This document shows, piece by piece, positions 1 to 64,000 of a stretch of DNA of 64,000 nt. This DNA comes from Octopus vulgaris (taxonomy: Eukaryota). The number at the start of each line of letters is the position of its first letter. Position 1 is the stretch's first letter. The DNA lies in assembly GCA_951406725.2 (NCBI GenBank), contig OX597838.1:31000001-31064000 (forward strand), given 5' to 3'. A program made the position numbers and the translations under genes. A model generated the notes under the pieces. That model saw only the letters and a program-made list of their open reading frames with translations. It was not told the DNA's origin and made no database searches.

Positions 1-56
<56 letters not shown>

Positions 57-840
57 TGTGTATCAAAATAATAAAGTTTGGCTCTGTTTAAAAGCCGTGC
101 TTTAACAAAGAATTGTGGCAGAAAATTCACATGAAAAATCTTGTTTGTGCACATAAATCATTAAATTTTCTTTTACATTTCTTTCTCTTTTTTCTTTTTT
201 CTTTTTCGCTGAAGCCTGAATTAATAACTGTTGATGAAAAACAAATATCAAAGAGAAGAAAAAAAATGAAGCTTGCTTTAACCGGAACATTAAAATTTCC
301 CATTTAATAGCAAATCTTTTGTTATCTCAGCCGATATATCGGTAAACAGGTGTCATTGAAGATTTATATGGTGGAACACCTAAAGCATGTTTTAAATGAC
401 ACTGATTTTGAGGGAAGTGGGGGAGGGGAGGGGAGGGTGAGAGACAGACGGAGAGAGAGAGAGAGAGAGAGTGTGTGTGACGAGGGGGGGGAAATAAGAA
501 AGAGCGAGAAAAAGAAGGTCCTCTTTGTGGAGTTATCGAGAGTTTTTCACCTGACCTGAATGCCAAACAAACCTACTCCATGCTACCAACAGAAAGAAAC
601 AAACAGCACACAGTTATTATGTAATGAGGTGGTGATGGCGGTGAGGGGTGAGGGGTGGGGGGGTTCCACCGAAACAAACTGCATCATACTAAATCATGCC
701 AGGAACAAAAGGAAACATCTAGTAAATACATAATGAGCCAGGGAGTTTGTTTTTGTTTTGTTTTTTTGGGGGGGGGGTTAGGTGGGGGATGGGGGGGAAA
801 TTTCAGGTGTAGTTTGACCTGCTAAAAAATATTAACCAAT

Positions 841-1178
841 GGCGCAGGAGTGGCTGTGTGGTAAGTAGCTTGCTAACCAACCACATGGTTCTGGGGTTCA
901 GTCCCACTGAGTGGCACCTTGGGCAAGTGTCTTCTACTATAGCCTCGGGCTGACCAATGCCTTGTGAGTGGATTTGGTAGACGGAAACTGAAAGAAGCCT
1001 GTCGTATGCAGGAGTGGCTGTGTGGTAAGTAGCTTGCTTACCAACCACATGGTTCCGGGTTCAGCCCCACTGCGTGGCACCTTGGGCAAGTGTCTTCTAC
1101 TATAGCCTCGGGCCGACCAATGCCTTGTGAGTGAATTTGGTAGACGGAAACTGAAAGAAGCCTGTCGTATATATGTAT
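841..1178 (+). mobile_element. SINE family A (tRNA-derived head ggcgcaggagtggctgtgtggtaag...), two tandem 5' halves
   Basis: A-box-like tggctgtgtggt, B-box-like ggttcagtccc, core gcaccttgggcaagtgtc; repeated about 20 times in the window. Confidence 0.85.
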
Positions 1179-1604
1179 AGCAAGGGAGGATGGGCACAAA
1201 CAAGCCCAAAGATTGGGGTGGGCTGCACCTGCCTATCTCAGTTGCTATGGCATTGAGGTCGATCCGGCCTCCCTCATTAACGGGGACAAAACCCAGATTT
1301 AAAACACTGATGATGATGATGATGATGATGATGGTGAAGGAAGCTTTTCTAAGAGAAAGACAGTCAGACATAAAAATTGCAGTCAAAAAGAATCAGTCGT
1401 TTTGCAATGACAGTCCCTGGAATTTACTATGACGAATGAGAGAGGGGCAAAAATGTTGTACAAGCATTTGGCCACTTAAATCCAATGACGTACACATGCC
1501 TCACAGTCGTTTCATTCAGGCCAAACATGAGACAGCTATCATCTGACGACAAGATGAGGCAATCATCATGTACGTAAGTAGATTTTTTTTTTTTACTTTT
1601 TTTT

Positions 1605-1934
1605 CTTTTACTTGTTTCAGTTATTTGACTGCGGTCATGCTGGAGCGCTGCCTCACAGTGTTTTAGTCGAAGAAATCGACCACAGGACTTATTCTTTGTA
1701 AGCCTAGTACTTATTCTGTTCGTCCCTTTTGCCGAACCGCTAAGTTATGGGGACAGAAACACACCAGCATCATTAGTCAAACAATGGCAGAGGGGCAAAC
1801 ACAGACACATAAATATATGGTTCCAGGTTCAGTCCCACTCTGCAGCACCTTGGGCAAGTGTCTTCTGCTATAGCCTCAGGCTGACCAAAGCCTTGTGAGT
1901 GGATTTGGAGAATGTAAACTGGAAGAAGCTCGTC

Positions 1935-1978
<44 letters not shown>

Positions 1979-2385
1979 GTGTAAGTGTGTGTGTGTATGT
2001 GTGTGTGTGTGTATGTGTGTGTGTGTGTTTGTCCCCACCAACATCACTTGACAACCGATGCTGGTGTGTTTACATCTCCGTAACTTGACGGTTCAGCAAA
2101 AGAGACCAATAGAATAATTACTAGGCTTACAAAGAATAAGTACTGCGGCCAATTTGTTTGACTAAAAGGCGGTACACCAGCATGGCCGCAGTCAAATGAC
2201 TGAAACAAATAAAAGAATAAATAAATATACGATGGGCTTCTTTCAGTTTCCATCTACCGAATCCACTCACAAGGCTTTGGTTGGGCTGAGGCTATAGTAG
2301 AAAACACTTTCCCAAGATGCCATACAGCAGGACTGAACCCAGAACCATGTGGTTGAGAAGCAAGCAGCCGTCCCTGTACCTATAT
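1605..2385 (-). mobile_element. SINE family A (minus) with a nested plus-strand family A copy at about 1817-2222
   Basis: Minus 3' end at 1605, minus head at 2226-2385, opposite-orientation copy in between. Confidence 0.75.
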
Positions 2386-3086
2386 GTAAATATGTATGTA
2401 TGTATGCATGTATGTATGTATCATTGTTTAAATGTCTACTTTTCCATATCAGCATTGGCCAGAAAAGGACATGTCTTGCAAACAACTTGCATATGCTACC
2501 AGTCAAAAGCTCCCTATACCGGAAGCCAGCAAGTGTATGGGGTCATCAGGAGAGAATGCGCGCCGTTTCGGGGCCTACTTCTCAACGGCATCAATGCGCA
2601 CCGGCCCCCACTCACTGATATGAGGCCCCGCTTGCTAGATCAGCTGGTTATCAAATAAAGCTCAATATCCTTCTAGCCATCGCTCATCGTCTCCTTTTAA
2701 CCAAATCCAGTGGCTAGCCTTCTCCACTGTAGATTGGATATCGGTCATGGTGGTATTGACTTTACGATGAGTTAGGCCTAGCGATAACAAGACTGGTGGA
2801 AGGAAAGAAAGAACTGATTGTCAAAAAAGAACCTTAGCCCTAATGCTTGCAGCTGTGTGCTGGAGGCACCCAAGAACCAAATATTGGTGCTAAAGGTACA
2901 GGAAAACCAGGCAGAGGTGTTCAACCAAGGAATGCATTAAGTCTAGCACCAAAAGAATTAGAACTGGAACAAATACCAGAAAGATAATTAGTCTTACATT
3001 CTAATGACTGCTAATTAGCTGTTAAAAATTTTTTAAAAGCCACACAATTTTAATCATAAGTTAATTGGTAGCGTGAAGTTATTAAT

Positions 3087-3531
3087 TTAAGCCTTTTGTA
3101 ACCGTTTTTCTGTTGAAATAGACTGCTTTGCTGGTTTCAATAAATTTTGAATATAATGAAGAATTTATTAAAAGGACTTTCTAATTATTAACCTGGTGTT
3201 TGGAAGATAAATTAACATGAAATTTTGATAGAAGGTTTTAATTTAGATCACATGAAAATGGGGGAATTTGTATGATAGAACCAAAGACAGGCTGGTTGGT
3301 ATCAAAAGAGTTAAGCCTTTTGTTACCGCATTCCTGCCTTTGTTTCAGTTCGTTTTGAAAATAATGAAAAATTTATTAAAATGACTTTGGTGTTATTAAC
3401 CTGGTGTTTGGAATATGAATTAATGAGAAATCTTGATGGGAGGTTTTAATTTAGTTAACTTCAAACCAACCAAAAAGTCGGTAACGTAGAACTGAGGGCA
3501 GTCACAGCCAGGTTTGTATCAGAAGGATTAA
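3087..3531. mobile_element. Two tandem piggyBac-like MITEs (about 225 bp each)
   Basis: Units bounded by TTAA with (c)cttttg...caaaag(g)g-like termini; the two units are similar to each other; related TTAA-cccttt units at 9263-9480 and about 9650-9845. Confidence 0.55.
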
Positions 3532-3877
3532 TTAACAATGAAATTAAGATTGAGTTAGTAATTAACCTCGAGCACTATTAGTTTGAATCAGCGTTAATGA
3601 GTTTAAAATTGTGAAGACCCAGAGGTTAAGGAAAGACAATATGATATTCCATTTGGTGGGGTCTGTAAATGCACGACTAAAAGACCTAAAATTGGTTGAC
3701 AAAGTCACAGTTAGATCGTATGGAATGATATTGAACCATTTTGATCTTCCACCTGGGATCACTACCTGTTCTATGAGGGAAACATTCTATTCCTTAATTA
3801 AAATCCCTCCAGCAAAATTTTACCTAAATTCCCAAACACTGACTTCATAATGTCAAAGATATTTTACTTAATTCTCT

Positions 3878-4170
3878 ATTACTCTTTTACTTGTTTCACT
3901 CATTTGACTGCTGCCATGCTGGAGCACTGCCTTTAGTCGAGCAAATCGACCCCAGGACTTATTCTTTGTAAGCCTGGTACTTATTCTATCGGTTTCTTTT
4001 TGCTGAACCGCTAAGTTACGAGGACGTAAACACACCAGCATCGGTTGTCAAGTGATGCTGGGGGGACAAACACAGACACACAAACATATACACACACATA
4101 CATATATATATATACATATATACGACGGGCTTCTTTCAGTTTCCGTCTACCAAATCCACTCACAAGGCTT
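3878..4170 (-). mobile_element. SINE family A, lacking head
   Basis: Match to the family A 3' portion (tttacttgtttcagtcatttgactgcggccatgctggagcacc). Confidence 0.8.
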
Positions 4171-4302
4171 TTTTTTTTTTTTCACAAGGTCTGGGGTCTC
4201 CTGCCCCTAAGCCCCTAGACCATCACCTAATCACCCTTACCTGTCTTGTTGCTTAACAACAACAACAACAACAATCAGCAGCAGCATCAATAAGAAGGTT
4301 AA

Positions 4303-4335
<33 letters not shown>

Positions 4336-4957
4336 GTGTCAAGCCTTAATTTTCAAGTTGTGATCGCTAACTATGGTAGGTATGTCAACGAAAACCAAAT
4401 AAACATGTTTATGAAAAGATGTTTATAAACACAAACTGCAAATGATGTGTCAGACAACTCTTGTATCTCTCTCTCTCTCTTTCTCTCTATTTAGACCTTT
4501 CTACCTACATACCTACCTGTTTTTCATACTCTCATATCCATCCATCCATCCATCCATCCATCCACCTATCTATCTATCGACGTCTCTCTCTACAGCTAAT
4601 TCTCTGTCGACCTCCATCTGTCTGTTATATATAGAACTCTGCAGACCTCTCTCTCTCTTTTTTACCTCTTGCAACTGTCTGTTGTTGCATATCTCTTTAC
4701 CAACCAATCTTCCTTGTCTGTCTATCTTTTATAGATATCCATCTGTTTTCTCCAAATATACTTATATATAATGACCAAGAAACCCATCAATTTATTTACT
4801 CCTGTTTACCCATCTATTCTACCTTCACCATTTTATACCTATCTATCTATCTGTCTGTTTATCACCATATCTCTATTCAGGTGTATGAGTGTATGCCTAT
4901 CTATCTTTCTATCTATCCATCTATCTGTTAACATTTATCTATCTATCTATCTGTCTA

Positions 4958-5109
4958 TCTTTTATTCCCCACCCCTGATCCTTTTTGATCGGAATTCTAC
5001 TTTTTTTTCTTATTTTTCCCCCCTTTTTCTTTTTCATTTTCGAAGAGAAAAGCTCTACATTTGTATTTGTCCCCTCTGTGTACAGTTCTGTGTGGCCAAT
5101 AAAGAAAGT
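4958..5109 (+). mobile_element. 3' end fragment of Tx1/L1-type LINE inside a (TATC)n tract
   Basis: agaaaagctctac...ctgtgtggccaataaagaaa matches the reverse complement of 14478-14560; flanked by TATC repeats. Confidence 0.75.
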
Positions 5110-5588
5110 TATCCATCTATCCATCTGTTAACATATCTATCTGCCTACCTTCCTGTCTATCTATCTATCTATCTATCTATTCATCTACCTACCTATCTAT
5201 CTACCTACCTACCTACCTATCTATCTATCTATTCATCTACATACCTACCTATCTATCTACCTACCTACCTACCTACCTACCTACCTATCTATCTATCTAT
5301 CTATTCATCTACCTATCTACCTATCTATCTATTCATCTACCTACCTATCTATCTATTCATCTACCTACCTATCTATCTATCTATCTATCTATTCATCTAT
5401 CTATCCATCTATCTATCTATCTATCATTCTATCTATCTATCTGTTAACATTTATCTATCCAACCATCCATCCGTTAACATATCTATCTGTCTGTCTGTCC
5501 ATCTATCTATATGTATATCTGTCTATTTATCTACATCTTAACATATTTATCTATCTCTTAACATATCTATCTATCATCTACCTGTCTG

Positions 5589-5642
<54 letters not shown>

Positions 5643-5750
5643 CATCCATTTGTTAACATTTATCTATCTATCTATCTATCCATCCATTTGGTAACATTTA
5701 TCTATCTATCAACGTATCTGCCTGCCTGTTTGTCTGTCTGTCTGTCTGTC
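5110..5750. repeat. Compound (TATC)/(TACC)/(TGTC) microsatellite
   Basis: Direct reading. Confidence 0.95.
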
Positions 5751-5959
5751 TACATAAATGTTCAGTTGAACAAACAACAGAAAAGTGTTCACAATATATG
5801 CATGCAATAGACTCTATCTATTTGTATAGACATAAACCCATACATAAATATATCTATTTATACTTGGCCTATATTTACATACACACATACACACACACAC
5901 ACACACAGAGTTTTACACCAATTTAAAACCTCCAGTGTCCATGTATATATACTAATGCC

Positions 5960-7026
5960 CTTTTACTTGCTTCGGTCATTTGACTGTGGTGGCCATGCTG
6001 AAGCATCACTTTAATGGGGGGTTTTTTTAGTCAAAGAAATCGACCCCAGGACTTATTTTAGCGATATCTTTCGCCGAACAGGGATGTAAACACACCAACA
6101 TCGGTTGTCAAGCGATGGTGGGTGGACAAATGCAGACACACACACACACATAAGTATGTGTATATATATATATATATATATAAGTATGTGAATGAATTAT
6201 CCTAGTATTGATAATTTGATTAATCGATACCTGGGTAGCAAATTCACGTCAGAAAACACAGTTGAAGCTACATGCCAAGGGTAGAAACCCCGTGTTCTTG
6301 TGTGGTAATTTGTGTAATATATATATACGATGGGCTTCTTTCAGTTTCCATCTACCAAGTCCACTCACAAGACTTTGCTCAGACCAAAACTATAGCAGAA
6401 GACACCTGCCCAAGGTAACATGCAGTGGGACTGAACCCAGAACCATGTGGTTGGTAAGCAAGCTTCTTAACACACAGCCACACCCGTATATCTCTTTTAT
6501 CTTTTACTTATTACAGTCATTGGACTACGGCCAGACTGGGGCACTTGTTTATTTTTTTTTAAAGCTTGTTACATATTCTGTTAGGCTCTTTCGCAGAACC
6601 ATTACATTACAGGGATGTAAACAAACCGACACTAGTTGTCAGGCGTTGGTAAGGGACAACCATATACACAAAGTCACACACACACACACACACACATACA
6701 CACACACACACATATATATATGTGTGACAGGTTTCTTTCAGTTTCCCCTCAACCAAAATCCACTCACAAGGTTTTAATAAATCCAGGGCTACAATAGACA
6801 CTTGCCCAAGGTGCCACACAATGGGACTGAACCTGAAACTATGTGGTTGGGAATGATAAAACTCTGAGTTTCAGATGCTGAGGTGGAAATCCACGCCATC
6901 ATCTCTTCAGTTATCCGGCCATCGATAGCCGGAAACTGAAGAGATGACAGTGTGGATTTCCACCTTGGCATCCGAAACTCGTTTTTATCATGGCTTCCAA
7001 ATAATTGTCACGTATTACATTTACAG

Positions 7027-7057
<31 letters not shown>

Positions 7058-7345
7058 GGTGCAGGAGTGGCTGTGTGGTAAGTAGCTTGCTTACCAACCA
7101 CATGATTCCGGGTTCAGTCCCACTGCGTGTCACCTTGAGCAAGTGTCTTCTACTATAGCCTCGGGCCGACCAAAGCCTTGTGAGTGGATTTGGTAGACGG
7201 AAACTGAAAGATGGGATTATTTCAGTTTCCATCTACAAAATCCATTTACAAGGCTTTGGTTGGCCCGTCGCGATAACAAAAGACACTTGCCCAGGGTGCC
7301 TTACAATGGAACTGAACCCGGAACCACTTCTTACCACACGGCCTC
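5960..7345. mobile_element. Cluster of older family A SINE copies (5960-6490 -, 6500-6850 -, 7058-7210 +, 7212-7345 -)
   Basis: Diverged matches to the family A consensus. Confidence 0.7.
6853..6991. repeat. Palindrome made of two head-to-head hammerhead-like motifs
   Basis: Near-perfect inverted repeat around catcgata; minus arm reads gataa-CTGAAGA-gatg...catc-t-GAA-ACTCAGAGT-T-ttatc. Confidence 0.7.
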
Positions 7346-7600
7346 GCCTCAACCAAATGTGTGAGTGGTCGGTATGCACTTTTACGAGCAATAATTAACG
7401 TCACTGAATGTACTTCTTACAAGAAGACGAGGAGGTGCAATGGGGGAGGTTTTCATAAATGAATGAGCAAGTAGTGTTATACAAAACATAGTCTACATTT
7501 TCATTGAATAATAGACAAATAAAACATCAACTTTTGTACGTGTGTGTATGTGCGTAAAGTACATGTGCACACACACACACATATATATGTACAAATACAT

Positions 7601-7632
<32 letters not shown>

Positions 7633-7744
7633 GTGTGTATGTGTGTGCAATACCCATGTACATTCATCATACTAAGTACATTTACTATATACATATACAT
7701 ACATAGAAACATGTATATATATATATAAGCATATATATATATAT

Positions 7745-8143
7745 ACTCTTTTACTCTTTTTTACTTGTTTCAGTCATTTGACTGCGGCCATGCTGGAGCA
7801 CCACCCTTAATCAAGCAACTCGACCCCGGGACTAATTCCTTGTAAGTCCAGTACTTATTCTATCGGTCTCTTTTGCCGAACCGCTAAGTTACGGGGACAT
7901 AAACACACCAGCATCGGTTGTCAAGCAATGCTAGGGGGACAAACACAAACATACACGCACACACACATATGCATATATATACATATATAAGACAGGCTTC
8001 TTTCAGTTTCCGTCTACCAAATCCACTCACAAGGCTTTGGTCGGCCCGAGGCTATAGTAGAAGACACTTGCCCAAGGTGCCACGCAGTGGGACTGAACCC
8101 GGAACCATAATGGTTGGTAAACAAGCTACTTACCACACAGCCA
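7745..8143 (-). mobile_element. SINE family A, near full length
   Basis: Full match with internal (CA)/(TA) tract. Confidence 0.85.
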
Positions 8144-8480
8144 CTATATAAATATGTGAAGTAAATGTATACAGACATACTAATATATATATATATATAT
8201 AATTAATTAATAAGGGTGAGAGAATTAGATACTAATTTAATAGTATATCTATTCAACACCAAGTGGCCTAGTGCTCCGAGAAACCTGGATTATTATAATA
8301 TTTTATAATATATTATAATATTTTTACAAAATAAATATAAGAGAGTGGTCACTATATGGCTCACTCTAGCACCAGTTAATCCAAAAGGTTTCAACCACAA
8401 AAATACGTGTTTCCCATGAAAGTCAGTACGATTGTTAGCTCACACGGACAGGGCAAATAAAAAATAACAAAAATACAGAT

Positions 8481-8566
8481 TATTTTGGGACAATTGTTTC
8501 GCTATTAATGAATTAAATGTAATTTTACTTACAAAAAAATCCACTTGTAGCTCGTCAGCCAAAATA
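8481..8566 (-). ncRNA. Type I minimal hammerhead ribozyme motif, in a probable Penelope-like terminal repeat (about 8200-8600)
   Basis: Reverse complement: tattttgg-CTGACGA-gcta(long loop)tagc-GAA-ACAATTGT-C-ccaaaata; 8-bp stem I, palindromic stem III, GUC cleavage triplet. Confidence 0.8.
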
Positions 8567-8656
8567 TATATACACAACAATTGCAACGTGGAAGGTGTTT
8601 ATAAGCCATTTAAAAACACAAGAAAACCTTTAGATTCACTTCAACATTTAAATGTA

Positions 8657-8788
8657 ATTTGTCAAAATATTTTCGTCTCTTTGAAACCGCAACCTGTCCA
8701 CTGACAAAATTCCATGCAACGTCTGCAGCACAAAATTTTGTCAGTGAACAGGTTGCGGTCTCAAAGCGACGAAAATATTTTGACAAAT
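8657..8788. repeat. Hairpin/palindrome with about 55-bp arms; HHR-like scaffold with non-canonical core
   Basis: atttgtcaaaatattttcgtc...ctgacaaaatt pairs with aattttgtcagtg...gacgaaaatattttgacaaat. Confidence 0.75.
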
Positions 8789-8958
8789 GCGTTGTGAATG
8801 TATAACAGCCAAAACAGGATGTAGGAAGTTCAGAAGGTAGCAACAAATAGTTTCTTTTTACCAATGAAAGGTAGGTAGATTCTATGAAGCTTGTGCATGA
8901 AGTGCAAGGTTGCATGGCAGTGTAAAACATGGGCCCAAAATGTAGAGGATGTGTGAAA

Positions 8959-9230
8959 CATCATCATCATCATCATTTAGCGTCCGCTTTCCATGCTAGC
9001 ATGGGTTGGACGGTTCAACTGGAGTCTGTGAAGCCAGAAGGCTGCATCAGGCCCAGTCTGATCTGCCAGTGTTTCTACGGCTGGATGCCCTTCCTAACGC
9101 CAACCACTCCGAGAGTGTAGTGGGTGCCTTTTACATGCCACCCGCACAGGTGCCAGACGGAGCTGGCAAACGGCCACGATCGGATGGTGCTTTTTACGTG
9201 CCACCGGCACGGGGGCCAGGCGAGGCTGGA
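8959..9230 (-). mobile_element. SINE/LINE 3' tail of RTE type ending in (TGA)n
   Basis: ggatgcccttcc motif (rc ggaagggcatcc) and (cat)n tail; a related plus-strand remnant lies at about 36110-36215. Confidence 0.6.
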
Positions 9231-9904
9231 GAGAAATTAAGCTAACATGCTTTGCTGGATGTTTAACCCTTTAACTGGCCATATCTAGCTCAAATATTCT
9301 GTTTTATGTTGAGACCAACCAGATCTGGCCTATCGCACATACCCAACAATGCTATTCTAAAAACAAACAATCACATCGGTGAAATCCCAAAGCCACAAGA
9401 TGATCCATGGTTAATCCTAAGCAATGTGAATAAACAAGCATCACCACATTTGACAGAGGAATCTGGATGCTGAAGAGAGATAAAATAGCAAAATAGCCTC
9501 ATCACTTCATTGGTGACTAGCTTCAATTCTTATAAAGGAATAAAACCTAAGCCCCAGAGATGCACACACACAGAACTAATTTACATAACCACAAACCCCA
9601 ACAGCTGTGTTGGAGTAATCCTTTGGAATTAAAAGCAGCCATGTCCAACTCCAATATCCTTCCCCCCCACACTCCCACCGTTTTATGTCAATTCAGCCTG
9701 ATCAGGCCTTTCATACCTTCCCTACAATGTTATTCTAAAAACAAACAATCTCAAAGTTATGAGCTGATGCAGGGTCAATTTAAAACAATGTGAATAACTA
9801 AGGGTCACACTGGACAGAATACTCTGGATGCTAAATGCTCAACCCTTTTAATACCTACCCACCCACACAAGCTAATTCGAGGATGCAAACTTTATGTTTA
9901 AAAG

Positions 9905-10275
9905 CAGTGGTTCTCCACTACAATCCATGTGACCCCCAGATGATCTGTATAAGATTTTGGGGGTCCATAATACTATTTTATGGGTTTGCGAATAAGTTTT
10001 GTTTTAGATGTATTTATGGCAAGAAATAGTCACATTCCTTTCTTTAATGTTTTACAGAGTCTAACAGGTTTCCCAGTCACTGGAATATGTTCTCTCAGAG
10101 AATGCTTTTGTAGACCTACACACCCGAATGGATGAAAAACAAACTAGGAATCTAATTTTGAAAGAAGCAGCTTTAAAACTACTTTTTAAACATCGAATGG
10201 CTCTGGGAGTCCACCAGAATGAAATAGTAATGAAAAGTGCAGTCCATAGGTAAAAAAAATGGTTGAGAACCATTA
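9905..10275. mobile_element. Non-autonomous hAT-like MITE
   Basis: TIR cagtggttctc...ggttgagaacca; homologous to 47774-48842. Confidence 0.65.
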
Positions 10276-10418
10276 TTAAAACCTACCATTAAAATCTCAT
10301 GTTAATCTATGTTCTATGAGGACAAAATTGTTTTACAACATTTTCCACTAATTTCAAAATTAATTGAAATAAAGGCAACGAATTTCAACAAGAATATGGT
10401 AATTAAAAGTTAATTAAA

Positions 10419-10818
10419 ACTTAGCGGTTCGGCAAAAAAGAGACCGATAAAATAAGTACTGGGCTTACAAAGAATAAGTCCCGGGATCGATTTGATCGAC
10501 TAAAGGCGGTGCTCCAGCATGGCCGCAGTCAAATGACTGAAACAAGTAAAAGAGTAAAAGAGTAACTCTTCCTTTCAAATAACACCTGATTATTTTTAAG
10601 AACAAAAAAATGCAGATGCACTTCAAATAATGTAGCCCTAGATAGACTATACCCTTACTCTTTTACTTGTTTCAGTCATTTGACTGAGGCCATGCTGGAG
10701 CACCGCCTTTAGTCGAGCACATCGACCCCCAAGACTTATTCTTTGTAAGCCTAGTACTTATTCTATAGGTCTCTTTTGCCGAACCGCTAAGTTATGGGGA
10801 CGTAAACACACCAGCATC
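10419..10818. mobile_element. Two family A SINE 3' fragments (10419-10563 +, 10655-10818 -)
   Basis: Match to family A 3' end. Confidence 0.75.
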
Positions 10819-10962
10819 AGTATGGATGTCACAGAACAGCGAAACATGGTAAGGGAAGGAATATTGGGTGTAAGTGGAATCAGAAGAGGGGTGCAAGACA
10901 GAAGAATTTGGTACAGGAAAACTATGTAATGTGTGTGGATAATGGCAACTGGGGAAAAATGT

Positions 10963-11769
10963 CCAAGTGGAAGATCTGTAGAGCTTGATGAGAACATCCT
11001 GCAAACCCTGGTGGAACAAGAAGCTTGGATTTAGTCATTTAACCATTTATCAACACCTGTATCCCATTGGAAAAGTCATCAAATTGAGTCAATGGGTTCC
11101 TCACAAACTTTCCCAGTCTAATTACGGGCTGGGAGTGAGTGTGGGCTCTTCTTTGCTGTCACATCTCATGAATGAACCTTTTTCGGATCGAATAGCAACT
11201 GGTGTTGAGAAATGGGTTCTCTATGCAAATATCAATTGCTGAAGACAGTGGGTAGGGAAAAGAGAAACACATGCACCCCAGGCTAAAGAAGGTCTTCATC
11301 CACGTAAAGTGTTGTTATCTGTTTGGTGGGATATGAAAGGTTTAGTCCACTTTGAACTTTTAAACCCAAACCAAACAATAACAAAGGAAATCTACTGTGA
11401 GCAGTTTGAGTGGCTTAAGTCAGTGCTAGAAGAAAAATGGCCATCTTTGGTTTCAAAACGAAAGGTGTTCATCCATCAGTGTAATGCTCAGCTACATACA
11501 GCGAGGATGGCTGGGGCAGTTTGAATGGGAAATGATGCCCCACCCACCATATTTGCCAGACATTGCCCCATCTGATTATCATTTACTTGGCAGTCTTCAA
11601 AATCATTTGGACAGAAAAAAATATGAATTCTGTAGATGAGGTCAGAACAGTACTGGAGAAGTATTTTTCTTCATGGACAAGTGAATTTTTTTGGAAGAGG
11701 GCCCTTGCAAGTCTACCAGATAGATAGAAAGGCATTGTAGAAAATGAAGGGGAGTATATTTTAGATTAA
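10963..11769 (+). pseudogene. Mariner (Tc1/mariner) transposase pseudogene
   Basis: WVPHKL, ATGVEKWVLY (TGDEKW), KVLLSVWWDMKG, HQCNAQLH (HDNARPH), HPPYLPDIAPSDYHL (YSPDLAPSD), ends ENEGEYILD*; stops and frameshifts present. Confidence 0.92.
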
Positions 11770-11816
11770 AAAAAACTTTGTTTATCTTAGTTTTGAAAAA
11801 TAAAAGAGTATAAAAA

Positions 11817-11888
11817 AATGCATTATTTATGAGACAACCCAGTTTATATATATATATATAAATTAGGTTGTCTCATAAATAATGCATT
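11817..11888. repeat. Mariner 3' TIR plus adjacent inverted copy across a (TA)n spacer
   Basis: aatgcattatttatgagacaacc (from 11817) and ggttgtctcataaataatgcatt (11866-11888). Confidence 0.7.
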
Positions 11889-11917
11889 TATTTAAATAAT
11901 GTCTGTGTGTGTGTATG

Positions 11918-11974
<57 letters not shown>

Positions 11975-12139
11975 GTGTGTGTCTCAAAATATATATCCAA
12001 AATAAAGAAAAAATTTGAAGATTTTTAAAACCAAAACAATTTAATTTAAGGAATGCATTTTATGAACTGTTAAAATTAAAGAGATATGAATATTTCTCCA
12101 GGGTAGAGGTTCACCCTTCAACAAGTGTTATTAACCTGG

Positions 12140-12421
12140 AATATTCCCTCAGGTTCTAAGAGGTCATTCACCATCCCTCACTAAAACCTGTAGCACGGAT
12201 AAGTACCCCCCAGTTGGTTCTGAGTCTGCCTGCTAAAGAGGCCTGATGTCAAGAACTTGAGAATTACGTCTATGAATATAGTAGCAACATTATTATTATT
12301 ATCATTAATAATAATAATAATAATAATTATTCCGAGAATGGTGGTGTGTTTTCGAGATAACATGTTTCTCTATGTGTGTTTGTGTGTATATCTGTAACTG
12401 CGTACCTGTATATATGTATAA

Positions 12422-12459
<38 letters not shown>

Positions 12460-12577
12460 CTACGTTTGAATGTGTGTGTGTGTATGCCTATGGTTGAATG
12501 TGTATGTGTATGCCTACACTTGAATGTGTGTATGTGTGCCTACGTCTGAATGTGTGTGTATTTATGCCTACGGTTGA

Positions 12578-12613
<36 letters not shown>

Positions 12614-13164
12614 CTGTCTGTGTGAATGTTTACCTATGTGTGCGTGTATGTGTATCTGTATTCGTGCGTCTGTGAGTGTGTGTGTGTATGCATGCCTGCC
12701 GTTGTGTGTGTGTGTGTCTATTTAGAACTGTGTGTATTTATGCCTACGGTTGAAGGTGTGTGTGTGTGTGTGTGGGGCTGTGAATGTTTACCTATGTGTG
12801 CGTGTATGTCTATCTGTATTTGTGCGTCTGTCAGTGTGTGTGTGTATGCATGCCTGCCGTTGTGTGTGTGTGTGTGTCTATTTAGAACTGTGTGTATTTA
12901 TGCCTACGGTTGAAGGTGTGTGTGTGTGTGTGTGTGTGTGGCTGTGAATGTTTACCTATGTGTGCGTGTATGTCTATCTGTATTTGTGCGTCTGTGAGTG
13001 TGTGTGTGTGTGTGTGCGTGTGTATGCATGCCTGCCGTTGTGTGTGTGTGTGTGTCTATTTAGAACTGTGTGTATTTATGCCTACGGTTGAAGGTGTGTG
13101 TGTGTGTGTGTGGCTGTGAATGTTTACCTATGTGTGCGTGTATGTCTATCTGTATTTGTGCGTC

Positions 13165-13205
<41 letters not shown>

Positions 13206-13378
13206 GTATGCATGCCTGCCGTTGTGTGTGTGTGCGTGTGTATGTATGTGTGTCTATTTAGAACAACCTATCTCGATTCCTCGACTTGGTTTCGTTTGTA
13301 TGCTGGAATCGATTGATTTATCTGGCATCTCAGATGTACTCTTGTGAAACAAGTCAATGACAAAACGCTCCACTTTCA
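12140..13378. repeat. Copy 1 of a local duplication (copy 2 at 16730-17174), containing an internal tandem array of about 160-200-bp GT-rich units (12540-13260)
   Basis: Block 12140-12300 resembles 16730-16880; block 13250-13378 is nearly identical to 17049-17174; unit gtctatttagaactgtgtgtatttatgcctacggttgaagg recurs. Confidence 0.85.
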
Positions 13379-13629
13379 GCGCGCCCGCGCACCTTTGTAT
13401 ATGTGTAGGAGTGTATGTGTTAGTGTATTTCTCTGTGTGTGTGTGTGTGAGTCTGTGTTAACGCCCGTTAGTAATTAATGCAACACAAATACACACACAC
13501 ACACATACATATGCAGGCAAAGCAAAGAAAGAAAACAAAAAACATGAAGGTAATTATAGACATACATACGAACGTGCGCATGTATGTATGTATGTATGTA
13601 TGTAAATATTATAAACAAGTCAGAAACAG

Positions 13630-14477
<848 letters not shown>

Positions 14478-14549
14478 ATGTTTCTTTATTAGCCACACAG
14501 GGCTGCACACAGATAGAACAAGTTACAAGGTAGAGCTTTTCTTTTGAAT

Positions 14550-14586
<37 letters not shown>

Positions 14587-15608
14587 GGGGGAGTTTCGAT
14601 CAAAAGGGATCGTAAAAGGAGAGAAGGAGGACAAAAAAAGGGGGGTTAAAAAAAGGGGGAGAGGAAGAAAAAAAAAAAAAAAAAAAAAAATTGATCAATA
14701 GGGATCGTTATCACAGAAATGTCAATATGAAGTGTAAAGGGGAGGACAGGTGAGGTTTACCCGTGGAAAGAAAAGCCTACGGAAAAGACCACGGTAACCT
14801 CGGTCAATGAAGTCACATTTTATATTTCTTTTTTTTTTTTTTTTTTTTTTGCAAATAAGCAACTCTCTGTTTTCGATTTCTGGGTTCATAGGACTATGCT
14901 CAAGGTGGCTTCGTCATTCATACGTGCCATTCTTGCTACATTCACCCATCTTTTTTAAAACATTCGCTAGACAAAACTTGCCTCTCTACTCTCACTTTCC
15001 TTTTCAAGTGGTACTTGAAGAAGTTGATGAGAGATTGACCAGAGAGGAAAGTGTTTGTCTCCAATCCTTTCAGACGCGTCCACCAGATACATTCTTTCGC
15101 CATAGCCACAAGGATGATGAAAATAGCTCTTCCTTCCCGTTTGAAGGAAGGAGGCGTGACAATATTGACGATAGACTCAGCTGATAAACCGACTCGTCCC
15201 ACACGTGACAGCAGTTGTTCGACATAAGCCCACAGGTCGGAAATTGTTGGACACTGAACGAGTGCGTGCAGAACGGTTTCGTCGCTCTGACCGCATCTCG
15301 GGCAGGTCGGCCCCGTGTTTCTCGAGCCGTGTCTGTAGAGCTTCTCCCGAACGGGTAGCGCTTCTCGGTAGCACTGCCAGGCCAGGGATCTCTGGAAGTT
15401 GTCCATGGGCCCTGGCCCGAAAGTCGTCCTGAACAGGCGGGTCAGGTACTCCTCGTCGACGTCCAGGTTCGCCCCGAGCTCGTCGTCGTACCTCCCCTCC
15501 ACTAAACCCCTATAGAATGCTTTGGTTGTGTTGAAGTCACTTAAGGTCGACCCAGGACGGCAGAGTTGCTTGAGAGCAACGCGACACTCGCGGTGCCATT
15601 CGCCCTTC
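14478..15608 (-). mobile_element. 5'-truncated Tx1/L1-clade LINE (ORF2 C-terminus with zf-RVT zinc finger plus 3'UTR)
   Basis: ORF 14942-15608: LAWQCYREALPVREKL...CPRCGQSDETVLHALVQC...W (CCHC); T-rich 3'UTR, AATAAA; (GATA)n on both flanks. Confidence 0.85.
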
Positions 15609-15691
<83 letters not shown>

Positions 15692-15809
15692 CCAATTCAT
15701 GTACGTATGAAAACCTGTTTAATGAGAATATATACCATATTCTGTGTATAGCATAAACTTCATACACAGCTGTATGCAAAATTGCTTTACAAACATAAGA
15801 ACATATTTA

Positions 15810-15852
<43 letters not shown>

Positions 15853-16729
15853 ATACATACATGTACAGGCGTATGGAGATCTGTGTATATATATATTTGA
15901 ATTAGATGCAATGTCGATTTAATTATCAAGGTGAATGAACGGGTGTATATTGTTGATTATATATCGTTAATACAAACAAATCAATGATACGGTTTTGGGT
16001 TTCTTAGATTTCAATCGGTCGCGAACCCGCAACAGCCTTGTACACTCATGCACTTTAAATGAATATCATAAACATTTCTGCTCATTTAATCCCAGGCCAA
16101 GTCTATTTATTCGAGCAGGCTTATTTGCGGAAGGCATACCAAAAATGACCAACCTGTCTTAGATAGAGTCTCATTAAATAAATACCGGATTACATAAGGA
16201 CTGGGTCCTGGTTATTCTTTAAAATAAAATAAAAAGCAAGATAGTTAAATTATTAATATTTAAGGGATATTTCGCTGCTATTTCTAGGAGGTCGAGGAGC
16301 CACGTAGAAACAGTCTTCAACTGGTTGTGTGCGCTAAGCGGTTACTGATCCTTAAGCTAGGCCTGATCAGGCGGACACGAAGATATTCCAGCCGTGACTA
16401 GCCCAACACTTTGGTATATCTAGGTCAGTATGGCGTGATTTCAGAGAATTTAACCGTTATTTATAGCAGATCGGCACGACTATATAGAACAGATATGGGG
16501 AGTCTCTGAACTCACGGGGAACATTTTTCCCCCACGATATTATCTGAAACATGACAAGGTCCCGAAAACATAATTCTTATGTAAGACCTCTCCAATAGAA
16601 AAAAAAATTTAATTGAAAGAAAAACTATATTCCTTAAAAACAAAATATCAATTAATTATAAGAATTAAATTCGAAAATTGAATTTATTAATCATTTTTCT
16701 CAAGGTACATGTGGAAGGTTTCCGCCCCT

Positions 16730-17174
16730 GAAAATTCCCTCGGGGCCTTGGAGGTCGTTCACCTTTATTACGACCTGTAGCACGGAGCAGCGCCCGCAGA
16801 TGGTTTTGCGTTTACCTGTTAAAGAGGTCTGATGTGAAGAACTTGACAATTAAATCGAAGAATTCAGTAGCAACTGACATTATTATCATTATTATTATTA
16901 TTATTATCATTAGTGACTGTGTGTATGTGAGAGAAAGAGAGAGAGTTCTTGAGATAACGTGCTTCTGTACGAGCAAGTGAGCGTGCGTCTGTGAATGTGT
17001 GTGTGAGTGTGTATGCATGCCTGCCGTTGCGTGTGTGTGTATGTGTGTGTCTATTTAGAACAACCTATCTCGATTCCTCGACTTGGTTTCGTTTGTATGC
17101 TGGAATCGATTGATTTATCTGGCATCTCAGATGTACTCTTGTGAAACAAGTCAATGACAAAACGCCCCACTTTC
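16730..17174. repeat. Copy 2 of the local duplication
   Basis: See 12140-13378. Confidence 0.85.
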
Positions 17175-17240
17175 TCTTCCCAGGCTCTCTCTCTCTCTCT
17201 CTGATAGTACCTACTAGTAATGATGCATTGCATACAGATG

Positions 17241-17293
<53 letters not shown>

Positions 17294-17563
17294 ATATACA
17301 GAGAGAGAGAAATGGATAGATAGATGGATTTTTTTCTGTTGTTTCATTCATTTGACTGCGGCCGTGCTGGAGCACCGCCGTTTTCTAGTCGAAGAAAACC
17401 CCCACGACTTAGTCTTTATAAGCCTAGTACTTATGCTATCGGTCGTATTTGCCGAACCGCTACGTTATGGGAGGACGTAAACACGCCGACCATTGGTTGT
17501 CAAGCGATGTTGTGTGGTGGGGTGAGGGGAACAAACACACACACACATATATAATTTTTAAGA

Positions 17564-17669
17564 ATATTATCGACAGTGACTTCCAAGTTTTGGCCAGCTA
17601 AGCCCTCGTCGGACTGCTTTTCGACGAGGGCTTGGCTGGCCGATACTTCGAAGTCACTGTCAATAATAT
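17564..17669. repeat. Palindrome of two degenerate hammerhead-like motifs
   Basis: Inverted repeat; arms read cagt-c(c)gacga-g-ggc...gcc-ga(t)-acttcgaagt-c-actg. Confidence 0.65.
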
Positions 17670-18379
17670 ATCTCGTTAATAATAAATTTACACTCTACCA
17701 AGTGTATTGAGTAAGTCTTCAATTTAATGTAAAACTGTTATTATTATAACATAGAAACAAACACATATGTGTATGTGTGTATATATCTATATATATATAT
17801 ATATACACACACACATACAAGTGTGTATGTGGTTGTCGACAATGTAAATAAACCTAGAAAGGATCTTTTACATTCCCCCCAATTTACAAACGCATCATCT
17901 TTCTACATAAATGACCGCTAAAACTAATTAAACCGAGTTCATTTACCATTTTATGGTATATTTTATAGACATAAAAAACAGCATACCTTTGGATTTATGC
18001 GGACACTCGGGATTTCCACACGTGTAGTGTAATTAAGGCACTGTGAACTAACGAGGGAATCTGATTAGTAAGACTAATTAAACGAACTTAATTACTATTT
18101 TTATCGTACAAGTTATATAGAATAAAACACCTTCGTTGGCAATTTATGTTGATATTCAGGGATTCTAGCAGGTAGCTCTTAATGTGGTCCATCCTGTTTT
18201 CTAACAGAAGTCTTGTTGTTTACGTACGTCTTCGACAAATTTACTATATATATATTTATATATATGCGTATATAATACAGCTAAATCCCAAAAAGAACTC
18301 GAAAAAAAATTTAAAAAAACAACGCGAGGACGTGGTACATGTAAAGTATTAGCAGATGCTCAGGGAAGAAAGGAAGATG

Positions 18380-18415
18380 GTTTAACGTTTCGAGCAGACG
18401 CTCTTCTTCGGAAAC
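18380..18415 (-). ncRNA. Minimal HHR-like motif (U4C variant) in Penelope-like remnant at about 18290-18480
   Basis: rc: gttt-CCGAAGA-a-gagc-gtct-gctc-GAA-ACGT-T-aaac. Confidence 0.55.
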
Positions 18416-18506
18416 AGAGGAAAAGTCCAATAGAAGGGAGGACGAAGGAAGAAAATTGCCAACAATTCACATGTAGTTACATTTTGAAAAAAAATTATAT
18501 ATATAT

Positions 18507-18543
<37 letters not shown>

Positions 18544-18547
18544 GTGC

Positions 18548-18589
<42 letters not shown>

Positions 18590-18654
18590 TATGTACATAC
18601 GGTTGATTTCGTGAATACAAAGAAACCTCAAAATATTACTTGGTACCTTTTTAG

Positions 18655-18715
18655 ACATCGGTCGGACGCGAACTCGGAACGGAGTCAACAAACACCTGTA
18701 GTATTGCCGGATACT
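18655..18715 (+). other. Candidate small exon
   Basis: cctttttAG acceptor and GTAAG donor around unique, GC-richer sequence; no recognisable protein. Confidence 0.2.
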
Positions 18716-19835
18716 GTAAGCGTCGTGCTGTTGTTTAACCGTAGGTCAGTCCTAATAAAGTAGACCTATAGTGGAACACAGTCCAGGCATGACCACCCCC
18801 GTCGTATTCAGACAAGTAATTATTATTATTATTATTATTACCCCAGTCTTATATCATCAAATGTGTCCTGGCTGCTACTTCTAGGAGCTCGAGCGACCAC
18901 GTAGAGTCATCTTCGATTATTTGGCTGCATCAGTGTTACTCCTTATTGTTGTTGTTAGTCTGGAGTCATTCCTAGCCGAAGGTATTCCAGCTATGACAAT
19001 CCCCCCAAATTTTTTTTCCGGACATAAACTATTTCCATGACTACGATTATCCAACGTAGAGGTTGGCGGTCATTCGGCTGCTATTTCTAGCATAGTCAGT
19101 GACCACACTGACGCAAACTCATCACAGACATTCCTTCTTGGCTTCCATCTATGGCGCTCTTAATGGTTCTTTTTCATTAAACAGAGAAACCTGTTGTGGT
19201 TTCTCTTTAGCTCCAGGTCTGTTCTTATCAGATCTATAATCAATGGCGTCCCAGCTATGACCACTCCCTTTTTATTTTACATTTTTTTTTCAATCAGGTG
19301 TTCACAGACAGTAAGAGGTCGTGTGTAATGACTTTTATAAAGATTTGGCGGCTGTTTCTAGCACGTCCAGCGACCACGTAAACGTTTCATCCCTTTGTTG
19401 GGTCTGTGAATAGAGCAACTTAACTCCCGAATCGAAACCCGATCGCCGGGTTAACAAGCCGGTAGCTTCGCGTACTTGTTGTTCGGAGTTAACAAATAAA
19501 TAAAAAGAAGCAAAACGAATTTGAATTAATGAACAATGAGGTCAAGATCCGGAATGGAAGAGGAAAAACTTGGCGTAGGCCGACGTCAGCAAAAGTTGAT
19601 TCATGAAAAATTCTCAGAAATGAAAAAAAATATCGAATTTATAAACTTTTTTTTAAACGAATATATTTAACTACGGAAGACAAATCTGGGTACAATGTGT
19701 GTATGTATGTGCGCGCGTGTATATATATATATACATATATATATATACATATACTTTATTTTAAGCAGCAGAAAATTCAACAAAATCTGTTACTCTGAGT
19801 TTCTCGTTGCCGTTCATCAGACAGTTTTTGCTAGA

Positions 19836-19915
<80 letters not shown>

Positions 19916-20046
19916 GAATATATAGATGTATGTATGAATTTGTGAATGCATGTATGTGTGTATATATATTATACAAATATATATATAGGATCTTTTCGGA
20001 TCCTATATATATATATATATATGAATATTTGTATGTGTATATACAA

Positions 20047-20099
<53 letters not shown>

Positions 20100-20398
20100 A
20101 ATATTTTGTGTGTTTATATACAGATGTGTATTACATATATATATATATATGTATGTATGTAAGTATTTTGTGCGTGTGTGTAGTTTTAGTGTTTGGGATG
20201 ACTAGGTCACTGACTCCAGTGGATTAACCGATCATCTTCGACTTCATCATTAATACTTATCGATCACTAATTTGTCGGACAGCTAGCTTACGGGACCTAA
20301 CCCACCAGAAAACACACACACATCATCTTATAACATGTATATATATATAACGGAGCAGCGTAAGTAAATATGTACTGTTAACCGCATTGTAACCAAGG

Positions 20399-20445
<47 letters not shown>

Positions 20446-20732
20446 AGAGACACTTACAGAAGTTCCGAGAAATAGATTCGATCCCGGAGCCACGTGGTTG
20501 TAGCGAGGCGACTTTCTTAACCACACAGCTATGACCACACACACACACATATATACAAACATACACAAACATATATATATACGAACACAACCAGATATTA
20601 GCCTTGAAACCGAGTAGTGTTTGCACACGCATGTATATATATGAAGGCAGAAAATGATGAATTTTACATACAGCATAAGATGTTTAAACTGGTTGCATGT
20701 CTCTACATGTGCATATCGATATATACATACAT

Positions 20733-20779
<47 letters not shown>

Positions 20780-21124
20780 TACACACTTTGAATGCCTGCC
20801 AGATAGAGACACACATACATATATATATATATAGAAAGAAAGATAGCAATGTGTACATAGATATTTGTATAGGCATGTATATTATATATATACACAATCA
20901 TTAGCAGATATTACGAGAAAGAAATATTATATGCTGCATTACACGATTAACCAAATAATACGCAGTGGTTACATGTCACTGCATGTATATACCAACATGT
21001 ATACATGTAGACTCATGTATGTATACACGAGAATATGTACAATATATTAATATAAACACATATACGTGCACAACTATATATACACATTCACTCCCAAATA
21101 TATATAAAGATCTTTAAAAATAAT

Positions 21125-21129
<5 letters not shown>

Positions 21130-21161
<32 letters not shown>

Positions 21162-21322
21162 CACTTAAGTATAAACACTCATATAATATATATATATATA
21201 TATACACACACACATATAAGTATAAACACTCACAATATATATATATAAACACACACATATAAGTATAAACACTCACATAATATATATATAAACACACACA
21301 TATAAGTATAAACACTCACATA

Positions 21323-21353
<31 letters not shown>

Positions 21354-21491
21354 AACACTCACATAATATATATATATACACACACATATAAGTATAAACA
21401 CTCACATAATATATATATATACACACACATATAAGTATAAACACTCACATAATATATATATATACACACACATATAAGTATAAACACTCAC

Positions 21492-21530
<39 letters not shown>
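21130..21530. repeat. Minisatellite of about 40 bp (cacacatataagtataaacactcacataatatatatata), about 9-10 copies
   Basis: Direct reading. Confidence 0.9.
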
Positions 21531-21533
<3 letters not shown>

Positions 21534-21630
21534 CTTATACGCATAAATATTTAATATATATATATATATATACTCAGACACTTATACATATATGTAAATA
21601 TTACTCAATAAATGAATACACACACGCACA

Positions 21631-21662
<32 letters not shown>

Positions 21663-21706
21663 ATGTGTGTGTGTGAATGTGTGTGTAATAATCAAAGTAC
21701 CGCTTA

Positions 21707-21738
<32 letters not shown>

Positions 21739-21876
21739 CCTACATCCACAACACTCACCGTGCAAGAGCTACTCCAGTTTCACACATGTAAGTTATTTAT
21801 AAATTAAAAATCTGAAAGTATCAACAGTGTGTGGACATGTTTAAACCATACAGAATTTCTACATACGTGTTTGCGC

Positions 21877-21921
<45 letters not shown>

Positions 21922-22039
21922 AGTGTCTTGAACAAATGCATGATAATAATAATACATGAATGTTAAAAAATAAAATGCACGCGTGTATTTTACAATAATG
22001 TTCTGGAGAGAATAAAAGTGATTTATATATAGACAGTTG

Positions 22040-22141
22040 TGTATATAAAATATTTATATATATTTAACAGCAGCTTCTACCATGAACATATATATATTTT
22101 TTTCAAATTATACATACGTACACATACATGTGAGTATAAAT

Positions 22142-22206
<65 letters not shown>

Positions 22207-22320
22207 TTATATACATTTAACAGCTTCTACCATGAACATATATATATTTTTTTCAAATTATACATACGTACACATACATGTGAGTATAAATACACACACA
22301 CACATATATATATATATTCT
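22040..22320. repeat. Direct tandem duplication of about 155 bp
   Basis: tttaacagcttctaccatgaac...gtgagtataaatacacac occurs twice. Confidence 0.9.
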
Positions 22321-22384
22321 ACGAAGGTTGAGAAAAATATACAAAACAATCAAGTGAAATTTATTATTATTATTATTATTATTA

Positions 22385-22419
<35 letters not shown>

Positions 22420-22853
22420 GATGATGATAGGCGACAAAGCACCTGTCCGACTAATTAGTCTTTATATTTATTTATTTGATCTTTTTCCTCTTTACAATTA
22501 CATTTACATGGCGAGTTCGAATCCCCGAGGTGTTGGCCTTTGCCTTTTAATCCTGTTCCTGTGTTAACATAAAACTGTGACTGTGTTTATTATGTATGTG
22601 TTTGTAGGAGAATGGGTTATCCTGGTTTCATACACATCGATGGTCTCAAAGCACCGTTAGCTATCATAAACACCATCTTCACCCGTTTACATGAAAAGTA
22701 TGTTAGTCAGCGCTTAACTATGTTTCCTTCGTAACGAAGTCGTCCCCAAGTAAACCCCCCCACATACACACACACTCCACACTCATTCTCCAACCAATAA
22801 TAATAATAATAACAATAATAATGATAACAATAATAATGTTATTAATATTTCAG

Positions 22854-23014
22854 ATTCTCCACTCCCGGTTTCTGATTTACATACACCCATGCCGGTGAGA
22901 CATCATCAAGCAAACCAATGATGATTAGAAGACATTCATGCTGTGACAATTCCATTATTACAGGTCTCCTATTATTTCTCCCAGACATGCCCCTACTCCG
23001 CTCCAATTCTAACG
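22854..23014 (+). other. Candidate exon (UTR/lncRNA or first coding exon)
   Basis: atatttCAG acceptor, ACG|GTATGT donor; unique sequence; stops in all three frames upstream of a short ATG-initiated frame (MMIRRHSCC...). Confidence 0.25.
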
Positions 23015-24043
23015 GTATGTACAATGTTATAGATATGATTAAAAACGAAATTTAGCTACTATTTCTAGCCGGTTGGTGGCTGTTGTTGTTCGACTCGTAG
23101 TCGACCTTAAATCAAATAGAGACCACCCATGAATGGCTCTCCAGTCGAGACGTATTCACATCTTTATTAGGAAATACTTAAAGACTGCCTTCACTCCATA
23201 ACGTGTCTTCTTATTCAAAAAGATCGTATGGTGCGGTGCGGTGGTGTTACTAAAGGGAAATTTGGTTGTTATTTTTAGCCGATCGAACCACCACGTTGAG
23301 AGAAAAGACAGACAGGTTTTTTCCTCGGTGGCTCCACATTCGACATTTTCAGGAGAAACGAAGATAAACAGACGAAATTCTGTGGTACACATGCCTGCCT
23401 TAAGGACACAAACAACACCAATAATGATAACAATCGAGTCTAATACAAGCAGAAGGGTAGACGGAGGGGGAAGGGAGTAATCGATAATATATCGATCTGT
23501 GTATATATATCGGGGTTATATTTTTATCGTGTCCTCAAGTTATGTTAATACAAAATGAATTAAAGCAAGTATTGTGAGATACATGTAGTATGTAAATCAT
23601 AATAAATAAATAAGGAAACGATATAGTTGGTTATATGGACCGTAGCGTATAACTGGTACTTTGTGTTATTAAGTACCGATGGGGTAAAAAGCAAAGCTGA
23701 GATCGACGGAAATTGAACTTGGAACGTAGAGTGTCGTAAGTAAATAAATAAATAAAGACAGCAAGGAGAGGTTTGTTTGTCCGACACTCTAGTCCGTTGT
23801 GCCAATCATATTCTAACAGCCCCTTCCATCGATCGCATCGATTAATCGATAACCTATCAGTCAAGTAAACCTCTCCTTCTATCTTTTATCGGTTATTTAT
23901 TTTTATCAATTCCCCGAAAAGAATTTAAAAAGACCAACAACAAAAAAATATTTAAAAAATTAAAATAAAATAAAATAAAAAAGCACGCCGTCGCACCAAC
24001 CTCACTCAACACCTCGGCGTGGATTCGAACTCTCAACGTGAAG

Positions 24044-24085
<42 letters not shown>

Positions 24086-24324
24086 CAAAATACCAAAGGG
24101 CGTCCTGACCGATGTACTGCAAACCTCCCGCCTCGCCCCCCACCCCCGACCGACATCAACATCATAATAATAATAATAATAATAATAATAAATGATAATA
24201 ATAATAATGATAATAATAATAATGATAATAATAATAATAATAATTTTAACAATTTTAGAAGAAAATTAAAAAAAACTATGGTACGGAAAAAGACGAAAAT
24301 ATAGACAAAAAGTGTATATACATG

Positions 24325-24383
<59 letters not shown>

Positions 24384-24467
24384 ATACAGAAAGATAATAT
24401 AAATGAAAGAAAATTAACCTGTGTATATTATGTGTGTATATATATAAATATATAGTCAATATATATC

Positions 24468-24537
<70 letters not shown>

Positions 24538-24679
24538 TATGATATCGATAGGGAGATACAAGATAGGTTAGCATCCAATTGTGGTGGTATTCATGTGGAG
24601 TGAGATCTGGGGTTCCATATCGGTGCGTCGACCAATTCCAGAATGGTAAACACTGTCACTATTACAAAACTACACTAAA

Positions 24680-27960
<3,281 letters not shown>

Positions 27961-28018
27961 TTCAAGTGTTAACATTAGGATGACGCTCAGAGAAGGGAAG
28001 AAAATAAGAAAGAATAAT

Positions 28019-28055
28019 AGTATAACGTTTCGGATTTAGTCCTTCGTCAGATACT
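28019..28055 (-). ncRNA. Type I minimal hammerhead ribozyme motif
   Basis: rc: agtat-CTGACGA-a-gga-ctaaa-tcc-GAA-ACGT-T-atact. Confidence 0.7.
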
Positions 28056-28390
28056 TGGAGAACGTACACGAGAGACTACGAAGAGAATGAAGAAATGGAA
28101 GGAGATAAAAAAAAGACAAGAGAGCCAGGAAAAATATACGCGAGTCCGCAGGTTTGCACGCGCATGTATACATACATTCATACACACACACGCACTCACA
28201 CACATATGTATATACAAACACGCACACATGCATATTACATACATGTGTGTGTGACATTGTATATCAACCATTTTTATCTTTTAATGTTTTGTATATGTAT
28301 GTACGTATGTATGTATGTTTGTATGGATATACGTATGTATGCTTGTATGTATGTATGCATGTATGTATATATATAAAAAATACAAGATGG

Positions 28391-28803
28391 GGATCTTTTC
28401 GGTTTGAACGGCAGTTCTTTTAGCGGTGTCATATGAAATTGTCACCCATAATTATGACCCTAGTATCGATCTATTGCATTTCAATCTGTTTTAAGGTTAG
28501 GGGTGGGGGAAGGGTATCTTTTTTTCTTCACAAATGTAAATAAACCCAATCTGTTTCTTAAACGAGGGACATATTCATACGGCACAGAATGCTTTTTTAA
28601 CTCAATAGACGTCACTGATTGGTTGAAATTGCAGAAATTGAAGAAAAAACAACAACAAATATCTTACAAACTATAGAATTTTCTCAATAAAGCCAAGAGA
28701 AAAAGATGTTTCATAAACACATTCTGCCAGTATACGAAGTTTAAAAGTGTTTAGTTACGTGGAAATTATTTTTTAAAAACTGCCGTTCAAACCGAAAAGA
28801 TCC
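28391..28803. mobile_element. MITE with GG-terminal TIRs of about 25 bp (8-bp TSD class; Merlin/P/hAT-like)
   Basis: ggatcttttcggtttgaacggcagtt...aactgccgttcaaaccgaaaagatcc; second copy at 62665-63467. Confidence 0.85.
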
Positions 28804-29198
28804 CCAAATGGTACAAGAACGCAAAACATCCGGACAACTAATTGATACAAAAATGAACAACAAAACATCCAGATAGACGATACAAAACAAAAAAACACGA
28901 ACGGGCCATTCGAAGCTTTCTATCATCAGTCAAGAACCGGATCATCCTCGCAATTTCGGCTGAATAATCTTGAGATTGCTCCAATCTGGCCAGCCCCAAG
29001 GGAAAAACTAAGCTAAGAGCATTAGATTCCTTCGAAGAAAGTATCGAATGTATACGAAAACAAGGACGGAAAAACGAACGGTGTTACACGAATGTAAATG
29101 CAAAATACAATAAAAATATGTATTTACGTATGTAATTAAAAAGGTGGGTGACGCAGGGAGATAATGTATATATTTACAGGAAGAACAAAGAGTTAACA

Positions 29199-29450
29199 TC
29201 ATCATCATCATCATTGTTCGACCGTGGTCGAGACAATGGAATTTACTATGCTACGCCAGACTTCACGGTCCATCATGGTATTACGGAGGTCCTGTTGCTG
29301 GATGCCTGTATCTCTGGAGATTACATCAGGGTAGGAGAGTGTGCGCCCTCTGGTACTGCGAGTAGATGGCTTCCAGAGAAGAAGAGTAGAAATTATCTCT
29401 TTTTCAGCTCTACAACAATGTCCAGCAAACTGGACTCTCCTACCTTTCAC
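29199..29450 (-). mobile_element. 5'-truncated RTE-clade LINE
   Basis: RRVQFAGHCCR...LLLWKP...RGR...DREVWRSIV*, (TGA)n tail, TSD aagagttaaca (29188-29198 / 29451-29461). Confidence 0.9.
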
Positions 29451-30128
29451 AAGAGTTAACACAAACGACAGCAAATATGCTGCCCTATCAGTTATTGGCC
29501 AAATATCATTGCAATTTCGACACTATTCAACCAATATTTTTCAGTTTACCAGCGTCAGTAAGGACAGAAAAAAGATTTATGGAAATGACAGTTAGAGGGG
29601 AGGGAAAAAAACCCATCAGTACAGAGAACAGTGAGAACTAATTTTGAAGATTTATTATTTATATGATAACTATATATTGATTAGCTAATGAATAAGTGGT
29701 TCGTGATGTTTGTACTTAAACCCCTGGAAACAGCTGTCGAACGTAATAGCGAAGTTTCGAAATGTCAGTGAGAACTTTGTTTTGTATTCTTTGGAATATT
29801 TTGTTCAAGACATTCCTTTTTTAGCCAAGTTTAACTCTGTTGTCATTCCTGCTGTGGTTGTTGGATTGAAAGTCAGAATATATTGAAATTTAATGACATG
29901 TTGAAGAAAGGAACTCTTCAGAAATCCATTGCTTATATTTTCATTGCGCATAAAAGTTAATCACACATACACACACATACACACAGTATCGAAACTGCAA
30001 TGATATTTGGCCAATAACTGATAGGGCAGCATATTTGCTGTCGTTTATGTTAACTCTTTGTTCGTCTTGTAAATATGTACGTCATCTCCCTGCGTCACCC
30101 TCCTTTTTAATTACATACGTAAATACAT

Positions 30129-30533
30129 ACTCTTTTACTCTTTTACTTGTTTCAGTCATTTGACTGCGGCCATGCTGGGGCACCGCCTTTAATCGAGCAA
30201 CTCGACCCTGGGACTTTATTCTTTGTAAGCCAAGTACTTATTCTTTCGGTCTCTTTTGCCGAACCGCTAAGTGACGGGGACATAAACACACCAGCATCGG
30301 TTGTCAAGCGATGTTGGATTGGACAAATACAGACACACAAACATATACACACATACATATATATATACATATATACGACGGGCTTCTTTCAGTTTCCGTC
30401 TACCAAATCCACTCACAAGGCTTTGGTCGGCCCAAGGCTATAGTAGAAGACACTTGCCCAAGGTGCCACGCAGTGGGACTGAACCCAGAACCATGTAGTT
30501 GGTAAACAAGCTACTTGCCACACAGCCACTCCT
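30129..30533 (-). mobile_element. SINE family A
   Basis: Near full-length match. Confidence 0.88.
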
Positions 30534-30815
30534 GATATTTTTTATTGTATTATGTATTTATATTTGTGCAACATCGTCTGTTTTTCCGTCCTTGTTTTCG
30601 TATACATTCGATACTTTCTTCCAAGGAATTTAATGCTCTTAGCTTAGTTTTTTTCCATAGGCTGGCCAGATTGGAGCAATCTCAAGATTAATCAGCCGAA
30701 ATTGCGAGGATGATCCGGTTCTTGACTGATGATAGAAAGCTTCGAATGACACACACACACATGTATGTATGTATGTATGTATGTATGTATGTATGTATGT
30801 ATGTATGTATGTATG

Positions 30816-30847
<32 letters not shown>

Positions 30848-31096
30848 TGTATGTATGTATGTATGTATGTATGTGTGCATGTATGTTGATGCAAACAGGA
30901 AAAATAGAACGCAAAATATGCGTATATATATATATATTAATATTTAGAAGTAACAGAGAGACGGAAAGTGCGAAAGTTTCGTGCGTTGGCACTTAACACA
31001 CGAAACTCTTGTAAATTGAGTCACTCTGTTACTTCTGCTTAATAAATATATATAGATATAGATATAAATGAAAAAATATATAGTAAATTCGCAAGA

Positions 31097-31230
31097 GCTT
31101 GCTTACCAACCACATGGTTCCGGGTTCAGTCACACTGCGTGGCATCTTGGGCAAGTGTCTTCTGCTATGGCCCCGGGCCAACCAATGCCTTGTGAGTGGA
31201 TTTGGTAGTCGGAAACTGAAAGAACTCCGT

Positions 31231-31275
<45 letters not shown>

Positions 31276-31493
31276 ATGTGTTTGTGTGTCTGTGTTTGTC
31301 CCCCTAGCATTGCTTGACAACCGATGCTGGTGTGTTTACGTCCCCGTCACTTAGCGGTTCGGCAAAAGAGACCGATAGAATAAGTACTGGGCTTACAAAG
31401 AATAAGTCCCGGGGTCGATTTGCTCGACTAAAGGCGGTGCTCCAGCATGGCCGCAGTCAAATGACTGAAACAAGTAAAAGAGTAAAGAGTAAG
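31097..31493 (+). mobile_element. SINE family A with flanking direct repeat of about 40 bp
   Basis: agatatagatataa(a/g)tgaaaaaat...cgcaa on both sides. Confidence 0.85.
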
Positions 31494-31702
31494 AGATATA
31501 GATATAAGTGAAAAAATGTATAGTAAATACGCAAACAAAAAAATGGACGCAGACTGGCAAGTTAAAAAAAAAACGTATAAAAATGCACAAACGAATGGTA
31601 AAACGTATATTAAGTGCACAAACGGACAGAAAACGGACACAGAAGGTCACAAAATTCCTCATCAGTTATCAACCAGAAGGTATTACATAGTTTCGCGCCA
31701 CT

Positions 31703-32201
31703 TGGAAGCACTCCGTCGGTTACGACGATGAGGGTTCCGGTTGATCCGAATCAACGGAACAGCCTGCTCGTGAAATTAACGTGTTAGTGGCTGAGCACTC
31801 CACAGACACGTGCACCCTTAACGTAGTTCTCGGGGATATTCAGCGTGACACAGAGAGTGATAAGGCCGGCCCTTTGAAATACAGGTACAACAGAAACAGG
31901 AAGTAAGAGTGAGAGAAAGTTGTGGTGAAAGAGTACAGCAGGGATCACCACCATACCCTGCCGGAGCCTCGTGGAGCTTTTAGGTGTTTTCGCTCAATAA
32001 ACACTCACAACGCCCGGTCTGGGAATCGAAAGTTGTGGTGAAAGAGTACAGCAGGGATCACCACCATACCCTGCCGGAGCCTCGTGGAGCTTTTAGGTGT
32101 TTTCGCTCAATAAACACTCACAACGCCCGGTCTGGGAATCGAAACCGCGATCCTATGACCGCGAGTCCGCTGCCCTAACCACTGGGCCATTGCGCCTCCA
32201 C
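31703..32201 (-). mobile_element. SINE family C (tRNA-Arg-like head gtggaggcgcaatggcccagtggttagg), with internal duplication
   Basis: A/B boxes; TSD tttcgcgcc; homologous to 49181-49696 and 60748-61131. Confidence 0.85.
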
Positions 32202-32530
32202 TTTCGCGCCGCTAATGATAAGACTGCGATGATTCTAAACCGGCGGCGTCGGTGATGATACGGCAGAGAGATCCTTGTTTGTGTACACGAGTAGTTTGTT
32301 GTCGAGTGGCCAAACTGGTGGCGACAGAATAACATTGGAATCTGTCTCGTTCAGGGTGTGTATCAGCTAATGAATCGAGTTTTTGGACCTTAACTATTGA
32401 GTAAAGGTGACGAACGGTGATATCATAGAAGCGTCCCATCTGCTAGGCCATTTCCCCCAATGGATCGGTGCGGATCATCGTGGAAGAGCTGGTTCAATCA
32501 ATACTCATCGAACTGAAGTGGGCATCCGGA

Positions 32531-33975
32531 ACGTGGAGAGACTACGTGGTCGAATTTCCGTTGACGGAACGTGGAGAGTCCGTGAGATCGAATTTCCTGC
32601 AACGGAACATGGAGAGTCCGTGAGATCGAATTTGCATCAACGGAACATGGAGAATCTGTGAGGTGGAATTTCCTTCAACTAGGCTTACAAAGAATAAGTC
32701 GGGGTCGATTTGCTCGACTAAAGGTGGTGCTCCAGCATGGCCACAATCAAATGACTGAAACAAGTAAAAGAGTAAAAGAGTCTGTGAGATCGAATTTCCT
32801 TCAACGGAACGTGGAGAGTCTGTAAGGTGGAATTTCCGTCGACGGAACGTGGAGAGTCTGTAAGGTGGAATTTCCGCCGACGGAACGTAGAGAGTCTGTA
32901 AGGTGGAATTTCCGTCGACGGAACATGGAGAGTCTGTAAGGTGGAATTTCCGTCGACGGAACGTGGAGAGTCTGTAAGGTGGAATTTCCGTCGACGGAAC
33001 GTGGAGAGTCTGTAAGGTGGAATTTCCGTCGACGGAACGTGGAGAGTCTGTAAGGTGGAATTTCCGTCGACGGAACGGGGAGAGTCTGTAAGGTGGAATT
33101 TCCGTCGACGGAACGTGGAGAGTCTGTAAGGTGGAATTTCCGTCGACGGAACGTGGAGAGTCTGTAAGGTGGAATTTCCGTCGACGGAACATGGAGAGTC
33201 TGTAAGGTGGAATTTCCGTCGACGGAACGTGGAGAGTCTGTAAGGTGGAATTTCCGTCGACGGAACGTGGAGAGTCTGTAAGGTGGAATTTCCGTCGACG
33301 GAACGTGGAGAGTCTGTAAGGTGGAATTTCCGTCGACGGAACGTGGAGAGTCTGTAAGGTGGAATTTCCGTCGACGGAACGTGGAGAGTCTGTAAGGTGG
33401 AATTTCCGTCGACGGAACGTGGAGAGTCTGTAAGGTGGAATTTCCGTCGACGGAACGTGGAGAGTCTGTAAGGTGGAATTTCCGTCGACGGAACATGGAG
33501 AGTCTGTAAGGTGGAATTTCCGTCGACGGAACGTGGAGAGTCTGTAAGGTGGAATTTCCGTCGACGGAACGTGGAGAGTCTGTAAGGTGGAATTTCCGGT
33601 CGACGGAACGTGGAGAGTCTGTAAGGTGGAATTTCCGTCGACGGAACGTGGAGAGTCTGTAAGGTGGAATTTCCGTCGACGGAACGTGGAGAGTCTGTAA
33701 GGTGGAATTTCCGTCGACGGAACATGGAGAGTCTGTAAGGTGGAATTTCCGTCGACGGAACCTGGAGAGTCTGTAAGGTGGAATTTCCGTCGACGGAACA
33801 TGGAGAGTCTGTAAGGTGGAATTTCCGTCGACGGAACGTGGAGAGTCTGTGAGATCGACTCTCCATCCACAGCACGTGGAGAGTCTATGGAGGTGGAATT
33901 TCCCTCATCGGAACATGGAGAGTCCGCGAGATCGAATTTCCGTCGGTGGAACGTGGAGAGTCTATGAATTCGAAT
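32531..33975. repeat. 38-bp minisatellite (ggagagtctgtaaggtggaatttccgtcgacggaacgt), about 27 near-identical core units plus diverged edge units
   Basis: Direct reading; each unit has the 14-bp palindrome ttccgtcgacggaa; a SINE A 3' fragment is inserted at 32678-32780. Confidence 0.97.
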
Positions 33976-34376
33976 ATCCCTTCCTTGAAGCGTGATACCC
34001 ATTTCTATTCAGTTCTTTCTGAAAAAAGAAAAAAAAAAAGAAAAAGAAAAAAAAACCGCCTTTTCTGTACAAATCACAAATGTGTCGAACAAGTTTTGAC
34101 AGCTTTGGAACGTTGATTGAAAGCAAAGACAATCAGGTGTCGGAAATGTTCAAATTTGTTTTTTTCTACCTGGCACTCCACCGTCATACGTCGGAAAAGA
34201 TCTAAAATTTATTCAAATTTCAAGAGCGATTAAGCAAAAGCTGCAGAGGAAGAATTGAGCAAGAAAAGAAAAGAAAAGAAACGAAAAGGTAAAAAAAAAA
34301 AAAAAAAAAAAATAAAAGAAATATCTAATAACCTAATGTTCCATTTACCGATATTTTTATTTGTCGGTCAGGAGGG

Positions 34377-34700
34377 AAGGCGCGTGGCTTAGTGGTTAGG
34401 GGGATTCGGCTCACGATGGTAAGGTCGTGAGTTCAATTCCCGGCGACGCGTGGTGTCCTTGAGCAAGACTCTTTATTTCACGTTGCTCCAGTCCGCTCAG
34501 CTAGCGGAAATGAGTAGCGCCTGTACTTCAAAGGCGGAGCGGAGAAACCTTGTTACATTCGGTGTCGTGCTGAATCTATGTCAAGGGTACACGAATCTGT
34601 GGAGCACTCAGCCACGTGCCGGTTAATTTCACGAGCGAGCGGGCTGTTCCGTTGATCGGATCAGCAGGAACACTCATCGCCCTCACCGACGGAGAACCAG
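34377..34700 (+). mobile_element. Older tRNA-derived SINE related to family C
   Basis: tggcttagtggtt A box, gttcaattcc B box, tgtccttgagcaag core, tail shared with family C; related minus copy at 55393-55655. Confidence 0.75.
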
Positions 34701-35283
34701 TTCCTATTTACACACTATTGGTTACTCTAGGCTATTTCGTTTAATTCACACGCATGCGCGTGCGTATGTATCCATCTGTAAGTTGTAACGTAAACACATA
34801 CAGTCCTAGAATCAATATTTACACTCTAACTCTGTATTGAGTTCTTTCTCCACTTGCTTGTAAACTGAAATGACACTCTTGTGTTTTTCTTCGTCACGAC
34901 ATATGAATGAGAAAGGAAGGGATGATTGATGAATAAGGAAGGAAGAAAGGAAGGAAGGAAGAAAGGGGTGATGGCAAACTTGGTAGTGGGATGAGGGAAG
35001 TTCTACAATGAAAAAAAATCAAACAGCGTTTCAACTCTGCTTGAGTATATGTGTGTGTATATATAAAAGGGAGTCATGTGAATGTGTATGTGTGTGTGCG
35101 CGCGCAATGGAAGTGGGATGGTGAACATTCAACGCTGAAAAGAAAAATCAAACAGCGTTTCAACTCTTTGTGAGTATATGTGTGTATGTGTGTGCGTGTA
35201 CAAGGGAAGTATGTGAATGCTTGTATCTGCGATTACTATGTACCTTATTTTGTACCTTATTCCAATATAAATTACTACAATTA

Positions 35284-35317
35284 GCTGTCATTTTTGACGG
35301 CACGGGGGTCAGCTAGT
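35284..35317 (+). mobile_element. Possible Helitron 3' terminus
   Basis: Hairpin gctgtca-tttt-tgacggc, 11 nt spacer, then CTAG|T; upstream internal duplication at 35005-35220. Confidence 0.4.
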
Positions 35318-35637
35318 ATATTAATAAAGCCGTTTTATTTCTTATACATAAAGGTGTAAAGTAAACGTACGGAGATGTGTTTTGGTAAAGATACATTTTC
35401 AGCTTCACTATGGATAACCAGAGAAAAGCTATCTATCGGGCTTGTTTCGGTCTTTGTTGCTTCGTCAGATGTTCGTTAATTAGTTTTTCTTTAAGCACTG
35501 TATACAATAATTTCATTATTATTTTATAGAATTATAACATCGCTATTTATAACTGATACAAACACGGAAAAAATTGAATTGTTCTACCGAGACCTGATTT
35601 GTATAAAAGTACAAATGTTATGCAAAACGACCTCACA

Positions 35638-35746
<109 letters not shown>

Positions 35747-35840
35747 CTGTCTCTCTGTCTCTGTCTGTCTGTCTCTCTCTCTCTCTTTCCCCCCCCTCTC
35801 TCTCTATATATAGTTACCTGTCTATCTATCTGTTTGTCTG

Positions 35841-35918
<78 letters not shown>

Positions 35919-36229
35919 TTCTGTCTGTCTGTTTGTCTATATAGCTAGCTAGCAACCTACAGTCGTAGATGATTTTCACCGTCATACAAGCAGTGACATT
36001 CGTTTCCAGTATTCAGCGAAAAACATGTCTGGCCATAGGATGGTGCTAGTGTGGTAGTGGTGGTGGTGGTTGTGGAGAAGGGGTTGTCACGTTGCTTGGA
36101 AACAGGTGAGGTCTGGTGACAAGAAGGGCATCCGGCTGCAGGAAAACCTGTTTCAGTAAACATCGTCCGACCTTAACGCAAGTGTGGAAAAATGGACGTT
36201 ACACCGACGTTGATAACGATGACGCTGAT

Positions 36230-36238
36230 GAAGATGGC

Positions 36239-36308
<70 letters not shown>

Positions 36309-36434
36309 GTGGTGGGGGTGGTGATGATGATGATGATGATAATGATGATGATGGCGATGATGATGATGGCGATGATGATGAAGGTGATGATGATGGCGAT
36401 GATGATGGTGGTGATGATGATGATGATGGTGGTG

Positions 36435-36465
<31 letters not shown>

Positions 36466-36510
36466 AGATGATGATGATGATTATGACGACGACGACGAGA
36501 AACAATGATG
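36230..36510. repeat. (GAT)n trinucleotide microsatellite
   Basis: Direct reading. Confidence 0.95.
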
Positions 36511-36622
36511 ATTATATATATACGTATATGCATACATGTGTGCTTGTGTGAGTGTGTGTATGTATGTATATACATACATACATACATACATACATTATTA
36601 CATACATATATACATACATTTA

Positions 36623-36656
<34 letters not shown>

Positions 36657-38178
36657 CATACATATATGCATGCGTATACATGTTTCTGAATATAAGTATA
36701 TATGTATACTCACACCTACACACACAAATACACACACACACACACACATACTCTCTCTCTCACACACACGCACACATATACACACACACCTTAAATAAAG
36801 CATTTATTTAGTTTTGTTTTATCGGGGTTTTTTGTTTTTTTGTTGTTGTTTTTTTGCTTTTTCTACGTTTTTTTTTTCTTGTCCTATTTTTCCCTTTCCC
36901 ACCGTCATTCATTATACTGCAATATCTCCCCCGTCAGCCTACCCCCACCACCACCTTTTTTCCTCTCCATCACACACACGCACGCACACACATACGCACA
37001 CGCATACACACCCTTGTACGTCTACCTTCCCTTTCCTCATTATGATTTTTTTTCCTTTTATTTTTCTTCTTCCCTTTTTTTCTTCTCTCTTTTGATCTTT
37101 TCTTCCTTTCTTCTTTTTCCTCTTCTTCATTTCTCTCTCTCTCTATATATATATATTTCTGACCAGCAGGTCTTCCTTATTTCATCCTCCCCTTTCCTAC
37201 ATCTCCTTACTTCCACCAGCACCGCCACCACCACCACCACCTCCCTCCTCCTGCCTCCTGCCTCCTTAATTTTTACTCCTCCGCCCTTCCATACTTTCTC
37301 CACAGTTGATCGTACAACAACAGACCTATAACGTTTGTTGCGCGCAACATACGCACACACACACAAACACACACATATTCATACACCCAAGCACACACAC
37401 GGATTTACACAGACACACACGCATACAAAGACATATATATATACATATATACATATATATATGCACACGCATTAACAAATGCGCACTTTCACATTGATAA
37501 ACATATAAATGACATATATACACAAACAAGAACGAACACAAACATACATATGCATATACGCACACACATACTCACGCATACACACATAGGTACATACATA
37601 CATACATACATACATACATACATACATACATACATACATACATGCATACATACACACGCCACAGTGCACACTTGAAGTGAGAAAAATAAGCAGGGAAAGA
37701 ATAGATACAGACATACATGCAGAGATATACCCACACACTCGTAATACAGACACACATACACACACACAAATACGCACGCGCGCGCGAACGCAAGCACGCA
37801 CGCACGCACATACGCGCGCGTATTTTTAGACAAATCCAAGTTTCGGTATTGACATATCTACATGTGTATGTCTATATATGTATATACATACATGTATATA
37901 TATACATGTATATATATATATACATGTATATATACATATGTATATATACATGTATGTACATACATATACATGTATATATATATATATACATATATATACA
38001 TATAAATATATTATATAAATACACATTATATATATACACATATTATATATATATATGTATACATGTGTATGTATCTATGTATATATATATGTATGTATTG
38101 TATGTATATATATATATATGTATGTATATATGTATATATATATGCGCGCACACTCACATACATATCATAAATAAATAA

Positions 38179-38231
<53 letters not shown>

Positions 38232-38746
38232 TCCACACATATATATAGATATATGCGTATATATGTATATTTATGTGTATATATGTGTATTTCATATATA
38301 CATATATAATAATATTTATGTACATACATACATACATACATACATACATACATACATACATACATACATACATACATACATACATACATACATGCATGCA
38401 TGCATGCATGCATGCATATTAGATATTTGAAGTCTCACGACATGCGTTCGAATTGAATCTTTTCTTATCAAAGATTTTCCATAACTCCTTGCTTTACTGG
38501 TCCTTCGTGGTGTGTTTGGTAAAAGAACCCTTCACAAAGTCCATTAACGCTCCAAGACTTTCGCGTCTTCATCTTCTGAAATAACACGAAACGATACGAC
38601 AGTTTTTATCTTTATCAATGCATTTTAAACCTTTAATTGTTTTTTTTTTTTCTTAATTTCCTGATTTCAAGTGTGTGTGTATTGTATGTATTGATATAAG
38701 AATATGTGTGTATACACACACGCGTGTGCGCGCACATATGTAAAGA

Positions 38747-38788
<42 letters not shown>

Positions 38789-38848
38789 CATATATACGCG
38801 TGTATGTTGTTAATGCGTGTTTTGTTGCTATGTGAAGTTATATATAAA

Positions 38849-38902
<54 letters not shown>

Positions 38903-39331
38903 GTTATATAGATTATATATATATATATACACACATATATATATATTTGCACGCATATATATGTATATCTATACATATACGCACACACACACACATATAT
39001 ATATAAATATATGTATATGTATGTATATATATATAAATATATGTAAATATATATATACATATATATGCACGCATATATATGTATATCTATACACATACGC
39101 ATGCACACACATATATATATATATATATATGTAAATATATGTATGTATATATATATATATATATGTGTATATAAACAATTTGAGATGGAACTGAGAAATC
39201 AGTCGCTATTAGTAAAAGTACATATTTGTTGGTAAGCCGTAACTTCGAAGTCACTAATATTTTTTTTTCTTGAGAAAATAAAATTATGTACGTTTGGATG
39301 GATGTACACGCATGCATGTATGCATGCATGC

Positions 39332-39424
<93 letters not shown>

Positions 39425-40086
39425 GATATAAGTGTGTGAATGTATCTGAAAGTATGTGTGCATACATACATACATACATATATATATATATGTACATGTG
39501 TGTATATGTACATATACGCATACGCCATATACTGTCACCTATATTTGCTCGGTTTCATTCACATAACTCGATTCACAATACAAGACACAACCACACCATA
39601 GACGCACCAGCACACACACACACACACACACAGGCACACACACACGCACACAGTCACACACGCGCACACTGTTACACAATATTTCAGACACCAGTCCGTC
39701 CTTCTCTGTCTCTCTCTATCTCTCTCTCCCACTCCCTCTTTTTTTACCATCCACCACAAACGCACACATACTTATATACATTAGGACCTTTCACACACAC
39801 ACACACGCACACGCATACACACACACATTACATTCACTTTACAACTTCCTTTAAACTGTAGCTCGTCCTCTCCCATTTTTCTCTCTACCGCCGTCTCCCT
39901 CCCCTTCCTCCTCCTCCACTGCTCTTTCTACCTCTCCTCTTCCTCCTCTCTTTTCTCTCTTTAAAATCTATTTTTGGCTCCGCTCTCTTCCTCTCTTTCC
40001 TTCCTTGTCTCATAACTTTCACCTACTACTCCTGCCTCCCACTCCTTCATTGTTTTCCCTTCTTTTTCTTCTTTCTTTCTTCCCTG

Positions 40087-40125
<39 letters not shown>

Positions 40126-40237
40126 TTGCGGGGTTTTTCTAATTTGTCTTCAGATTTTTCTCATTCTGTCTCTCTATCCGACATAGCTACAACCATCACA
40201 CACACAGACTCTCGCACACACATCTATCTGTCCATTC

Positions 40238-40349
<112 letters not shown>

Positions 40350-40477
40350 GTCTCTATATATCTACCCCTCTCTCTCTCTCTATATATATATCTACCTGTC
40401 TCTCTCTCTCTCTCTATCTATCTATCTATTTATCTGTCTTCTGTCTGTCTATCTATCTATCGACCTATCTATCTATT

Positions 40478-40539
<62 letters not shown>

Positions 40540-40548
40540 CCTACCTAC

Positions 40549-40607
<59 letters not shown>

Positions 40608-40616
40608 CCTACCTAC

Positions 40617-40652
<36 letters not shown>

Positions 40653-40751
40653 TTGACTAACTGACCCACGAATATCTATCTCTCTTTCTCGCCCTACCTC
40701 TTTTTCTTCTTTCTTTCTGTTTTTCCCACACTCTCTCGCTTACACTCGCTC

Positions 40752-40813
<62 letters not shown>

Positions 40814-41141
40814 TTTCCCTTCCACCTTGACTCTACGCTTACAATCTTCCCGTCCTTCTATACTTTCCTTATCATCTAACTTCTCTATTGGTGACCATAC
40901 TCTTACTTTCCCCCCATCTGCATCATCACCTCGCCATTCTTACAACCGCCACCACCACCACCGGCACCACCACCACCACCACCGGCACCATTCCTTATTT
41001 TTTTATTCCTTTTTCTTTCTTATTTCCTCATTTTCTCTCTTCCTTTTTCTTTTTATCCTACTTTTTTCTTTCACCACAAATATTTCTTTACGTCACCTTG
41101 CTTCTTTAACTAAAACACACACACACACATACCTATCCATC

Positions 41142-41176
<35 letters not shown>

Positions 41177-41197
41177 GCATGTCTGTCTGTCTGTCTT

Positions 41198-42365
41198 CAA
41201 GTTTTTGTTTCAGTCATTTGACTGCGGCCATGCTGGGGCATCGTCTAGTAAGGCCTTAGTCGTAGAAATCAACCCCAAATGTCTTTGGGTACTTCAATCT
41301 ATTATGCATGACCGCTAAGTTTACGGGGATGCAAACAAACCAGCACCGGTTGCCAAGCTGTGGTGGGAACCAAACACAAAGTCACATTTACACAAGTTTT
41401 TGTTTCAGTCATTTGACTGCGGCCATGATGGGGCATCGTCTAGTAAGGCCTTAGTCTTTATTTTTTTAACGTCGGGTACTTCAATCTATTTTGACTGACC
41501 GCTAAGTTTACGGGGATGCGAACAAACCAGCACCGGTTGCCAAGCTGTGGTGGGAAACAAACACAAAGTCACATTTACACAAGTTTTAGTTTCAGTCATT
41601 TGACTGCGGCCATGCTGGGGCATCGTCTAGTAAGGCCTTAGTCGAAGAAATCAACCCCAAATGTCTTTATTTTTTTTAACGTCGGGTACTTCAATCTATT
41701 TTGACTGACCGCTAAGTTTACGGGGATGCAAACAAACCAGCACCGGTTGTCAAGCTGTGGTGGGAAACAAACACAAAGTCACATTTACACAAGTTTTAGT
41801 TTCAGTCATTTGACTGCGGCCATGCTGGGGCATCGTCTAGTAAGGCCTTAGTCGAAGAAATCAACCCCAAATGTCTTTATTTTTTTTAACGTCGGGTACT
41901 TCAATCTATTTTGCCTGACCGCTAAGTTTACGGGGATGCGAACAAACCAGCACCGGTTGCCAAGCTGTGGTGGGAAGCAATCACAAAGTCACATTTACAC
42001 AAGTTTTAGTTTCAGTCATTTGACTGCGGCCATGTTGGGGCATCGTCTAGTGAGGCCTTAGTCGAAGAAATCAACGCCAAATGTCTTTATTATTTTAACG
42101 TCGGGTACTTCAATCTATTATGCATGACCGCTAAGTTTACGGGGATGCAAACAAACCAGCACCGGTTGCCAAGCTGTGGTGGGAAACAAACACAAAGTCA
42201 CATTTACACACACACACACATACATTATATGCATTTCTGTTTCCGTCTACCTAATCCAGTCACGAAGCTTTGGCCAGCATGAAGTTTATAGTTGAAGAAA
42301 TTAACCCAAGGTACCACGCAGTGAGACTGAACCCAGGACCTAGTGGTTGGGAAGCAAACCTCTTT
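41198..42365 (-). repeat. Five tandem copies (about 190-210 bp) of the 3' half of a family A SINE, followed by its single head
   Basis: Units start near 41198, 41392, 41580, 41790 and 42000; head at 42235-42365. Confidence 0.9.
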
Positions 42366-42480
42366 TAATCAGCAGAAATTATAAAACGACTAAAAGACCG
42401 AAAGTTTTGCTCTTGACTTTGGCCCTCCATTCACTTTTGTCAATTTCTATCGATGAAAACTTGCCCTGTCTGTCTGTCTG

Positions 42481-42523
<43 letters not shown>

Positions 42524-42911
42524 CACATACACAAACACACTCACTCACCCATATATAGGCTAAGGGATAGTTAGAAAACTAGTAGCTAATATCAAATTAG
42601 TGACTCAAAACGCGATTACGCACCAAAGAGAAACGTTTTTTTTTGTGATGATTCGTAACAAATGGCCTCATGTTTCGTTGTACTAAACTCATCAAAAAAT
42701 AAATAACTTCGAATAAGCGAATATGCCGTTACGGAGAGCGACTATGAAACTGCAGAATTCATAGGGATCAATAAGGGATTAGATATTTGAATACCAACGG
42801 GCTTTCTGTTCCTGAGGGCTTGTAAATAATATGGGCTTATTGGAAAATAAATGTAGAAAAATATGGGCGTGTGTAGATATGAATAGTGAGTTAGATAGAA
42901 ATAGATAGATT

Positions 42912-43008
<97 letters not shown>

Positions 43009-44053
43009 TGAGAGAAAGAGAGGCAGAAAGAAGGAAGACGTTGGAAGAAGATACTGTGAGATACAGAGAAGGATGTGTGCGTGTGCGTGCGTGCGTGTGC
43101 GTGCGTGCGCATGCGTATGTATGTAAGTATGCATATGTGTGTCATTCAGTTTTATTTCACGATTTCTTGCCAACAGAGAAAGAGTTGGCTTCTAAGCTAG
43201 ATTCGGGGCTCCTTCATTGGAATTTCAACATCAACAGGGCATTTGTACATGTTTTTGTGTATGTGCAGATTTGTATGTTTTGCTTTATGTATGTATTTTC
43301 ATGTGTATAGTTGCATACCTAGACATGCGCATATATACTTAAATACTAAACTTCTGGAAAATTTCACAGATTTTTACAGTTCCAGTGATGGATTGAATCT
43401 GTAGACTTTTAATTAGTTTTCTCCCTTCTAGTTTTGAGAAGCCTAATTTCTCAAGATTGGTATTTAGGCAGTGTATTACATATCCCAGGACCCCAATAAA
43501 TATAGGCATAAACCTGAACTTCTAATTTGGGTAGAGTAACTGTAGATTCCTCAATAGTTCAGCATGGGTGTTTTCTTTTCCACTGATCTTCAGCTTTGTT
43601 AACATCCACTGGGAATTTCCACAAGTGTACACAGTTTCTCTTCTCTATCCCAAATTACTATGTCAGGTCTATTATGCATACATTTTATTGAGATTTTCAC
43701 TGAGACGTTATACCAGTACTCCTTATTATGAGTGGCCACAGCCTCTACCATACTGTGTGTTCTTAATTCTTTGTCCTCGGGATAATCCTTTCGACGGATC
43801 TCATTAATCAGTACCTGGCTACATCATGTCTCATCCGTAGATAATACAGTGACGACATTTTCGGATAATTGCTTATGATGTGGGTGACATCTCCGGTGTT
43901 AACTCTACAAAGTCTGCATCGGTTGTCACATTTTGCTGCTTTTCCTGCGCTCCTGTCCCTTTTGTGCATCAGGTATTTGGTTGATATTTCCTGTTCCTGG
44001 ATTGCAAACGCATACTCTTCAAAGTAGGGGTTAGTAATCCGGTTGTTGGCCCA

Positions 44054-44284
44054 GGTAGTGAGCTGGCAGAATCGTTAGCACGCCGGGCGAAATGCTTAGT
44101 GGTATTTCGTCTGCTACTACGTTCTGGGCACAAATTCTGCCAAGGTCGACTTTGCCTTTCATCCTTTCGGGGTCGATTAAATAAGTACCAGTTACGCACT
44201 GGGGTCGATATAATTGACTTAATCCGTTTGTCTGTCCTTGTTTATCCCCTCTGTGTTTAGTCCCTTGTGGGTAGCAAAGAAATA
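44054..44284 (+). mobile_element. SINE family B (Meta-domain-like core gtcgactttgcctttcatcctttcggggtcgat..aagtaccag)
   Basis: 13-bp TSD ggttgttggccca. Confidence 0.88.
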
Positions 44285-44576
44285 GGTTGTTGGCCCATGA
44301 TAAACTGCTTTGATGATCAATGTTACTACCATCCCGGAGCTTTTTGCTAACATATCCATGCATGATTTTACTGCTCATATACGCTCATTCTTTCATCTGA
44401 TGATACGTTGCGGTAGAATCGTGCGACTCCTTTGGACAGGTATTTAAGGTTACCAGACAAGGACTGCTGTTCAAGGAGCTACTTCCCAAGTTTTATGATA
44501 TTCCAGCCAGCCTCAAGTATGCAAAGTTGGTCAAAAGATGCACTTCGACACTTGGTGGTTAAAATACGTTGCCAAA

Positions 44577-44747
44577 GGCGCAGGAGTGGCTGTGTGGTAA
44601 GTAGCTTGCCTACCAACCACATATTCCTGGGTTCAGTCTCACTGCGTGGCACCTTGGGCGTCTTCTACTACAGCCTCAGACCGACCAAAGCCTTGTGAGT
44701 GGATTTGATAGACGGAAACTGAAAGAAGCCCATCGTATATATGTATG

Positions 44748-44811
<64 letters not shown>

Positions 44812-44905
44812 GAGATAAAACCACTATTGGGCAAATTGGATTTAATCCTAAATCTAATTTTTCTCTGTAAGTTTGGATTTACTCCCTAATATTCTTCTTC
44901 TTCTT

Positions 44906-44988
<83 letters not shown>

Positions 44989-45218
44989 GTGTGTGTGTAG
45001 TTGTGTGTATATGTTTGTGTCTGTGTTTGTCCCTCAACATCGCTTGACAACCGATGCTGGTGTGTTTACGTCCCCGTAACGTAGCGGTTCTGCAAAAGAG
45101 ACCGATAGAATAAGTACTGGGCTTACAAAGAATAAGTCCTGGGGTAGATTTCTTCGACTAAAGGCGGTGCTCCAGTATGGCCACAGTCAAATGACTGAAG
45201 CAAGTAAAAGAGAGTAAA
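44577..45218 (+). mobile_element. SINE family A with internal insertion at 44808-44980
   Basis: Head and tail match the consensus. Confidence 0.8.
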
Positions 45219-45584
45219 AGTGACACGACACGACATTTAAAGGCAGTCTGGGTCGATGTTAAGCCTCTACCGTTTTGTCTTCGTTTTAGGTAGAGGTGAT
45301 CTACATCGCAGGTGAGGTGGAAATTATGCATGCTCGTTAGTACCTTCCGGGTTTTCCCCTCAAAGGTTCGGATCTCACCAAACGTCCAATTAAGTAGCCC
45401 AAGTGCTGGTACGGCCAATACATGGTACGCCACTGCTTTCTTGAATGCAGAGAGTTCCGAGGTACATATTTTCTTTATCCGGTTGTAATATTCATAAGTG
45501 GCACGTGCCTTGTCACAGGTACCATCGTAAGATAGATATTTTTTCACCTACTTCCAGGTACCTGTAACATTCTTCATCAGGAGG

Positions 45585-46377
45585 GAGCTATTTGATTACA
45601 TCAACCAGAGTATTCATTTTATCGACTCCGAAAGGATAAAAAGCGAAGTCGACCACGGCGCAATTTGAACCAAGAACGTAAAGCATTATACCCGGCGCTA
45701 AAACGATTCTGCCAGCAAGCCGCCTTCACAGCAACAACAACAAAAAAAAAACAACAGCAACAACAATAATAATCCTTTCTACTGGAAGCACAAGACCTCA
45801 TATTTGAGGGTAGGGATTAAGTCAATTACATCGACCCCAGTGCGCAACTGGTCCTTATTTAATCAACCCTGAACGGTTGAAAGGAAACGTCGACCTCGGC
45901 GGAATTTGAACTCAGAACGCAGCGACAGACGAAATACCGCTAAGCATTTCGCCCGGCGCGCTAACGATTCTTTTCTTTTCTTTTCTACTCTAGGCACAAG
46001 GCCTGAAATTTGGGGGGAAGGGTTAAGTCGATTACATCGACCCCCAGTATTCAACTGGTACTTAATTTATCGGCTCCGAAAGGATGAAAGGCAAAGTCGA
46101 CCTCGGCGGAATTTGAACTCACAACGTAATGGCAGACGAAATACCTATTTCTTTACTACCCACAAGGGGCTAAACACAGTGGGGACAAACAAGGACAGAC
46201 ACACGGATTAAATCGATATTATCGACCCCAGTGCGTAACTGGTACTTATTTAATCGACCCCGAAAGGATGAAAGGCAAAGTCGACCTCGGCGGAATTTAA
46301 ACTCAGAACGTAGCAGCAAACGAAATACGGCTAAGCATTTCGCCCGGCGTGCTAACGTTTCTGCCAGCTCGCCGCCC
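45585..46377 (-). mobile_element. Cluster of nested family B SINEs
   Basis: Repeated gaaaggatgaaaggcaaagtcgacctcggcggaatttgaactc. Confidence 0.85.
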
Positions 46378-46453
<76 letters not shown>

Positions 46454-47062
46454 AAGAAGAAGAAGAAGAAGAAGAAGAAGAAGAATGTTGGTAACTAGGG
46501 CAACATTAATGTCCTTTGTATTTTTAAGAGGGTAATGTGTTTTTAATTTGCGAGAGATTTCATTTGCTGCTGTTTCTAGCAAGTTTGGGCAATCAACCAG
46601 TTTTGTGTCGCTGGTGTTGTCTGGTCAAAAGCATGTCAGTGAAACGAGGTCATTAATTATGTTAATGAAGCCAATCAAGAGATAATCGTTACACTGAAAG
46701 ATTCTAATTAAATTGTCAGTGTGATGTAAGTGACCAGAAGATGAAGAGAAGAACACAGAGCGGTTTGGATTTTCACATTCCGATTCCGTCTTGGATTTCC
46801 TCGTCTTTCGATGACAAATTTATTCTTCAAGACTTTCTCCATGGCAACGATATGGCAAATTGTATGGGTTCTTGGTCTGAGAAAGTGAGAGAGAGAGAGG
46901 GGGCGAGGATGACCTTGACGAAACGTGTCTGAAAACTATGGAAGGGTAGAAATGCTTAAACTCATGTTTTCTTTTTCGTTCCCATCTCAAGAATCCAGCT
47001 CAGGTCGTCTTTGCTTTTCTTCCATTTTTGTGGATTTAAACACAGAATATCTTACAACGTTT

Positions 47063-47312
47063 ACCTTTTTACTCGTTTCAGCCATTAGACTGTGGCCATG
47101 CTGGGGCACCGTCTTAAAGAATTTATTTGCCGAACGAAACGACCCCAGGACGTACTTTTTTTTAAAGCTTGGTACTTACTTGTTCTATCGGTTTACTTTT
47201 GCCGAACCGCTATTGTTACAGGAACGTAAACAAAACAACACCAGTGGTCAAGCGGTAGGGATGGACAAACACAGACACAAAGACACAAAGACACGCACGC
47301 ACACACACACAC

Positions 47313-47356
<44 letters not shown>

Positions 47357-47525
47357 TCATACGACGGGCTTCTTTCAGTTTCCGTCTACCAAACCTACTC
47401 ACAAGGCTTTGGTCAGCCCGAGGCTATAGTATGAGATACTTGTCCAAGGTGCCACGCAGTGGGCCTGAACTCGGAACCATGTGGTTGGGAAGCAAACTTC
47501 TTACCATACAGCCACGTTCGCACCT
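47063..47525 (-). mobile_element. SINE family A (older)
   Basis: Match to consensus. Confidence 0.8.
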
Positions 47526-48044
47526 ATAACTCGATAAAGGTAAGTACCGGTCGCTTGTGGTATCCTAGGATTCCGAAGTGGGGCCGGCAGGGAACGACCG
47601 TTGGTGACTGGGAACTGAGGTAATCAGTTCAAACGGGTGCACCCCCGAAATTTGTCGGATATTTGTCCTCATTCCCAACGTGGCTCCCTCTCATTGTAAA
47701 ACTGTGGTCACTGTTATTATGTCTGACCGTTTGACCGACGGCTTCAAGTTACCATCTTGTATACACTCTGAAACAGTGGTTCTCAGACGGGGTCCGTACG
47801 GCCCCTGAGGGTTCCTATAAGATTTTGGCGGGGTCCACACACAAGAAAATAGTAAATTAGGGTCCCACAATAGTATTTTAAGGGGCCCTGAAAATATTTG
47901 GTTTTAGATGTATGTATTGGTAATTATTGCAAGCAACAGCCGGGTTTCTTTCTCTAACATTTTACAGAGTTCAACCTACACAAGTTAATGGGCGAAAAAC
48001 ATAAGAATTTTGAAAGAAGTTACTATAAAACTAATTTTCAAACA

Positions 48045-48204
48045 CAGTTCTATATTTAAGAGATGAGGACTATTTACATTTGACGGATATTTGTCTTCAT
48101 TTTGTTTGTTAACACAAACGTTTCGGCTGATGTACTTTCCAGCCTTCATCAGGTGTCTAGGGGAAATTTCGAACCTGGGTTCTCATTCCTAAGGTAGTTT
48201 TCGA

Positions 48205-48278
<74 letters not shown>

Positions 48279-48745
48279 TCACTGCCTGGAATCGAACTCG
48301 GAATCTTGGGGTTAGTAGCCCGCGCTCTTAACCACTACGCCATATGCTCGTGGACATAATAATAATAATAACAACATTAAAAATTTACCTTAGGAATGAG
48401 AACCCAGGTTCGAAATTTCCCCCAAGACACCTGATGAAGGCTGGAGGGTATATCAGCCGAAACGTTGTGTTTACAACAAACAAGATGAGGACAAATATCC
48501 GTCAAATGTAAATAATGTAAATAATGTACATAATTCCTCATCTCTGTAAAATATCAGTGAAAGAAACCTGGCTGTTTTTTGCAATAATTACCAATACATA
48601 CATCAAAACCAAAATATTTTCAGGGACCCTTAAAATACTATTAAAATACCAAGACACCTGATGAAGGCTGGAGGGTATATCAGCCGAAATATTGTGTTTA
48701 CAACAAACACGATGAGGACAAATATCCGTCAAATGTAAATAATGT
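48045..48745. mobile_element. Non-autonomous element: tRNA-like head + (AAT)n + HHR tail; minus copy 48045-48341, inverted headless plus copy 48357-48545, extra tail fragment 48650-48745
   Basis: Head tggcgtagtggtt...gttcgattcc; tail gacac-CTGATGA-a-ggctg...cagcc-GAA-ACGT-T-gtgtt. Confidence 0.85.
48426..48471 (+). ncRNA. Type I minimal hammerhead ribozyme motif (intact)
   Basis: Stem I gacac/gtgtt, CUGAUGA, stem II ggctg/cagcc, GAA, palindromic stem III ACGU, GUU cleavage triplet; variants at 48111-48157 (-) and 48653-48698 (+). Confidence 0.8.
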
Positions 48746-49180
48746 AGTTTTTAAAAATCGAATGGTTATTAGGGTCCACCAGAAGAAAATAGTAATCAAA
48801 GGGGTCCAGAGATAAAAAAAAAAAAACGGTTGAGAAACTCTGCACTAAAAGAAAAACCAGGCCAGGAGTGCAGTTTCTTTACTGACGTTTATTTCCGAAT
48901 GCATGAAAAAGGGTTGGATTGACGAGGTTTTAAGAATGTTGTCTTGTAAGCGTTTATGCAGGAAAGCCAGGATGACATCATCGCGTGGAAAGAGGAAAGG
49001 AGTGGGGGAAAAAACTATTGCAGCAGATGAGACACAACAACCGACCTTTGACACGATGACGCATGTATGACGTCAGCTGAACGTTTCGTCCAGTCGCTCG
49101 CTGGAAGGGGAGTGTGACAAGGAATACGAAAGACTTTAAGCTACATACATGTTACACCTGTATTTATTAATTGTTCAGTT

Positions 49181-49696
49181 GTGGAGGCGCAATGGCCCAG
49201 TGGTTAGGGCAGCGGACTCGCGGTCATAGGATCGCGGTTTCGATTCCCAGACCGGGCGTTGTGAGTGTTTATTGAGCGAAAACACCTAAAAAGCTCCACG
49301 AGGCTCCGGCAGGGGATGGTGGTGATCCAGTGGTTAGGGCAGCAGACTCGCGGTCATAGGATCGCGGTTTCGATTCCCAGACCGGGCGTTGTGAGTGTTT
49401 ATTGAGCGAAAACACCTAAAAGCTCCACGAGGCTCCGGCAGGGGATGGTGGTGATCCCTGCTGTACTCTTTCACCACAACTTTCTCTCACTCTTACTTCC
49501 TGTTTCTGTTGTACCTGTATTTCAAGGGGCCAGCCTTGTCACTCTCTGTGTCACGCTGAATATCCCCGAGAACTACGTTAAGGGTGCACGTGTCTGTGGA
49601 GTGCTCAGCCACTTACACGTTAATTTCACAAGCAGGCTGTTCCGTTGATTCGGATCAACCGGAACCCTCATCGTTGTAACCGACGGAGTGCTTCCA
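49181..49696 (+). mobile_element. SINE family C with duplicated head
   Basis: TSD aattgttcagtt; head repeated at 49327. Confidence 0.88.
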
Positions 49697-49949
49697 TCCC
49701 AATTGTTCAGTTGGAGTTGTTATTTTAAGACAGATTTAAGAATAAAAACGGAACGGTTACTCGTGAGGTGTGGGGTTCAATACCAAGGGTTACGGTTTAG
49801 GTTAGGATTAAATTTGTGGTAAAGTACATGTTGATTGGGACTTCGCAGTATATCTGTATTTAGATTAGTGTTTCTGCAATGGTCTGGTTATGTTGTGATA
49901 ATTGTAAATGTTTTTTCTCTACCAGAATAATATTGTTGCTAAATAATTG

Positions 49950-50820
49950 CTTTCAAATTTTGGCACAAGGCCAGCAATTTCTGGAGAGCCGCTAAATCGA
50001 AAAAAAGAGAAAGTCAACCTCGGCGGAATTTGAACTCCGAACAAGAAGACGGACGAAAAGCCGCTAAACATTACGCCGCTTTATTATCACTGAATATTGA
50101 TTTCAAATTTTAGCACAAGACCAGCAATTTCGGGGGTGGGGGCTAAGTCGGTTACATCGACCTTTGAGTTCTAATGGTACTTATTTTATCAACCCCGACA
50201 GTCGACCCCCGGCGGAATTTGAACTCACAACGTCAAGACGGACGAAATGCCGCTAAACATTTTGTCCGGCATGCTAACGATCTCGTCAGCTCGCCGCCTT
50301 ATTGTCAATAAATACAAAAACTGTATTTCCTTACTATGGGGGTCTTTTTGTAAAAAGGAAATAAAAAAGAAAGATCAATGTAGGTGTAGGGGACACATTG
50401 CTGCCTAATACCTATTTCTTTATTACCCACAAGAGGCTAAACACAGAGGGGACAAACAAGGACAGTCAAACGGATTAAGTCGATTATATCGACCCCAGTG
50501 TGTGACTGGTACTTAATTTATCGACCCCGAAAGGATGAAAGGCAAATCGACCTTGGTGGAATTTGAACTGAGAACGTAACAGCAGACAGAATACCTATTT
50601 CTGTACTACCCACAAGGGGCTAAACACAGAGGGGACAAACAAGCACAGACAAACGGATTAAGTCGATTATATCGACCCCAGTGCGTAACTGGTGCTTAAT
50701 TATCGACCCCGAAAGGATGAAAGGCAAAGTCGACCTCGACGGAATTTGAACTCAGAACATAACGGCAGACGAAATACCGCTAAGGATTTTGCCCGGCGTG
50801 CTATCGTTTCTGCCAGCTCT
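49950..50820 (-). mobile_element. Cluster of family B SINEs
   Basis: Match to family B. Confidence 0.8.
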
Positions 50821-51157
50821 ACCTAATACCATGTAACATAGCTCCCTCAAACGTGCCCCTTGATTAGGGGGTGGAAATAATTACCTATTATAAATGAGGT
50901 TGTACACAAACCCCCAGATTTCAAAATGAAGCAATACATATACATTAGCTTTTCCCATTTTCTTGCTTTAGTCATTGGACTGCGGTCATACTGGGGCACC
51001 ACCTTGAAGAATTTAGTCTAACAGATCGACCCCACTTCTTATTTGTTGTACTTATTCTGTCGGTCTTCTACTTTAGTCTCGGGTGACCATAGCCTTGTGA
51101 GTGGATTTGATAGAAACAGAAAGAAGGATTAGTTATTTTTAATAAAAAAATAACTTG

Positions 51158-51371
51158 TTTACTCTTTACTCTTTTACTCTTTTACTTGTTTCAGTCATTT
51201 GACTGCGGCCATGCTGGAGCACCGTCTTTAGTCGAGCAAATCGACCCCGGGACTTATTCTTTCTAAGCCCAGTACTTATTCTATCGGTCTCTTATGCCGA
51301 ACCGCTAAGTGACGGGGACGTAAACACACCAGCATCGGTTGTCAAGCAATGCTAGGGGGACAAACACACAA

Positions 51372-51402
<31 letters not shown>

Positions 51403-51575
51403 CATATATACGACGGGCTTCTTTCAGTTTCCGTCTACCAAATCCACTCACAAGGCATTGGTCGGCCCGGGGCTATAGCAGAAGACACTTGCCCAAGATG
51501 CCACGCAGTGGGACTGAACCCGGAACCGTGTGGTTGGTTAGCAAGCTACTTACCACACAGCCCCACTCCTGCGCC
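51158..51575 (-). mobile_element. SINE family A, full length
   Basis: Full match. Confidence 0.9.
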
Positions 51576-51709
51576 TAAGTTTTATTATAATCTTCTTCGA
51601 AATAGTCACCTTGCACAGCACTACACCAGTCCCAGCGTTCCTGCCACTTTTGGAATTCTGTCTGGCAGTATCTTTTCGTAAGTGTGTCGAAGACCTGCGA
51701 TACGCACTG

Positions 51710-52082
51710 AATCGCGACGACGACGCCGTGGTGATCTCATTCTCGCCCACAACATCATAAGCGGAAAGTGTAACTTCTCGAAAGAGCTGTTCTTCACTCC
51801 TGCTCCAGAGCGTCGGCTGCGGGGGTCACTCCGAAAAGCTCTATCTGCGACGATTTCATCTCAATCGAAGGAGAGGGGCTTTCTCCGTCCGGGTTACGGA
51901 TCCGTGGAATAAGCTGCCGGACGAGATAATAAAGATGCCGACGACCGCTCGGTTCAAAGTCTCTCTTGGCCAGAAATGGCCTGAACTCTTTGCATGAACA
52001 CCCTCCCGGTACATAACTCCATGTCCCCCTACATGGCCTTGATTTTTGCTTTTTGAGCCAAAAAATTAACTTAACTTAACTA
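51710..52082 (+). mobile_element. 5'-truncated CR1-clade LINE
   Basis: RRRRRGDLILAHNII...RLRG/HSEKL...FSVRVTDPWNKLP...FK, 3'UTR and (ttaac)n tail. Confidence 0.85.
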
Positions 52083-52327
52083 AAACGGCGACCTTTGAGC
52101 TGCATTTTCATCTTGGGGGAAGAGAAGGAAGTCCGCAGATGCTGACTCTGGCGAATAGGTCGTGTGTTGAAGCAATACCATGTTACTTTTGGCGAGAAAC
52201 TCTCGAGTGAAGAAGATGAAAAGCAAAGCTGACCTCGGCGGAATTTGAACTTGGAACGTGAAGACAGAAGAAATACTGCCAAGCATTTGACCCGGCATGC
52301 TAACGATTCTGCCAGCTTGCCACCTTT

Positions 52328-52424
<97 letters not shown>

Positions 52425-52428
52425 CAAC

Positions 52429-52479
<51 letters not shown>

Positions 52480-52535
52480 GATGATGATGATGATGATGAT
52501 GGTGATGGTGATGGTGGTGGTGGTTGTGGTGATGG

Positions 52536-52577
<42 letters not shown>

Positions 52578-52694
52578 CAAATTTTTTCCACAAGGGGGAA
52601 GAGATTAAAGGATAAAAAGCAAAGTCGACCTCGGCGGTTAAAGTTACATATATTGAAGAATTGAAGAATTTCTTCAAAACATCTCCACTTCCGG

Positions 52695-53155
52695 TTTTCT
52701 TTTACTTGTTTCAGTCATGAGACTGCGGCCATGCTGGGGCACCGCCTCGAGGAATTTTTAGTCGTATGAATCGACCCCACTACATGTCCATTTTTTTTTT
52801 AAAGCCTGGTATTTTTTCTATCGGTTTACTTTTGCTGAGCCGCTAGTTTACAGTGACGTAAACACACCAACACCGGTTGTCAATTAAGGCGGCGAGCTGG
52901 CAGAAATGTTAGCACGCCGGGCGAAATGCGTAGCCGTATTTCGTCTGCCGTTACGTTCTGAGTTCAAATTCCGCCGAGGTCGACTTTGCCTTTCATCCCT
53001 TTCGGGGGTCGATAAATTAAGTACCAGTTACGCACTGGGGTCGATATAATCGACTTAATCCGTCTGTCTGTCCTTGTTTGTCTCCTCTGTGTTTAGCCCC
53101 CTTGTGGGTAGTAAAGAAATAGGTTGTCAAGCCGGGAGGTGGGGGACAAACACAC

Positions 53156-53244
<89 letters not shown>

Positions 53245-53370
53245 AGACGGGCTTTTTTCAGTTTCCGACTACCAAATACACTGATAAGGCTTACCCAAAG
53301 TGACACGCAGTGGGACCGAACCCGAAACCATGCGGTTGGGAAGCAAGCTATTTATTACACAGCCACAGAT
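52695..53370 (-). mobile_element. Family A SINE with nested plus-strand family B SINE (52888-53121)
   Basis: TSD ggttgtcaa around the nested copy. Confidence 0.85.
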
Positions 53371-53821
53371 ACGCTGTGGAAACTGATACTCTTTCGGCTT
53401 TATTATTGTTTCTTATTTAAGAACAAGGTCAGCTGACATGAGAAGGAAAGTGAACGGGTGGTTGGGGGTAATTGATAACGGATTGTTGCGGGTAGATGGC
53501 ATTCATTCCTACCCTGACCTGGTTATTAGTTTTATATTAATTTGTCGACCCCCGAAAGAATGAAAGAGATGGATGACCTCGCCGAAATTTGAACTCATAA
53601 CATCAAGAATTTATTGCTGCCAAGAATTTATTGCGATACCTCCCCCCCCCCACCCCAATAAACTTCTGCTAATCCACCAGTTCCGGTTATTCATATACCA
53701 TAAAAAATCAAACCATTTTTAATGTCAGGGCAACCTGGAAGCTGTGTTTAAGAATTCAACATGGTTGCGAGGATTATTAAAAATAAATTGTTTGTAAAAA
53801 TATTTTTCTGATTTTGACATA

Positions 53822-54233
53822 GGCGCAGGAGTGGCTGTGTGGTAAGTAGCTTGTTTACCAACCACATAGTTCCGGGTTCAGTCCTACTGCGTGGCATCTT
53901 GGGCAAGTATCTTTTACTATAGCCACGGGCCGAACAATGCCTTGTGAGTGGATTTGGTAGACGGAAACTGAAAGAAGCCTGTCGTATATATGTATATATA
54001 TATATATATGTGTGTGTGTGTATGTGTGTCTGTGTTTGTCCCCCCAGCATTGCTTGACAACCGATGCTGGTGTGTTTACGTCCCCGTTACTTAGCGGTTC
54101 GGCAAAAGAGACCGATAGAATAAGTGCTGGGCTTACAAAAGAATAAGTCCCGGTGTCGATTTGCTCGACTAAAGGCGGTGCTCCAGCATGGCCGCAGTCA
54201 AATGACTGAAACAAGTAAAAGAGTAAAAGAGTA
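53822..54233 (+). mobile_element. SINE family A, full length
   Basis: Full match with (gtaaaaga) tail. Confidence 0.9.
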
Positions 54234-54279
54234 AGATCACCAGTTTTTTTTTTTTTTTGTTTTTTTTTTGTTCAGGGTA

Positions 54280-55350
54280 TTAATCGGTTACATTGAACTC
54301 AGTACAACACACGAATATTATTTTATCGACCCTGAAAAGATCAAAAGGCAAAGTCGACCTCGGTGGGGTTTGAACTCAGAAAGTAAAGGTCCTGAAAAAT
54401 AGCGCCGCCAAGTAATTTGTCCGACGCTCAAATACTACACAATGCTATTTCTACAGCTCTTGTCTCCGCTTCTGGGGCGATTTCGTTTCGCCTGGCTCTG
54501 GAGTATACTGTCCTTTCCAACACTCTACGTCTTTGAAAGGAGATCTCCCGGACGAAATGCCGCAACTTCTGGCGTTTGAACAACACACGTATGGTAAGGG
54601 TTCTTTTATACTTTTACTGGATTCAGCCAGGGGCTGGGGGGGTGTTCTAATTTTGGTATAAGGGGGGGGTTCTATTTTGTAGGATGTGTTATGTCGATTA
54701 CATCGACCCAAGTGTTTAACTGGTACTTATTTTGTCGACCCCGAAAGGATGAAAGGCAAAGTCGACCCCGAAAAGATGAAAAGCAAAGTCGACCCCGAAA
54801 GGATGAAAGGCAAAGTTGACCCCGGCAGAATTTGAACTCAGAACATAAAGACGGACGAAATGCTGCTAAGCGTCTTTCCCGTCGTGCCAACAATTCTTAT
54901 TTCTTTATTGCCCACAAGGGGCTAAACACAGAGGGGACAAACAAGGACAGACAAAGGGATTAAGTCGATTAAATCGACCCCTGTGCGTAACTGGTACTTA
55001 ATTCATCGACCCCGAAAGGATGAAAAACAAAGTCAACCTCGGCGGAATTTGAACTCAGAACGCAACAGCAGACGAAATACTGCTAAGCATTTCGCCTGAC
55101 GTGCCAACGATTCTGCCAGCTCACCACCCTATTTAAGTATGTAATACCAGTAATACCAGGTGGATGAATCGTTAGCATAGCGGGCAAAAAGCTTAGCGGT
55201 AATTCGTCAATCTTTACGTTCTGAGCTCAAATGCTTCCGGGGTCGACTTCTCCTTTCATCCTTCTAGGGTCGATAAAACAAATACCAGTTGAACACTGGG
55301 GGATCGATGTAATTGACTTGCTCCCCCCCCCCCAATTGCTGGCCTTGTGT
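54280..55350. mobile_element. Cluster of family B SINEs including a triplicated core at 54735-54825
   Basis: gtcgaccccgaaaggatgaaaggcaaa three times. Confidence 0.8.
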
Positions 55351-56039
55351 CAAAATTCGAAATCTGTATTTGTAATGTACGACGATCAGTGTTCTATTTG
55401 ATCCAATCAACGGAACATGCAAGTGGTTGAGTACTCCATAGACACGCGTAGCCCTTAACATAATCCTCAGGGAGATTCAGCGTGACACAAGTTGAGACAA
55501 GGTTGACCCCTTTGGAATTACAGGTACAACTCATTTTTGCCAGCTGCGCGGACTGGAACAACGTGAAGTAAAGTGTCTCGCTCAAAGACACAACACACCG
55601 CCGGGAATTGAACTCACGGCCTTACGATCGTGATCCGAACAGTCTAACCACCAAGCAATCTTTACACATATACATATACGCATATACATTTTCTATAAGT
55701 ATGTATGTATGTATGTATGTATGTATGTATGTATGTATGTATGTATGTGTGTATGTATGTATGTATGTGTGTATGTATGTATGTATGTGTGTATGTATGT
55801 ATGTGTGTGTGTATGTATGTATGTATGTATGTATGTATGTATGTATGTATTTATGTATGTATGTATGCATGCATGTATGTATGCATGCATGTATGTATGT
55901 GTGTATATATGTATGTGTGTGTGTATGTATGTATGTATGTATGTGTGTGTGTATGTATGTATGTGTGTATGTATGCATGCATGTATGTATGTATGTATGC
56001 ATGCATGCATGTATGTATGTATGTATGTGTGTGTGTATG

Positions 56040-56570
56040 TCATTATTCAGTTTTATTTCAAGATTTCTTACCAACAGAGAAAGAACCGGTTTCTAACCTA
56101 GATCCAAGGCTCCTTCATTGGAATTTCAACAGCAACAGCAGGGTATTTTTATGTATGTATGTATGTATGTATGTATGTATGTATGTATGTATGTATGTAT
56201 GTATGTATGTATGTATGTATGTATGTGCAGATTTGTATGTTTTATGTATGTTTTTTCATGCATATACTTACATATCTAGACATGCTCATATATATTTAAA
56301 TGATAAACTTCTGGAAAGTTTTACAGAGTTCTACAGTTCCAGTGATGGATTAGATTTGTAGTCTTCGAATCAGCTTTCTTCTTTCAGGTTTTGAGAAGCC
56401 TAATTTCTCAAGATTGGCATTTAAGCAGTGTGTTACATATCTCGGTGCCCCAATAATTACAGATATTAACCTGAATTTGTAATCTGGATAGAGTAACTGC
56501 AGATTTCTCAAAAGTTCGGCGTAGGTATTCTCTTTTTTACTGATCTTCAGCTGATTTCCACAACTGCACG
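56040..56570 (-). mobile_element. Second R4/Dong-like 3' fragment abutting a (TATG)n tract (55698-56040)
   Basis: KENTYAELLRNLQLLYPDYKFRLISVIIGA; homologous to 43141-43610. Confidence 0.8.
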
Positions 56571-56610
56571 CGATATATAAGGAGTAGTTATATTTATAAC
56601 TGTGGGGAAA

Positions 56611-56711
56611 GTAGACCTGATGATTGGGAGTGTGTAAACATAATGAGTTTTGGAATGAGTCTTTGCGTCTTAACAATACCATACTACCCTCATGAAACAC
56701 GTGTAGTCCAT
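56611..56711 (+). ncRNA. Hammerhead-like motif (degenerate stem II base) in Penelope-like remnant at about 56575-57040
   Basis: tagac-CTGATGA-...gggagtgtg...catactaccc...-GAA-ACACGTGT-A-gtcca. Confidence 0.55.
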
Positions 56712-56931
56712 AATATGAACATTTTGGGATTATGAATATAAATAGTAAGTATATTATTTAACATTTTATGGCTTGTTTGAGTTAATATTGTTTGGAGTTG
56801 ATGAAGTTGTGGGTGTTTCTATCTCTAACACTATTTTGATATATATGAATTAATTATTGAGAGTAATTCAATTTAATACTTTTAATTTGAATGTCTCATT
56901 CCTGTAGCACCGGAATTGATATTCCCTAGTT

Positions 56932-56974
<43 letters not shown>

Positions 56975-57034
56975 AAAATTAAATTAGAGATAAAACCAAT
57001 ATATATATAAATATAAATTAAATTAGAGATAAAA

Positions 57035-57088
<54 letters not shown>

Positions 57089-57091
<3 letters not shown>

Positions 57092-57471
57092 TCTTTTACT
57101 CTTTTACTTATTTCAGTCATTTGACTGCGGCCATGCTGGAGCACCGCCTTTAATCGAGCAACTCAACCCCGGGACTTATTCATTGTAAGCCCAGTACTTA
57201 TTCTATCGGTCTCTTTTGTCGAACCGCTAAGTGACGGGGACATAAACACACCAGCATCGGTTGTCAAGCAACGCTAGGGTGACAAACACAAACATACACG
57301 CACACATACATATATACGACGGGCTTCTTTCAGTTTCCATCTACCAAATCCACTCACAAGGCTTTGGTCGGCCCGAAGCTATAGTAGAAGACACTTGCCC
57401 AAGGTGCCACGCAGTGGGACTGAACCCGGAACCATGTGGTTGGTAAACAAGCTACTTACCACACAGCCACT
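57089..57471 (-). mobile_element. SINE family A
   Basis: Match to consensus. Confidence 0.88.
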
Positions 57472-57517
<46 letters not shown>

Positions 57518-57666
57518 CCAACCACATGTGTATATAAACAAATTTAGTTTTGTTTATTTTTAGAAGTGTTGAATGAGTGTCGTACGACACAGACTAGAAA
57601 GCGATATTTTCGAACGCAATATCATCGCCGTTAAAACAACAACAACAACAAAAACATTGGTTCTTG

Positions 57667-57722
<56 letters not shown>

Positions 57723-58256
57723 GTGTGTGTGACTTCATTTGCAATTATTGTGCACCAGTAGAAAGACACGAATCGCTGAAATTGCTGCGCAATAGGAGTG
57801 GACATGAACTCACACACACTTGACACTCTACGAAATCCTTTCGGTCAACACTCATCCTGATTGGTCATTGAGCTCCCTCCAATCATACCTATATTCGCGC
57901 GCATAGAATACTTACTTCCTTTTTCCCACCAATTCACACTGGTCACTGACCTACCACCGTCCTTTCTTTGTCCAACTTAAACCGTGTCCTCCCTTCCTCA
58001 TGATAACACTCCTGTCACTGATAACATTCTTTCTGAAAATCGTGTCCACCCGTCCACCCACCCGCCTCTGTTCTGTCCAGTGGCCTTGCTAACCACACAT
58101 CTCTGTAAATGTTAAACAATGCCCTCGCTTCTACGTTTTAACTTGTTTCAGTCTTTAGACTGCGGCCATGCTGGAGCACCACCTGGGAGAACTTTTATTC
58201 GAATGAACTGACACCCAGTACACACGCACACACACATGGAGGCACATATACATGTA

Positions 58257-58327
<71 letters not shown>

Positions 58328-58406
58328 CATACACATATGTATCTAAGTATATGTTTGTATGCATGTTTGTGTGTGTATTGTTTAGGTCAGTGAGTTTAAA
58401 GACATA

Positions 58407-58439
<33 letters not shown>

Positions 58440-58502
58440 GTATATAAATATACTCACACACACACATATATATATACATACATACATATATACATACATA
58501 CA

Positions 58503-58560
<58 letters not shown>

Positions 58561-58764
58561 TAGATAGATAGATATATGTATATACATCAAGATTAATCAG
58601 CCGAAATTACTACGATGATCCGGTTCTTGACTGAAGACTGGGGGCTTCGAATGTCCTGTCTGTGTTTGTTGTGTCGTCTTCTGGGGGTTGTGCGTTCTTG
58701 TCACAGTTTGTATTTTTTTTACATATCATAATATATACATATATACTTAGATACCTACATAGGT

Positions 58765-58786
58765 ATTTAGCCGAATGAACTGCCCC

Positions 58787-58835
<49 letters not shown>

Positions 58836-58868
58836 GCATATGTATGTGGTCAGTTCATTCGGCTAAAA
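58765..58868. repeat. Small inverted repeat around (TA)n
   Basis: ttagccgaatgaactg...catacatat pairs with atatgtatgtggtcagttcattcggctaa. Confidence 0.75.
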
Positions 58869-58887
58869 TACACCTGCTTGTTGTTTA

Positions 58888-58981
<94 letters not shown>

Positions 58982-58984
58982 ATA

Positions 58985-59620
<636 letters not shown>

Positions 59621-59622
<2 letters not shown>

Positions 59623-60175
59623 ACAGTCCAGGTTTCGCAAGCATATAATAAAGAGGTTAAGGTACATGTATTGTATACCTTCATCTTTGTCGCAGTGGAA
59701 ATACCATGTCTAGACCATAGGCGGTCTTCCAGTTTGCCAAAATCAAAACTGGCTCTTTCTGAATGCGTAGTGACACTCCATCATCAAGGTTCGCTGATGT
59801 GTTTAGTGTGCTCCCTAAGTAAACAAACTTAGAAACCACAGCAAATTTTCTTCTATACACGAAGATACCAGGTTCTAAGTATGGCATTCCTGGTGCTGGC
59901 TGAAAAATGGCAACAGTTTGGGTTAGATTTATGGTTAAGCCAAATGCCTCACGAGCCGTTCAAATTGCATTCAGAAGATTTTGCATGTCCTCCTCTGTAT
60001 GAGCGACAATATCGCAAGCATCTGCGTAGAGAAGGTCTCTAATAATAGTTGAGGATGTCCTTGACTTAGCTGACAGTCTTCTGATGTTAAAGATTTTTTT
60101 CCTGTTGTGCGATATCTGATATATATGTCCTTATACTTTCCGGATTCACTATGTACACCCTCTTCGCATGTAAAC
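59621..60175 (-). pseudogene. RTE-clade reverse transcriptase fragment
   Basis: DLLYADAC (YADD), AFGLTIN, FVYLGSTL, TKMKVY..LLYACETWT; frameshifted. Confidence 0.85.
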
Positions 60176-60747
60176 CGTCTTTTATGCAACCCCAAGTTTT
60201 ATTACATAACGTGTCATATTACAGCGATTAGAGAAGACTTAATGTTTTGCTCTTTCTCCCTCTCTTTCTCTTTTGTTCTCCGACCTTTCTCTCTCTCTCC
60301 CTCTCTCTCTCTCTCCCTCTCTCGCCCTCTTGTTCTTCCACCTTTCTCTTTCTCTCTCCTTCTCTGTCCCTCGTTTTCTCTGGTGACACATGAGTCCTAG
60401 CGTGTCAGGTTTCTTCCTGTCGCAAGAGAGTCCTGCCTGATGGAAACTTAAGAGCTGGGTCAACTGGGGAGCAATATCAAGAGCATCCTAGTTAACACCC
60501 ATCAGGCACGAACGGAGGCGGGATGCTCGTGCAGAGATTACAACAGCTGCCCAGTGGGAGGCCATTGCGAAGCCAAGGGAACTGCCAAGGAAGTTGATGT
60601 GGTAGTCGACCCAAGTAGCAGCATCAGCAGTTTTCCCAACGACTACTACAATAACATAGATGACAGTACCAATAGCAACGGTAGCAACCCGAACAGAAAT
60701 GGCGGCAGCAGCACCACCAATGGTAACAATAACTAGAACGACAATGT

Positions 60748-61131
60748 TGGAAGCACTCTGTCGATTACGACGACGTGGGTTCCGGTTGATCCGATCAACG
60801 GAACAGCCTGCTCGTGAAATTAACGTGTGAGTGGCTGAGCACTCCACAGACATGTGTACCCTTAACGTAGTTCTCGGGGATATTCAGCGTGACACAGAGA
60901 GTGACAAGGCCGGCCCTTTGAAATACAGGTACAACAGAAACAGGAAGTAAGAGTGAGAGAAAGTTGTGGTGAAAGAGTACAGCAGGGATCACCACCACCC
61001 CCTGCCGGAGCCTCGTGGAGCTTTAGGTGTTTTCGCTCAATAAACACTCACAACGCCCGGTCTGGGAATCGAAACCGCGACCCTACGACCGCGAGTTCGC
61101 TGCCCTAACCACTGGGCCATTGCGCCTCCAC
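60748..61131 (-). mobile_element. SINE family C with flanking duplication of about 80 bp
   Basis: 60666-60745 is repeated at 61135-61214. Confidence 0.88.
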
Positions 61132-61561
61132 ACTGTACCAATAGCAACGGTAGCAACCCGAACAGAAATGGCAGCAGCACCATCACCAATGGTAACAATA
61201 ACTAGAACGACAATAACAGCCACCACGACAGCGCCAATAACAGCTCTAACAACAACGACGACGATGGCTATAGCACCACCAACAGTGCCAACAACAGCAC
61301 CACCATCGATAATGTCCCCTACGCCAGCATCAACGGCGCCGGCGCCAATACCAACAGCGCCAGCAACAACGGAAGCAGTAGCATGAACATCAACAAAAAT
61401 AGCGTCGCCAACACCAGATAGATCGGATGTTCCGGAAACGCCTTCAAGCAGCGCCTCTCCAACCATAGATACTCATTCAGGATCCAGGAGTGGAGGCACA
61501 AAGCATCCTTAATCAGCCACGTATGGCAGCTGAAAGCCGAAGGAACTCCACACGTAATATC

Positions 61562-61792
61562 TATGTCTTTACTACCCACAAGCGGCTAAACACAGAGGGA
61601 TAAAACAAGGACAGACACACGGATTAAGTCGATTACATCGACGCCAGTGCGTAACTGGTACTTAATTTATCGACCCCGAAAGGATGAACGGCAAAGTCGA
61701 CCTCGGCGGAATTTGAACTCAGAACGTAACGGCAGACGAAATACGGCTACGCATTTCGCCCGGCGTGCTAACGTTTCTGCCAGCTCGCCGCC
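61562..61792 (-). mobile_element. SINE family B
   Basis: TSD cgtaatatc; removing it restores the GIY-YIG frame (PHVISWKIL). Confidence 0.9.
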
Positions 61793-61976
61793 GTAATATC
61801 ATGGAAGATCCTAGAAAATCCAGGTCTCTACATCAATGGGATCAAGTGTTGTAAGCTGTGCATAAACGAACGGACGAATATATTAAAGGACTTTCTCGAC
61901 CCGGGGAGCATCCTCAACTCCAAGACAGAAGTTTCCGGACCCCGCTTGCATTTCAGGAAATTCCTATTATTGTTAG

Positions 61977-62128
61977 GGTTCAGGTCACTGCTTGGAATCG
62001 AACTCAGAATCTTGGGGTTAGTAACCCACGCTCTTAACCACTACGCCACGATCATATTGGTGTAGAGGTTAAGGGCGCGGGCTACTAAACCCAAGATTCC
62101 GAGTTCGATTCCAAGCAGTGACCTGAAC

Positions 62129-62162
<34 letters not shown>

Positions 62163-62164
62163 AA

Positions 62165-62222
<58 letters not shown>

Positions 62223-62235
62223 TAATAACAATAAC

Positions 62236-62288
<53 letters not shown>

Positions 62289-62495
62289 TAATAATAATAA
62301 CAACAACAACGACATCGAAAAATACCTTAGGATTGAGAACCCAGGTTCGAAATTTCCCCAAGACACCTGAAGAAGGCAGGAGGGTATATCAGCCGAAACG
62401 TTGTGTTAACAACAAACAAGACGAGGACAAATATCCGTCGAATGTAAATAATGTAAATGATACACATAATTCCTCATCTCTTAAATATAGAACTG
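61977..62495 (+). mobile_element. Full tRNA-head/(AAT)n/HHR element (62059-62495) preceded by an inverted copy of its head (61977-62049); HHR at 62362-62407
   Basis: Head-to-head palindrome; tail ends cctcatctcttaaatatagaactg as at 48045. Confidence 0.85.
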
Positions 62496-62664
62496 CTCGA
62501 ATGAGAATATGATTTTCATGGGGATCACCAGCCATAAGGACGACTACTTCATTAGATGTGGGCTCATTAAAACGGCGTAAAATGTTCTTTACTATAGTTT
62601 ACTATAGACGGAAGAAACGCAGAGACACACTCATAGAATTGATAATATAGTAAACAGCAAAACG

Positions 62665-62923
62665 GGATCTTTTCGGTTTGAACGGCAGTTTTTTCTAGCG
62701 GTGTCATATGAAATTGTCACCCATAATTATGACCCTAGAATCGATCTCTTTTACTCTTTTCTCTTTTACTTGTTTCAGTCATTTGACTGCGGCCATGCTG
62801 GAGCACCGCCTTTAATCGAGCAACTCGACCCCAGTACTTAGCCGAACCGCTAAGTTACGGGGACATAAACACACCAGCATCGGTTGTCAAGCAATGCTAG
62901 GGGGACACACACAAATACACACA

Positions 62924-62965
<42 letters not shown>

Positions 62966-63467
62966 TACGACGGGCTTATTTCAGTTTCCGTCTACCAAAT
63001 CCACTCACAAGGCTTTGGTCGGCCTGAGGCTATAGTAGAAGACACTTGCCCAAGGTGCCACGCAGTGGGACTGAACCCAGAACCATGTGGTTGGTAAACA
63101 AGCTACTTACCACACAGCCACTCCTGCGCCTATTGCATTTCAATCTCTTTTAGGGTTAGGGTTAGGGGTGGGGGAAGGGTATATTTTTTTGTTCACAAAT
63201 GTAAATAAACCCAATCTGTTTCTTAAACGAGGGACATATTCATACGGCACAGAATGCTTTTTAACTCAATAGACGTCACTGATTGGTTGAACTTGCAGAA
63301 ATTGAAGAAAAAAACAACAACAAATATCTTACAAACTATAGAATTTTCTCAATAAAGCCAAGAGAAAAATATGTTTTATAAACACATTCTACCAATATAG
63401 GAAGTTTGAAATTTTTTTAGTTACCTAGAAATTATGTTAAAAACTGCCGTTCAAACCGGAAAGATCC
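62665..63467. mobile_element. GG-terminal MITE with perfect 8-bp TSD gcaaaacg, nested SINE A (62747-63130) and internal (TTAGGG)3
   Basis: TIRs and body match 28391-28803. Confidence 0.88.
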
Positions 63468-63659
63468 GCAAAACGTACACACACGAAGTTCAAGCGAAAC
63501 GAAATCTAGTCAATATTGGCGCAAAACATACTTTCTGTAGCGTAGTTATACAAAAATAATGCATTTTACAATTTTGAAACGAACGCAGAACCAAGGGTAC
63601 AGAGAGGAAGATGCCGGTGTTGTAACGTTAATTTAAAATACTTGCCGAAGGATGCATAC

Positions 63660-63991
63660 TCTCTTTTTTTACTTTCTGTTAATTGTTTCAGTCATTTGAC
63701 TGTGGCCATGCTGGAGCACCGCCTTTAGTCGAACAAATCGACCACAGGACTTATTCTTTGTAAGCCTAGTACTTATTCTATCGGTCACTTTTTGCCGAAC
63801 GGCAAAGTTACGGGGATGTAAACACACCAGCATCGGTGGTCAAGCAATGTTGGGGGGGAAGGGACAAACATAGACACACAAACATATACATACACACATA
63901 TATATATATATACATATATACGACGGGCTTCTTTCAGTTTCCGTCTACCAAATCCACTCACAAGGCTTCGGTCGGCCCGAGGCTATAGTAG
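63660..63991 (-). mobile_element. SINE family A, partial
   Basis: Match to consensus. Confidence 0.8.
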
Positions 63992-64000
63992 AAAAAAACT

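Follow-up and report, generated by a model that had tools for sequence, protein, structure and literature searches.

A tRNA-like head on the pLTR of a Penelope/Poseidon-type element and its probable pLTR-only insertions in the genome of Octopus vulgaris

A 64,000-nt stretch of the Octopus vulgaris genome, hereafter the window, carries three loci of a repeat family in which a tRNA-like head, an (AAT)n tract, and a tail with a hammerhead motif are joined in a fixed order, and the question raised by these loci is what kind of element produced them. The original prediction was of a chimeric, non-autonomous parasite, transcribed by Pol III, processed by its own ribozyme, and mobilized by a separate Penelope-like element (PLE).

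Comparison of the window with itself by BLAST returned five tail and three head pieces that were 81 to 94% identical, in agreement with the proposal of three loci belonging to one family. The proposed anatomy of tRNA-like head, (AAT)n, minimal hammerhead, and inverted arms was likewise found. With tRNA position +1 set at the first G of the head, the features of the three loci are as follows.

48045-48356, minus strand: locus 1, full arm, with the head from -6 (48356-48273), (AAT)n, and the tail to the long end (48207-48045).
48357-48545, plus strand: locus 1, opposite arm, comprising tail positions 7 to ~165 after a short (AAT)n, with an intact hammerhead at ~48426-48471.
48546-48648, no strand assigned: locus 1, a 97-nt inverted copy (90%) of left-flank positions 47869-47965, lying between two tail pieces.
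48649-48746, plus strand: locus 1, third piece, spanning tail positions 47-144 and reaching the short RT start site.
58982-59621, minus strand: locus 2, headless copy, with ~490 nt of (AAT/GAT)n and then the tail to the short end (59131-58982), hammerhead intact.
61966-62048, minus strand: locus 3, inverted arm, with all of the head from the A box (+8) onward and ~12 nt of spacer.
62046-62127, plus strand: locus 3, tRNA-like head, starting at -3 from tRNA +1, with a decayed A box at 62058-62068 and the B box at 62103-62112.
62128-62311, plus strand: locus 3, (AAC/AAT)n spacer, the 5' UTR of the PLE unit.
62312-62495, plus strand: locus 3, the "tail," a stretch that opens the PLE ORF and stops at the long RT start site ...GAACTG.
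62362-62407, plus strand: locus 3, minimal type I hammerhead within the reading frame, identified from sequence, folds of sister copies, and the architecture of related PLEs.
Parts of that hammerhead: stem I, CUGANGA (62367-62373), an extra A, stem II, GAAAC (62395-62399), and GUU (62400-62402).

Inverted partial arms are present where they were expected, at 48045-48356 and 61966-62048; the latter covers head positions +8 to +77, is 96% identical to the family majority, and overlaps its partner by a 3-nt microhomology. The predicted tail and microsatellite were found at 58982-59621, where the predicted head is absent. The A box is decayed in the forward focal copy (62046-62495) and intact in its inverted arm (62036-62048, minus strand). 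Because the focal core reads CUGAAGA and its stem II is mismatched, the hammerhead motif quoted for the family fits the copies at 48.4 kb and 59.0 kb rather than the focal one. The defined end at ...gaactg is a genuine 3' end, one of two such ends rather than the sole one. The start codon position of locus 3 (62333-62335) is altered in this copy, and between copies of the family the spacer ranges from ~12 to several hundred nt. When locus 3 was inspected for an empty site or target-site duplication, its two flanks proved to come from different sequences.

Other repeats lie close to these loci. The host repeat around locus 1 (47770-48045 and 48546-48850) is MITE-like. Positions 61800-61966, cut at the insertion junction of locus 3, are a piece of another dispersed repeat (248 candidates, 77 to 85% identity) that looks, by eye, like the terminal part of an endonuclease ORF. 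At a distance of 170 nt from locus 3 there is also a different tRNA-SINE-like element (61560-61795, minus strand), which has a B-box-like motif and of which similar copies recur in many loci. Elsewhere in the window are a homogeneous 38-bp tandem array (32489-33989; ~30 to 40 units, core 96 to 97% identical) and a 329-nt inverted pair (31703-32031 and 49368-49696), 98% complementary and probably a young dispersed repeat.

The family is abundant. A copy-number sample of 76 stretches at round coordinates, totaling 759,900 bases of the 2.8-Gb genome in 227 contigs, contained 12 loci with head or tail, and scaling from it gives a genome-wide estimate of ~44,000 loci (95% range, 23,000 to 77,000). 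It is not a chance match, since the exact head-start 18-mer occurs 2,081 times in the genome and its reversed control 0 times. The expected linkage of head to tail also held: a tail was present in 25 of the 29 other head-selected loci and in 28 of 30 position-ordered loci, defined as the first 30 exact head-start matches along one contig (C1). In the latter set the tail followed directly downstream in 21 loci; 7 others had it separated by an insertion or deletion, reduced to a short start, or carried on the other arm, and the remaining 2 lacked a tail.

These linkage data bear on the reading that the head and (AAT)n form an independent simple SINE, the tail being a PLE fragment repeatedly inserted into its microsatellite. 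In its favor, 4 of 30 head-selected loci had no tail within 1.5 kb, and several tail-only copies adjoin the (AAT)n ends of other retroelements. However, all linked copies have the same fixed junctions, which recur in the autonomous element described below, and in several loci where head and tail seem to be apart, a LINE or SINE fragment lies within the spacer and the rest of the copy resumes beyond it (L004, L108, L459, L470, and L471). We regard this reading as highly improbable and largely refuted; it may fit the original gain of the head rather than the spread of the copies. The spacer itself looks like an insertion hot spot, and one LINE-like fragment recurs in it, at 91 to 93% identity between L029, L459, and L470.

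The autonomous element was reached from a tail-selected locus (L017) in which a second copy lies directly behind a broken GIY-YIG reading frame. Thirty loci were found with this GIY-YIG stretch, and a head detectable by BLAST came right after it in 25 of them; a head could be recognized by eye in 2 more, and in the remaining 3 the sequence breaks off at the head start. The head begins ~40 nt past the GIY-YIG stop codon. Walking upstream from the GIY-YIG sequence led to a PLE-type RT, and at the other end of the ORF the tail continued into it without a break in 8 of 30 loci picked for the 5' part of the ORF, and also in the N-terminal sets. The majority ORF runs without a stop for 832 codons, beginning with an ATG at tail position 22 (majority coverage of 14 or more), and in one natural copy 465 aa remain open, with RVT_1 scoring over the cutoff. 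The tail, which was predicted to have a PLE relative, is thus the first ~52 codons of this 832-aa RT-endonuclease ORF.

Within the majority ORF we found YVDD, CVY..C.C..Y.GET, and two downstream His residues. Pfam gave the GIY-YIG piece no score, and its assignment comes from these motifs and from homologs: longer homologous proteins have the same three Pfam domains, the best being 53% identical and an Anolis protein 40%, and the peptide encoded by the hammerhead aligns with the N terminus of the best relative. The element thus has a single ORF with an RT and, C-terminally, a GIY-YIG endonuclease with the CCHH motif, as in EN+ PLEs, and the PLE identity of the repeats is nearly certain. A zinc finger in the RT-endonuclease linker is described in PMC8557442 as a mark of Neptune/Nematis and as absent from Penelope/Poseidon. 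Read in the majority ORF, the linker has no CX2-5CxxC zinc finger, and by that criterion the element is placed with Penelope/Poseidon.

The unit accordingly consists of the head, (AAT)n, the ORF, and a ~40-nt UTR, so the block originally taken for a parasite distinct from its partner sits whole within the autonomous PLE of the same genome and is its pLTR. The layout is a partial tandem giving rise to pLTRs, with the block following the stop codon and preceding or overlapping the ORF start; L410, L417, and L418 cross the unit junction. Long copies are on average 93% identical to the majority sequence and at most 96.6% (67 segments), and none of the long copies examined was intact and full length. 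A second PLE family, with a 781-aa ORF, came from the first GIY-YIG search and was rejected as the partner, as it does not share the pLTR. That family (L121 to L124, L127, L128, and others) is younger, with many intact ORFs and proteins 95 to 99% identical; it has a linker zinc finger and is Neptune-like by reading.

The 3' ends of the copies form two groups, at tail positions ~144-150 and ~175-181 (~144 and 175-178 by the loose ends of reads and contigs). No LINE-derived tail or terminal A-rich or simple repeat was found at them; they are two sites inside the PLE ORF, ~31 nt apart, one for each inverted arm. Head-to-head tail arms occurred in 50 of 99 loci with family sequence, and one long and one short end were paired in 47 of these 50 by hand count (53 of 60 arm pairs), while either arm can extend further 5' (26 versus 26). 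The inversions anticipated on the PLE model are therefore present, each arm ending at a different one of the two sites. In PLEs, a "tail" of 30 to 40 bp at one end only is described in PMC8557442 and PMC11167929. For an Anolis PLE in vitro, the latter reports two internal RT start sites, 111 to 118 nt into the ORF, with both target strands cut and extended; the short end of the octopus element is ~122 nt from the ATG. The octopus data support the view that two-site, two-strand priming of this kind is also recorded in genomic copies.

At the 5' side the copies end at the head. Among 62 head-bearing arms from tail-selected and coordinate-spaced loci, 31 stop at -7 to +2, 15 at +3 to +12, 12 deeper in the head, and 1 at -13 (a palindrome artifact), and 3 run into the ORF. 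Of the position-ordered loci, 24 stop at -6 to +1, and the other 6 extend upstream (a script gave 25 and 5, and L467 was reassigned by eye). Exact 18-mers across the genome fall from 2,081 at +1 to +18 to 352 at -14 to +4, with one CpG in each and controls at 0, and this six-fold drop within 14 nt marks the end of the template. Truncations inside the ORF are, by comparison, scattered over ~1,500 nt in 30 loci. Among 47 nonredundant loci with the ORF N terminus, 10 reach the head, 4 of which stop at -7 to +4 and 3 inside the head; the other 3 continue for 180 to 690 nt into the upstream unit, so read-through RNAs that cross the head from tandem units are also copied and are common among long copies.

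The 5' stop sits 7 to 13 nt ahead of the A box, about the distance at which Pol III initiates. The head start is also a small palindrome, which could favor fold-back and termination. Most 5' ends, however, are at -6 to -3, on its far (5') side, which indicates that the RT passed through it. In L452, L468, and L479 the copy reaches the head start, folds back, and repeats 18 to 28 nt of the head in inverted orientation before the flank, which suggests self-primed extension of run-off cDNA.

The resemblance of the head to a tRNA was borne out as well. The majority head has both A and B boxes, 34 nt apart, and matches a genomic tRNA-Arg, the best of the eight isotypes compared, at 48 to 50 of ~76 positions (scores of 14 to 16, versus at most 8 in 200 shuffles). 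Rfam reported nothing in the window at the gathering score; at a relaxed threshold the head of the inverted twin at locus 3 scored 15.5 bits as tRNA (cutoff, 29). No tRNA was called by ARAGORN, either in the window or in 60 loci, and single-strand folds of the head were not clearly better than those of shuffles (z of 0 to +1.3). An account by Ohshima and Okada in 1994 reportedly deals with octopus tRNA-SINEs and could bear on the identity of the head. The head looks like a local acquisition, since a regular-expression search found no A and B box pair near 79 related PLE loci, many of which have short flanks; the expression was run without a positive control.

If Pol III transcribes the unit, terminators within it are of interest. 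The 2,650-nt majority unit has 0 runs of four or more T on the sense strand and 30 on the antisense strand. For the sense strand, 2.8 would be expected by synonymous codon shuffle (P = 0.027) and 5.0 by a third-position null (P = 0.004), and 3 to 9 are present in each of five ORFs from two further PLE families in the same genome. The zero count holds for the majority sequence; individual decayed copies have 0.41 such runs per kb. Among 61 related PLE loci of 1,500 nt or more, 2 also have ORFs free of T runs, and their pLTRs lack a tRNA head. T-run absence by itself was for this reason rejected as proof of Pol III and is taken as supporting, not decisive. In ~6% of each of two RNA-seq runs, taken by species label, reads were abundant and equal on both strands, with no pile-up of starts or ends and with loose ends at genomic junctions; the depths were not used as copy numbers.

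These observations could also be read as a passenger head, an old tRNA-derived insertion into the pLTR of an element driven by a Pol II internal promoter or by read-through, the 5' pile-up arising from a chance Pol II start or from RT fold-back at the GC-rich palindrome. Known PLE promoters are described in PMC8557442 as internal to the pLTR, read-through copies exist (the 6 of 30 and 3 of 10 given above), short fold-back arms occur at the head start, ORFs free of T runs occur without a head, and a capped RNA would explain translation. Against this, most ends lie beyond the palindrome, the 5' stop fits the geometry of the A box, both boxes are intact and 34 nt apart in the majority sequence, and the absence of T runs spans the whole unit. 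We consider a passenger head unlikely. The head likely acts as an internal promoter for Pol III, putative as yet, that sets the 5' end of the RNA; that RNA starts at the head, with Pol III as the polymerase, is a view we hold with reasonable but limited confidence.

The hammerhead has the form expected of PLEs, with an extra base before stem II and a palindromic stem III. PMC4209133 describes the metazoan PLE minimal motif as having a short helix I, a long helix II, and an unpaired base before stem II. Eighteen hammerhead motifs were found near related PLEs, and the 13 aligned with the window copy share its layout; stem I has at least 3 pairs in 10 of the 14, with the pair identities changing. 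The core and stem II served as search filters and by themselves prove nothing. Folds of sister copies were not clearly better than those of shuffles (z of -0.6 to -1.8), and the Rfam comparison proposed earlier returned no hammerhead family in runs at either gathering or relaxed thresholds. The motif lies inside the first 25 codons of the ORF, and the commonest non-CpG change within the family is at the free N7 position of its core.

Self-processing by this ribozyme, as originally predicted, was not borne out by the copies: neither their 5' ends nor their two 3' ends are at the GUU site, and no RNA-seq ends pile up there in ~6% of the two runs, whose profile is equally flat throughout. Since the copy ends lie elsewhere and a cut would remove the start codon, cleavage by the ribozyme probably plays no part in producing the template. 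PLE hammerhead motifs are reported to be weak, dimer-dependent, or protein-dependent (PMC4209133 and PMC11167929), and PMC11167929 reports that ribozyme mutants left insertion of the Anolis element unaffected.

The observations support a model, which we favor as probable, in which the three loci of the window are pLTR-only insertions of a Penelope/Poseidon-type element whose head is likely a Pol III internal promoter, the stubs likely being cDNAs primed within that RNA and run off its 5' end. The unit would be transcribed from the head through (AAT)n, the 832-codon RT-GIY-YIG ORF, and the ~40-nt 3' UTR towards the next head. The PLE protein would bind near the ORF start and, by analogy with the Anolis PLE, nick both target strands and start RT at two internal sites. 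By the same analogy, two cDNAs would extend in the direction of the RNA 5' end, or halt before it, and be joined head to head via microhomologies. Priming in the first pLTR of the RNA would yield stubs of 250 to 600 nt, and priming in a downstream pLTR the rarer ORF-bearing copies. Read-through RNAs of tandem units may supply the protein, translation from an uncapped RNA being otherwise in question. The prediction of mobilization by a PLE RT and GIY-YIG endonuclease is supported. The stubs stop at the RT start sites, with no ORF sequence 3' of them, and would therefore mostly be dead ends.

A modified form of the original prediction would instead have the stubs themselves transcribed by Pol III and remobilized in trans, as a PLE-dependent SINE born from the pLTR. 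Consistent with this, the stubs keep both boxes and have no terminator, and they far outnumber ORF-bearing copies, ORF body being present in 0 of the 12 coordinate-spaced loci. Tandem tail arrays resembling retrozymes also exist, and retrozymes are argued to be non-autonomous PLE derivatives (10.64898/2026.07.22.740005). Yet no stub-specific subfamily is visible in the sample, and short and ORF-linked loci have the same diagnostic variants and the same age, with 4 to 5% non-CpG divergence. T60A occurs in 40 of 139 arms in short loci and in 17 of 64 and 12 of 31 in two ORF-linked sets; A129G occurs in 39 of 142, 20 of 76, and 6 of 25, respectively; and divergence is 4.0, 4.1, and 4.6%. The ORF-linked sets count all arms in those loci, and in the short sample of ~140 arms no separate stub lineage is visible from these shared variants and divergences. 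Most of the frequent non-CpG variants keep the frame and alter the protein conservatively, among them D/E at the core's free position, one synonymous change, and indels of 9 and 3 nt; the exception, one nucleotide inserted in a run of C (13 of 188 arms), may be slippage. Furthermore, an Anolis PLE is reported in PMC11167929 to require 172 nt of ORF, with starts at 111 to 118, that is, RNA 3' of the RT start site, which stubs would lack. Remobilization of the stubs in trans is, on balance, rather improbable.

Two kinds of tandem array were noted in the loci examined. At L010 (1153-2446), six tail units with short (AAT)n between them and a hammerhead in each form a retrozyme-like array. Contig C29 (L421 to L423, L435, and L448) has, at several sites, tandem ~288-nt units made of the tail and the next ~120 nt of ORF.

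PLE transposition in vivo is poorly understood, and this family offers tens of thousands of naturally made copies in which the two RT start sites and the 5' end of the RNA are preserved. A Pol III promoter would be an unusual mode of transcription for a protein-coding mobile element. If the head is a working one, a coding retroelement is transcribed by a polymerase usually reserved for non-coding parasites, which would raise the testable question of translation from uncapped RNA and blur the division between SINEs and autonomous elements. Automatic annotation would file such stubs as SINEs, although they are PLE fragments. A broader scenario, which we offer only tentatively and judge somewhat short of an even prospect, is that an autonomous, coding retrotransposon exchanged its promoter for a tRNA-derived Pol III one, purged terminators from its 2.5-kb ORF, and sheds tens of thousands of SINE-looking strong-stop cDNAs, being LINE-like and SINE-like in one unit and a route to PLE-dependent SINEs.

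A full-text literature search returned no tRNA-headed PLE and no PLE-dependent tRNA-SINE. A 2026 octopus repeat annotation (PMC13282606) lists 190 Penelope-like families and many unclassified SINEs; its text mentions neither hammerheads nor ribozymes, and its one supplement no hammerheads. The family may be present unremarked in that repeat library or in Repbase or Dfam.

Among known systems, the octopus element resembles Penelope/Poseidon PLEs, such as Penelope of Drosophila virilis and PAc of Anolis carolinensis (PMC11167929), in its single ORF with N domain, RT, and C-terminal GIY-YIG and in a pLTR over the ORF start. It also shares with them the minimal hammerhead where the ORF begins, a pair of 3' ends 30 to 40 nt apart, and inverted truncated arms. 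Unlike them, it carries on its pLTR, immediately ahead of the start codon, a tRNA-like A- and B-box head and (AAT)n, its 5' ends are fixed at the head rather than scattered, the unit has no T4 run, and no intron was noticed in its short 5' UTR. An A- and B-box head, a fixed 5' end, and tens of thousands of short copies are features in common with tRNA-SINEs (SINE2), including the cephalopod SINEs with RTE tails described in PMC5786205. The octopus repeat differs in having no LINE or terminal simple-repeat tail, its microsatellite being internal; in a 3' part that is the 5' coding end of its partner; and in a head that is part of an autonomous element, with no separate non-coding lineage found among ~140 short arms. 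Schistosoma Sm-alpha (PMC6765202) likewise combines a Pol III-type promoter with a hammerhead in one repeat, but Sm-alpha is tandem and cut to monomers by a canonical ribozyme, whereas the octopus copies are dispersed, inverted, and tied to a coding PLE, and do not end at the cleavage site. Non-LTR retrozymes (PMC7229834 and 10.64898/2026.07.22.740005) share the type I hammerhead, the relationship to pLTRs, and occasional tandem arrays. In contrast to their tandem units, octopus copies are mostly single or inverted, with a minimal rather than canonical ribozyme and a tRNA head, and tandem tail arrays are rare (L010 alone among 29 tail-selected loci). Finally, Cassandra, Helenus, and Ajax (PMC10886601) carry a segment derived from a small RNA, 5S or tRNA, in a retroelement terminal repeat; those are non-autonomous LTR elements, whereas the octopus element is a protein-coding PLE. 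The new part is the tRNA-like head on a PLE pLTR, in an anatomy that is otherwise that of known PLEs.
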